In this document: positions 1-64,000 of the stretch, in pieces | Layout of the letters: the number at the start of each line of letters is the position of its first letter | Numbering within the stretch: the first letter of the stretch is position 1 | Source of the DNA: TPA_inf: Saccharomyces | Lineage: Eukaryota | Length of the DNA stretch: 64,000 bases | Assembly (NCBI GenBank): GCA_000146045.2 | Contig: BK006947.3 | Location: forward strand, 192,001 to 256,000 | Reading direction: 5' to 3' | The notes under the pieces: generated by a model | Seen by the model: only the letters and a program-made list of their open reading frames with translations | Told to the model about the DNA's origin: nothing | Databases searched by the model: none | Position numbers and translations under genes: made by a program

Positions 1-3000
1 CTCAATACAAAAACAAGCTGTACCCGACTCTCCTGTGCATCCTTTCAATAATGACGATCTGTCACAAAGCGTTTATTTATCAAAAATGGAGGCTACTTCA
101 CTTTATATGAGCGCCATGGAAGAGCAATCAAATGAAGACCCCAGTGAACCCCAAGTTACACAAGAAGAACAAGAGAATGATAAGTGCAAGGAATCTTTAA
201 TGGAAATAAATAATTTGAACATAGCTTTTAAGGGTTTATCATCGGTCAATGATCTCAGAATGTCTAATATTGTTATTGATATTCAGGATGTTCATTTAGC
301 GATACACAAAATTGTCGAAATCAAAAACTCCACTTTGAAGAATATTATAGATATCATTGTTACACATTTGGATGCCAATGAAAGCTTTTCTTGCCAGGAT
401 TCCCAAAGTCCTTCACCTGACAAGCAGGAACCATCAGCTCTTTCTTCTGTTGATATCAAATGTATATACTTAAACTTAGGCCAAGATATCACAGTAATTT
501 TGAAGAGCTTTAAATTAGAGCAAAAGGAAAATAATTCATTGGCATTTTCTTTAGGCTCATTTTATTCTAATTCGAGTCCATTGACAATTAGCCATAAAAC
601 TAAGCCATTGCTCACTGGAGAACAAACCCCTCAAAGCATCGCATTAAATATGGGCGACGAACTAGATATTATTATCAGTCATGATGGCATTGCGCATTTC
701 TTTAAAATCTTTCAGTTTGTTTCAAAATGTATGTCCTTTTATCAGAATAAGTCAAAAGGGATGATGCCTCAAATAGCATCGGATACTAAAAGGACCGTAC
801 AACTTACCTCAAAAGCAGTGAAGTTGTCGCTTAAGTTTCCATATTTTTTATTATGTTTCCAGGTTTCACCCTTCATTTACGACTCTAACCGTGAGTTGTA
901 CATTGAGCTTGTAGACGTATTTAAAAAACTACCTTCTCGGTGCACGAAAATATTGACAATGTCGAGCATTACGATCTCGAACTTGCAATCCCCTCTACAA
1001 CTGGGTTCATATGACGATACTTTGAAAGAAGCGCTAATTTATAGTTCTGTCCATGCAATCATCAAAGAAGTGATATTTAACGAAGAATATTCTGGAATAG
1101 TACAATTAGTCGAAGATATTTCTGCGTTTGGAAAACTTTTCACGGATTCAAAGAACAGTGAATGTACAGGAAAGTCTAAAAGCAAGAGAGGCTCCTTTTT
1201 GCAGAGAAGTGTCAGAGTACTTAATTCTTCCAGGTTCGTTTACAAGCAGAGTTTATCCGCTAATTTTTCTCTCAAGATAGATTCCATGAAGTTAAAAGTA
1301 TCAGAAATTATAGGGCCGCAATTTGGTTCTGTGGAAGCATTACTATCAAATAATTTCTTTGCGATTACGGATGACTCTCAAATTGTATATTTTACAAAGA
1401 ACTTAAAGGTAGAAAGAAAGACACCGTCATTATTAGAGCCACAAGAAATCATGTCAGTAGTTTTGAATAAAGCAGTTAACGAACCTGTACTATATGTTCA
1501 TAGAAGGGCGAATGGAAAGTTAAAAGTCATTTTTAACAACATTCGCATACATTACTATGCAAGGTGGTTAGAAATACTAAAGAAAAACATCGGCCCGGAT
1601 AATGCCAGTTCAAAAGATGAACCTGTTTCACAAAAGCTTAGTAAAAAACAACCGACTTCAGGATTTCCCTGGGAACTCAAATGTCTGGACTGCTCTCTAA
1701 TTCTGCACCCTTTCAGATTAAAAAGTGTAATGGTCATTGTACTTGACAATCTAACAACTGGTGGAAGTTCATTTATTCCGCAGGCAAAGCTTCTTTCAAA
1801 GGCGAATACACTCTTCCTAATAGATGACTATCAGAATTTCAAAATTCAAAAAGATAAGAACTGGCCTAGTTTGATAAATTTTTATGCTGGTCAAGGTTTC
1901 TCTGCAATCGGTAAAATAGATACTTTGAATTTTTTAATAAACAAATCCGATGGTGCCCTTTTATTGGATTGTAAAATAGAACAAGTTGGTCTTTCATTAT
2001 GCGCGGATTCTTTTCAAACTTTTTGTCAGCTTTGTATTGATTTAAAATATCCTCAGACGTTTCCTGATGAGGAAAAATTTAGAACGCAGTTGAAAAATCC
2101 TATCGATGTATTCAAAGACATCGATTGTGATCTTTTCAATTCTGCCTTCATCCGGGAGAACAATCATCAAAATGATTACGACTCAGTGCATTTGGTAGAC
2201 AGTTTTCTCGACAAAACTCACGAGTTCAACAATGGTGCCAGAAGTAAACTATCCTCTCAAGGTTCATATGAAATGGACAGTTCCTCTGGAACTGCCACAG
2301 GTGGTATTTTACTTCCCCATGAGAGTTATCTAGACTCTGCTCAGCCAAAAGAAGAAGATACTCCACCAATCGCCTCAAAAGAGCAAGAAAGGGATGTGGA
2401 TATAAGGGGTAGTATAGATGTCGAAAAAGTTGTTATAAAACTATTCGATGGGTATGATTGGAAATATACGCGGAAATTTATCGCTAATACTGTTGAAAAA
2501 CTGGATAAAGAGCTCAGTAAAGCGGAAGCAAGCAGTTCGAAATCAAATGTACCCCAATCAGAGGCAAATATTTTTGACTCTATTTATATATCTGCTAACA
2601 AAAACAATGTCACAGATTTGAGAAGAAATCTTGATGGTGAGATCCAGGGGGTTCAGAATTCCTTCTCTGATGTCTCTAAAGTTAATTTGCGACCTTCTAA
2701 GCATTACAAAGCCCTGATTCAATTGAACAAAGTACATGTCAATTTGAAGAATTATCGAGTAGATGAACCCGATGAGTCTAACTCTGATAATTCCACAGAT
2801 GTTTTGAACCGATGTGTAGTTTCCATTTACGAATTTGAAATTATCGATAATGTTCCCACGTCCACCTGGAATAAATTTGTAACTTTGCTAAAGCACGAAC
2901 CGTGGCCACACAGTTCTCCGATGTTTCTTCTGGACCTGGAATTTATCCGGCCGATCGACTTTTTGCAAGCAGTGGAATTAGTCATGCAATTAAATGTTGC

Positions 3001-4102
3001 GCCTTTACGCCTTCACGTGGATCAAGACACTTTAGAGTTTCTAATAAGGTTCTTAGGGTTCAAAGATAAAAGATTTGAATTAATTGATGAGTATCCAGAT
3101 ATTGTATTTATTCAAAAATTTAGCACTAATTCAATTAAGTTAAGATTAGATTATAAGCCGAAAAAAGTTGATTATGCGGGTTTAAGATCGGGCCAAACTT
3201 CTGAATTGATGAATTTTTTTACCCTTGATGGATCCAAGATTATTTTGAAAAGCGTAGTCCTGTATGGATTAAATGGATTCGATGAATTAAATAATAAACT
3301 GAAAGCCATTTGGACGCCGGATATTACCAAAAAGCAGCTGCCTGGCGTTTTGGAAGGACTGGCTCCTGTCAGATCGTTTATGGCGATTGGGTCAGGGGTG
3401 AAGACCCTAGTCACAGTACTAATGTCAGAATACAGGCAAGAAGGGCATTTGGGAAGGAGTCTGAAAAAGGGTGGCAATGTCTTCTTGAAAACGACAACGG
3501 GAGATTTTGTGAAATTGGGAGTTAAATTAACTTCAGGGACACAGGCGATATTGGAGAACACCGAGGAACTATTCGGTGGTGTTGGTTCCAATGGCAGGGT
3601 GTACGATGCATCGAAATTTGGCTCCGCTGATGGTGCAGACAGTGATACTGCAGCTGTATTAGACTTGGATACTTTATTCGAGGAGGATCAGTTAGTTGGT
3701 AGTAAATATTCCAGGATAAGAGATCATGAGCCCACGGCAGTAGTCATCGATATGTCTTCACCGGGAGATCACAACGAACCCACAATAGTGAGTCTGTACG
3801 CAGATCAGCCCCTCGACCTGCCCACGGGTTTGAAGGAGGCGTATAGTTCATTAGAAAAGCATATGCATATTGCGTACGATGCGGTATGGAGGGCAAAGGG
3901 ACAGATGAAGGATGATAAACGGGGAGGGCCGAGCGCCGCAGCAGTTTATGTTGCTAGAGCTGCACCTGTGGCAATTATTCGGCCGTTAATTGGGGCCACT
4001 GAGGCAGTGTCTAAGACTTTACAGGGAATAGCTAATCAAGTGGATAAGACGCATAACGAGCAAATCAATGATAAGTACAAGTCCAATCGGACTGATTCGT
4101 AA
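1..4102 (+). CDS. ATG2: Atg2 autophagy lipid-transfer protein, C-terminal ~1355 codons; 5' end lies upstream of the window (partial)
   Basis: Open frame runs in from the window start and ends at a stop at 4100-4102. The large low-complexity protein lies convergent with ZWF1, as YNL242W/YNL241C do in S. cerevisiae. Identity is by synteny and recalled sequence, not a motif. Confidence 0.75.
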   Translation, partial: SIQKQAVPDSPVHPFNNDDLSQSVYLSKMEATSLYMSAMEEQSNEDPSEPQVTQEEQENDKCKESLMEINNLNIAFKGLSSVNDLRMSNIVIDIQDVHLAIHKIVEIKNSTLKNIIDIIVTHLDANESFSCQDSQSPSPDKQEPSALSSVDIKCIYLNLGQDITVILKSFKLEQKENNSLAFSLGSFYSNSSPLTISHKTKPLLTGEQTPQSIALNMGDELDIIISHDGIAHFFKIFQFVSKCMSFYQNKSKGMMPQIASDTKRTVQLTSKAVKLSLKFPYFLLCFQVSPFIYDSNRELYIELVDVFKKLPSRCTKILTMSSITISNLQSPLQLGSYDDTLKEALIYSSVHAIIKEVIFNEEYSGIVQLVEDISAFGKLFTDSKNSECTGKSKSKRGSFLQRSVRVLNSSRFVYKQSLSANFSLKIDSMKLKVSEIIGPQFGSVEALLSNNFFAITDDSQIVYFTKNLKVERKTPSLLEPQEIMSVVLNKAVNEPVLYVHRRANGKLKVIFNNIRIHYYARWLEILKKNIGPDNASSKDEPVSQKLSKKQPTSGFPWELKCLDCSLILHPFRLKSVMVIVLDNLTTGGSSFIPQAKLLSKANTLFLIDDYQNFKIQKDKNWPSLINFYAGQGFSAIGKIDTLNFLINKSDGALLLDCKIEQVGLSLCADSFQTFCQLCIDLKYPQTFPDEEKFRTQLKNPIDVFKDIDCDLFNSAFIRENNHQNDYDSVHLVDSFLDKTHEFNNGARSKLSSQGSYEMDSSSGTATGGILLPHESYLDSAQPKEEDTPPIASKEQERDVDIRGSIDVEKVVIKLFDGYDWKYTRKFIANTVEKLDKELSKAEASSSKSNVPQSEANIFDSIYISANKNNVTDLRRNLDGEIQGVQNSFSDVSKVNLRPSKHYKALIQLNKVHVNLKNYRVDEPDESNSDNSTDVLNRCVVSIYEFEIIDNVPTSTWNKFVTLLKHEPWPHSSPMFLLDLEFIRPIDFLQAVELVMQLNVAPLRLHVDQDTLEFLIRFLGFKDKRFELIDEYPDIVFIQKFSTNSIKLRLDYKPKKVDYAGLRSGQTSELMNFFTLDGSKIILKSVVLYGLNGFDELNNKLKAIWTPDITKKQLPGVLEGLAPVRSFMAIGSGVKTLVTVLMSEYRQEGHLGRSLKKGGNVFLKTTTGDFVKLGVKLTSGTQAILENTEELFGGVGSNGRVYDASKFGSADGADSDTAAVLDLDTLFEEDQLVGSKYSRIRDHEPTAVVIDMSSPGDHNEPTIVSLYADQPLDLPTGLKEAYSSLEKHMHIAYDAVWRAKGQMKDDKRGGPSAAAVYVARAAPVAIIRPLIGATEAVSKTLQGIANQVDKTHNEQINDKYKSNRTDS

Positions 4103-4150
4103 AAATTTTTGCAGACATTTTTGATATATATTCAATTCATATTTTATCTC

Positions 4151-4168
4151 TTTTTTTTTTTTTTTTTT
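4151..4168 (+). repeat. Poly(dT) tract (T18) in the convergent ATG2/ZWF1 3' intergenic region
   Basis: Uninterrupted run of T; likely a terminator / nucleosome-excluding element. Confidence 0.8.
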
Positions 4169-4425
4169 CAGACGTGGAATGGTGGGAAAGCCAAAATGTC
4201 ACTGACCGCGGCTAAAAGTTAAAAAATACATGAGACGACATTCTTTTATGTATATATATTTACACATGTATACAAACAAATACACACGCAAGTAGAGAGG
4301 AGTTGGTGGGGGGAAGATGCCATTATAGAGGAGAAAAGAACAAAGAGAGTGAGCTTGCAAGATAAAATCACTCGAAAAAAAAAATTTCAGTGACTTAGCC
4401 GATAAATGAATGTGCTTGCATTTTT

Positions 4426-5943
4426 CTAATTATCCTTCGTATCTTCTGGCTTAGTCACGGGCCAAGCGTAAGGGTGCTTTTCGGGCATAACATACTTGTG
4501 TTTTTGCATATATTCCTTCAATCCCTTTGGACCTCTTGATCCGTAGGGGTAAATTTCCGGTGTTGGACCGTCCGGACGCTCTATGTGCTTCAGTAATGGG
4601 GTGAATATGCCCCAACTGATATCCAATTCGTCATCTCTGACAAAGTTGGAATGGTCACCCAGTAGGGCGTCTCTTATCAACACCTCGTAAGCCTCTGGAA
4701 TCCAAAAGTCTTGGTACCTGCTTGCGTAAGTTAGATTCAGATCTGTGACTTGGGTAGCATTTGACAGACCAGGGGTCTTAGCATTAAACTTTAGGTACAC
4801 AGCGGCATCGGGCTGCACTCTGATGACCAGTTCGTTATTTGGAATGTCTTTGAAGACACCCGATGCGACCGCTTTGTACTGCAGTCTGATCTCCACCTTG
4901 GACTCATTCAAAGCCTTACCGGCACGCATCATGATGGGGACGCCCTCCCAACGCTCGTTTTCGATGTTGAAAGTCATTGCTGCAAAAGTGACACATTTAG
5001 AGTCCTTGTCTACAGTGTCATCATCCACGTAGGCGGGCTTAGACCCGTCCTCAGATTTACCGTACTGGCCCAAGAGGACGTCGTCCGTGTCGATGGGGGC
5101 CACGGCCTTTAGAACCTTAACCTTTTCGTCACGAATAGATTCCGGGTCAAAAGACACCGGTCTTTCCATAGTCAAGAGAGTCATGATTTGTAACAGATGG
5201 TTCTGCATCACGTCTCTGATTATGCCTATAGAGTCGAAATAGCCGCCACGGCCTTCGGTGCCGAACCTCTCTTTAAACGAAATCTGAACGCTTTGAATGT
5301 TGTCTCTATTCCACGAGGCATTCAAAAACTGGTTACCGAACCTCAAGACTAAAAGATTCTTGACCAACTCTTTACCCAAGTAATGGTCAATTCTGTACAA
5401 CTCTTCTTCTTTAAAGAGGGGCCCCAGGTTTTTTTGCAGCTCCCTGGCAGAGGCCAGGTCGTGGCCGAAAGGTTTCTCTACGATTACACGGGTGATGCCA
5501 TTCTCTGCGTACACACGACTCTTGATCTGCTTGGCCACCGTCAAAAAAACGCTTGGCGGCAAGGCCAGATAGAAGAGACGGTGTGGGACATCGACGTTGG
5601 CACTTTTCTCGAATTTCTCGATCTGCGTTCTTAATTCGTCGAAGCCTTCATCTGTGTCGTAATTTCCCGAAATGTAGCTGACCATCTTGAAGAACTGTTC
5701 GACCTTAGAGTCATCGGCTTCACCGTGAGGTTTTTTCAAGTGGGGTAGGACACGGGACTTCAGGTCCTCCTCCATGGACAATTTGGACCGGGCATAACCG
5801 AAGATCTTGGTAGATGGATCAAGGTAACCTTCTCTGAAAAGCCCAAATAAGGCGGGAAAAGTCTTCTTCTTTGCCAGATCACCTGACGCACCAAAGACAG
5901 ATATGACGGTATTTTTTTCGAATTTGACGGGGCCTTCACTCAT
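4426..5943 (-). CDS. ZWF1: Glucose-6-phosphate dehydrogenase (505 aa)
   Basis: N-terminal GASGDLAKKKTFPALF NADP-binding motif and the RIDHYLGKE G6PD active-site signature. The 505-aa length matches yeast Zwf1. Confidence 0.95.
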   Translation of the reverse strand: MSEGPVKFEKNTVISVFGASGDLAKKKTFPALFGLFREGYLDPSTKIFGYARSKLSMEEDLKSRVLPHLKKPHGEADDSKVEQFFKMVSYISGNYDTDEGFDELRTQIEKFEKSANVDVPHRLFYLALPPSVFLTVAKQIKSRVYAENGITRVIVEKPFGHDLASARELQKNLGPLFKEEELYRIDHYLGKELVKNLLVLRFGNQFLNASWNRDNIQSVQISFKERFGTEGRGGYFDSIGIIRDVMQNHLLQIMTLLTMERPVSFDPESIRDEKVKVLKAVAPIDTDDVLLGQYGKSEDGSKPAYVDDDTVDKDSKCVTFAAMTFNIENERWEGVPIMMRAGKALNESKVEIRLQYKAVASGVFKDIPNNELVIRVQPDAAVYLKFNAKTPGLSNATQVTDLNLTYASRYQDFWIPEAYEVLIRDALLGDHSNFVRDDELDISWGIFTPLLKHIERPDGPTPEIYPYGSRGPKGLKEYMQKHKYVMPEKHPYAWPVTKPEDTKDN

Positions 5944-6501
5944 CTTGCCTTATGTGGTTTTCTATTCTATTGGATTTACTCTTTCTGTCTATACAGCCAA
6001 TTGGAGAGGGGGAAGGGGGAGAAGGAGGGGTGAGTGGAGAAAAGGGAGAGAGGGGCAGGAGGAAGCCACTTTAGGTGTTATGTGTCGGTATATAGATGAA
6101 CCCACAGTTTGCTTATATATGGGATAGCCTTGGCGAGTTTTCCGTACATTGAAGAATTCGCCACCCTTAGAAAAGGGGCCACCACACCTTGAGCCAAAAA
6201 TCCCACATTAATAATATTCCATTTTTTTTTTAGTCATTTTTTTTTTTTTCGTCTCTCTTCCTCCTCCGGCCGAGCCGAAACCGGGCTTTTAGCACCGTTG
6301 GAAGCTTGTATCTCCGCGTAAGACCGCCGGAGTATGCATCTTATAGCGGTTTTTCCAGTTCTTTTCCACTATTACGTGGTGCTTCCAGTAGCGCTACTAT
6401 TATTGTTGTTCTTGCTATTATTTAAATGTCACTATGTACTTGATACACACAGTTTGTGGTGATTTCACGCTTATGTACACGGGTGCAAAACTACACCTTA
6501 C

Positions 6502-7977
6502 TTACCAGGTGCTCCCAACAGAGACGAGATCCTTTTCGACGGCCTGCTTGACGGGCGCGAAGACGTACTCTAGCGAAAGCGGGCGGGCTGCCGCCTCTTC
6601 TAGCTTGGGTCCCAGGGTTAGAGGATCTACCATTGCTAGCTCCTCTCCGTGACGCTTATTCAGTGTCTGAACCAACTGCTTCCGCTTGAGACTGTTTTGC
6701 TCGCCATTGAGTAGGCCACCACCGTTCATGCATGCACCCGGACACGCGTTTACCTCGATGTAGTCCGAGTGGTAGGGATCGGCCGTGGCGGCCGTGGCGG
6801 CCGCCATCTCGCGTGAGTTCGCCTTTGGACCTGTTCGTCTCTTCCGCAGAGCGGTGATGTTCCTCTTGCGCTCTGACCCGGAGCCCGAGGTCAGTTTACG
6901 CACCAGATTTTGGATGTTTCTAAACCCGGAAAGCTCGCTGGCGGCGGCTATTATGCGATCATCGTGCAGCAATCGGTACTCGACAATGTCGCTGTTTCTA
7001 CCCTCCAGAACTATCATCTGACTTCCTGGGTGTAGTCGTTGGACAGCCGTTACGTACTGGTAGGCATAGCCACCACAAGTGCCTCCCAGATTCGACGCCC
7101 AGTGGACTCGCGGGTCCCATCCCGGCGGTGATAGCCGCCCATATAAACTTGTGTCCTCAGTAAGAAACGACTTGAAGTCTAAATTCAACTCTTGTAACAT
7201 TGTCACTATTTCACGTGGCGTAATGACACAGTCAATCCCATCGTCAAGCGATTCTGGCCTTGACGCTTCTAGTTTCTTGTCAAAACATGGCATCAGCGAC
7301 AGATGGTAAAAGGACTCACGCGCGATAGCGAGACTCTCGAACGTAGCTCTGATCAACGAGCCCGTAATTTGCTGAGGCGACTTGACATTGAGCAGCATAG
7401 GCACCAACTGCGGTTTGGTCTTTTCCGTGTATATAAGAAATCCCGGACACACAGCAGATAATAGAGGCTTGCGGTCCGCACCGGTATTTTCTTTTTGTTT
7501 CTTATGCGCAATGATCTTCTCTACGGTTTTGCTAATCGATATGATTCTGCCCATCTCCGTTCCAACCATATACTTGCACTGGAAATGCTTTTGGAAAAAA
7601 TTCATCAAACACAAATCGGCCGCCTCCAATGTTAAGCCGTAGTACTGCGCAAGAGATAGTCTGCATTGTGGCGAGACACTCACAACGAGGAATTTGTCTT
7701 GCTGCTGCGAAAGCTTCCCCCAGTTTTTCAGGAAAACCGAGTGACTTTGGCTACTCAACAAGATTTCTTCACTAGACGTTATACAACCAGAACACGCGAG
7801 GCAGTCTGATAGGGTAATAGAGACCTTCTCCAGTTGGTCTGGTTCCGTGCTCACCTCGTATTCTCCGTTCATGTTAACGTTATCCTTCTTGCCCCCGCTC
7901 ACCTGGGTAGGTTTGACGCACGCAAGGGCGGGACTGATAAAATCGTTTAGGTCAGACTCGGACAGTAGAGCACTCAT
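6502..7977 (-). CDS. NAR1: Cytosolic Fe-S assembly factor, iron-only hydrogenase-like (491 aa)
   Basis: N-terminal CLACSGC ferredoxin-like cysteine cluster and AVCPGF / MPCFDKK hydrogenase-like cysteine motifs. Length and position next to ZWF1 match NAR1. Confidence 0.9.
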   Translation of the reverse strand: MSALLSESDLNDFISPALACVKPTQVSGGKKDNVNMNGEYEVSTEPDQLEKVSITLSDCLACSGCITSSEEILLSSQSHSVFLKNWGKLSQQQDKFLVVSVSPQCRLSLAQYYGLTLEAADLCLMNFFQKHFQCKYMVGTEMGRIISISKTVEKIIAHKKQKENTGADRKPLLSAVCPGFLIYTEKTKPQLVPMLLNVKSPQQITGSLIRATFESLAIARESFYHLSLMPCFDKKLEASRPESLDDGIDCVITPREIVTMLQELNLDFKSFLTEDTSLYGRLSPPGWDPRVHWASNLGGTCGGYAYQYVTAVQRLHPGSQMIVLEGRNSDIVEYRLLHDDRIIAAASELSGFRNIQNLVRKLTSGSGSERKRNITALRKRRTGPKANSREMAAATAATADPYHSDYIEVNACPGACMNGGGLLNGEQNSLKRKQLVQTLNKRHGEELAMVDPLTLGPKLEEAAARPLSLEYVFAPVKQAVEKDLVSVGSTW

Positions 7978-8417
7978 GCTTTCTTGTACACTTATCTTGT
8001 CACTCAGGAAAAGGAAGCTCCCTCTCTTATCTTTCCAGCTGACAAGACAAGTTTCTTAGTCATCACCATAAAACGCTTTTATCATTTTTTTCTTCATGCG
8101 ATGAGCAGGGAAAACTGGTAAAAAAAGAAAATAGGAAGTGGAAAAGAAAAAACTAGCGGAAAGGCAGGCAATATGCTTTACAAACAGGCAAATTTTGTCT
8201 CTTAATCCTGTGAAGAGGCATCGTATATTCAGTGCTTTTTGAAATTTAGAAAATAGTCGCTTTATTGATTATGCTACATATGTTATTTTGCTTTAGTATG
8301 TGTCAAATAGCATGCAATCGCCGGGTAGTGAGTGACACATCCTTTTTTCCCCTCCCACCAGAAAGTCACCTGCTCTCTTAATCAATGGGGTTGCATGTGG
8401 TAATCAATTGATAACGC

Positions 8418-8434
8418 CGGCTGACAAGTCGCCG
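8418..8434 (+). promoter_or_regulatory. Gal4-type UAS, CGG-N11-CCG (CGGCTGACAAGTCGCCG)
   Basis: Exact CGG-11-CCG spacing 135 bp upstream of LAP3/GAL6 ATG 8569. A TATA-like ATAAATAAA follows at 8445-8455. Confidence 0.65.
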
Positions 8435-8568
8435 ACGGGCACCCATAAATAAACGATAAATAGCCCTTGCTCTTTTGTTACATGCTTCCTACTTCTGTTT
8501 CCCGGTCCTTGTATCTCAAGACGTTTAGAAGCCACCTTTTACGAGCACCACAAATTGTTTTAAAAAGA

Positions 8569-9933
8569 ATGTCCTCTTCCATCGATATCAGTAAGATCAA
8601 CTCTTGGAACAAAGAGTTTCAATCCGACTTAACCCATCAATTGGCAACCACTGTCCTTAAGAATTATAATGCCGATGATGCACTGTTGAACAAGACTAGA
8701 CTGCAAAAGCAAGATAACAGGGTTTTCAACACTGTTGTCTCTACTGATTCCACTCCAGTCACCAACCAAAAAAGCTCTGGTAGATGTTGGTTGTTTGCCG
8801 CTACCAATCAACTGCGCTTGAATGTTCTTTCTGAATTGAACTTAAAAGAATTCGAACTGTCCCAAGCTTACTTGTTCTTTTACGATAAGTTGGAAAAGGC
8901 CAACTATTTCTTGGACCAAATCGTCTCCTCGGCTGATCAAGACATCGACTCACGTCTCGTGCAATACTTGTTAGCAGCTCCAACAGAAGACGGTGGCCAA
9001 TACAGCATGTTTTTGAACCTAGTCAAGAAGTATGGCCTTATCCCCAAAGATTTATACGGGGATCTACCTTATTCTACTACTGCGTCCAGAAAATGGAATT
9101 CTCTGTTGACTACTAAACTGAGAGAATTTGCCGAGACTCTAAGAACAGCTTTGAAAGAGCGTTCTGCCGATGATTCCATAATTGTCACTCTGAGAGAGCA
9201 AATGCAAAGAGAAATCTTCAGGTTGATGTCGTTGTTCATGGACATACCTCCAGTGCAACCAAACGAGCAATTCACTTGGGAATACGTTGACAAAGACAAG
9301 AAAATCCACACTATCAAATCGACTCCGTTAGAATTTGCCTCCAAATACGCAAAATTGGACCCTTCCACGCCAGTCTCATTGATCAATGATCCAAGACACC
9401 CATATGGTAAATTAATTAAGATCGATCGTTTAGGAAACGTCCTTGGCGGAGATGCCGTGATTTACTTAAATGTTGACAATGAAACACTATCTAAATTGGT
9501 TGTTAAGAGATTACAAAATAACAAAGCTGTCTTTTTTGGATCTCACACTCCAAAGTTCATGGACAAGAAAACTGGTGTCATGGATATTGAATTGTGGAAC
9601 TATCCTGCCATCGGCTATAATTTACCTCAGCAAAAGGCATCGCGTATTAGATACCATGAAAGTTTGATGACTCATGCTATGTTGATCACTGGCTGCCACG
9701 TCGATGAAACGTCTAAATTACCACTTCGCTACCGCGTTGAAAATTCCTGGGGTAAAGACTCCGGTAAAGACGGATTATACGTGATGACTCAAAAGTACTT
9801 CGAGGAGTACTGCTTTCAAATTGTGGTCGATATCAATGAATTGCCAAAAGAGCTGGCTTCAAAATTCACCTCAGGTAAGGAAGAGCCGATTGTCTTGCCC
9901 ATCTGGGACCCAATGGGTGCTTTGGCCAAATAA
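8569..9933 (+). CDS. LAP3: Bleomycin hydrolase, papain-family cysteine aminopeptidase C1B (454 aa from ATG 8569; an in-frame ATG at 8482 would give 483 aa)
   Basis: [14 protein letters not shown] active-site cysteine region plus a conserved His/Asn C-terminal half. The track ORF opens at a TTG; the first ATG is at 8482 and the canonical [11 protein letters not shown] start is at 8569. Confidence 0.9.
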
Positions 9934-10427
9934 ATAGTTTCAGCAGCTCTGATGTAGATACACGTATCTCGACATGTTTTATTTTTACTATACATACATA
10001 AAAGAAATAAAAAATGATAACGTGTATATTATTATTCATATAATCAATGAGGGTCATTTTCTGAAACGCAAAAAACGGTAAATGGAAAAAAAATAAAGAT
10101 AGAAAAAGAAAACAAACAAAGGAAAGGTTAGCATATTAAATAACTGAGCTGATACTTCAACAGCATCGCTGAAGAGAACAGTATTGAAACCGAAACATTT
10201 TCTAAAGGCAAACAAGGTACTCCATATTTGCTGGACGTGTTCTTTCTCTCGTTTCATATGCATAATTCTGTCATAAGCCTGTTCTTTTTCCTGGCTTAAA
10301 CATCCCGTTTTGTAAAAGAGAAATCTATTCCACATATTTCATTCATTCGGCTACCATACTAAGGATAAACTAATCCCGTTGTTTTTTGGCCTCGTCACAT
10401 AATTATAAACTACTAACCCATTATCAG

Positions 10428-12872
10428 ATGAAAGTGAGGAAATATATTACTTTATGCTTTTGGTGGGCCTTTTCAACATCCGCTCTTGTATCATCACAAC
10501 AAATTCCATTGAAGGACCATACGTCACGACAGTATTTTGCTGTAGAAAGCAATGAAACATTATCCCGCTTGGAGGAAATGCATCCAAATTGGAAATATGA
10601 ACATGATGTTCGAGGGCTACCAAACCATTATGTTTTTTCAAAAGAGTTGCTAAAATTGGGCAAAAGATCATCATTAGAAGAGTTACAGGGGGATAACAAC
10701 GACCACATATTATCTGTCCATGATTTATTCCCGCGTAACGACCTATTTAAGAGACTACCGGTGCCTGCTCCACCAATGGACTCAAGCTTGTTACCGGTAA
10801 AAGAAGCTGAGGATAAACTCAGCATAAATGATCCGCTTTTTGAGAGGCAGTGGCACTTGGTCAATCCAAGTTTTCCTGGCAGTGATATAAATGTTCTTGA
10901 TCTGTGGTACAATAATATTACAGGCGCAGGGGTCGTGGCTGCCATTGTTGATGATGGCCTTGACTACGAAAATGAAGACTTGAAGGATAATTTTTGCGCT
11001 GAAGGTTCTTGGGATTTCAACGACAATACCAATTTACCTAAACCAAGATTATCTGATGACTACCATGGTACGAGATGTGCAGGTGAAATAGCTGCCAAAA
11101 AAGGTAACAATTTTTGCGGTGTCGGGGTAGGTTACAACGCTAAAATCTCAGGCATAAGAATCTTATCCGGTGATATCACTACGGAAGATGAAGCTGCGTC
11201 CTTGATTTATGGTCTAGACGTAAACGATATATATTCATGCTCATGGGGTCCCGCTGATGACGGAAGACATTTACAAGGCCCTAGTGACCTGGTGAAAAAG
11301 GCTTTAGTAAAAGGTGTTACTGAGGGAAGAGATTCCAAAGGAGCGATTTACGTTTTTGCCAGTGGAAATGGTGGAACTCGTGGTGATAATTGCAATTACG
11401 ACGGCTATACTAATTCCATATATTCTATTACTATTGGGGCTATTGATCACAAAGATCTACATCCTCCTTATTCCGAAGGTTGTTCCGCCGTCATGGCAGT
11501 CACGTATTCTTCAGGTTCAGGCGAATATATTCATTCGAGTGATATCAACGGCAGATGCAGTAATAGCCACGGTGGAACGTCTGCGGCTGCTCCATTAGCT
11601 GCCGGTGTTTACACTTTGTTACTAGAAGCCAACCCAAACCTAACTTGGAGAGACGTACAGTATTTATCAATCTTGTCTGCGGTAGGGTTAGAAAAGAACG
11701 CTGACGGAGATTGGAGAGATAGCGCCATGGGGAAGAAATACTCTCATCGCTATGGCTTTGGTAAAATCGATGCCCATAAGTTAATTGAAATGTCCAAGAC
11801 CTGGGAGAATGTTAACGCACAAACCTGGTTTTACCTGCCAACATTGTATGTTTCCCAGTCCACAAACTCCACGGAAGAGACATTAGAATCCGTCATAACC
11901 ATATCAGAAAAAAGTCTTCAAGATGCTAACTTCAAGAGAATTGAGCACGTCACGGTAACTGTAGATATTGATACAGAAATTAGGGGAACTACGACTGTCG
12001 ATTTAATATCACCAGCGGGGATAATTTCAAACCTTGGCGTTGTAAGACCAAGAGATGTTTCATCAGAGGGATTCAAAGACTGGACATTCATGTCTGTAGC
12101 ACATTGGGGTGAGAACGGCGTAGGTGATTGGAAAATCAAGGTTAAGACAACAGAAAATGGACACAGGATTGACTTCCACAGTTGGAGGCTGAAGCTCTTT
12201 GGGGAATCCATTGATTCATCTAAAACAGAAACTTTCGTCTTTGGAAACGATAAAGAGGAGGTTGAACCAGCTGCTACAGAAAGTACCGTATCACAATATT
12301 CTGCCAGTTCAACTTCTATTTCCATCAGCGCTACTTCTACATCTTCTATCTCAATTGGTGTGGAAACGTCGGCCATTCCCCAAACGACTACTGCGAGTAC
12401 CGATCCTGATTCTGATCCAAACACTCCTAAAAAACTTTCCTCTCCTAGGCAAGCCATGCATTATTTTTTAACAATATTTTTGATTGGCGCCACATTTTTG
12501 GTGTTATACTTCATGTTTTTTATGAAATCAAGGAGAAGGATCAGAAGGTCAAGAGCGGAAACGTATGAATTCGATATCATTGATACAGACTCTGAGTACG
12601 ATTCTACTTTGGACAATGGAACTTCCGGAATTACTGAGCCCGAAGAGGTTGAGGACTTCGATTTTGATTTGTCCGATGAAGACCATCTTGCAAGTTTGTC
12701 TTCATCAGAAAACGGTGATGCTGAACATACAATTGATAGTGTACTAACAAACGAAAATCCATTTAGTGACCCTATAAAGCAAAAGTTCCCAAATGACGCC
12801 AACGCAGAATCTGCTTCCAATAAATTACAAGAATTACAGCCTGATGTTCCTCCATCTTCCGGACGATCGTGA
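10428..12872 (+). CDS. KEX2: Kexin, Golgi subtilisin-like proprotein convertase (814 aa)
   Basis: Subtilase triad motifs DDGLD, HGTRCAGE and GTSAAAPLAAG, followed by a P-domain, a Ser/Thr-rich stretch, a single TM segment (FLTIFLIGATFLVLYFMFF) and an acidic tail. Starts MKVRKYITLCFWW at ATG 10428. Confidence 0.95.
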   Translation: MKVRKYITLCFWWAFSTSALVSSQQIPLKDHTSRQYFAVESNETLSRLEEMHPNWKYEHDVRGLPNHYVFSKELLKLGKRSSLEELQGDNNDHILSVHDLFPRNDLFKRLPVPAPPMDSSLLPVKEAEDKLSINDPLFERQWHLVNPSFPGSDINVLDLWYNNITGAGVVAAIVDDGLDYENEDLKDNFCAEGSWDFNDNTNLPKPRLSDDYHGTRCAGEIAAKKGNNFCGVGVGYNAKISGIRILSGDITTEDEAASLIYGLDVNDIYSCSWGPADDGRHLQGPSDLVKKALVKGVTEGRDSKGAIYVFASGNGGTRGDNCNYDGYTNSIYSITIGAIDHKDLHPPYSEGCSAVMAVTYSSGSGEYIHSSDINGRCSNSHGGTSAAAPLAAGVYTLLLEANPNLTWRDVQYLSILSAVGLEKNADGDWRDSAMGKKYSHRYGFGKIDAHKLIEMSKTWENVNAQTWFYLPTLYVSQSTNSTEETLESVITISEKSLQDANFKRIEHVTVTVDIDTEIRGTTTVDLISPAGIISNLGVVRPRDVSSEGFKDWTFMSVAHWGENGVGDWKIKVKTTENGHRIDFHSWRLKLFGESIDSSKTETFVFGNDKEEVEPAATESTVSQYSASSTSISISATSTSSISIGVETSAIPQTTTASTDPDSDPNTPKKLSSPRQAMHYFLTIFLIGATFLVLYFMFFMKSRRRIRRSRAETYEFDIIDTDSEYDSTLDNGTSGITEPEEVEDFDFDLSDEDHLASLSSSENGDAEHTIDSVLTNENPFSDPIKQKFPNDANAESASNKLQELQPDVPPSSGRS

Positions 12873-13187
12873 TTCGATATGTACAGAAAGCTTCAAATTA
12901 CAAAATAGCATTTTTTTCTTATAGATTATAATACTCTCTCATACGTATACGTATATGTGTATATGATATATAAACAAACATTAATATCCTATTCCTTCCG
13001 TTTGAAATCCCTATGATGTACTTTGCATTGTTTGCACCCGCGAATAAAATGAAAACTCCGAACCGATATATCAAGCACATAAAAGGGGAGGGTCCAATTA
13101 ATGCATATTTAAGACCACAGCTGAATAACTTTAAAACGGCAGACAAAACAAAAAATAGGTCGAATAAACCTTACCTGCCTAGAAGGA

Positions 13188-14567
13188 ATGACAGCAGCTA
13201 ATAAGAATATTGTCTTCGGATTTTCCAGATCCATTAGCGCAATTCTACTAATATGCTTTTTCTTTGAAAAAGTCTGCGGTGATATGGAGCATGATATGGG
13301 CATGGATGATACTTCGGGATACACGAGGCCAGAAATTGTGCAGGCTGGGTCGAAATCTTTCCACTGGCTCTGCACTTTGGGATTCTTGTTGCTTTTACCA
13401 TCCGTGGTGACGTGCCTTTCGTTCGCTGGCAGGATATATTCAGCTACCCTCTTACAATGCACTTGTGCCGTTTACGCTTTCTTAGAAGCTGCCGTATTAA
13501 GATTTCAAGACAATGATGGGGTAGAAAATAGAACTTCAAGGGGAACCGCATGGTTTTTGGTGGGACTTACTTGGATAACCTTATTCTTTGGTGGATTAGC
13601 TGGAGGAACTGGTTTCTTAGTGAAAAGCAAGAGGTTGCAAACGTTCATATCAAATGCAGGTGAGAAAAGGTTGTCATATATCCATCGTGGTTTATCCTTT
13701 CTAACTGTTCTAACAGGTTGGGTTAAAGTCTGTTTGGCACCTGTTGCGCTCTTTGGGTTTTGTAGAGAGGCACACACAGGGCAATGCATCGCTCATGGTA
13801 TCATGGGATCCGCGTTTGTGTTGTACGGGTTCATTTATGTACTGGTTTTGGTTATACCATGGATTCGCAGTGCCCAAACCTCATATTCACAGGATTACGT
13901 CGACAGTTGGGTTATGTGCATATGGGGCGTTGTAAATACTTTTACTGAACACAGGTGGGGACGTGAAGGATGGAGTGTTCACGATTATCAACACACGTTT
14001 ATGGGAATTATCTGGTGGACTGGTGGAATACTCGGGATTTTCCTTTCCAGAAATGGCAGAAGAACATTTGTACCAAGTTTGATTATTATTTTCACCGGAT
14101 GGGCCATGTCTGAGCACGCCCAGCACTTGATAATTAGCACAAAAGTCCATAATATGTTTGGGCTAGTTTTAATGTGTGGAGGCGCTTTAAGAATTATCGA
14201 AATATCTTTTTTACTACGTGATAAAAGAACGCTGGACAAAATACATTCATTCCAATACCTTGCTCCCTTTTGTTTAGTATGTTCAGGTCTCCTATTTATG
14301 GGCGCAAACGAAGAACAACTCATTTTAGTGTTGCGGTTGGGAGGCGACCATAGTGCGTACGTTCTAATTATCGTATCAGGCGCATTTTTGGTCTACTTCT
14401 GGATGATTGCATGTTTGGAATTCTACCTATATCTACTTGAAAAGGGAAAACAAGGATTCCTTCCGAAATCATACGAACTTGAAGAGGAAAACAATAACGT
14501 GAGCTTTGAGCTAGATAACATATCGAACGAAGATGTGGATGAAGATACCACTCCCTTTAACGTTTGA
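13188..14567 (+). CDS. YTP1: Polytopic membrane protein of unknown function (459 aa)
   Basis: Multiple hydrophobic TM segments throughout. Length and position between KEX2 and SIN4 match YNL237W. Confidence 0.75.
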   Translation: MTAANKNIVFGFSRSISAILLICFFFEKVCGDMEHDMGMDDTSGYTRPEIVQAGSKSFHWLCTLGFLLLLPSVVTCLSFAGRIYSATLLQCTCAVYAFLEAAVLRFQDNDGVENRTSRGTAWFLVGLTWITLFFGGLAGGTGFLVKSKRLQTFISNAGEKRLSYIHRGLSFLTVLTGWVKVCLAPVALFGFCREAHTGQCIAHGIMGSAFVLYGFIYVLVLVIPWIRSAQTSYSQDYVDSWVMCIWGVVNTFTEHRWGREGWSVHDYQHTFMGIIWWTGGILGIFLSRNGRRTFVPSLIIIFTGWAMSEHAQHLIISTKVHNMFGLVLMCGGALRIIEISFLLRDKRTLDKIHSFQYLAPFCLVCSGLLFMGANEEQLILVLRLGGDHSAYVLIIVSGAFLVYFWMIACLEFYLYLLEKGKQGFLPKSYELEEENNNVSFELDNISNEDVDEDTTPFNV

Positions 14568-14929
14568 ATAGTGGGCAACTAATGTAATATAAGACATTTG
14601 AAAGTCCGATCCTACACCCTCTTTGTTAGAAGCATTGTAACTTTATTTTTTTTTATAATACTCTAAATGCGGAACTGTATACACTTTGCACAGTTTGTAT
14701 TCAAATTGTTTGCATAAATATATAAAAATTGCCACGAACACTTTTAGATTCCTTCGTTAGTCTCCTTTGTATATTGCCGTTTGCAGGCTCATGATGATAA
14801 ATCTCGCTATTTCGGTGAAGAAAAAAAAAGCTAGCTTCGAACTTTTCAAAAGAAGTATAATTTCATTTCAAAAATAAGGTCCAAAGAAAAGAAACTAGCA
14901 GACCTGACCTTCTGTTGGTAAATATTAGT

Positions 14930-17854
14930 ATGATGCTTGGAGAGCATTTAATGAGCTGGTCTAAGACTGGTATTATTGCATACAGTGACTCACAGTCCTC
15001 AAATGCCAATATTTGCCTCACATTTTTAGAATCCATAAATGGAATAAACTGGCGATTTCATACGCCGCAAAAATATGTATTACACCCGCAATTGCACGAA
15101 GTTCAATACCAAGAAAGTAGTAGTACTCTAAGCACTCACTCGACAACAACTTCTGTCAATGGATCAACTACAGCCGGGGTTGGAAGCACTCCAAACTTCG
15201 GAGGCAACAGCAACAAGTCTCCTCCACAGTTCTTTTATAATATATCTTCCATTCATTGGAACAACTGGTTTAGTTTACCAGGTGACATGTTGGCTGTATG
15301 TGACGAATTAGGTAACATGACCATGTTAATTACTGGACAACGTCCTGATCGGGCCACTACATACGAAAAGTTAACGATGGTATTTCAAGATAATGTTTAC
15401 AAAATTTATAACCACGTTATGCCTTTAAAGCCTGTAGACAAGCTAAAGCCCATGAACATTGAAAGGAAACAAACAAGGAAAGAATACAATACATCCATCT
15501 TGGAATTTCGCTGGCTCACCTCTTCAAAATCCGTAATCGTTTCTCAATTCTGCGCATTTGATAGTAGTTCTAATACATATAGAAGCAGAGCACAGCAAGT
15601 GCCTCCATATGGTGTGTACCATCCACCCTTTATAAAATATGCGTGCTTGGCAATAAGGAAAAACGGTCAAATAGATTTTTGGTACCAATTTTCAAACTCA
15701 AAGGATCATAAAAAAATAACGTTACAGCTGCTGGACACTTCAAATCAAAGATTCAAGGATCTTCAATGGCTTGAATTTGCTAGAATTACACCTATGAATG
15801 ATGATCAGTGTATGTTGATAACCACATATTCAAAATTATCTAAAAATATCTCTTTTTACAAACTACACGTTAATTGGAACCTTAATGCGACCAAACCAAA
15901 CGTCCTAAATGACCCATCGTTGAAAATACAATTTATATTAAGCACTACTTTAGATCCAACGGATGATGAAGGGCATGTGTTGAAGTTAGAGAACCTGCAT
16001 GTTGTGTCTAAATCATCAATTGAGAAAGATCCCTCCCCAGAAATTTTAGTTTTGTATAATGTTTGCGATACATCAAAATCATTGGTGAAAAGATATAGAC
16101 TAGCTCCAACACAACTTTCAGCTGAGTATTTGGTGATATTGAAACCAGATTTAAATATCGATCGAAATAATTCTACGAATCAAATATTCCAATCGCGCCG
16201 TTACAACCTTCGTCGCCACAGTGATATCGTTCTCGACAAAAAAGTCACCTTGATAACTTCTGAGATGTTCGATGCATTTGTTTCATTTTACTTTGAAGAT
16301 GGTACCATCGAATCCTACAATCAAAATGATTGGAAGTTGGAGACTGAACGACTTATAAGTCAGAGCCAATTAGGAAAATTCAAAAATATTATTGCATCCC
16401 CACTAAGCGCAGGATTTAATTATGGGAAGCTCCCTTTACCTCCATCGGTTGAGTGGATGAAGGTTTCACCATCTATGTGTGGGGTTATCGTTAAACAGTA
16501 TAATAAAAAATGGCCACAGTTTTATGCTGCTGTTCAAAAAAACTACGCAGATCCTGAGAAGGATTCTATAAATGCTACAGCTTTGGCATTTGGATACGTG
16601 AAAAGTTTACATAAGCAAATATCTGCCGAAGACTTGACCATCGCTGCGAAGACGCACATACTCAGAATTTCATTCTTGGATAGAAAAAGGGCCAAAGAAT
16701 TTATTACGACTTTGTTGAAAAGCCTATACTCGTTTTTCAACATTTCTCCTGATGCGCCTAAAGAGATTATGGATAAAATAATAACAAGTAGGCCACTTCA
16801 AAAAATTATGCTATTGCAGCTGGAACTTGGCAGTTGTTTTTCGCAAGAAAATATTGAAGAAATGGCGAGAGTTATACTCTACTTGAAAAATGTTTTGTTT
16901 GCGTTCAATGGTGTGGCGAGAAATTTTCATTTTGCGATTGAACAAATAAGTAATAATTCTAACCAACAACAAAACCCGAAGTTGTTCCAGACTATATTTT
17001 CAAAACAGGATCTCATTCATTCATTGATTCCTGTTGCTAAATGGTTTGTCAAATTTATCACTTATTTGACCCAAGAAATTTTAATTTTAATAAATGATCC
17101 CACAAACAAGGAATACACACTAGTTCACGGAATATTTGGAGCCAAAATGTCCAGGACTTTGATATTGTCTATTCTTAACGAAATCAAGAAAGTCACCCAA
17201 ATAGTGGCGAAATTTCCAGAAACATCATACCCAATTTTAAACGAGTCATCAACTTTTTTGAAACTAGTCTTATCTGAATCACCAGTGGATTTCGAAAAAT
17301 TTGAAACGTTTTTAGTTGATGTAAACAACAAATTTATCGCGCTATGCGAACAACAGCCATCACAGGAACGTGAGTTTTCGTTGTTGGTGAAAGCTGAAAT
17401 CCCCCCAGAATATGCCAAAGTGGGAGATTTCCTCCTGCAGTATGCTAATAATGCAGTGATTTCCCATGCGAATGCGGCTGCAGTATATTTTGCAGATACA
17501 AGTGGCTTGAAAATATCTAATTCAGAGTTTTTCAATCCCGAAATATTTCATTTATTGCAACCATTAGAAGAGGGATTAATTATTGATACAGATAAACTAC
17601 CCATAAAAAATAGAACCTCCAAATCTTTTAGCAAATTACTGTACGACGATGTAACCTGTGACAAACTGAGTGTATCAGAAATATCCGATGGGAAACTTAA
17701 GAGATGCAGTAGGTGCGGTTCCGTCACAAGAGCAGGAAATATAATATCGAGTGATAAGACAATTGTACCCACTAGCATCCAAACCAAAAGATGGCCAACC
17801 ATGTATACAAGACTGTGCATATGTTCAGGTATGCTTTTTGAGATGGACGGCTGA
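14930..17854 (+). CDS. SIN4: Mediator tail subunit Med16 (974 aa)
   Basis: Begins MMLGEHLMSWSKTGIIAYSD at ATG 14930 (the track ORF opens at TTG 14915). Length and synteny match SIN4. Confidence 0.85.
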   Translation: MMLGEHLMSWSKTGIIAYSDSQSSNANICLTFLESINGINWRFHTPQKYVLHPQLHEVQYQESSSTLSTHSTTTSVNGSTTAGVGSTPNFGGNSNKSPPQFFYNISSIHWNNWFSLPGDMLAVCDELGNMTMLITGQRPDRATTYEKLTMVFQDNVYKIYNHVMPLKPVDKLKPMNIERKQTRKEYNTSILEFRWLTSSKSVIVSQFCAFDSSSNTYRSRAQQVPPYGVYHPPFIKYACLAIRKNGQIDFWYQFSNSKDHKKITLQLLDTSNQRFKDLQWLEFARITPMNDDQCMLITTYSKLSKNISFYKLHVNWNLNATKPNVLNDPSLKIQFILSTTLDPTDDEGHVLKLENLHVVSKSSIEKDPSPEILVLYNVCDTSKSLVKRYRLAPTQLSAEYLVILKPDLNIDRNNSTNQIFQSRRYNLRRHSDIVLDKKVTLITSEMFDAFVSFYFEDGTIESYNQNDWKLETERLISQSQLGKFKNIIASPLSAGFNYGKLPLPPSVEWMKVSPSMCGVIVKQYNKKWPQFYAAVQKNYADPEKDSINATALAFGYVKSLHKQISAEDLTIAAKTHILRISFLDRKRAKEFITTLLKSLYSFFNISPDAPKEIMDKIITSRPLQKIMLLQLELGSCFSQENIEEMARVILYLKNVLFAFNGVARNFHFAIEQISNNSNQQQNPKLFQTIFSKQDLIHSLIPVAKWFVKFITYLTQEILILINDPTNKEYTLVHGIFGAKMSRTLILSILNEIKKVTQIVAKFPETSYPILNESSTFLKLVLSESPVDFEKFETFLVDVNNKFIALCEQQPSQEREFSLLVKAEIPPEYAKVGDFLLQYANNAVISHANAAAVYFADTSGLKISNSEFFNPEIFHLLQPLEEGLIIDTDKLPIKNRTSKSFSKLLYDDVTCDKLSVSEISDGKLKRCSRCGSVTRAGNIISSDKTIVPTSIQTKRWPTMYTRLCICSGMLFEMDG

Positions 17855-18232
17855 TTATTAGTACTATAGCATAGTTTTGTATAGAATTGTTTTAAACATT
17901 TCACTTCTCGACTTAATAAAAAGAAATGAGAGTGACAGTGTCTGGAATTTCTTTCTTCTAGAATACCAAGGGTACGCATTTCTCTCCTACGGAATTTTCT
18001 GTGCAGATGTCCCGATCTACGTGGCAGATAGTGAAAACTCCGTAGGCAAAAGGGGCATCGGAAAAACCTCTTCAAAAAAAAAGGTTTTTAGGCTCGAACG
18101 AGCCGGAGCAATAATGTTCCTTTGAAAAATAGCAATCGTTATGCAACCATTTTATATGAGTCTGCCCCTCAAGGGACTCGCCACCGGACCGCTGCAGTTG
18201 TTTGCATTCATCCACATATAAGCTGGTTGTGT

Positions 18233-19513
18233 ATGACAGGAGAAAAAATACTTCATTCGCAGTTGTTAACCAACAGCGACATGTCTAGCGGGAATGTCCA
18301 CCATACGAAACCGATGATGTACAACGTAACCCTGCCTTCCTACAACAGCAGTAGTATAGGTCCAGTCGATAATTTGAAAATAAACGAGAGACCTGGCTCT
18401 CATGATCATTCCATGAGAAGTGAAATGTCATCCAAAAACTCCGGAAGCGATTTTATGCCACAATCTATTTCACGTTCCGAAGGTAGTGTCTACCAGGTCA
18501 AGATAGATCGTGGTGACTCCCCGAATACAGAAGGATTCGACTTTAAAGTTAATGCAAGAGATCTGCTGTTACTTCGAATGTCCTGGGATATCCTCCTCAG
18601 GGAGTATTTAACACCTAAAGAATTAAAAGTTTTTCAAGCACTTCTGTATTCCAATAAACATATTACTTCAACAGAAAGACCCTATTTGAATACTGCTCCT
18701 GACGGTATGATTTCCAAAACTATTGACCCTACTGCCAGGCCACGTAAAACAAAACAAAGGGACAATGATAACAAGGTTGATACTGCACTATTTTGTTCAC
18801 AGTTTTATGACAATTTGATTGCAATGGATCCCTTGTTAGAAGAATATTTTCCATCATTAAAACATCAAGCAGTTTCGTTCTGTAAGGTCCTTGATTCTGC
18901 TATTGACAACCTTGAAAACGTTCATGTCCTAGATGATTATATTGTGAAATTAGGAAAACGCCATTCCAGAATTCTCGGCATCAAAACCGTTGGTTTCGAA
19001 GTAATGGGAAAAGCATTTATGACTACATTGCAGGACAGGTTTGGATCTTTTCTCACACTGGAACTCAAAAATCTATGGGGACAACTTTACTCATATTTGG
19101 CAAATTGTATGATTACTGCAGGGAAGGACCCAATGGAAAAGATTCAACCAGATTTTTCGTATAATGGTGACTCTGTGGTTTTAAATTTTTCCATTCCCAA
19201 ACTTGCGATGCATGATATAAGTACAGTTAACAAGCTACAAATGGTGAAAACTAAAAACGCTACTATACCTCATAATATAACACAAGTACCGACAAATAAA
19301 ATTCCTACAGAAATACTCTTAGACAATTCTTCTACTCCAATAAAAAGCGACCGTGAATCGACGCCTCCAATCTCACCAAAGGGCTCTGGAAGTACAAAAC
19401 CAAGCATCGGTAGCAGTACCGTCGTGGAAAGTAATACCAAGAAAAATAATTATGATGAAAAAATCCATTTATTGCAAAAAACTGCTCAGCAGAAGAACTG
19501 CTCGATTATGTAA
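18233..19513 (+). CDS. Globin-like heme-binding protein (426 aa)
   Basis: ATG at 18233 ([12 protein letters not shown]). A globin-fold-like central region matches uncharacterised YNL234W by length and position. Identity by synteny; moderate confidence. Confidence 0.7.
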
Positions 19514-19921
19514 CTACAACCGTACCATTAAGTGTATAAGTTTCCCAGGTTATATTATATATTCTTTAGATCACTGCCTGTTCTTTATTACCCGCGAGCT
19601 AATCTTTGTCTTATATAGGCGCGTCAGCGGAGACGCGTCAAGTCAACTTCTCTCTTCTATCGTCCCGAGTATGAAAAATCATTTCAGATTCGAAGAAATC
19701 AGATTGGCTTTATATCTTCTTTAGAACAAGACGTGTAATATTCTCACACTTAGAGTTGACCCCCTCAAGTTCGCTTATTAGTACAGGTTTTGACTTTGCA
19801 AATAAACAACAGGAAAAGCGACTCAAATAAATTGACAAAGAAATCTCAACAACCAGAGTGCAAAAGCCGTACGAGCAGCGTTTTTATTAATAACGATATA
19901 TCACTACGTATTCAACAGAAT

Positions 19922-22600
19922 ATGTCGGATAGTATTTCAGATTCAAAGTCCTCAGAACTTTTAAATTCTACTTTTTATTCGTCGACGTCGATAAATACAC
20001 TTGATCATGCTAGAACCTTTCGAAATTCTCTGATATTGAAGGAGATATCAGATCAAAGTCTAAATTCATCAATAAAGCCATGCGAATCCGTCCTTGATAG
20101 GGATGTTGAAAGCTCAGTTCTGCAGCGGTCGTTTGGAGAAAGTAATGCCCGAGACTCAGAAGTACAAACGGTAAATATGACAACTTCCCCCTCATTAAGT
20201 GCATTGGCTGATATTCTGAACGAAAGATCCAAATATGCTGACCAAAAAACTAGAAAGGCACAAAATATTGAGTCTTCCATAATAGAAGAAGAAGAAGAGG
20301 CCGAAGAGCAAAACAACTCGATCAATTATCACGAGGATATAACTGGATCCAGGCTGTCTGTACGAGAGGAAGCAAATGAAAACTTGGCGATGACCTCTCC
20401 AAACCTTATTGACATTGACGGATCCAATAGTATTCAAGTTGCCCCTTTGAGTTTACCGTCTTTCGAAGAACCTGACTTTTTGTCCACTCCTAGAGTAAAA
20501 CCTGATTCTCAGGGACCTCGGAGCAAAGTTAGTACACGACGTACTATTCTCGAACGAGACAACAATTTACCAGTTAAGCGGGAGGAAAATACTATCATTA
20601 ATTCAGAAACTGAAAGCACAACACATAGCGCACCATTTTTAAAAGAGGATCCGAAACCCTCGCCTCCTTCGAGTAAATTATACAACCCAAAAGTTCGTTT
20701 AAACAAAGCAGAAGCGCGAAAGTATACTGATTCTTCTGCCCAAAGGACTACTTCAGCAGGCTCGGTACTTGAAGACACTTCTATGCATAAAAAGAAAAAG
20801 AGTATATTTTCATTTCTGAAGAAGAAAGAACCGAAACCAGTTATTGGTAATAATAGTGTAACGAATGAAAAAAATAAGATGTCTTCATCGAGCACTTTCT
20901 CAATGAATATTCAAACCTCTTTAAAAACGCCTGAAAAACTAAAGAAGAAGTCTCACAGTAGCAGTAGCATTTTCAATTCCTTCCTAAAGGGAAAAATTGA
21001 AACATCAGACTCACCTCGAAAGGAACCAATGAGGCAAAAAAAAAGAACCCCAAAATCCAAGGACAAAAAGCAAGATACTGAACAAATAATTGACGCCGCA
21101 TCAGTGTTATCCACTGAATCACCTCTACTACGAAAAAACCACGACGATACTCCCGTGAAAATAGATCACGTAACGAGATCAATTGATCAGAGAAAACCTA
21201 CTCCTTTAAACATGGATCTCATATTGGGAGGTGATAAACAGATAAATACCCCGCTACAAGAACACGTAAGAGAAGATGATGATGCCAAAAATGATCTTCA
21301 ATTACCAACCAAGGATAATTTTTTATCACTGGACTACGAAGCACCCTCACCAGCATTTTCCAAACACGATACAGGTGAGGTTCTTTTCCCAAAATTTTTG
21401 GATAATCATGAAGTCGACTCGATCGTTTCTTTAGAAAGAACAAGATCTACAAAGTCTAACAAGAGAAGTTCAATGAACTCGCAAAGAAGGTCATTGACAG
21501 ATACGCTATCGATCAAAGCGCAAAGTGAGGGAATGTTCATCACTGAGGCATCTTCTGTTGTATTATCTACTCCAGACTTGACGAAGTCTCCTGCTAGCAG
21601 CATTTTAAAGAATGGAAGGTTCGAATACTCAGATAATTTCTCCAGAGAACACTCTTACGAAGGTACCACGAATGAGGACTTTTTAGATATCAAGGACGAT
21701 AGTGGTCCACTAAAAAAAGATGACATATTTTTAGAGTCTATTGAACAAAAATTTGACCAGCTAGTGATGGCCTCTGATGAAGAAAAAACTGAAGTTGAAA
21801 GGGATGTACCAAAACCAAGAGAAGAACCTCTGAAGAAGGATTCTGAAAGGCAAAGCGTTTTTGCAGATGATGATAACGAGTTAATTTCTGATATAATGGA
21901 GTTTGCAAGTTTTATTAACTTCGGTGATGATGATCTCAATCTAGACCTAGACTTGGGAGATACAACGGCCTCATATGCAACAGAAACCCCTGAACCTGTT
22001 GGAAATGATGAAGTAAATCGCTCTGGTACTTTTGATACACGAAATAACAAAGAGGATAGTTACAAAGAAAGAGAAACTCAATCTTATTCCGCTGCTGGAG
22101 CTACTACATACGGAGATGAGCGTCAAGGTCAATTACATACATTTGAACAAGACGGAAGTGAAATAAATGACAACGAATTTGAGAATGAAGATTTCAACAA
22201 ACACATAGAACAGCCCATAGAAGTTACTCCAAGAAATAATGCATATTTACCAGAATTCGAACCCAATAGACCTGTTTCAATGTCCTTTAAAGGACTAAAA
22301 GCCCCAAGAATGAATACTTCTTTTATTGACTCCATGACGCCTGATTCTCCCGTAAAATCAGACTTAACAAGTCTAGGTGAGGTGTATGTAAACAGTAATA
22401 ATGACCAGGGTGTCCGGTTTTCGTCCCAGATAATACTTTACGACACTTATGGAGAATTCGAATATGATAGACATCCAGAAATTTCCACTTGTAACCAGCT
22501 TACTCCACAACTGGCTCAAATGATCAAATTGGAATTAAATGAGTTAAAGAGCGCAATGGAAGTACACGATGATTCGCGATGTTACACACATTTTTATTAG
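19922..22600 (+). CDS. BNI4: Bud-neck scaffold protein targeting chitin synthase III (892 aa)
   Basis: Starts MSDSISDSKSSELL at ATG 19922. Long Ser-rich disordered protein with a C-terminal GVRFSSQIILYDTY PP1 (Glc7)-binding-like motif. Synteny YNL233W. Confidence 0.8.
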   Translation: MSDSISDSKSSELLNSTFYSSTSINTLDHARTFRNSLILKEISDQSLNSSIKPCESVLDRDVESSVLQRSFGESNARDSEVQTVNMTTSPSLSALADILNERSKYADQKTRKAQNIESSIIEEEEEAEEQNNSINYHEDITGSRLSVREEANENLAMTSPNLIDIDGSNSIQVAPLSLPSFEEPDFLSTPRVKPDSQGPRSKVSTRRTILERDNNLPVKREENTIINSETESTTHSAPFLKEDPKPSPPSSKLYNPKVRLNKAEARKYTDSSAQRTTSAGSVLEDTSMHKKKKSIFSFLKKKEPKPVIGNNSVTNEKNKMSSSSTFSMNIQTSLKTPEKLKKKSHSSSSIFNSFLKGKIETSDSPRKEPMRQKKRTPKSKDKKQDTEQIIDAASVLSTESPLLRKNHDDTPVKIDHVTRSIDQRKPTPLNMDLILGGDKQINTPLQEHVREDDDAKNDLQLPTKDNFLSLDYEAPSPAFSKHDTGEVLFPKFLDNHEVDSIVSLERTRSTKSNKRSSMNSQRRSLTDTLSIKAQSEGMFITEASSVVLSTPDLTKSPASSILKNGRFEYSDNFSREHSYEGTTNEDFLDIKDDSGPLKKDDIFLESIEQKFDQLVMASDEEKTEVERDVPKPREEPLKKDSERQSVFADDDNELISDIMEFASFINFGDDDLNLDLDLGDTTASYATETPEPVGNDEVNRSGTFDTRNNKEDSYKERETQSYSAAGATTYGDERQGQLHTFEQDGSEINDNEFENEDFNKHIEQPIEVTPRNNAYLPEFEPNRPVSMSFKGLKAPRMNTSFIDSMTPDSPVKSDLTSLGEVYVNSNNDQGVRFSSQIILYDTYGEFEYDRHPEISTCNQLTPQLAQMIKLELNELKSAMEVHDDSRCYTHFY

Positions 22601-22739
22601 AGCAGAAAACTGGGAGAAATGGAAATGAATCAAATCATACATATCAAGACATTCTAGTTTTTATAAACCTATAATTTATCGCAAGAATCTTGGGTGTTAT
22701 GTGTTGTATTTGCGGCATCATTTCAAAATACCGTCTGCA

Positions 22740-22759
22740 TTACCCGTCTCCGTCACGTG
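22740..22759 (+). promoter_or_regulatory. Adjacent Reb1-like (TTACCCGT) and Cbf1 (GTCACGTG) sites in the CSL4 promoter
   Basis: TTACCCGT at 22740-22747 is immediately followed by the E-box GTCACGTG at 22752-22759, ~165 bp upstream of the CSL4 ATG. AAAAATTTCC follows. Confidence 0.5.
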
Positions 22760-22922
22760 AAGTAAAAATTTCCAAAAAATATTGAAAAAAGAAAGAAAAA
22801 TAAGATCCAGAATTCACTGATGATGAGCTTATGGTACGGCATGATTAACTACGCATTTGTATATTAAAGATTCTTTGATTTTTTCCAGAGCATTGAATAC
22901 CTCAATCTATAAGTGTATTATA

Positions 22923-23801
22923 ATGGCATGCAATTTTCAGTTTCCAGAAATAGCTTATCCAGGTAAACTAATATGCCCACAGTACGGTACGGAAAATAAA
23001 GATGGCGAAGATATAATTTTCAATTATGTGCCCGGTCCCGGAACTAAACTAATTCAATATGAACACAACGGACGAACTTTAGAAGCTATAACTGCTACAC
23101 TAGTTGGGACAGTGAGGTGTGAGGAAGAAAAAAAAACTGATCAGGAAGAAGAGCGTGAAGGCACTGATCAATCTACAGAGGAAGAAAAATCAGTAGATGC
23201 ATCACCTAATGATGTCACAAGAAGAACTGTAAAAAATATTCTGGTTTCAGTGCTTCCTGGGACAGAAAAGGGTCGTAAAACCAACAAATATGCTAATAAT
23301 GATTTTGCCAATAACCTACCGAAGGAAGGTGATATTGTGCTGACCAGGGTGACAAGGCTTTCGTTGCAACGAGCCAATGTCGAAATTTTAGCTGTGGAAG
23401 ATAAACCATCTCCAATTGATAGTGGCATCGGCAGTAATGGATCGGGAATAGTCGCTGCTGGTGGCGGTTCTGGAGCAGCTACGTTCTCTGTTTCTCAAGC
23501 ATCATCAGATTTAGGTGAGACATTCAGAGGTATAATCAGGTCTCAGGATGTACGGTCTACAGACAGAGATCGTGTGAAAGTGATAGAATGTTTCAAGCCG
23601 GGAGATATTGTTAGGGCGCAAGTTTTATCATTAGGTGACGGAACCAACTACTATTTGACCACTGCAAGGAATGACCTTGGGGTCGTGTTCGCCAGAGCTG
23701 CTAATGGTGCTGGTGGATTGATGTATGCTACAGACTGGCAAATGATGACTTCACCGGTTACAGGCGCTACAGAAAAGCGCAAATGTGCCAAACCTTTTTG
23801 A
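22923..23801 (+). CDS. CSL4: Exosome cap subunit with S1/Zn-ribbon-like domains (292 aa)
   Basis: Starts [15 protein letters not shown] at ATG 22923. Length and synteny YNL232W. Confidence 0.85.
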
Positions 23802-23986
23802 TATGTAACAGCTTATCTACAGTGCATATAGACGCGTATATATTTAAAAGAGGGTATTCGCTTCTTCTTCTTTAGATTGCATTCTTTGATGGTTAGGAAA
23901 AAGAAGCGGGAACGTGATTAAACTTTTTATTCTCTTTTATTTATTATATATTATAGTGCATTATCATTATCTATCTAAATTTGCCT

Positions 23987-25063
<1,077 letters not shown>

Positions 25064-25180
25064 TTATATAAAGTGGTTTTGTATTATTTGTTGGATGGAG
25101 AGAAGGGAACAGTTAGAAACAAAATAAGGATTGAAATATTTTTCTAACGAAGAAGTGGTATTAGTCTATCTAGAACTGAT

Positions 25181-25219
25181 ATATATACATACATATATAT
25201 ATATAAATATATATATATT
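25181..25219. repeat. TA-rich microsatellite (imperfect (TA)n / ATACAT)
   Basis: atatatacatacatatatatatataaatatatatatat in the PDR16 upstream region. Confidence 0.8.
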
Positions 25220-25456
25220 CAGACAATGAGCACAATATTGTGCATGTACAAGAGTGGGATGCGCATATAGTGCATGAACCTATTGCGATAAAGATCTGGC
25301 AATATATAGAGAGATATATCGCATGCTTGCACTCAAATAGAGTCGGGTGGAATGAAAAAAATCATAAAAATTACTAAGACGGAAGACAAAAAGATGACGC
25401 GCAACGCGAAAATCGCTTATAAGCAGGGATGCCGTTGCTTCCGGTTGCTTTCTTTC

Positions 25457-25464
25457 TCCGCGGA
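25457..25464. promoter_or_regulatory. Pdr1/Pdr3 response element (PDRE), perfect palindrome TCCGCGGA
   Basis: Exact 8/8 consensus located 415 bp upstream of the PDR16 ATG (minus strand), in the ELA1-PDR16 intergenic region. Confidence 0.7.
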
Positions 25465-25522
25465 ATGACTGGACCCGTGGGAAATCGCAGGGGATGTGAC
25501 GGCCTTCGGAGTTGGGTTACTG

Positions 25523-26662
25523 CTATTTCCGTGGCTCATAGATATACGGACGGGTAGTAGGGCCGGTTGCGGTCACGTGCGGAAAACTATCTCCGTCAGA
25601 TCCGGCATTTCGTACGAAAATTCCGGATTTCTTCTTCTTGTGGCCCTTTGTTACGGGATTTGCGGTGACACTTGATATTGAAGTTACAACATCTTTGTGG
25701 GGATAAGGATGAGAAGTAGTACGGTGATCGTTGGTGATCGCTGTTGTATGGGGTCGAGAACCTGCAGCGTTTGTCTTCGGAGTAGGCCTGAATAGCGCAG
25801 GTTTTTTACGATTGAGAAAGATTGACGGTGATTCGGATCTTCTCTTCTTCACCGGCGTGATGGGCTGCGTAACATCTTTCTTCTCTGCTGTGACATTATC
25901 CATTTGACGATTTACCTTAACAGGCTCCGGTTTGATGGACAATGGGCCTTTCTTGGGGGAAGACGATTGTCCGCCCGCTTGGCCACCAAAGGCCACACGT
26001 TGCGCATGCCTTTTTGCAATGTTGAATCCGCCGTCTTTGAAATGCTTTAGTCTGGACTCGTGATCTTTCAACGATTTCATGTATAATTGCGAATGGGGTT
26101 CGTTGTGCAACCTTGTAGTCTTCTTGGTGTTTCTCTTTTTGAAGTAAACAGTGTGGTCAACCACTATGGTTTGCTTTTTTTCTCTTTCTTGCTGCAACTT
26201 CTGCATTTCCAGCCTTAATCTCTCTGCGCTTTCCTCTTGTTTCTTTTCCACTTCTTGTTGGTACTTTGAGTATAACATTCTGTATGGTATTCGGTACTTG
26301 TTGTTTCGGATGTCTTTGACGACTGATTGACGCACGCAAGACTTCAATAAATCCTGATTCGAATGGTACAGTTCTATATCGTTTTCCTTAACGAAATCAA
26401 AGTAATATTTGCAAATAATGTCTCTCTTAGAGACAAATTGTTCGTGTACATTAGTCGGGAAATCTTGCCTTAAAAATTCTAACCATAGTTCATCATCGTC
26501 AAATATCAATAGTACGTTGCTTTTCTCAAGTTTTAATAGTTGTGGTATTTTTACTTTCTGCAGTATCCTCTTTAATAAGTGATAGGGGACATTACTCACA
26601 GATTGTATGTTTGAATGATTTCTCATCAATGAGATTTCACATAGTGTTTGTAAACTTTTCAT
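25523..26662 (-). CDS. ELA1: Elongin A homolog (379 aa)
   Basis: 379-aa basic protein; size and position match YNL230C. Confidence 0.8.
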
Positions 26663-27136
26663 ATCTCGACATCAATCGATTTATACATTCACTAGAACGT
26701 ATTTCCATGAACAAAAACCGTTTGCATGTAAGTTACATATGTATCTAATCGTCATAACTGAACAAATCCCTTCTTCGCAAATATTAAATATTTGAAATTT
26801 TCTATTGTGATCTTTCTTAAGCCCATCGTGGCAAATGCCGAGAAAAATACGCAATTGTACCAGCTTTATTGAAAGCGCCAGATATACAGTGACAACACCC
26901 CGAATATAGTTGAGAAATTTATAGTATTTCAATTATTACATAAAACAAAATTTTGGAATTCTGTGGTTGGGGTAACAAAGAATAAATAGAAGCAACAGAA
27001 ATTTCAAAACTATTATATACTTCTATGACATTTTTGTTTATATTTGCACTTAATTTTCCTTTTTGTCTGCCTATATACATACCCTTATAACCTTCTTTTC
27101 CTCCTTCTTCTTTCTTTCTTGTTTTTAAAGCAGCCT

Positions 27137-28201
27137 TCATTCACCACGCAATGCCTTGATGACCGCGGGTCTTCTCATCATATGCTTCGTCCATTTGTAA
27201 ACTTCTGGAAATTCAATTTTGATATTAATGCCAATTCTATCCACGACATTATTCCATGGGACAAAGGCCAAATCTGCTATAGTTAATTTATCTCCTACAA
27301 GCCATACGGGATAATCAAAGAAACGACTTTGTGACATTGGTGTTGTACCAGCTGAGTATGCAGCCGCATTTTCCGTGTCTAATTCCATCACCAGCGCTTC
27401 TCTACGTTCAGCCAAGGCCATCTCCACTACACCGTAAACTCTTCTAACCTCATCCGTATATCTTTCTACAGCACTTGCTATCTTTTGTGAATGGAAGTAT
27501 CTGAAATGTAAAGCTTGTCCAATCATTGGCGCATGCCCTGACGTTTGGAAGAACAACCATGCGTTGATTTGTGATTGGTCAGCTAAATCATCGGACCAGA
27601 GTAATGGATTACCAGTCTCTTTGTAATATTTATTTACCAAATGTAATAAAATCGCCCCTGATTCCCAAATAGACAAGTTGTCCATACCATGATCGATTAA
27701 AGCTGGAACTCTTGCATTAGGGTTCACAGACACAAATTCGGGGGCCCTATGTTCGCCAAGATTGAAATCTAGGAAGATTGTGTTATAATGAAATCCAAGT
27801 TCACTTAGTACTATAGCAACTTTGAATCCATTAGGCGCAGACCTGTGAGAGAAAAGGGTATATCCCTCCAGTGGTTGTTCTTGAAAAAATTTTGTAATTC
27901 TGGAATACTCCACGTGACTCATATCCGAAAATGCCTGTTGTTGTTGTCGATGTTGTTCTAAGGTATTCTTGATATTATTCTCGTTATCATTATTTTGGCT
28001 ACCATTGCGGCCGCTGTTATTGTTTTGAACATTATTGTTATTACTACTGCTATTGTTATTATTATTATTATTTACACCTGTTGAAAATTCAAAATTTATA
28101 TTACTTTGATCGGTGGTTGTATTACTGTTCCTGTTTCCTATGTTTACTTGACGGAGCGCATTGGAGAGATTCGACACTTGGTTGCCGTTGTTATTCATCA
28201 T
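27137..28201 (-). CDS. URE2: Nitrogen catabolite repression regulator, glutathione-S-transferase-like, with N-terminal Asn-rich prion domain (354 aa)
   Basis: N-terminus MMNNNGNQVSNLSNALRQVNIGNRNSNTTTDQSNINFEFSTGVNNNNNNNSSSNNNNVQNNNSGRNGSQNNDNENN, followed by a GST-fold C-terminal domain. Confidence 0.95.
   Translation of the reverse strand: MMNNNGNQVSNLSNALRQVNIGNRNSNTTTDQSNINFEFSTGVNNNNNNNSSSNNNNVQNNNSGRNGSQNNDNENNIKNTLEQHRQQQQAFSDMSHVEYSRITKFFQEQPLEGYTLFSHRSAPNGFKVAIVLSELGFHYNTIFLDFNLGEHRAPEFVSVNPNARVPALIDHGMDNLSIWESGAILLHLVNKYYKETGNPLLWSDDLADQSQINAWLFFQTSGHAPMIGQALHFRYFHSQKIASAVERYTDEVRRVYGVVEMALAERREALVMELDTENAAAYSAGTTPMSQSRFFDYPVWLVGDKLTIADLAFVPWNNVVDRIGINIKIEFPEVYKWTKHMMRRPAVIKALRGE
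27935..28201 (-). repeat. URE2: Asn/Ser-rich low-complexity region encoding the Ure2 prion-forming domain (aa 1 to ~89)
   Basis: Runs of AAT/AAC codons, visible on the plus strand as ATTATT/GTTGTT repeats. The translation is 40-50% Asn. Confidence 0.85.
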
Positions 28202-28658
28202 TTGGTGTACAACTTAATTTGCAGCTTAAAACAATATGACTAATAACAAAAAATGAAAAACTAAAAATAAAGAAGTTCGTACGGGGGATCTTTATTCCTC
28301 TTCGATTCAATTCAGTGCTATAAACAATTCCAAATGAGCTGTTTGAAAAGGAAAGATTTTTGCTATTCTTTTCAACCTCGAGTAAGGAAGCTTTCGTCTT
28401 TGTATAGTTGCTTTTCTGGCCTAGTAGAAAGGAAAACTACATGCTGAAGCCACTCTTCCTCAAAAATTCAATAGTGGCAGCTCATCAATCCTCCTATTCG
28501 GCGAGAATTGAAAAAAAAATTCCAGGCTGCGTCACCCGGATTAATGTTGTTATTCCAGACAACAGTCGGTATTCATTTTCCACATTGACTACAGTTAAAT
28601 TAAACTCTACACAGCTCTACTAATAATTTCTGTTTCGGCGTTCTATGGTTTGGTGTCA

Positions 28659-30431
28659 CTATATTCTTTTGGTCTTGACTTTCTTTCTTTTCACTACGTT
28701 TTTCACTGCCGCATGCCCTGCTATCTTCACGTGGTTGAATAGCTTATTTCGACTATCAAATGATTCTCCGCATGTAGTGCACACCTCGATCGCGGAGGTT
28801 GGAGACATAGAGGACGGTAGAGTCGACAAGGACGGAGTGCTTTTTGTGGATTTAGAATTCTTTTTAGGTTGTTTGCCCTTTTTCTTTTTCGCTTTAGTAG
28901 ACCAATCTTCATCGTCATCCGTTTGTAAGCCCTTGTCTCCTAGTGATGCCAAAAGATCATCCAACTCATTACTCCGTTTGTCTTTAGTATCATCGAACGA
29001 TTCAGATTCCTCTGTTTCTGTGTCAACCTTTGCTTTTTTTTTCTTTTTTCTTTTCTTTTTATTCTTCGTATTCACATGTACATTTTCATCCGAACTGACG
29101 TCTTCTACCTCTATATCCATTTCTATGTTGAGATTGTCATCTTCACTTTCGTCTTCAGAAGACGATTCTGCCAGTTTTCTTTCAATTTCAGCGAGTTCAG
29201 CTTGCAATGCTTGCAGATCAATATCTTCTTTTTCTTTAACACTTTCATCTGCTGAATCAAATTTCTCGAGATCGGAGAGATTATCCAACCCAAGCGTTAT
29301 GTTTTCCTCTTCCATTTCTTTCCGTATCTCTTCCATATTTTTCTTATGCAGTTTAGTGTTTATGTGGTTTTTCAATTGCTTTTCCGACTTAAATGTCTTG
29401 TTGCAGATAAAACACTCGTAAATCAATACTTCACCTTCCTTATCATTCTTAGAATTTTCGAATTCTCCAAAATTATCATATACCTTTTCCAGTTCATCCC
29501 AGTTTTCTTCTTTTACCGTTTGCCAGCTTTGTAAATGAAATTTTTCTTCGTCATTGTTGTCGTTCCCAAACTTTCTTCTGTTATTTAACTCATTTTTCCT
29601 CTGTTGTTCTTTTAGTTTACGCTGTTCTTCTGCAATTTTTGCACCTTCTTTCATTCTTTTATCGAGCTTTTTTATGAAAACTACAAACCTTTTCACGGTT
29701 TTGTTGTATTCATTTCGAGCTTGTTGCCTAGCCTTCTCATTTCTTCTATTAACTTCCCTCTTGGTTCTTCTGTCATAGTTTTTAGAGTACATGTACTCGT
29801 CTTTCCAGCTAAAACTTTTCAAGGTATTGAACGCTGACCAAGTCTTATAGAAATGTTTCAAATATTCATAATCCGTTGGCGAATATCCAAATAAAGGATA
29901 TAAAAGTTTATCCGTCTTGTTAATAAAGTTATCGCAGGCTTTCAAATAGCCAATACTATTAATATCCTGTTCGAATACATCATCTTGATACTCGGAAAAT
30001 TTCCCCAGTCGCTTACCACTTAAAATCTCATCTTTAGCTAACTTGGCAAATATTTTTCCTGCAATTTGATATATCCCAGCAGCTGAGTTGTCTATTTTAG
30101 TATAAAGAGCAGAGTTAAAAAATAAGAGTAATTCATCAGTTGTGACACCTGTGACTGTAGCGTCTACCTCATAATCATAGTAATCATCAGTGCTTGGTGG
30201 AGTATCATTTAAAATTTGTTCCTTATGTGAGTCATACCATGCTCTTTCCTGGGGGTCAGACAGTACTTCATAAGCGGCTCGAATCACAGCAAATTTTTGT
30301 GTGGCTTCTTCAACATTATCTGGGTTTTTATCTGGGTGATATTGTAGGGCCTTTTTACGGTAAGCTTTTTTTAACTCAAGATCAGAAGCATGCGTTTCGA
30401 CCCCTAAAAGCTCATAGTAGCAGGTCTTCAT
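28659..30431 (-). CDS. JJJ1: J-protein co-chaperone for 60S ribosome biogenesis (590 aa)
   Basis: N-terminal DnaJ domain with HPD (YHPDKNPD), two C2H2-type zinc fingers ([23 protein letters not shown] and [23 protein letters not shown]) and a poly-Lys tract. Confidence 0.9.
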
Positions 30432-30723
30432 CCGTTATTTTTGAAGTAGTAGGATATCACTATACTGATATTAACTCTTGGCTGGTCAGACTTTTACTAT
30501 GTAAAAAGAGCTACTTTGCGATGACTTCAAATTTTTTTCACGTATATTTTTTTTCTATTCTTAAAACAAGAAAAAGTGTAAACATAAAATGTTGGCCGCT
30601 TAAGCCCTCCAATTTTACAACAAATGAATATTTTATACATACTTCCTAGAATATAATTTAATCTTATACCTTAATTTTTAGTTACAATTACAACAATTTA
30701 TCTATTGACTCCGTTAATAAAAA

Positions 30724-32469
30724 TTACTTCACCATCTTCTCCAGGATATGATCATACAGATGGTCCAGACACCTCTCCAAATGGTGATCTATGGAATCCA
30801 TCCTGCGCGTTGACATAAAATCATAGTATGCTTGATCCGTAAATTTCTTTAGATTCATTTCTTGACTATATACTTGTCTATGCAGACGTTGAGCAAAATT
30901 GGACAGCATGATGTTTTCATATTTCAATTTGATAGCCAGCAACGGAATCTTTCGCCTTAACTTTGGATAAGGAATACCAACAGCCAAAACAATTTCTTTG
31001 ACAGTATTTTGTAAAGTCGTCAAATTTGCTGAATCAATTTGTTCAACCATAAGGAAATTACATTCTTCTGCCGAAATATCGGGCCTTGACTGTAAGATAT
31101 TTTTTATTGTAATCCTTTCAGAAGTATTTCCCTCTAAGTTTCCAAATCGCGACCTCAAATTATCCAGTTCCTTTGATAGAGTGTTTGTTTTCTTTTCAGC
31201 ATCTGCTAGCATTTTTTCTTTATCCTTCAATGATGTTTCGTATTTTTCTTTGCTTTTTTCCCATGATCCTAGTCTTTCATTCAACCTTTCCAGCTTAATT
31301 TTTATTTCCTCATTACATCCTTTCAAAATTTCCTTCTCATCGATTGTCAACTTGTCAAATTTATCACATAGTATTTTGTTCTGTTTGGAAAGGGTTTTAT
31401 TTGTACCAATTAAAGTATTATTTTTTTCTCTCATGGTCTGGATTTCAATTTTTTTATTCTCTAACTCATTTCGGAGATCCTCAGCTTCTGCTTTTGCATT
31501 TTTAAATCGCTGAGAAATGCGGCTCAGCTCTTCTTGCTGTGATGCACATAAAAACCCTTTAATATTAGGATATTTTTCTTGTAATATGTGATCTAATTTT
31601 GAAGAATTTTCCTCCGAGTCATACAAATCGAAAAACAATATACCAATCGGTATTTCAAACAGCTCGGCCTTTCTTAAGGAGTCAGTGAGACTTAGTAATG
31701 CAGTGTGTTTTGTCTGAATAGTATCATTGGCTTTTTCCAACATTTCTTTATTCAGCGAAAGGTCCTTTGTTAGGTTTTCAATCAATACTGTCTGTTCTTC
31801 AATTTTTTTTTTGTTATCTAAGGTTTTGTCGTTTGACTTCGTAGCTGCTTCGAGCTCCTTTTGTAAAGAGTTTGCTCTTTCCTCTTGTCTTAGATTATCT
31901 CTACCCAATTCAATAACTTTTTTTTGATACCCCAGTATCACATTTTCTAACATTCGAAAATCCTCTTTCGATAAGGAGTTTTGTAGAAAAATTTTGGCAC
32001 CGTTACAGTCTTCTATCGAGATATCTGGCGATGTATGTTCATCAGTTGGTTGAGCAGAAGCCTGTTCATTTGCCCTCGTAAAATGCTTCGAAGAGTTTTC
32101 TCTAGGAGTAGAGTGTATGAAATTGGGTACATCCTTTTTATGAACATCAGTACCTATGGGAGACTTATCTTTTTCGTTTTTTGGTCGTTCTTGTAATCCT
32201 GGAGATTCCTGATAACTAGTATTTCTAGCATAATTCATTTGATCCATAGATGGTGATTTGTTCTCTTCATATGAGTCTCTAGCATTGGAAAAGTTGCAAT
32301 TGATGACATCTTCAGGGTTAACGAATAAAGGTAAGATGGATTTTCCGACATGATTTTCATTTAGCCAGTTTTGTGGGATTGGCTCTCCGTCTTTAATTTC
32401 CCCATTCTCTGATACAGGAGAATCCAAACGCTCATGAAATGGAAAATTCATTAAATCGAAATCAGTCAT
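30724..32469 (-). CDS. CNM67: Spindle pole body outer plaque coiled-coil protein (581 aa)
   Basis: Starts MTDFDLMNFPFHERL at ATG (minus strand) 32467-32469. Extensive heptad/coiled-coil sequence. Synteny YNL225C. Confidence 0.8.
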   Translation of the reverse strand: MTDFDLMNFPFHERLDSPVSENGEIKDGEPIPQNWLNENHVGKSILPLFVNPEDVINCNFSNARDSYEENKSPSMDQMNYARNTSYQESPGLQERPKNEKDKSPIGTDVHKKDVPNFIHSTPRENSSKHFTRANEQASAQPTDEHTSPDISIEDCNGAKIFLQNSLSKEDFRMLENVILGYQKKVIELGRDNLRQEERANSLQKELEAATKSNDKTLDNKKKIEEQTVLIENLTKDLSLNKEMLEKANDTIQTKHTALLSLTDSLRKAELFEIPIGILFFDLYDSEENSSKLDHILQEKYPNIKGFLCASQQEELSRISQRFKNAKAEAEDLRNELENKKIEIQTMREKNNTLIGTNKTLSKQNKILCDKFDKLTIDEKEILKGCNEEIKIKLERLNERLGSWEKSKEKYETSLKDKEKMLADAEKKTNTLSKELDNLRSRFGNLEGNTSERITIKNILQSRPDISAEECNFLMVEQIDSANLTTLQNTVKEIVLAVGIPYPKLRRKIPLLAIKLKYENIMLSNFAQRLHRQVYSQEMNLKKFTDQAYYDFMSTRRMDSIDHHLERCLDHLYDHILEKMVK

Positions 32470-32795
32470 GATGTACAAAAGACCTGTCACTATTTACTAG
32501 TGATTATTTTTTGTATGTGTAGATTTCTTCCCGAGGAACGTTAACGTTATTAGTTGTTTTATTACTATAAACGTTCCACAAAAAATTGCCTAACGCCTCA
32601 CGTCGCGCAACGCGAATTTTCACAAGAAGATGTTATTTACAGTTACGATAATTGAATTGGATATGTAACGAGAAGTTGTACCTAAAACTCCGTATGTGTA
32701 TATTACCATAGATTTTTCATGGTCTAGTCTAGAAAATAAAAAAATATGTATATACGCAATTGTTAAGAAAATGAGGATTAAAAGCTTGGAAAATA

Positions 32796-35099
32796 TTAAC
32801 TTTCACTGTGTCTTAAACCCGATCTATTCTTTTTAATTTTGGCAAAAATTGGTTCACTTATACCTTTATTGCCTTGAATACCAAGGCCCTCTCCACTTTT
32901 CCACCCAAGCTTTTCCAACATTCTTCTACCGATATTTTCGTTTCCAATCTCTGGAGCGTTTTGACCAACAATCTCACCTTCTTTAACATGAAATTTCCCT
33001 CTGATTGTTTTAGTTCTTTCGAAAGCAGCTTGTTCCTCCCTCGGTCTTCTTATATCTATTCTCATGAATACTGGCCTCTGCCTCATCAATTGGTCAATGA
33101 GACTATAATTCGGAGAAGACCATTTCGTTTTCTTTATTTTTTCTACAACAACCGACGTATGATTTGCTTTCCCAATTTTTGAACTCTTCATATTATAATG
33201 CTTCGCAATTTTCATTACGGTCTTGTTTCCATGAGGATCTAATGGAGGGAAAGTCAGTCTATCATTGTTCCTAGACAAAAAGGACTCAAATTCATCTTTA
33301 ATATTTTGAATATGGAGTCCATATGGGTATTTCTTGAGCATATCGTTCGAATTTCTATTCTCCTGATCAATGAAATCTTCTTTGGCTTTTCTTTTCTTTG
33401 CTTTGGTTTCTATGCGTTTACTAAACTTACTTTGTAACGTCTCCAACGTTTCTGTATCCAGCGCTAAGGCGTCATCGATGAGTAGCTTCTTCTTCTTACC
33501 TTTACCCTTAGTTTCCAAGGACTTGGTTTCAAATGTTTTGAATCTTTCTGTATCATGTTTCAATGTGTATGCAATTAGGTCGTCCAGACCCTCTTCAATG
33601 TCGCTATGCACAACCGAGGAGGCCATATCTTCATCATCTTCATAGCTGTCGCCTTCATAGCTGTCACCTTCATCACTCGAATCAGAAATCGGAATATCTG
33701 AGTAGGTTGGCTCAGCTGGTTCAATTTTTGGTATAAGAGAATTTTTAATAAAATTCAAATATGCAGGTAATCTATCTTCAGGAAGACCTAACTCGTCTAC
33801 AACGAAGTCTGTGAGTAAGTCCTGGTCAATCCAATGAAAGTCGTAATCTCCCAGTAATCTGTAACACCGTAGATAATATGAATTGTCTACTCCGCCCATT
33901 CTTATATTGGAGACCACTATGTCATTAGTATTTATGACAAAATCTTCTTCTTTGAATCCAAATTCTAACTCTTCGCTAGCAGGAGATGGCAGATTATCAT
34001 TATTGCCTTCGAATGTTTTGGTACCATTTATTGAAAGACATTTTATATCTTCTGTCAACTGCGGACTAGGGCTTGGTAAAAGATTGTTGTCAGCTCGGGA
34101 ATTGTGACGTTGGCCAACATAATTAAACCCTTGATCAACCTCAGAACTTGCTGAGGATTCGTATAAAGGTTCACTATTATTCTCTGTTTCTATTTCGTAG
34201 TCTAGTTCATCATTGTCCGAGTCGCTAGTATGCATACCATGTAATACGTTGGAAATGTAACCAGCAAATGGATGATATGTCTTATTACCCTTATTTGGAA
34301 CGTCAACACTAATTTCCTTGCTTTCGTTACCTTCGGAAACGCTAAGTTCAACCTTTCCAATTGTTAAGATAGGATCGAACTCTATCGCAACTTCTCTTGG
34401 CCTTGCGATTTCCTCGATACATACTCTTTTTATTTTGGTTAGATCCGGCGATTGCTGAGCCTCTTCATCTACAAAAAACAGGTCACCATCTTCAACTTTG
34501 CTTTCATTCGAAGACAGCGAGTGGTCCGTCGAGGGTGAATTCTGACTATCATCATCCTCGTTTTCACTGTCTTCATTGTTAATATATTCAACATCAGAAG
34601 TCATCTTTCCTGGTTCTTCAAAAACGTCTGCTTCCCTTTCGACAATTTCTTCACTGTTCTTTGTTTCGTTCTTTGCTCTCAGTTTTTGAATCATATTGTG
34701 GGATGGATCGTAAACTTCCTTAGCTTTTACAAATTGCATAGGTCTTTTGCGGAATGCTGCCCTTCCTGCTTGTAGGTCAGTTGAAGAATCATATCGATTA
34801 CCTGGTCTTAAACCACCCATTTTCATAGAACGGCTCTTGGCATCGCGACCAAAATAATAGTCTTCTATAGTTTTTGGTGATATGAATGCTCTTCCTGGGT
34901 TGAAGTCGGCGCCTACATCATCAAGATCACCTTCTCCTAGTGGTATAGAAGAGTTATGCCAACTGTTAGTGGGAGTAGGTTTTTTCTTTATCTTTCTGCC
35001 TTGTATGCCTTTAGCATTCCCCCTGCCAGCTTTCTTGGAATTGCTACCACGTGCATGCCTACGTCTGCTTCCTTGATAATGACTATGCCTTTTTGCCAT
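32796..35099 (-). CDS. SQS1: R3H and G-patch domain protein, Prp43 helicase cofactor (767 aa)
   Basis: C-terminal G-patch ([28 protein letters not shown]), an upstream R3H-like region and an acidic disordered middle. Length matches. Confidence 0.8.
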
Positions 35100-35369
35100 T
35101 TTTTTTGACGGTTACAACAATTTATGCTTATATTTGACTCTGCGATTAAATCACTTCTTCCTTCTAGAAACTCTGCGCAGGCCTAATTGTTGTTGTTTTG
35201 TTCAGATCTTATTTAATTGTAAAATGTCAAATTTCACTTTTATTCTTTAGGCGGTGACCGTTGCAGCTGCCAACAATAGCGCCTCAAAGGAAAAAAGTAA
35301 AAATATACACACAATAACGTTAGTAGATGAAGAATGGACGACTTCTTATCACGTATAGGAGTGATATAC

Positions 35370-36854
35370 ATGCAGAGGTGGCTACAACTGTGGAAAATGG
35401 ATTTGGTACAAAAAGTGTCTCATGGCGTTTTTGAAGGCTCGTCCGAAGAACCGGCTGCTCTTATGAATCATGATTATATAGTATTAGGGGAAGTATATCC
35501 TGAGCGAGACGAAGAATCTGGCGCTGAACAATGTGAACAAGACTGTCGATATCGCGGTGAAGCGGTTAGTGACGGGTTTTTAAGCTCTCTTTTTGGTAGG
35601 GAAATTTCTTCTTACACAAAGGAATTTCTTTTGGATGTACAATCAAGGGTCAACTTTACATATCGGACAAGATTTGTTCCTATAGCAAGGGCGCCAGATG
35701 GGCCTTCACCTTTAAGTCTAAATTTATTAGTACGTACAAATCCGATCAGTACAATAGAGGACTATATAGCAAATCCTGATTGCTTTAACACTGATATTGG
35801 GTGGGGGTGTATGATAAGGACAGGACAAAGTTTGTTGGGGAATGCCTTACAAATCCTTCATTTGGGCAGAGATTTCAGGGTAAATGGTAACGAAAGTCTG
35901 GAAAGAGAATCAAAATTTGTAAATTGGTTTAATGACACGCCTGAGGCTCCATTTTCGTTACATAACTTTGTTTCTGCAGGTACAGAACTCTCTGATAAAA
36001 GACCAGGTGAATGGTTTGGTCCCGCAGCTACGGCAAGGAGTATACAATCTTTAATATATGGCTTCCCCGAATGTGGCATCGATGATTGTATAGTATCTGT
36101 TTCATCCGGCGATATCTATGAAAATGAAGTTGAAAAAGTATTTGCTGAGAATCCAAATAGTAGAATATTGTTCTTGTTGGGCGTGAAGCTCGGGATTAAT
36201 GCGGTAAATGAGAGCTATAGAGAAAGTATATGTGGTATCTTAAGTTCAACACAGTCAGTAGGCATTGCCGGCGGTAGGCCGTCTTCATCGTTGTATTTTT
36301 TTGGTTATCAAGGAAATGAATTTTTACATTTCGATCCTCATATTCCTCAACCGGCAGTAGAAGATTCATTTGTAGAGTCGTGCCATACCAGTAAATTTGG
36401 TAAATTGCAACTATCGGAAATGGATCCCTCGATGCTCATTGGTATTTTGATTAAGGGCGAAAAAGACTGGCAACAATGGAAGCTAGAAGTTGCAGAATCT
36501 GCTATTATCAATGTTCTTGCTAAGAGAATGGATGACTTTGATGTGAGTTGTAGTATGGATGACGTGGAAAGTGTAAGTTCTAACTCAATGAAGAAAGATG
36601 CAAGCAATAATGAAAATCTCGGAGTACTAGAGGGAGACTACGTAGATATTGGTGCAATATTCCCACACACAACAAATACAGAAGATGTAGACGAATATGA
36701 TTGTTTTCAAGATATTCATTGCAAGAAACAGAAGATTGTTGTTATGGGAAACACACACACTGTTAATGCGAATTTAACAGATTATGAAGTAGAAGGCGTC
36801 CTTGTAGAGAAGGAAACGGTAGGTATTCACAGTCCTATTGATGAAAAATGCTAG
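35370..36854 (+). CDS. ATG4: Atg4 cysteine protease (494 aa from ATG 35370; in-frame upstream ATG at 35334 would add 12 aa)
   Basis: Peptidase C54 features: the catalytic Cys in DIGWGCMIRTGQS plus conserved Asp/His regions. Start choice is ambiguous between two in-frame ATGs. Confidence 0.85.
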   Translation: MQRWLQLWKMDLVQKVSHGVFEGSSEEPAALMNHDYIVLGEVYPERDEESGAEQCEQDCRYRGEAVSDGFLSSLFGREISSYTKEFLLDVQSRVNFTYRTRFVPIARAPDGPSPLSLNLLVRTNPISTIEDYIANPDCFNTDIGWGCMIRTGQSLLGNALQILHLGRDFRVNGNESLERESKFVNWFNDTPEAPFSLHNFVSAGTELSDKRPGEWFGPAATARSIQSLIYGFPECGIDDCIVSVSSGDIYENEVEKVFAENPNSRILFLLGVKLGINAVNESYRESICGILSSTQSVGIAGGRPSSSLYFFGYQGNEFLHFDPHIPQPAVEDSFVESCHTSKFGKLQLSEMDPSMLIGILIKGEKDWQQWKLEVAESAIINVLAKRMDDFDVSCSMDDVESVSSNSMKKDASNNENLGVLEGDYVDIGAIFPHTTNTEDVDEYDCFQDIHCKKQKIVVMGNTHTVNANLTDYEVEGVLVEKETVGIHSPIDEKC

Positions 36855-37093
36855 TGTAAGGAATTCACTAGTTCATAAGCATATATACTTGTTTTAATAT
36901 ATTCCCTAAAACTGAGGTATCCAGTTCTTTTGTTCTTATTCGTTTGATCATCCTTTACGTATTTTTCGTCTGCGGCAGTGGAAAGAACTTAAAAAACGAA
37001 AGATAATAAAGAAAAAGGCCAGTCGGCACGAATTAAAGACCACCTGTAAGAAGATTAAGACAACGGTGGTATAAACTAGTGTCGAAGTCCAAA

Positions 37094-37714
37094 ATGCCTA
37101 GTCATCGCAATTCAAACTTGAAGTTTTGCACAGTTTGTGCATCAAACAACAATCGTTCAATGGAATCGCATAAAGTCCTGCAAGAAGCAGGCTATAATGT
37201 TAGCTCTTACGGAACAGGTTCAGCTGTGAGACTGCCTGGTCTATCGATAGATAAGCCTAATGTGTACTCATTTGGTACACCCTATAATGATATATATAAT
37301 GATCTTTTATCACAATCAGCAGACCGTTACAAGTCGAACGGTTTATTGCAAATGCTGGATCGTAATAGAAGACTCAAAAAAGCACCTGAAAAATGGCAAG
37401 AAAGTACAAAAGTCTTCGACTTCGTTTTCACTTGTGAAGAGAGATGTTTTGATGCCGTTTGTGAAGATTTGATGAATAGAGGTGGGAAATTAAACAAAAT
37501 AGTGCATGTAATTAATGTTGACATTAAAGATGATGATGAAAATGCTAAAATTGGTAGCAAAGCTATATTGGAATTAGCTGATATGCTCAATGATAAAATA
37601 GAACAATGTGAAAAAGATGACATTCCCTTTGAAGATTGTATAATGGACATTTTAACTGAGTGGCAAAGCTCACATTCTCAACTACCGTCATTATACGCTC
37701 CTTCATATTACTAA
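37094..37714 (+). CDS. SSU72: RNA polymerase II CTD Ser5 phosphatase, CPF component (206 aa)
   Basis: Low-molecular-weight PTPase-like CX5R motif ([12 protein letters not shown]) at the N-terminus. 206 aa. Confidence 0.9.
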
Positions 37715-38104
37715 ACAAAACGGTCAATTACTGTAGAAAAGCATAAGCATTAAGCGGCCCTCATGAATCCTACATTATCCGTGAAATTTCAATACTTTCA
37801 CAAGTCTTCGATAGCTTCCTAGTTATATTCATTATATAATATTACGTTTCTTGTTGCGGCTCTCTTAAGCACATTATTTGCTTGTTGTCCACATAGCTAT
37901 TTTTTTATCAAGAAGCTTGATATACAACACACTGTATTTTTAGTAAGCTGGACAATGTCTTGTCTCAATGTAGCGTATAACAGGTTTCATTCCAAAACAC
38001 ATCACCAGATATAGGACTGAAATGAAGAAAATAGAAGCATGAAACTTTAAAAGTTTCAGTACTTTAAGAAAGAAATAAATAGAAAAATGTTCCATTTATT
38101 TCTG

Positions 38105-38672
38105 AAAATAAATCAAAAATTATAAGATCCACCCGTTCCTACCAAGACCTTCCAAAATTTTTCCCATAACGGGAACGAGCAAAGTTGAGACTGCTCAAAA
38201 GAGCACATCTTCAAACTACAATCCCGACCAAATAATCTCAACAGCCATACCTTCATCATAAACTTAAGTTCATTCGAATCTGCCGTCAAAAACTAAAATG
38301 GCACGCTAGAGAAAAGTAGTCAAAAAGAATGCCTCTACAAAGCTCTCTTTTGAAAGGCCCCAGCTCCCCTAACACCAATTTGAATTTGGTGTCAAACTTC
38401 TCCAGGCAGAAGAAACAAAGGGCCCCAAAAATCAGTTTAACCCAAAAATCCCCAAAGGAATCAAGGGATTAACCAATGATTGAAACAAGGGAATGGAAAC
38501 GTCAGCAAACACGCCTTCCGCGCCGTATGTGTGTGTGACCAAGGAGTTTGCATCAATGACTTCAATGAACAATTATAGTTCAATGATAAATGCTTAACGT
38601 CCTTCTACTATTGGAAGCGCATGTTTGATCAGTAGGACTTCTTGATCTCCTCTGATATCTTAAGGTAAGTAT
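38105..38672 (-). ncRNA. SNR19: U1 spliceosomal snRNA, 568-nt yeast form; 5' end at 38672 is confident, 3' end is approximate
   Basis: Minus-strand RNA begins AUACUUACCUUAAGAUAUCAGAGGAGAUCAAGAAG, i.e. the 5' splice-site pairing box followed by the stem-loop I U1-70K loop (GAUCAAGAAG). An Sm site AAUUUUUGA lies at 38122-38114 followed by a hairpin. A TATAAATA lies ~95 bp upstream on the minus strand. No ORF. Confidence 0.9.
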
Positions 38673-38820
38673 GAGGATTTTAAAAAAATTCAAGAAAAAA
38701 CTATATTTTAACGCTAAAAGTATGTTTGTAAAATAGTTCTATTAAATGGAACTTCTTCTCTCTATTTATACGTCTTGCCAATGGAAAACTCGTCGCCTTA
38801 GAAAAAAAAAAGGTGCAAAG

Positions 38821-38828
38821 ACGGGTAA
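38821..38828 (-). promoter_or_regulatory. Reb1-like site (TTACCCGT on the minus strand) upstream of the U1 snRNA gene
   Basis: Located ~150 bp upstream of the SNR19 5' end. A TATAAATA lies ~95 bp upstream on the same strand. Confidence 0.4.
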
Positions 38829-39067
38829 TAATTTCATTGACATTTTCAAGAGCTAGGGAATGAATCAATGAGCCCTATGATGGCAGCGTAGATCACCGTA
38901 TTTAAATTAACATATAATAAGATTTGTTGCCACTTTCAATCTCTAAATGTGTACGTATAGAGTTCCAGGAAGCAAAAAGACCATTATTGCGCGATATGAT
39001 TGCTATTTGCCCTCTGTATACATAGCTTTATAGGATATCGGTCGTACATATAATTCAGTTCAGTTCA

Positions 39068-41695
39068 TTATACGGATATTTTCGACCACTCCCCCAACCT
39101 ATAAGTGTTGGTACCTACATTTCTGATCAGTACATACCTAGTTGGTTGCCGGATGGCCGCATGATGATCTATAAATCCGATTCCCATACCATTTCCACAA
39201 TTTAAGTGGTAGGTGCCGCTGGTAATAAAACCAATCAAATCATGTACCTCTGGAAGTGGAATTTTCAAATCATGATCTTTTCTTCCGTTTGGGCGGTAAA
39301 CCCCTTTTGCCAATTGTAGCCAATGCTCTAAGTCCTTTTCTGGAACTTGATATATTCTTGCATTGTCCTTTGGGTGACCTCGTTCGAGTAGTGTGCAAGA
39401 TACAGCAATGATACAACGTGGGAAGAATGTAAGGGAGAATGAAGAACTATTGACGCTAATGCTATCAGGAGTGCGAAATTGACATTTCCGATTTTTACAC
39501 AATGCAACTGGTATGTTCTCTTCAATCGACAACGACATAGCCTTGGTCTTGGCTTCATAATCTTTGCAAAACTCCAAAACATCATTTACACAGTTGATGT
39601 CTCTTACACCCTGAGCGTTAAATTGCCCGGTCTTCTTACTGTCCATCAGTTCTAAGGTTTTATCATTCCGCTGTAAATAATCAATTCCATTTCTCAGTAT
39701 TTGTAAAAATCTCCAGTCTGAACTGAAAAAATCGCCGATTTCTCCGCTATATGCCGGTAATTTAGTGTTATGGATGTCTTTGATCTTCTCGAAATTAATC
39801 CTTTTTCCCATTGGCTTCCTATCCCACTTCGTCTTGGAGGCCTCCTTTTTATAAAATGAGTTTTCTATATAACCCAATTGAGTGAATGGATAATCATCCG
39901 GAAAATATAATTGCTTATTCTCGTACTGAATTTGCTGGAATTGCCTGAGGCCAATGTGATACATCCTTGGTATCCGGTTCAGTAGATGCCATAACGGTAG
40001 CAGCCAGAACCATGGTAACACAACAATCCAATCCCTGGTCTTGAGCCTTCTTATTATGACTAATGGAATAGAAGGATCGTCACTTTCTTTGAACGGGACT
40101 GTAGTTTTATTGATGCTGTTCGGTGTGGCAGTTAGCAATTTGTAACGTCTCGCAGAAATTTCTTTTAATGTGTTTTGGTTGTTGTATGATTGAGTACGTG
40201 ATTCAGGGTCACATAATTCGTTAAAAACGGCGTTTATTTCGTCTTGAGGATAGTTTTCATGCAGTGATAAAATGTCGTCAGAATTAACAGTCTTCCTCTG
40301 TGAATCATTTAATTTCTTTGGAGCAGCTAGATGACGCGGATCTATGGCTTCAAATGCAAACGTACACCTCTGTGGTAGGGCATTATGATCGGTAATCATT
40401 GAAACCATTTTAAATTGTTCAAACGATTTAGAGTACTCTGTGCTCCTTAAACACGATGCTAATGACTCTAGAGCTTTAGCTCCCTTCAATGTCACGCTTG
40501 CTAATGAATATCGACAATCTTGTACTGTTAGTTTTTCCTTATGTTGCAAAAGAATGTTAAAAACCTGAGTATAAATTGAAGGGTGTAACCTTATAATTGC
40601 AGTATCCTTTTGTACCCAAAATACGTCGCATGGACCCAGTGGCTTAGTAGAATCCTCACCGTTTTCTTCATTGAAACTATAAATTAACCCTTGGAATAAA
40701 ACCTGGCCTTCGCGATATTTCCTTAAGTTTGCTCTTTCAGCTGTTAACTTTCCTATAATGGATTTTAAAAAGTCCCCCTCACTGTCATTGCTTTTGTCTT
40801 TTACAATTATTGTACCAATATAACTTGAATCCATGCATAAGGCCCCATCGGAGCTGCAGGTATCACCGCCCAACCTATGCGTCAATTTAAAGCATTTTTG
40901 AGTAGGTGCCCATACCATTTGATATCCCCATCTTTTCATCATGTGCGACCTTTTAGCATTCCAAATGTGGGTGGGTAGCCAAGCAAAGTGCTTCTGTCTC
41001 TTCGTATATTTGACCCTGCCCTTGGGAATAGGTGCTAATTCATTGACACCAGTGCAATCATAGCTCCCCATACGATTATTAAGTAACTTTATATTTGGAT
41101 TTGCTGTTGATGATTCTTTAATCATTCGCTTTAATGTCTTGATTTTCTGCCTTACGTGGCAGTTAGATGATGTAACCTCTGGTGGCATGCTGAGTTTCAT
41201 AGAAGTAGATTTGCTAGCCAATCGTAGCAGCTTTATGGACATTCTAGCTTTATAAAGTTGCTTTGCATTTAGGCCATGAGCTTTTCTGGAAGAGGCTGAA
41301 GACCCCTTCAACACATCCTGCTGATCACTTTTACGCATTTCCCTCAAAGCTCTATTGCGCATTCTTTTTGGAATTCTACGAACATTATGCGAAGCCGTTC
41401 TACGACGCAATTTTCGAGGCAATGCCTGAAATATTCTCGTTGAGCTGGCTGCTTTGGAATTATGCATGGCCAATTGCAACTGCTTAACCTCGAATTGTCG
41501 AGAACTAATGAATTGGTCCACGTTTAGCTTACTTCCCGATTCACTCAGATCACTCGGTGTCCCAGTTTTTGTTGATGAAGCGGCCACGGCCTCTGCTCTA
41601 ATTGATCTAGCATTTCTTATGCGATTTCGCTTCAGTAATTGATTCTTATTAAGAACTTTCTTTCCACCATTTCCTCTAGACAAACTCCCGCTCAT
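39068..41695 (-). CDS. POP1: RNase P / RNase MRP protein subunit (875 aa)
   Basis: 875-aa basic protein with POP1-type domains. Position next to SNR19 and ADE12 matches YNL221C. Confidence 0.85.
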   Translation of the reverse strand: MSGSLSRGNGGKKVLNKNQLLKRNRIRNARSIRAEAVAASSTKTGTPSDLSESGSKLNVDQFISSRQFEVKQLQLAMHNSKAASSTRIFQALPRKLRRRTASHNVRRIPKRMRNRALREMRKSDQQDVLKGSSASSRKAHGLNAKQLYKARMSIKLLRLASKSTSMKLSMPPEVTSSNCHVRQKIKTLKRMIKESSTANPNIKLLNNRMGSYDCTGVNELAPIPKGRVKYTKRQKHFAWLPTHIWNAKRSHMMKRWGYQMVWAPTQKCFKLTHRLGGDTCSSDGALCMDSSYIGTIIVKDKSNDSEGDFLKSIIGKLTAERANLRKYREGQVLFQGLIYSFNEENGEDSTKPLGPCDVFWVQKDTAIIRLHPSIYTQVFNILLQHKEKLTVQDCRYSLASVTLKGAKALESLASCLRSTEYSKSFEQFKMVSMITDHNALPQRCTFAFEAIDPRHLAAPKKLNDSQRKTVNSDDILSLHENYPQDEINAVFNELCDPESRTQSYNNQNTLKEISARRYKLLTATPNSINKTTVPFKESDDPSIPLVIIRRLKTRDWIVVLPWFWLLPLWHLLNRIPRMYHIGLRQFQQIQYENKQLYFPDDYPFTQLGYIENSFYKKEASKTKWDRKPMGKRINFEKIKDIHNTKLPAYSGEIGDFFSSDWRFLQILRNGIDYLQRNDKTLELMDSKKTGQFNAQGVRDINCVNDVLEFCKDYEAKTKAMSLSIEENIPVALCKNRKCQFRTPDSISVNSSSFSLTFFPRCIIAVSCTLLERGHPKDNARIYQVPEKDLEHWLQLAKGVYRPNGRKDHDLKIPLPEVHDLIGFITSGTYHLNCGNGMGIGFIDHHAAIRQPTRYVLIRNVGTNTYRLGEWSKISV

Positions 41696-41872
41696 TTGTA
41701 ATTATAATGAGGTCAATTCTCACCTTTCTTGCCAAATGTTCAAGTGGCAGGCTGCTCAATAAGTATCCCCGTTCTTCAAAGACATGCCACCGTTCCGAGA
41801 ATCTCATCGAATTCAGATCTGCTTTCTTCTAATGCGAATTTCACTGAAAAGTTTTCCCACAGTGTTACCCTC

Positions 41873-41880
41873 TTACCCGG
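41873..41880 (+). promoter_or_regulatory. Reb1 binding site TTACCCGG
   Basis: Perfect Reb1 consensus in the divergent POP1/ADE12 intergenic region, ~180 bp upstream of the POP1 ATG. Confidence 0.55.
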
Positions 41881-42189
41881 GTGCAATGTCACGTGCACAT
41901 CACATATGAAAAAATGACCAGCAAAGAAGTCAATCTACCTTCCTTATGGCCGGTAGAGTCAATAGTAATTTACTTTGCAACCAATTAATAAATCTGTAAA
42001 CTTAAAGGAATCAGCAATTACCGCAACCCCAGAGAATCGGATGGTGAGATTAGTCCCATTCAATTCGCTCTCGTGACCAAATCGTCGGGAAAACATGTCC
42101 CACTTACCTGTTCCTGTGAATCCAGATACGGAAAAAAATTGTATTTAAATAATCTCGATTTTACATTTACTGATCGCGATCCTTTTCAT

Positions 42190-42196
42190 TGAGTCA
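42190..42196 (-). promoter_or_regulatory. TGACTCA Bas1/Gcn4-type element
   Basis: TGAGTCA found ~220 bp upstream of the ADE12 ATG. Purine-pathway genes are Bas1/Pho2 targets through TGACTC. Confidence 0.5.
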
Positions 42197-42412
42197 CAGA
42201 TTAACAAAGTAAATAATAATAAGTAAACATTATTTCTAAAAAAGTAATTTCTTTTTCTTACTAGTCTTTTCTTTTTTGACTTTCTCTTTATTTCTTAACT
42301 TGCCTTATAAAAGAAACGATTGTAGAAGCTTACCTCGACCGAGTAAATATTAAGCTTTTCGTTGGATAAGGTAGGGGAAATCGTAACATTACTAAATTTA
42401 AAGCATATCAGA

Positions 42413-43714
42413 ATGGTTAACGTTGTATTGGGCTCCCAATGGGGTGATGAGGGTAAAGGTAAACTAGTTGATTTACTGGTTGGTAAATATGATATTGTAG
42501 CCCGTTGCGCCGGTGGTAACAATGCCGGGCATACCATTGTTGTAGACGGTGTTAAGTATGATTTCCATATGTTACCATCTGGTTTAGTCAACCCAAACTG
42601 CCAAAACCTTTTGGGTAATGGTGTTGTTATTCATGTTCCATCTTTTTTCAAAGAGTTGGAAACCTTGGAAGCTAAAGGTTTGAAGAACGCAAGGAGTAGA
42701 TTATTTGTTTCTTCCAGAGCACATTTAGTCTTTGACTTTCATCAGGTGACTGACAAGCTAAGAGAATTGGAGTTATCAGGTCGTTCTAAAGATGGTAAAA
42801 ATATCGGTACTACCGGTAAAGGTATTGGTCCAACTTATTCCACAAAGGCTTCTAGATCTGGTTTGAGAGTTCATCATTTGGTGAATGATCAACCCGGTGC
42901 CTGGGAGGAATTTGTTGCTAGATATAAGAGATTATTGGAAACGAGAAGACAAAGATACGGTGATTTCGAATACGACTTTGAAGCCAAGCTTGCTGAATAC
43001 AAGAAGTTAAGAGAGCAACTAAAGCCATTCGTCGTCGATTCTGTCGTTTTCATGCACAATGCTATTGAAGCAAAGAAAAAGATATTGGTTGAGGGTGCTA
43101 ATGCTTTGATGTTGGATATTGATTTTGGTACTTATCCATATGTGACTTCTTCCAATACTGGTATTGGTGGTGTCCTCACCGGTTTAGGTATTCCTCCACG
43201 TACTATTGATGAAATTTATGGTGTTGTTAAAGCCTACACAACTAGAGTTGGTGAAGGTCCTTTCCCAACGGAACAATTGAACGAAAATGGAGAAAAACTG
43301 CAGACCATTGGTGCTGAATTTGGTGTCACTACTGGTCGTAAGCGTCGTTGCGGTTGGTTAGACTTGGTAGTCTTGAAATACTCAACTTTGATCAATGGAT
43401 ACACGAGTTTGAACATTACCAAGTTAGACGTCCTCGATACTTTCAAAGAAATCCCAGTGGGTATTTCATATTCTATTCAAGGTAAGAAGCTAGATTTGTT
43501 CCCTGAAGACTTGAATATTCTTGGTAAAGTTGAAGTTGAATACAAAGTTTTGCCAGGTTGGGATCAAGATATTACCAAAATTACAAAGTATGAAGATTTG
43601 CCGGAAAACGCAAAGAAGTACTTAAAATATATTGAAGATTTTGTTGGCGTTCCTGTTGAATGGGTTGGTACCGGCCCCGCAAGAGAAAGCATGTTGCATA
43701 AAGAAATTAAATAG
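42413..43714 (+). CDS. ADE12: Adenylosuccinate synthetase (433 aa)
   Basis: [18 protein letters not shown]-loop at the N-terminus; [12 protein letters not shown] and [12 protein letters not shown] purA family motifs. Confidence 0.95.
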
Positions 43715-43995
43715 GGCGTTGGACATCCATGACAAACTTCAATTTAATTTCTTTTCACAGTTTTATAGTTTTATATATACGAAATGTAACTAATCATGAC
43801 ATTTTTTAAAAGTTTTCAATGAAAAAATGAAAGAGTAATGAACAAACATATTTTTTTTATAAAATGCATAAAAACATATAGATATATATATATTTACGTG
43901 GAAAAATGTTAAAACTATTGATAAGAAAAAACGCTCAAAACAAGTAGTAAGCAGGCTTTTTTTTTTTTTGCTGCTTGTTTTAGAGAACCTGTATA

Positions 43996-45663
43996 TCAAT
44001 TAGTAGTCTCAGTTGGTTTTTCAAACAAACAGTAATCAATGTAACGAACACCGTACACTTGATTCCATTGTTTTGGTAAAACTATTTGCATGATTCGGTT
44101 GATTGGCTCCGGTACGTAAAATGCTCTACCCAAAATCTTAGAATTTTCACCGTCGATGAATGCAGCACATGCCAGCTTATTCCAGTTATCCATCAGATGT
44201 AGAGGGTTGAAAACGTCTTTTGTTAAATTTATTGGGGCGACGATGTCAATAAAATAATCACATCTAGTGATCGGCCACTCTTTACCGGTATCATATATAT
44301 TCTTGTTATTCATTCCCTTAGGTAAAGTTCTAATCTTTTTGAAAATAGAACCACTCTCTGGAAAATCACCTGGAAGAAGACCATCAAATCCAGATTTAAC
44401 AAATTTTAGCCTATGATTATCTGGCAGCAGGAAAGAACTTGGGAAGTGATACCATTCACGTCCCGTACATACATTCACTACCGGTGCCTTCACACCACCT
44501 TGATTTAGTGAAGAAAATTGCTCGTAGACGGCTATAGGAGCTGTGTAATTGTTCACCAAAGCCACTATCCGTGACATTGCCTGGCCTGCAACAATTAATA
44601 AAACTGACAACTTTATACCTTTTTTAAGAATCGGCTTTCTATTGAATAGATTCAACACTTTGTAAAAGGCGATACTTGCACTCAAAGTTATTAACCCGTA
44701 AATTGGATAGAGAAATCTTTCCTCTTTGTGAGGTTGTTGAGTGAAAACGGCAATCCATGTGAATAATGATGCCCATAATGGCCATAATCTCAAATGGAAA
44801 ATTCCCAAAATAGCTAAAACTAGCACAGGCAGTGGGAAATTCAGTAACAAATTTAGTGGATAGTAGTACCATGGCTCAACCCCGAAAATATTTGGGCCAG
44901 ATTCCTCACTTGCATTAATGACATTGTAAAATAAGATGTTCCATGATACAGGAGCAAGCTTCCCGTAAAATATACTGTCAGTGACAATCACAGCAAATGC
45001 AGTCAATGAAAATATCAAACAGCAGTCGAATGCGGTTCTGATGGTAGAAATAATTCTATGGTTGAAAAGGTAATGTAAACATAATGGCAAGCTTAAAATT
45101 AAAACAAATGGCCAGCCTAGTATACTAGCCAGGAAATTGTACGCTAAACTTTTCGTAAAGTTAGAAGTAGACCCAGTGGACAGATAGCGTAGAGAGTGTC
45201 TGGTGGCACCTACATACAACAACATGGCAACGGCAGAAGGCAATAATTCCACAGATGCATGGAACCAGCCCGGATTAAACAATTGGAAAATAATCCAAAT
45301 ATTTGCGATTTGCAATGCCAAGCTGCCTGCAATTTCACGATGTAGTTTAAATTCCATGATAAAACTAAAAAAGCCTAAGCATGCTCTTGTGATGAAAAAG
45401 TTCCAATGACTTTCTAGGTCAGTAAATTTGTTTACTGGATAAAGAATACAGTAAAAAGGTAATAAGAAAGCCCATGATCTAATAGAATACTCGGGTGAAT
45501 ATTCCCAGGTTTGTTTACCAAATCCACGTACCAATAAATTTAATGGTTCCCAATAATTAAAAGTTTCATCGCAATCTGAAATTAACGAGAATGTCGGCTG
45601 AATATATACTCTTGTTAAAAATAACAACAGTAATAAACTAATGGTTACCGCCTTGCAATTCAT
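43996..45663 (-). CDS. ALG9: ER alpha-1,2-mannosyltransferase of the dolichol-linked oligosaccharide pathway (555 aa)
   Basis: Polytopic membrane protein of GT22-like topology. Length and synteny YNL219C. Confidence 0.85.
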   Translation of the reverse strand: MNCKAVTISLLLLLFLTRVYIQPTFSLISDCDETFNYWEPLNLLVRGFGKQTWEYSPEYSIRSWAFLLPFYCILYPVNKFTDLESHWNFFITRACLGFFSFIMEFKLHREIAGSLALQIANIWIIFQLFNPGWFHASVELLPSAVAMLLYVGATRHSLRYLSTGSTSNFTKSLAYNFLASILGWPFVLILSLPLCLHYLFNHRIISTIRTAFDCCLIFSLTAFAVIVTDSIFYGKLAPVSWNILFYNVINASEESGPNIFGVEPWYYYPLNLLLNFPLPVLVLAILGIFHLRLWPLWASLFTWIAVFTQQPHKEERFLYPIYGLITLSASIAFYKVLNLFNRKPILKKGIKLSVLLIVAGQAMSRIVALVNNYTAPIAVYEQFSSLNQGGVKAPVVNVCTGREWYHFPSSFLLPDNHRLKFVKSGFDGLLPGDFPESGSIFKKIRTLPKGMNNKNIYDTGKEWPITRCDYFIDIVAPINLTKDVFNPLHLMDNWNKLACAAFIDGENSKILGRAFYVPEPINRIMQIVLPKQWNQVYGVRYIDYCLFEKPTETTN

Positions 45664-46237
45664 CGTTCCCTTATAATTGTGCTTCAGGGTGAAAAAAGAG
45701 CCAATTCGATACAGCTAAAGTTTTGAAATCTCGTTGAGTAGCCGTAATGGTACAATAAAAACGAAAAAGTATTCTCTATTGTGTCAAAAACACCCCTGTA
45801 TATCCAGTTGTCCCTTTTTCAAGCTTGTATTGACAGTTCTGAATATCGCAGAACGGTTCTCATCAAAATTCAATATTGCGTAACGGACTTATTGTTGCAT
45901 TTTCAAGTAAATAAGCCGGGTCAGGATGCCCGCCGTAGATAGTAAAAAGTAGGTATAACATGCGCAAGAGCAAAACGGATTTGACAACATATCCAAGTGA
46001 TAAGTGGTCGTTTAGATACATCATATACTATAACGGTTTGATATTGAGAGCCCAGTTAAAATTAACATCTGTTTTTTGTTTTTTAATTGACATTCAATCA
46101 TCGGTTGCTTTCCTTGTGAAACTGTACGCGTTGTCTTAAACGAAACGTGTTTTAAGGTAGGTCATCGACAGGTAAAAAATAGCTTATTAGCAGAAGAACG
46201 CTAGCGGTAAGATCTGAAACAGGATCGCACAGTCTCA

Positions 46238-58315: not shown

Positions 58316-58818
58316 GCTTAAACTGATGTGATAAACATATTCTTGTTGGTAACAGAGTGTTCGTTCAATCTTTTTAAGATATTTTGTTTCCTAATTTCTT
58401 CACATTTTTGAATTACTGTTTTTCTTAATTTCATAACGGGTTCTTTTCAAAAAACCGTAAAAATTTGAGGTCACACCAACTAAATACAAATTGTTTCATC
58501 ACGGTGACTATATCAAGAACTTCGTAAGGAAACATTTAGAAAACTCAATATAGTAAAGTTTCATCAGCAATCTTATCTGAGTAATATTATCTACGATCTA
58601 AATATAGGATGATCTGCCGATTTAGGAATCGTACTGTAGATTGCTCTTGGCGACAGATATAGTGAAATACCTTTTACAAAGTGGATACAGGTTGCCTATC
58701 ACTACCGCCATTTCACTAGCAAGTAGAGTATTGAGAAAACGGTAAACTTTGAAAGTTGCAGATGCAGAATATATATCTGGTTTTGTAGTTCTATCCGCTA
58801 AACGGGACGATCGCATTT

Positions 58819-58828
58819 TAGCCGCCGA
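58819..58828 (-). promoter_or_regulatory. URS1 (Ume6-binding) element; plus strand TAGCCGCCGA, i.e. TCGGCGGCTA on the other strand
   Basis: 10/10 match to the URS1 core, 105 bp upstream of the MER1 ATG. Confidence 0.65.
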
Positions 58829-58930
58829 CAGTGTTAATATAAGTAATGAACTTGGGTTAATTTGATTACGCGTCACAGCTACTAATAAAATAAGACCGAG
58901 AGTTTTAATCAGCTAGTGCATACCAAAACA

Positions 58931-59743
58931 ATGAGTAACCAACACAGCCCTCAGCCATTTTGTTTGGACACCAAATTGGTGAAACTATTAGAAGAGCTCC
59001 AGGAGGGAAAGCAATTCAACAATAAAAACATATTCCCGGAAAAAGCATTATATTTGAAGCTCGCTCTTGATTATTCTTTCTTCAGAAAGAATTTACTAGA
59101 GTTTTGCGTCCACCTTGACAAGATAAAAGGAGTCATTAGACCAAACTATGACACTATATATATTTTGTGCCTGTTGGAGGTGGATCTCCTCAATCTGGTA
59201 TTTACCGACAATATATTGGAAATATGTTTGCCCAGGTTTGTTTCAAGGGAGGACTTGAGGGTTTTTAATAATACTTTTTACACATATCACGATAACCGCC
59301 TACGTATTCTCCAAGAAGACTTTTCTCAATTGTTCAAAAAAATCAAAACTAAGGCTTCTGTACTATGTTTTACAGTTGAGGAAATTTTTCTGACAAACCA
59401 AGAAATTTTACCTCAAAACTCAACAGTGGCAGAACTGCAAAAGAGCACTAATAAAGTACAGACAAATGGGCCGCAACGGCACGATTTCATAGTCACTCTA
59501 GAAATAAAACTGAACAAAACACAAATCACTTTCCTCATTGGAGCTAAAGGAACGAGAATTGAAAGCTTGAGGGAAAAATCAGGCGCCAGCATAAAAATAA
59601 TACCTATTAGTGATAAAATGACTGCACATGAAAGGAACCACCCTGAATCTGTTCAACAAACAATACTAATTTCGGGTGACTTATACTCAATTGCATTAGC
59701 CGTCACCAGTATAGAGTCTGCATTAATTACTTTGGATTTATAG
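58931..59743 (+). CDS. MER1: Meiosis-specific splicing activator with KH domain (270 aa)
   Basis: KH-type motif IGAKGTRIESLREKSGASIKI in the C-terminal part. URS1 element 105 bp upstream. Starts MSNQHSPQPF at ATG 58931. Confidence 0.8.
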   Translation: MSNQHSPQPFCLDTKLVKLLEELQEGKQFNNKNIFPEKALYLKLALDYSFFRKNLLEFCVHLDKIKGVIRPNYDTIYILCLLEVDLLNLVFTDNILEICLPRFVSREDLRVFNNTFYTYHDNRLRILQEDFSQLFKKIKTKASVLCFTVEEIFLTNQEILPQNSTVAELQKSTNKVQTNGPQRHDFIVTLEIKLNKTQITFLIGAKGTRIESLREKSGASIKIIPISDKMTAHERNHPESVQQTILISGDLYSIALAVTSIESALITLDL

Positions 59744-60058
59744 ATTATGCGGAAATGGTGTTGGAAGATACCAGATTGTAAGCTTATTTGATCGTTTCAA
59801 TGATGGCTTATACAAGATCACACTTAATTCGTATCATTCGAAACGGAAAAAGAAATGTGGATTTTCTTTTTCAATTTTTTTTTTTTTCATGATTTTTTTG
59901 GGCGACGCAGAGATGAGATAAAAAAATTTTTCAACTGCTATTCTCAATCGAATTTTTTTTGTTATCCTCACCTATTTGTTACATAAATTTCGTTATTTTG
60001 CACTTGTTACCCATCGTTTTTTCTTTCAAGAAACCAAGAACCAATATCCTCATTAACA

Positions 60059-61900
60059 ATGGCTGAAGGTGTTTTCCAAGGTGCTATCGGTATCGATTTA
60101 GGTACAACATACTCTTGTGTTGCTACTTATGAATCTTCCGTTGAAATTATTGCCAACGAACAAGGTAACAGAGTTACTCCATCTTTCGTTGCCTTCACCC
60201 CACAGGAAAGATTGATCGGTGATGCTGCCAAGAACCAAGCTGCTTTGAACCCAAGAAACACTGTTTTTGATGCTAAGCGTTTGATTGGTAGAAGATTCGA
60301 CGACGAGTCTGTCCAAAAGGACATGAAGACCTGGCCTTTCAAGGTTATCGACGTCGATGGTAACCCAGTCATTGAAGTCCAATACTTGGAAGAAACCAAG
60401 ACTTTCTCCCCACAAGAAATTTCCGCTATGGTCTTGACCAAGATGAAGGAAATTGCTGAAGCTAAGATTGGTAAGAAGGTTGAAAAGGCTGTCATTACTG
60501 TCCCAGCTTACTTTAACGATGCCCAAAGACAAGCTACCAAGGATGCCGGTGCCATTTCTGGTTTGAACGTTTTGCGTATCATCAACGAACCTACTGCCGC
60601 TGCTATTGCTTACGGTCTAGGTGCTGGTAAGTCCGAAAAGGAAAGACATGTTTTGATTTTCGATTTGGGTGGTGGTACTTTCGATGTTTCCTTGTTGCAC
60701 ATTGCTGGTGGTGTTTACACTGTTAAATCTACTTCCGGTAACACTCACTTGGGTGGTCAAGATTTCGACACCAACTTGTTGGAACACTTCAAGGCTGAAT
60801 TCAAGAAGAAGACTGGTTTGGACATCTCCGACGATGCCAGAGCTTTGAGAAGATTGAGAACTGCTGCTGAAAGAGCTAAGAGAACCTTATCTTCTGTCAC
60901 TCAAACTACCGTTGAAGTTGACTCTTTGTTTGACGGTGAAGATTTCGAATCCTCTTTGACTAGAGCTAGATTTGAAGACTTGAACGCCGCATTGTTCAAG
61001 TCTACTTTGGAACCTGTTGAACAAGTTTTGAAGGATGCTAAGATCTCTAAGTCTCAAATCGACGAAGTTGTCTTGGTTGGTGGTTCTACCAGAATTCCAA
61101 AGGTCCAAAAGTTGTTGTCTGACTTCTTTGACGGTAAGCAATTGGAAAAATCTATTAACCCAGATGAAGCTGTTGCTTACGGTGCTGCTGTTCAAGGTGC
61201 TATCTTGACTGGCCAATCCACATCTGACGAAACCAAGGACTTGTTGTTGTTAGATGTTGCTCCATTATCTCTAGGTGTTGGTATGCAAGGTGACATTTTC
61301 GGTATTGTTGTCCCAAGAAACACAACTGTTCCAACCATCAAGAGAAGAACCTTCACAACTGTCAGTGACAACCAAACCACCGTTCAATTCCCAGTCTACC
61401 AAGGTGAACGTGTCAACTGTAAAGAAAACACTTTGTTGGGTGAATTCGACTTGAAGAACATCCCAATGATGCCAGCTGGTGAACCAGTCTTGGAAGCTAT
61501 CTTCGAAGTTGATGCTAACGGTATCTTGAAGGTTACTGCCGTCGAAAAGTCTACCGGTAAGTCTTCTAACATCACTATCTCCAACGCTGTCGGTAGATTG
61601 TCTTCTGAAGAAATTGAAAAGATGGTTAACCAAGCCGAAGAGTTCAAGGCTGCTGATGAAGCTTTTGCTAAGAAGCACGAAGCTAGACAAAGACTAGAAT
61701 CCTACGTCGCTTCCATCGAACAAACCGTCACTGACCCAGTCTTGTCTTCTAAATTGAAGAGAGGTTCCAAGTCCAAGATCGAAGCTGCTTTGTCCGATGC
61801 TTTGGCTGCTTTGCAAATCGAAGACCCATCCGCTGATGAGTTGAGAAAGGCAGAAGTTGGTTTGAAGAGAGTTGTCACCAAGGCCATGTCTTCTCGTTAA
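60059..61900 (+). CDS. SSB2: Ribosome-associated Hsp70 chaperone (613 aa)
   Basis: Hsp70 signatures [16 protein letters not shown] and [11 protein letters not shown]. Extreme codon bias. Distinguished from SSB1 by genomic context (next to MER1/RIO2), not by sequence. Confidence 0.9.
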
Positions 61901-62417
61901 GATGTCATTCTGGTTAAGGTTATACACATATATATATTTTTCATTTTTAATGTCTTAGCTTTTGTATCTTAGATGAAGTTTTAGTTCTGTATATCACGAT
62001 CAAGATATCATACAATCATAAATTCAATTATTCTTCTGTTTCCCCTCTTGAGGCATCAAACGAGTGTTTGACTGATACACACCAACATACTAAGGCAACT
62101 TTTCTGGCTGCCCAAAGCTGTGGCACGTATGAAACTGCTTTTCGGCTGCATAAAACAACCATGTGGAGTTTTTACTGTATTCGCATTTCGCCCCGCTAGC
62201 ATTCTTCGTTCATGCTAAAAATGAGGCGTGGGCTAATATTCAGTATTAATAATTCCGGCACCCGCACAGCCCATACCGGAAAAGGGGCTGGCTGTTGGGC
62301 TTGGCAAAAAACTCAATCTGAGCAGTCATTTATAAAGAAAGACTTTAATTTGTCTTGCTAAACACTTGTAAGCCTTCCAAATATAGATCACTTAAGACAA
62401 TCTAACAAGTGTCCAAA

Positions 62418-63017
62418 ATGTCTGCAAACGAATTCTACTCAAGTGGCCAACAAGGTCAATATAACCAGCAAAACAACCAAGAAAGAACTGGTGCTCCAAA
62501 CAACGGTCAATATGGTGCCGACAATGGTAACCCCAACGGTGAACGTGGTTTATTTTCCACTATTGTAGGTGGCAGTGCCGGTGCGTACGCTGGATCTAAG
62601 GTGTCGAACAACCATTCTAAGTTGAGTGGTGTGCTGGGCGCCATAGGTGGTGCATTCCTTGCCAACAAGATATCTGATGAGCGTAAAGAGCATAAGCAAC
62701 AAGAGCAATACGGCAACTCAAACTTCGGAGGTGCTCCTCAAGGTGGACACAACAACCATCACCGTCAGGACAATAACAACAATAACGGTGGATTTGGCGG
62801 TCCAGGCGGCCCTGGCGGTCAAGGTTTCGGAAGACAAGGCCCACAAGGATTTGGAGGTCCTGGTCCACAAGAGTTTGGTGGTCCAGGTGGCCAAGGATTC
62901 GGTGGTCCAAATCCTCAAGAATTCGGCGGGCCAGGTGGCCAAGGATTCGGTGGTCCAAACCCTCAGGAATTCGGGGGCCAAGGTCGTCAAGGATTCAATG
63001 GCGGTTCACGTTGGTGA
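62418..63017 (+). CDS. Gly/Gln/Asn-rich low-complexity protein with C-terminal tandem GGPGGQGFGGPNPQEF repeats (199 aa)
   Basis: ATG at 62418 (MSANEFYSSGQQGQYNQQNNQ). Position matches YNL208W. A 48-bp tandem repeat lies in the 3' third. Confidence 0.75.
   Translation: MSANEFYSSGQQGQYNQQNNQERTGAPNNGQYGADNGNPNGERGLFSTIVGGSAGAYAGSKVSNNHSKLSGVLGAIGGAFLANKISDERKEHKQQEQYGNSNFGGAPQGGHNNHHRQDNNNNNGGFGGPGGPGGQGFGRQGPQGFGGPGPQEFGGPGGQGFGGPNPQEFGGPGGQGFGGPNPQEFGGQGRQGFNGGSRW
62880..62975 (+). repeat. Two near-identical 48-bp in-frame tandem repeats (44/48 identical) encoding GPGGQGFGGPNPQEFG, flanked by degenerate copies
   Basis: The unit ggtccaggtggccaaggattcggtggtccaaatcctcaagaattcggc is directly repeated. 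Many overlapping spurious ORFs on both strands mark the repeat. Confidence 0.85.
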
Positions 63018-63153
63018 ATGGCTCAACAGAGTGAGTGTCATTTTTAGCTAACTACATACTTGATTTATCTATATATACATATATACTACTCGTTTTATTA
63101 TGATGTCGTAACAAATGACTTATTCGAGAAAAGAAAACGTGAAAAAATAAGCT

Positions 63154-63170
63154 AAAAATTTGGCGATGAG
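63154..63170 (+). promoter_or_regulatory. RRPE-like (AAAAATTT) plus PAC (GCGATGAG) ribosome-biogenesis promoter motifs
   Basis: GCGATGAG at 63163-63170 (8/8 PAC) is preceded by TAAAAATTT, ~185 bp upstream of the RIO2 ATG. Confidence 0.6.
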
Positions 63171-63352
63171 GTTCTCTGTTGAAGTTGGAACCCGCAATTC
63201 ATGATTTTGGTAAGGTCAAGGATCATCAGTAATTAGCTTAAAGTAAGAACTACTCAATAATATTAAACCATTTATCCTTGGCTCGTCTTTCTATTGACCA
63301 ATCAATACTATTTTAAACATCTCTTCTACCACATACTTTCAATCAGACTAGA

Positions 63353-64000
63353 ATGAAATTGGATACTTCTCATATGAGATATTTGACAACTGATGATTTT
63401 CGTGTCCTCCAGGCCGTTGAACAAGGTTCTAGAAGTCACGAAGTCGTTCCAACTCCCTTGATTCATCAAATCTCGGGGATGAGATCGCAGTCCGGAACAA
63501 ACCGAGCCATTAGTGATTTGGCCAAGCTTAGCCTTATTTCCAAAATGAGAAATGTCAAATATGATGGTTACAGGCTAACTTATAACGGTATTGATTATTT
63601 GGCTTTGAAAACCATGTTAAACAGAGACACTGTCTATTCTGTCGGTAACACTATTGGTGTTGGTAAGGAATCTGACATCTATAAAGTAAGTGACAAAAAT
63701 GGAAACCCTAGAGTAATGAAAATTCACAGATTAGGTAGAACCTCTTTTCATTCCGTCAGAAATAATAGAGATTATCTGAAGAAATCCAACCAGGGGGCAA
63801 ACTGGATGCATCTTTCACGTTTGGCAGCCAATAAAGAATATCAGTTTATGTCCATGCTTTATTCTAAGGGTTTCAAGGTCCCTGAGCCATTCGATAACTC
63901 GCGTCATATAGTCGTTATGGAGCTTATCGAGGGTTACCCAATGAGGAGATTAAGAAAACATAAGAATATACCCAAGCTTTATAGTGATCTGATGTGTTTC
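63353..64000 (+). CDS. RIO2: RIO-type serine kinase Rio2, N-terminal 216 codons (partial; continues past the window end)
   Basis: ATG 63353 opens MKLDTSHMRYLTTDDFRVLQAVEQGSRSHEVVPTPLIHQISGMRS (winged-helix N-domain), then the RIO glycine-loop GVGKESDIYKV. No stop before the window end. Confidence 0.9.
   Translation, partial: MKLDTSHMRYLTTDDFRVLQAVEQGSRSHEVVPTPLIHQISGMRSQSGTNRAISDLAKLSLISKMRNVKYDGYRLTYNGIDYLALKTMLNRDTVYSVGNTIGVGKESDIYKVSDKNGNPRVMKIHRLGRTSFHSVRNNRDYLKKSNQGANWMHLSRLAANKEYQFMSMLYSKGFKVPEPFDNSRHIVVMELIEGYPMRRLRKHKNIPKLYSDLMCF

Follow-up and report, generated by a model that had tools for sequence, protein, structure and literature searches.

The 568-nt U1 snRNA gene SNR19 lies between SSU72 and POP1 in a 64-kb window of Saccharomyces DNA

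Which gene occupies the gap of 1353 bp that separates SSU72 from POP1, and where does it begin and end? We addressed this question in a window of Saccharomyces DNA, which is the whole stretch of 64,000 nucleotides analysed here and to which all coordinates refer unless stated otherwise. SSU72 (206 aa; 37094-37714, plus strand) was identified by Pfam PF04722 with an E value of 1.7e-83, and POP1 (875 aa; 39068-41695, minus strand) was identified by the Pfam domains POP1_N, POPLD, and POP1_C. The gap between them spans 37715-39067. The ORF upstream of SSU72 was assigned to Peptidase_C54 (Atg4-type) by Pfam. The first-pass annotation had described an ORF-free gap of about 1.35 kb between these two genes, had placed the 568-nt U1 snRNA SNR19 in it on the minus strand at 38105-38672, and had singled it out as the window's sole gene that clearly does not encode a protein. 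The measured length and the Pfam assignments agree with this description of the gap and its neighbours. U1 snRNA selects the 5' splice site during the first step of spliceosome assembly.

The identity of the RNA was examined with the Rfam U1_yeast covariance model, the check that had been proposed along with the annotation. The Rfam 15 covariance scan of the 64-kb window gave a match to RF00488 (U1_yeast) at 611.7 bits (gathering score, 80) with an E value of 1.7e-144. The match is full-length and untruncated (model positions 1-567 of 567) and covers 38105-38672 on the minus strand, exactly the coordinates that had been claimed. An identical U1_yeast match at 38105-38672 on the minus strand was obtained in a permissive Rfam scan (E<=0.1). 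The minus-strand sequence starts with AUACUUACCUUAAGAUAUCAGAGGAGAUCAAGAAG and ends with ...AUAAUUUUUGAUUUAUUUU, and the 64 kb contain a single copy of ATACTTACCT, both strands counted. The ends of the mature RNA, 568 nt in length, are those of the model and of published work. All the defining features of yeast U1 snRNA that can be tested in a sequence were found at 38105-38672 on the minus strand, including the Sm site and the 5' splice-site sequence, both of which were located on re-inspection. We are therefore virtually certain that the minus strand at 38105-38672 carries SNR19, the only S. cerevisiae gene for the 568-nt U1 snRNA, located between SSU72 and POP1. The RNA of S. cerevisiae SNR19 is expressed, carries a trimethylguanosine cap, is a component of the U1 snRNP, and is required for splicing (PMC5648754, PMC3675052). 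U1 at this locus is already known, and nothing in the identification is new.

The remainder of the window was searched for other RNA genes. No tRNA gene was found in the 64-kb window by ARAGORN, and the Rfam scan of the window at the gathering score or E<=0.1 gave only the URE2 IRES besides U1. Since neither a tRNA gene nor any other Rfam gene was detected, the view that U1 is the only clearly non-protein gene of the window is borne out within detection by curated RNA families (Rfam, ARAGORN). The URE2_IRES match (RF02530; 27893-27997, minus strand) is full-length with 134.2 bits and an E value of 4.2e-26, and it sits within an ORF of 354 aa (27137-28201, minus strand) that has an N/Q-rich N-terminus. 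This ORF fits URE2, and the IRES is a known cis element inside the coding sequence, not a separate gene.

The U1 stretch was compared with six S. cerevisiae assemblies and showed 98.9-99.8% identity, and the whole SSU72-POP1 gap showed 98.6-99.3% identity to these six assemblies. At U1 nt 74 the window differs from most sampled strains, which is an ordinary strain polymorphism. The S. cerevisiae assembly GCA_000181435.1 carries C for U at U1 nt 546 (window 38127). This C would turn the long-range pair A15-U546 into an A.C mismatch, and it may reflect either a true polymorphism or a sequencing error of an older assembly. The gene might instead be read as belonging to a sibling Saccharomyces species, given that a syntenic U1 of 570-573 nt is present in all sensu stricto species. 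However, the U1 stretch is 91.2% identical to that of S. paradoxus, with values of 84-88% for S. arboricola, S. uvarum, and S. eubayanus, and the Ssu72 protein of the window, which was found on many S. cerevisiae assemblies, is identical to the S. cerevisiae S288C sequence and differs from that of S. paradoxus at 2 residues. A sibling-species origin therefore has next to no probability, and the sequence is best read as the S. cerevisiae gene.

The elements of the mature RNA, all on the minus strand, were then placed along its 568 nt. The 5' splice-site recognition sequence AUACUUACCU, read directly at nt 1-10 (38663-38672), is complementary to the 5' splice site, is unique within the window, and does not vary among the nine species. 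The first 10 nt of U1 are the same in yeast and human (PMC5648754). The sequence AUACUUACCUUAAGAUAUCAGAGGAGAUCAAGAAG occupies RNA nt 1-35 (38672-38638), so the 5' splice-site pairing box and the loop of stem-loop I are present as the first-pass annotation had described them. Stem-loop 1 (nt 17-45; 38628-38656) and its 10-nt loop GAUCAAGAAG (38638-38647) were placed from the Rfam structure. The helix of stem-loop 1 (helix 2) is 100% paired in the nine species with compensatory changes in 3 of 9 pairs, and the loop is identical in eight of the nine. This loop is the binding site of U1-70K (PMC5648754).

Stem-loop 2 (nt 46-167; 38506-38627) is enlarged in yeast, and its stem, 46-60/154-167, corresponds to the published SL2-1; across the nine species this stem is 99.2% paired and contains 6 compensatory pairs. 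The expansion domain of stem-loop 3 (nt 172-539; 38134-38501) was placed from the Rfam structure. It is closed by the helix 172-177/534-539 and shows covariation in helices 5-12. An expansion segment had been claimed within the reverse complement of 38461-38520, and the 54-nt string in question was located at 38519-38466, which corresponds to nt 154-207. Near the 3' end, the Sm site AAUUUUUGA at nt 552-560 (38113-38121) is invariant in nine species and agrees with the published site in sequence and position; the S. cerevisiae U1 Sm site has been reported as AAUUUUUGA at 553-559 (PMC3675052). The canonical Sm site of the annotation is thus present, at 38121-38113. It is followed by a single-stranded 3' tail of 8 nt, UUUAUUUU (38105-38112), as judged by direct reading and by Rfam.

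The 5' and 3' parts of the RNA are joined by a long-range helix between LR1 (nt 11-16; 38657-38662) and LR2 (nt 545-550; 38123-38128). The register of this helix was taken from the cryo-EM structure (PMC5648754), in which LR1 nt 11-16 pairs with 545-550 and SL2-1 nt 46-60 pairs with 154-167. All six LR1/LR2 pairs are Watson-Crick in the window. The helix is paired 100% in the nine species, and the pair 16:545 changes from U:A to C:G in two of them. In the Rfam consensus, the three outer pairs of the long-range helix (nt 10-12/551-553) share positions with the Sm site, and K. africana lacks one of these pairs. We preferred the cryo-EM register 11-16/545-550 over the Rfam register because the former is paired in all nine species. 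The RF00488 consensus and the solved structure accordingly show a minor discrepancy at these outer pairs. When the Rfam consensus structure was projected on the window RNA, 78 of 78 pairs were standard (G-C, A-U or G-U). The order of elements in the cryo-EM structure is the 5'-ss sequence, LR1, SL1, SL2, SL3-1 to SL3-7, LR2, the Sm site, and the 3' tail (PMC5648754), and this description matches the window sequence position by position.

To place the gene in the Saccharomycetaceae, eight orthologous loci were gathered via SSU72 homologues. Four came from Saccharomyces relatives (S. paradoxus, S. arboricola, S. uvarum, and S. eubayanus) and four from distant relatives (a Nakaseomyces species, Kazachstania africana, Naumovozyma dairenensis, and Torulaspora globosa). 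In all eight relatives, SSU72 and POP1 flank a full-length U1_yeast match of 234-577 bits on the same strand. The U1 length in these relatives was 522-573 nt, with 570-573 nt for the syntenic sensu stricto RNAs, and the identity to the window in the four distant genera was 52-59%. The 5' 15 nt, the loop of stem-loop 1, the CUUCUGCCUGGAGAAG hairpin, and the 3' end ACGGGUGG.UCUUA.AAUUUUUGAUUU are invariant or nearly so over the nine sequences. Sequence conservation was lowest from U1 nt ~320 to ~530.

The Rfam structure was evaluated on the nine-species alignment. It gave 93.9% paired cells, and the value dropped to 40-51% in the control in which the partners were slid by 1-3 columns. Both-sided (compensatory) changes were found at 34 pairs among the nine sequences, and 0 of 500 shuffles reached the observed covariation score of this alignment. 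The compensatory substitutions at this conserved locus imply selection on the structure. These data also bear on the reading that the gap codes for at least one small protein and that its RNA-like features are incidental. Mechanical ORFs do occur in the gap (for example 38113-38289 on the minus strand), the longest being 58 aa. However, all of them are below 60 aa and most have non-ATG starts under the bacterial code, the substitutions across species track base-paired partners and not codons, and a covariance-model E of 1e-144 cannot be incidental. The probability of small proteins as the content of the gap is accordingly negligible, and an RNA gene, U1, remains the reading of the gap.

In T. 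globosa, two genes lie between SSU72 and U1 (locus 5676-8807), one for an amidohydrolase and one for a protein of 398 aa that has no Pfam match, and U1 still adjoins POP1. This insertion indicates that the conserved linkage is between U1 and POP1, not between SSU72 and U1. SSU72 mutants have termination defects at sn/snoRNA genes (PMC5513554), and the adjacency of SSU72 and U1 is probably coincidental.

The region upstream of U1 nt 1 was compared among five Saccharomyces species. Three elements on the minus strand stand out from an otherwise poorly conserved upstream region: a TATA box GTATAAATA located 91-99 bp upstream of nt 1 (38763-38771), a T10 tract (38802-38811) that follows the Reb1-type site in the upstream alignment, and the Reb1-type sequence ATTACCCG itself (38822-38829). 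The TATA box and the Reb1-type sequence are invariant in the five species. We call ATTACCCG a putative Reb1 site on the basis of the known Reb1 consensus, TTACCCG. The Reb1-type site, the T-tract, and the TATA box, 91-157 bp upstream, would form the SNR19 promoter in a typical yeast Pol II layout, as judged from their conservation and arrangement.

In regard to the 3' end, a 3' hairpin had been claimed to follow the Sm site. No hairpin was found 3' of the Sm site within 38105-38672, where the remaining sequence is the 8 nt UUUAUUUU. The claimed hairpin is thus absent from the mature RNA, and the hairpins of this region sit in the 3' flank of the precursor. Three of them, designated A, B, and C in order from the mature end and all on the minus strand, are described below.

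Hairpin A (38071-38103) is an AU-rich hairpin of 14 bp that starts 2 nt past the mature 3' end. Its fold has an energy of -12.6 kcal/mol with a z of -4.97, and 0 of 200 shuffles were as stable. It is found at the same position in five of five Saccharomyces species, and in S. paradoxus it differs from the window by a compensatory change of U:A to A:U plus a change of G.U to A-U. The compensatory change was taken from separate folds because MAFFT misplaces it. A hairpin directly past the mature end was not significant in the Nakaseomyces species, N. dairenensis, or T. globosa. It is doubtful that hairpin A is a so far undescribed functional element of pre-U1 maturation. Such an element might block or pause the exosome during 3'-5' trimming or, alternatively, might be a structure that keeps the Sm site open for loading of the Sm ring. 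Hairpin B (38035-38064), with a GAAACUUU/AAAGUUUC core, was predicted in the MFE fold. Its arms are recognisable in other Saccharomyces species and it is missing from the RNAalifold consensus of the 3' flank, so that the predicted fold suggests only weakly that hairpin B is real.

Hairpin C (37986-38026) was assigned as a candidate Rnt1 (RNase III) processing stem-loop from its predicted fold, its conservation, and published PARE sites. Seipelt et al. 1999 is reportedly the primary paper on the 3' processing of U1 and its cleavage by Rnt1. The stem of hairpin C consists of 6 bp, an internal loop of 3 nt/2 nt, and 10 bp, and the predicted stem-loop is capped by a UGGU tetraloop (38004-38007). 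Hairpin C is the best-conserved block of the 3' flank. Its stem is kept in the five Saccharomyces species, and the loop is UGGU in the window and UGGC in the other four. RNAalifold analysis of the 3' flank gave a covariation term of +0.68, which is slightly unfavourable, with 1 of 36 pairs altered on both sides. The stem-loop is near-invariant, so covariation neither backs nor opposes hairpin C.

Rnt1 recognises A/UGNN tetraloops and cuts ~14 nt from the loop on its 5' side and 16 nt from it on its 3' side (PMC13183374). Hairpin C has the form of an Rnt1 substrate, with a stem of at least ~14-16 bp and an (A/U)GNN tetraloop. PARE analysis placed Rnt1 sites of SNR19 (YNCN0005C) on the minus strand of chrXIV at 229983-229987 and 230016-230022, and the positions confirmed in vitro are 229985-86 and 230021-22 (PMC13183374). 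Window positions appear to equal chrXIV coordinates minus 192000, on the basis of the round number and the geometric fit to the stem-loop. With this presumed offset, the PARE sites fall on both arms of hairpin C. The confirmed sites would correspond to window 37985/86 and 38021/22, that is, to cuts 14-15 nt 5' and 17-18 nt 3' of UGGU, which are near, but not exactly at, the canonical 14 and 16. Given this offset, we infer that Rnt1 recognises pre-U1 through hairpin C.

The precursors of U1, U2, U4, and U5 are cut past the mature end by RNase III (Rnt1) (PMC13183374, PMC5513554), and the Rnt1 cut provides an entry point for Rat1 and termination (PMC13183374, PMC5513554). After the Rnt1 cut, U1 is trimmed by the exosome, for which the Sm site AAUUUUUGA is required (PMC3675052).

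The conservation of the flanks also bears on the reading of 38105-38672 as a U1 pseudogene or a relic copy without function. Nothing specific speaks for such a copy, beyond the general point that expression is not provable from sequence alone. Against it stand the full-length, untruncated match with all of its 78 consensus pairs intact, the position and strand kept in eight other species along with compensatory substitutions, the conserved promoter and 3'-processing elements, and the published Rnt1 cleavage sites assigned to the SNR19 locus (PMC13183374). A pseudogene is therefore extremely improbable, and it is, like each of the small-protein and sibling-species readings, essentially unsupported. 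The reading of the locus as the functional SNR19 gene is retained.

The maturation and function of the SNR19 RNA are described in the literature as follows. RNA polymerase II makes a 3'-extended U1 precursor. Rnt1 then cleaves a stem-loop ~85-120 nt past the mature end, for which the UGGU-capped stem-loop at 37986-38026 is the presumptive target. The exosome trims the cleaved precursor up to the ring of Sm proteins on AAUUUUUGA, and the 8-nt tail is left. In the U1 snRNP, according to published work, nt 1-10 (AUACUUACCU) pair with the 5' splice site of the intron and stem-loop 1 binds U1-70K (Snp1). The core is held together by the helix 11-16/545-550, and the enlarged stem-loops 2 and 3 serve as a scaffold for yeast-specific proteins.

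This analysis serves as a quality check, in that a large non-coding RNA gene was recognised from raw sequence with base-exact ends, and it illustrates that an ORF-free gap in yeast can harbour an essential gene. Beyond this, it adds in a small way a comparative map that covers the promoter and the 3'-processing region of SNR19, and it draws attention to a conserved hairpin by the mature 3' end.

The RNA was finally compared with known systems. Human/metazoan U1 (164 nt; clan CL00005) shares with the yeast RNA the first 10 nt, the position of stem-loop 1, the U1-70K loop, the long-range helix, and the Sm site. In contrast, yeast U1 is 3.5 times longer than human U1, with much enlarged stem-loops 2 and 3. 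Human U1 ends in stem-loop 4, whereas the yeast RNA carries a short single-stranded tail at its 3' end, which has been described as drastically unlike the human 3' end (PMC5648754). The 3' hairpin that had been expected after the Sm site is therefore a human-type feature and is absent here.

In regard to processing, the Rnt1 signals of pre-U2, pre-U4, pre-U5, and snoRNA precursors likewise consist of an (A/U)GNN-capped stem-loop 3' of the mature end, with paired cleavage clusters ~34-36 nt apart on the two arms. Hairpin C of SNR19 differs from these signals in its UGGU/UGGC loop, where the commoner type is AGNN, in its internal loop of 3 nt/2 nt, and in the presumed position of its 3'-side cut, 17-18 nt from the loop instead of 16 nt. 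Against S. cerevisiae SNR19 itself (RF00488; SGD YNCN0005C), no difference was detected, the variant at nt 74 relative to most sampled strains being ordinary strain polymorphism. The length of 568 nt, the 5' box, the loop of stem-loop 1, both helices, the Sm site AAUUUUUGA at 552-560, the 8-nt tail, and the neighbours SSU72 and POP1 all match.
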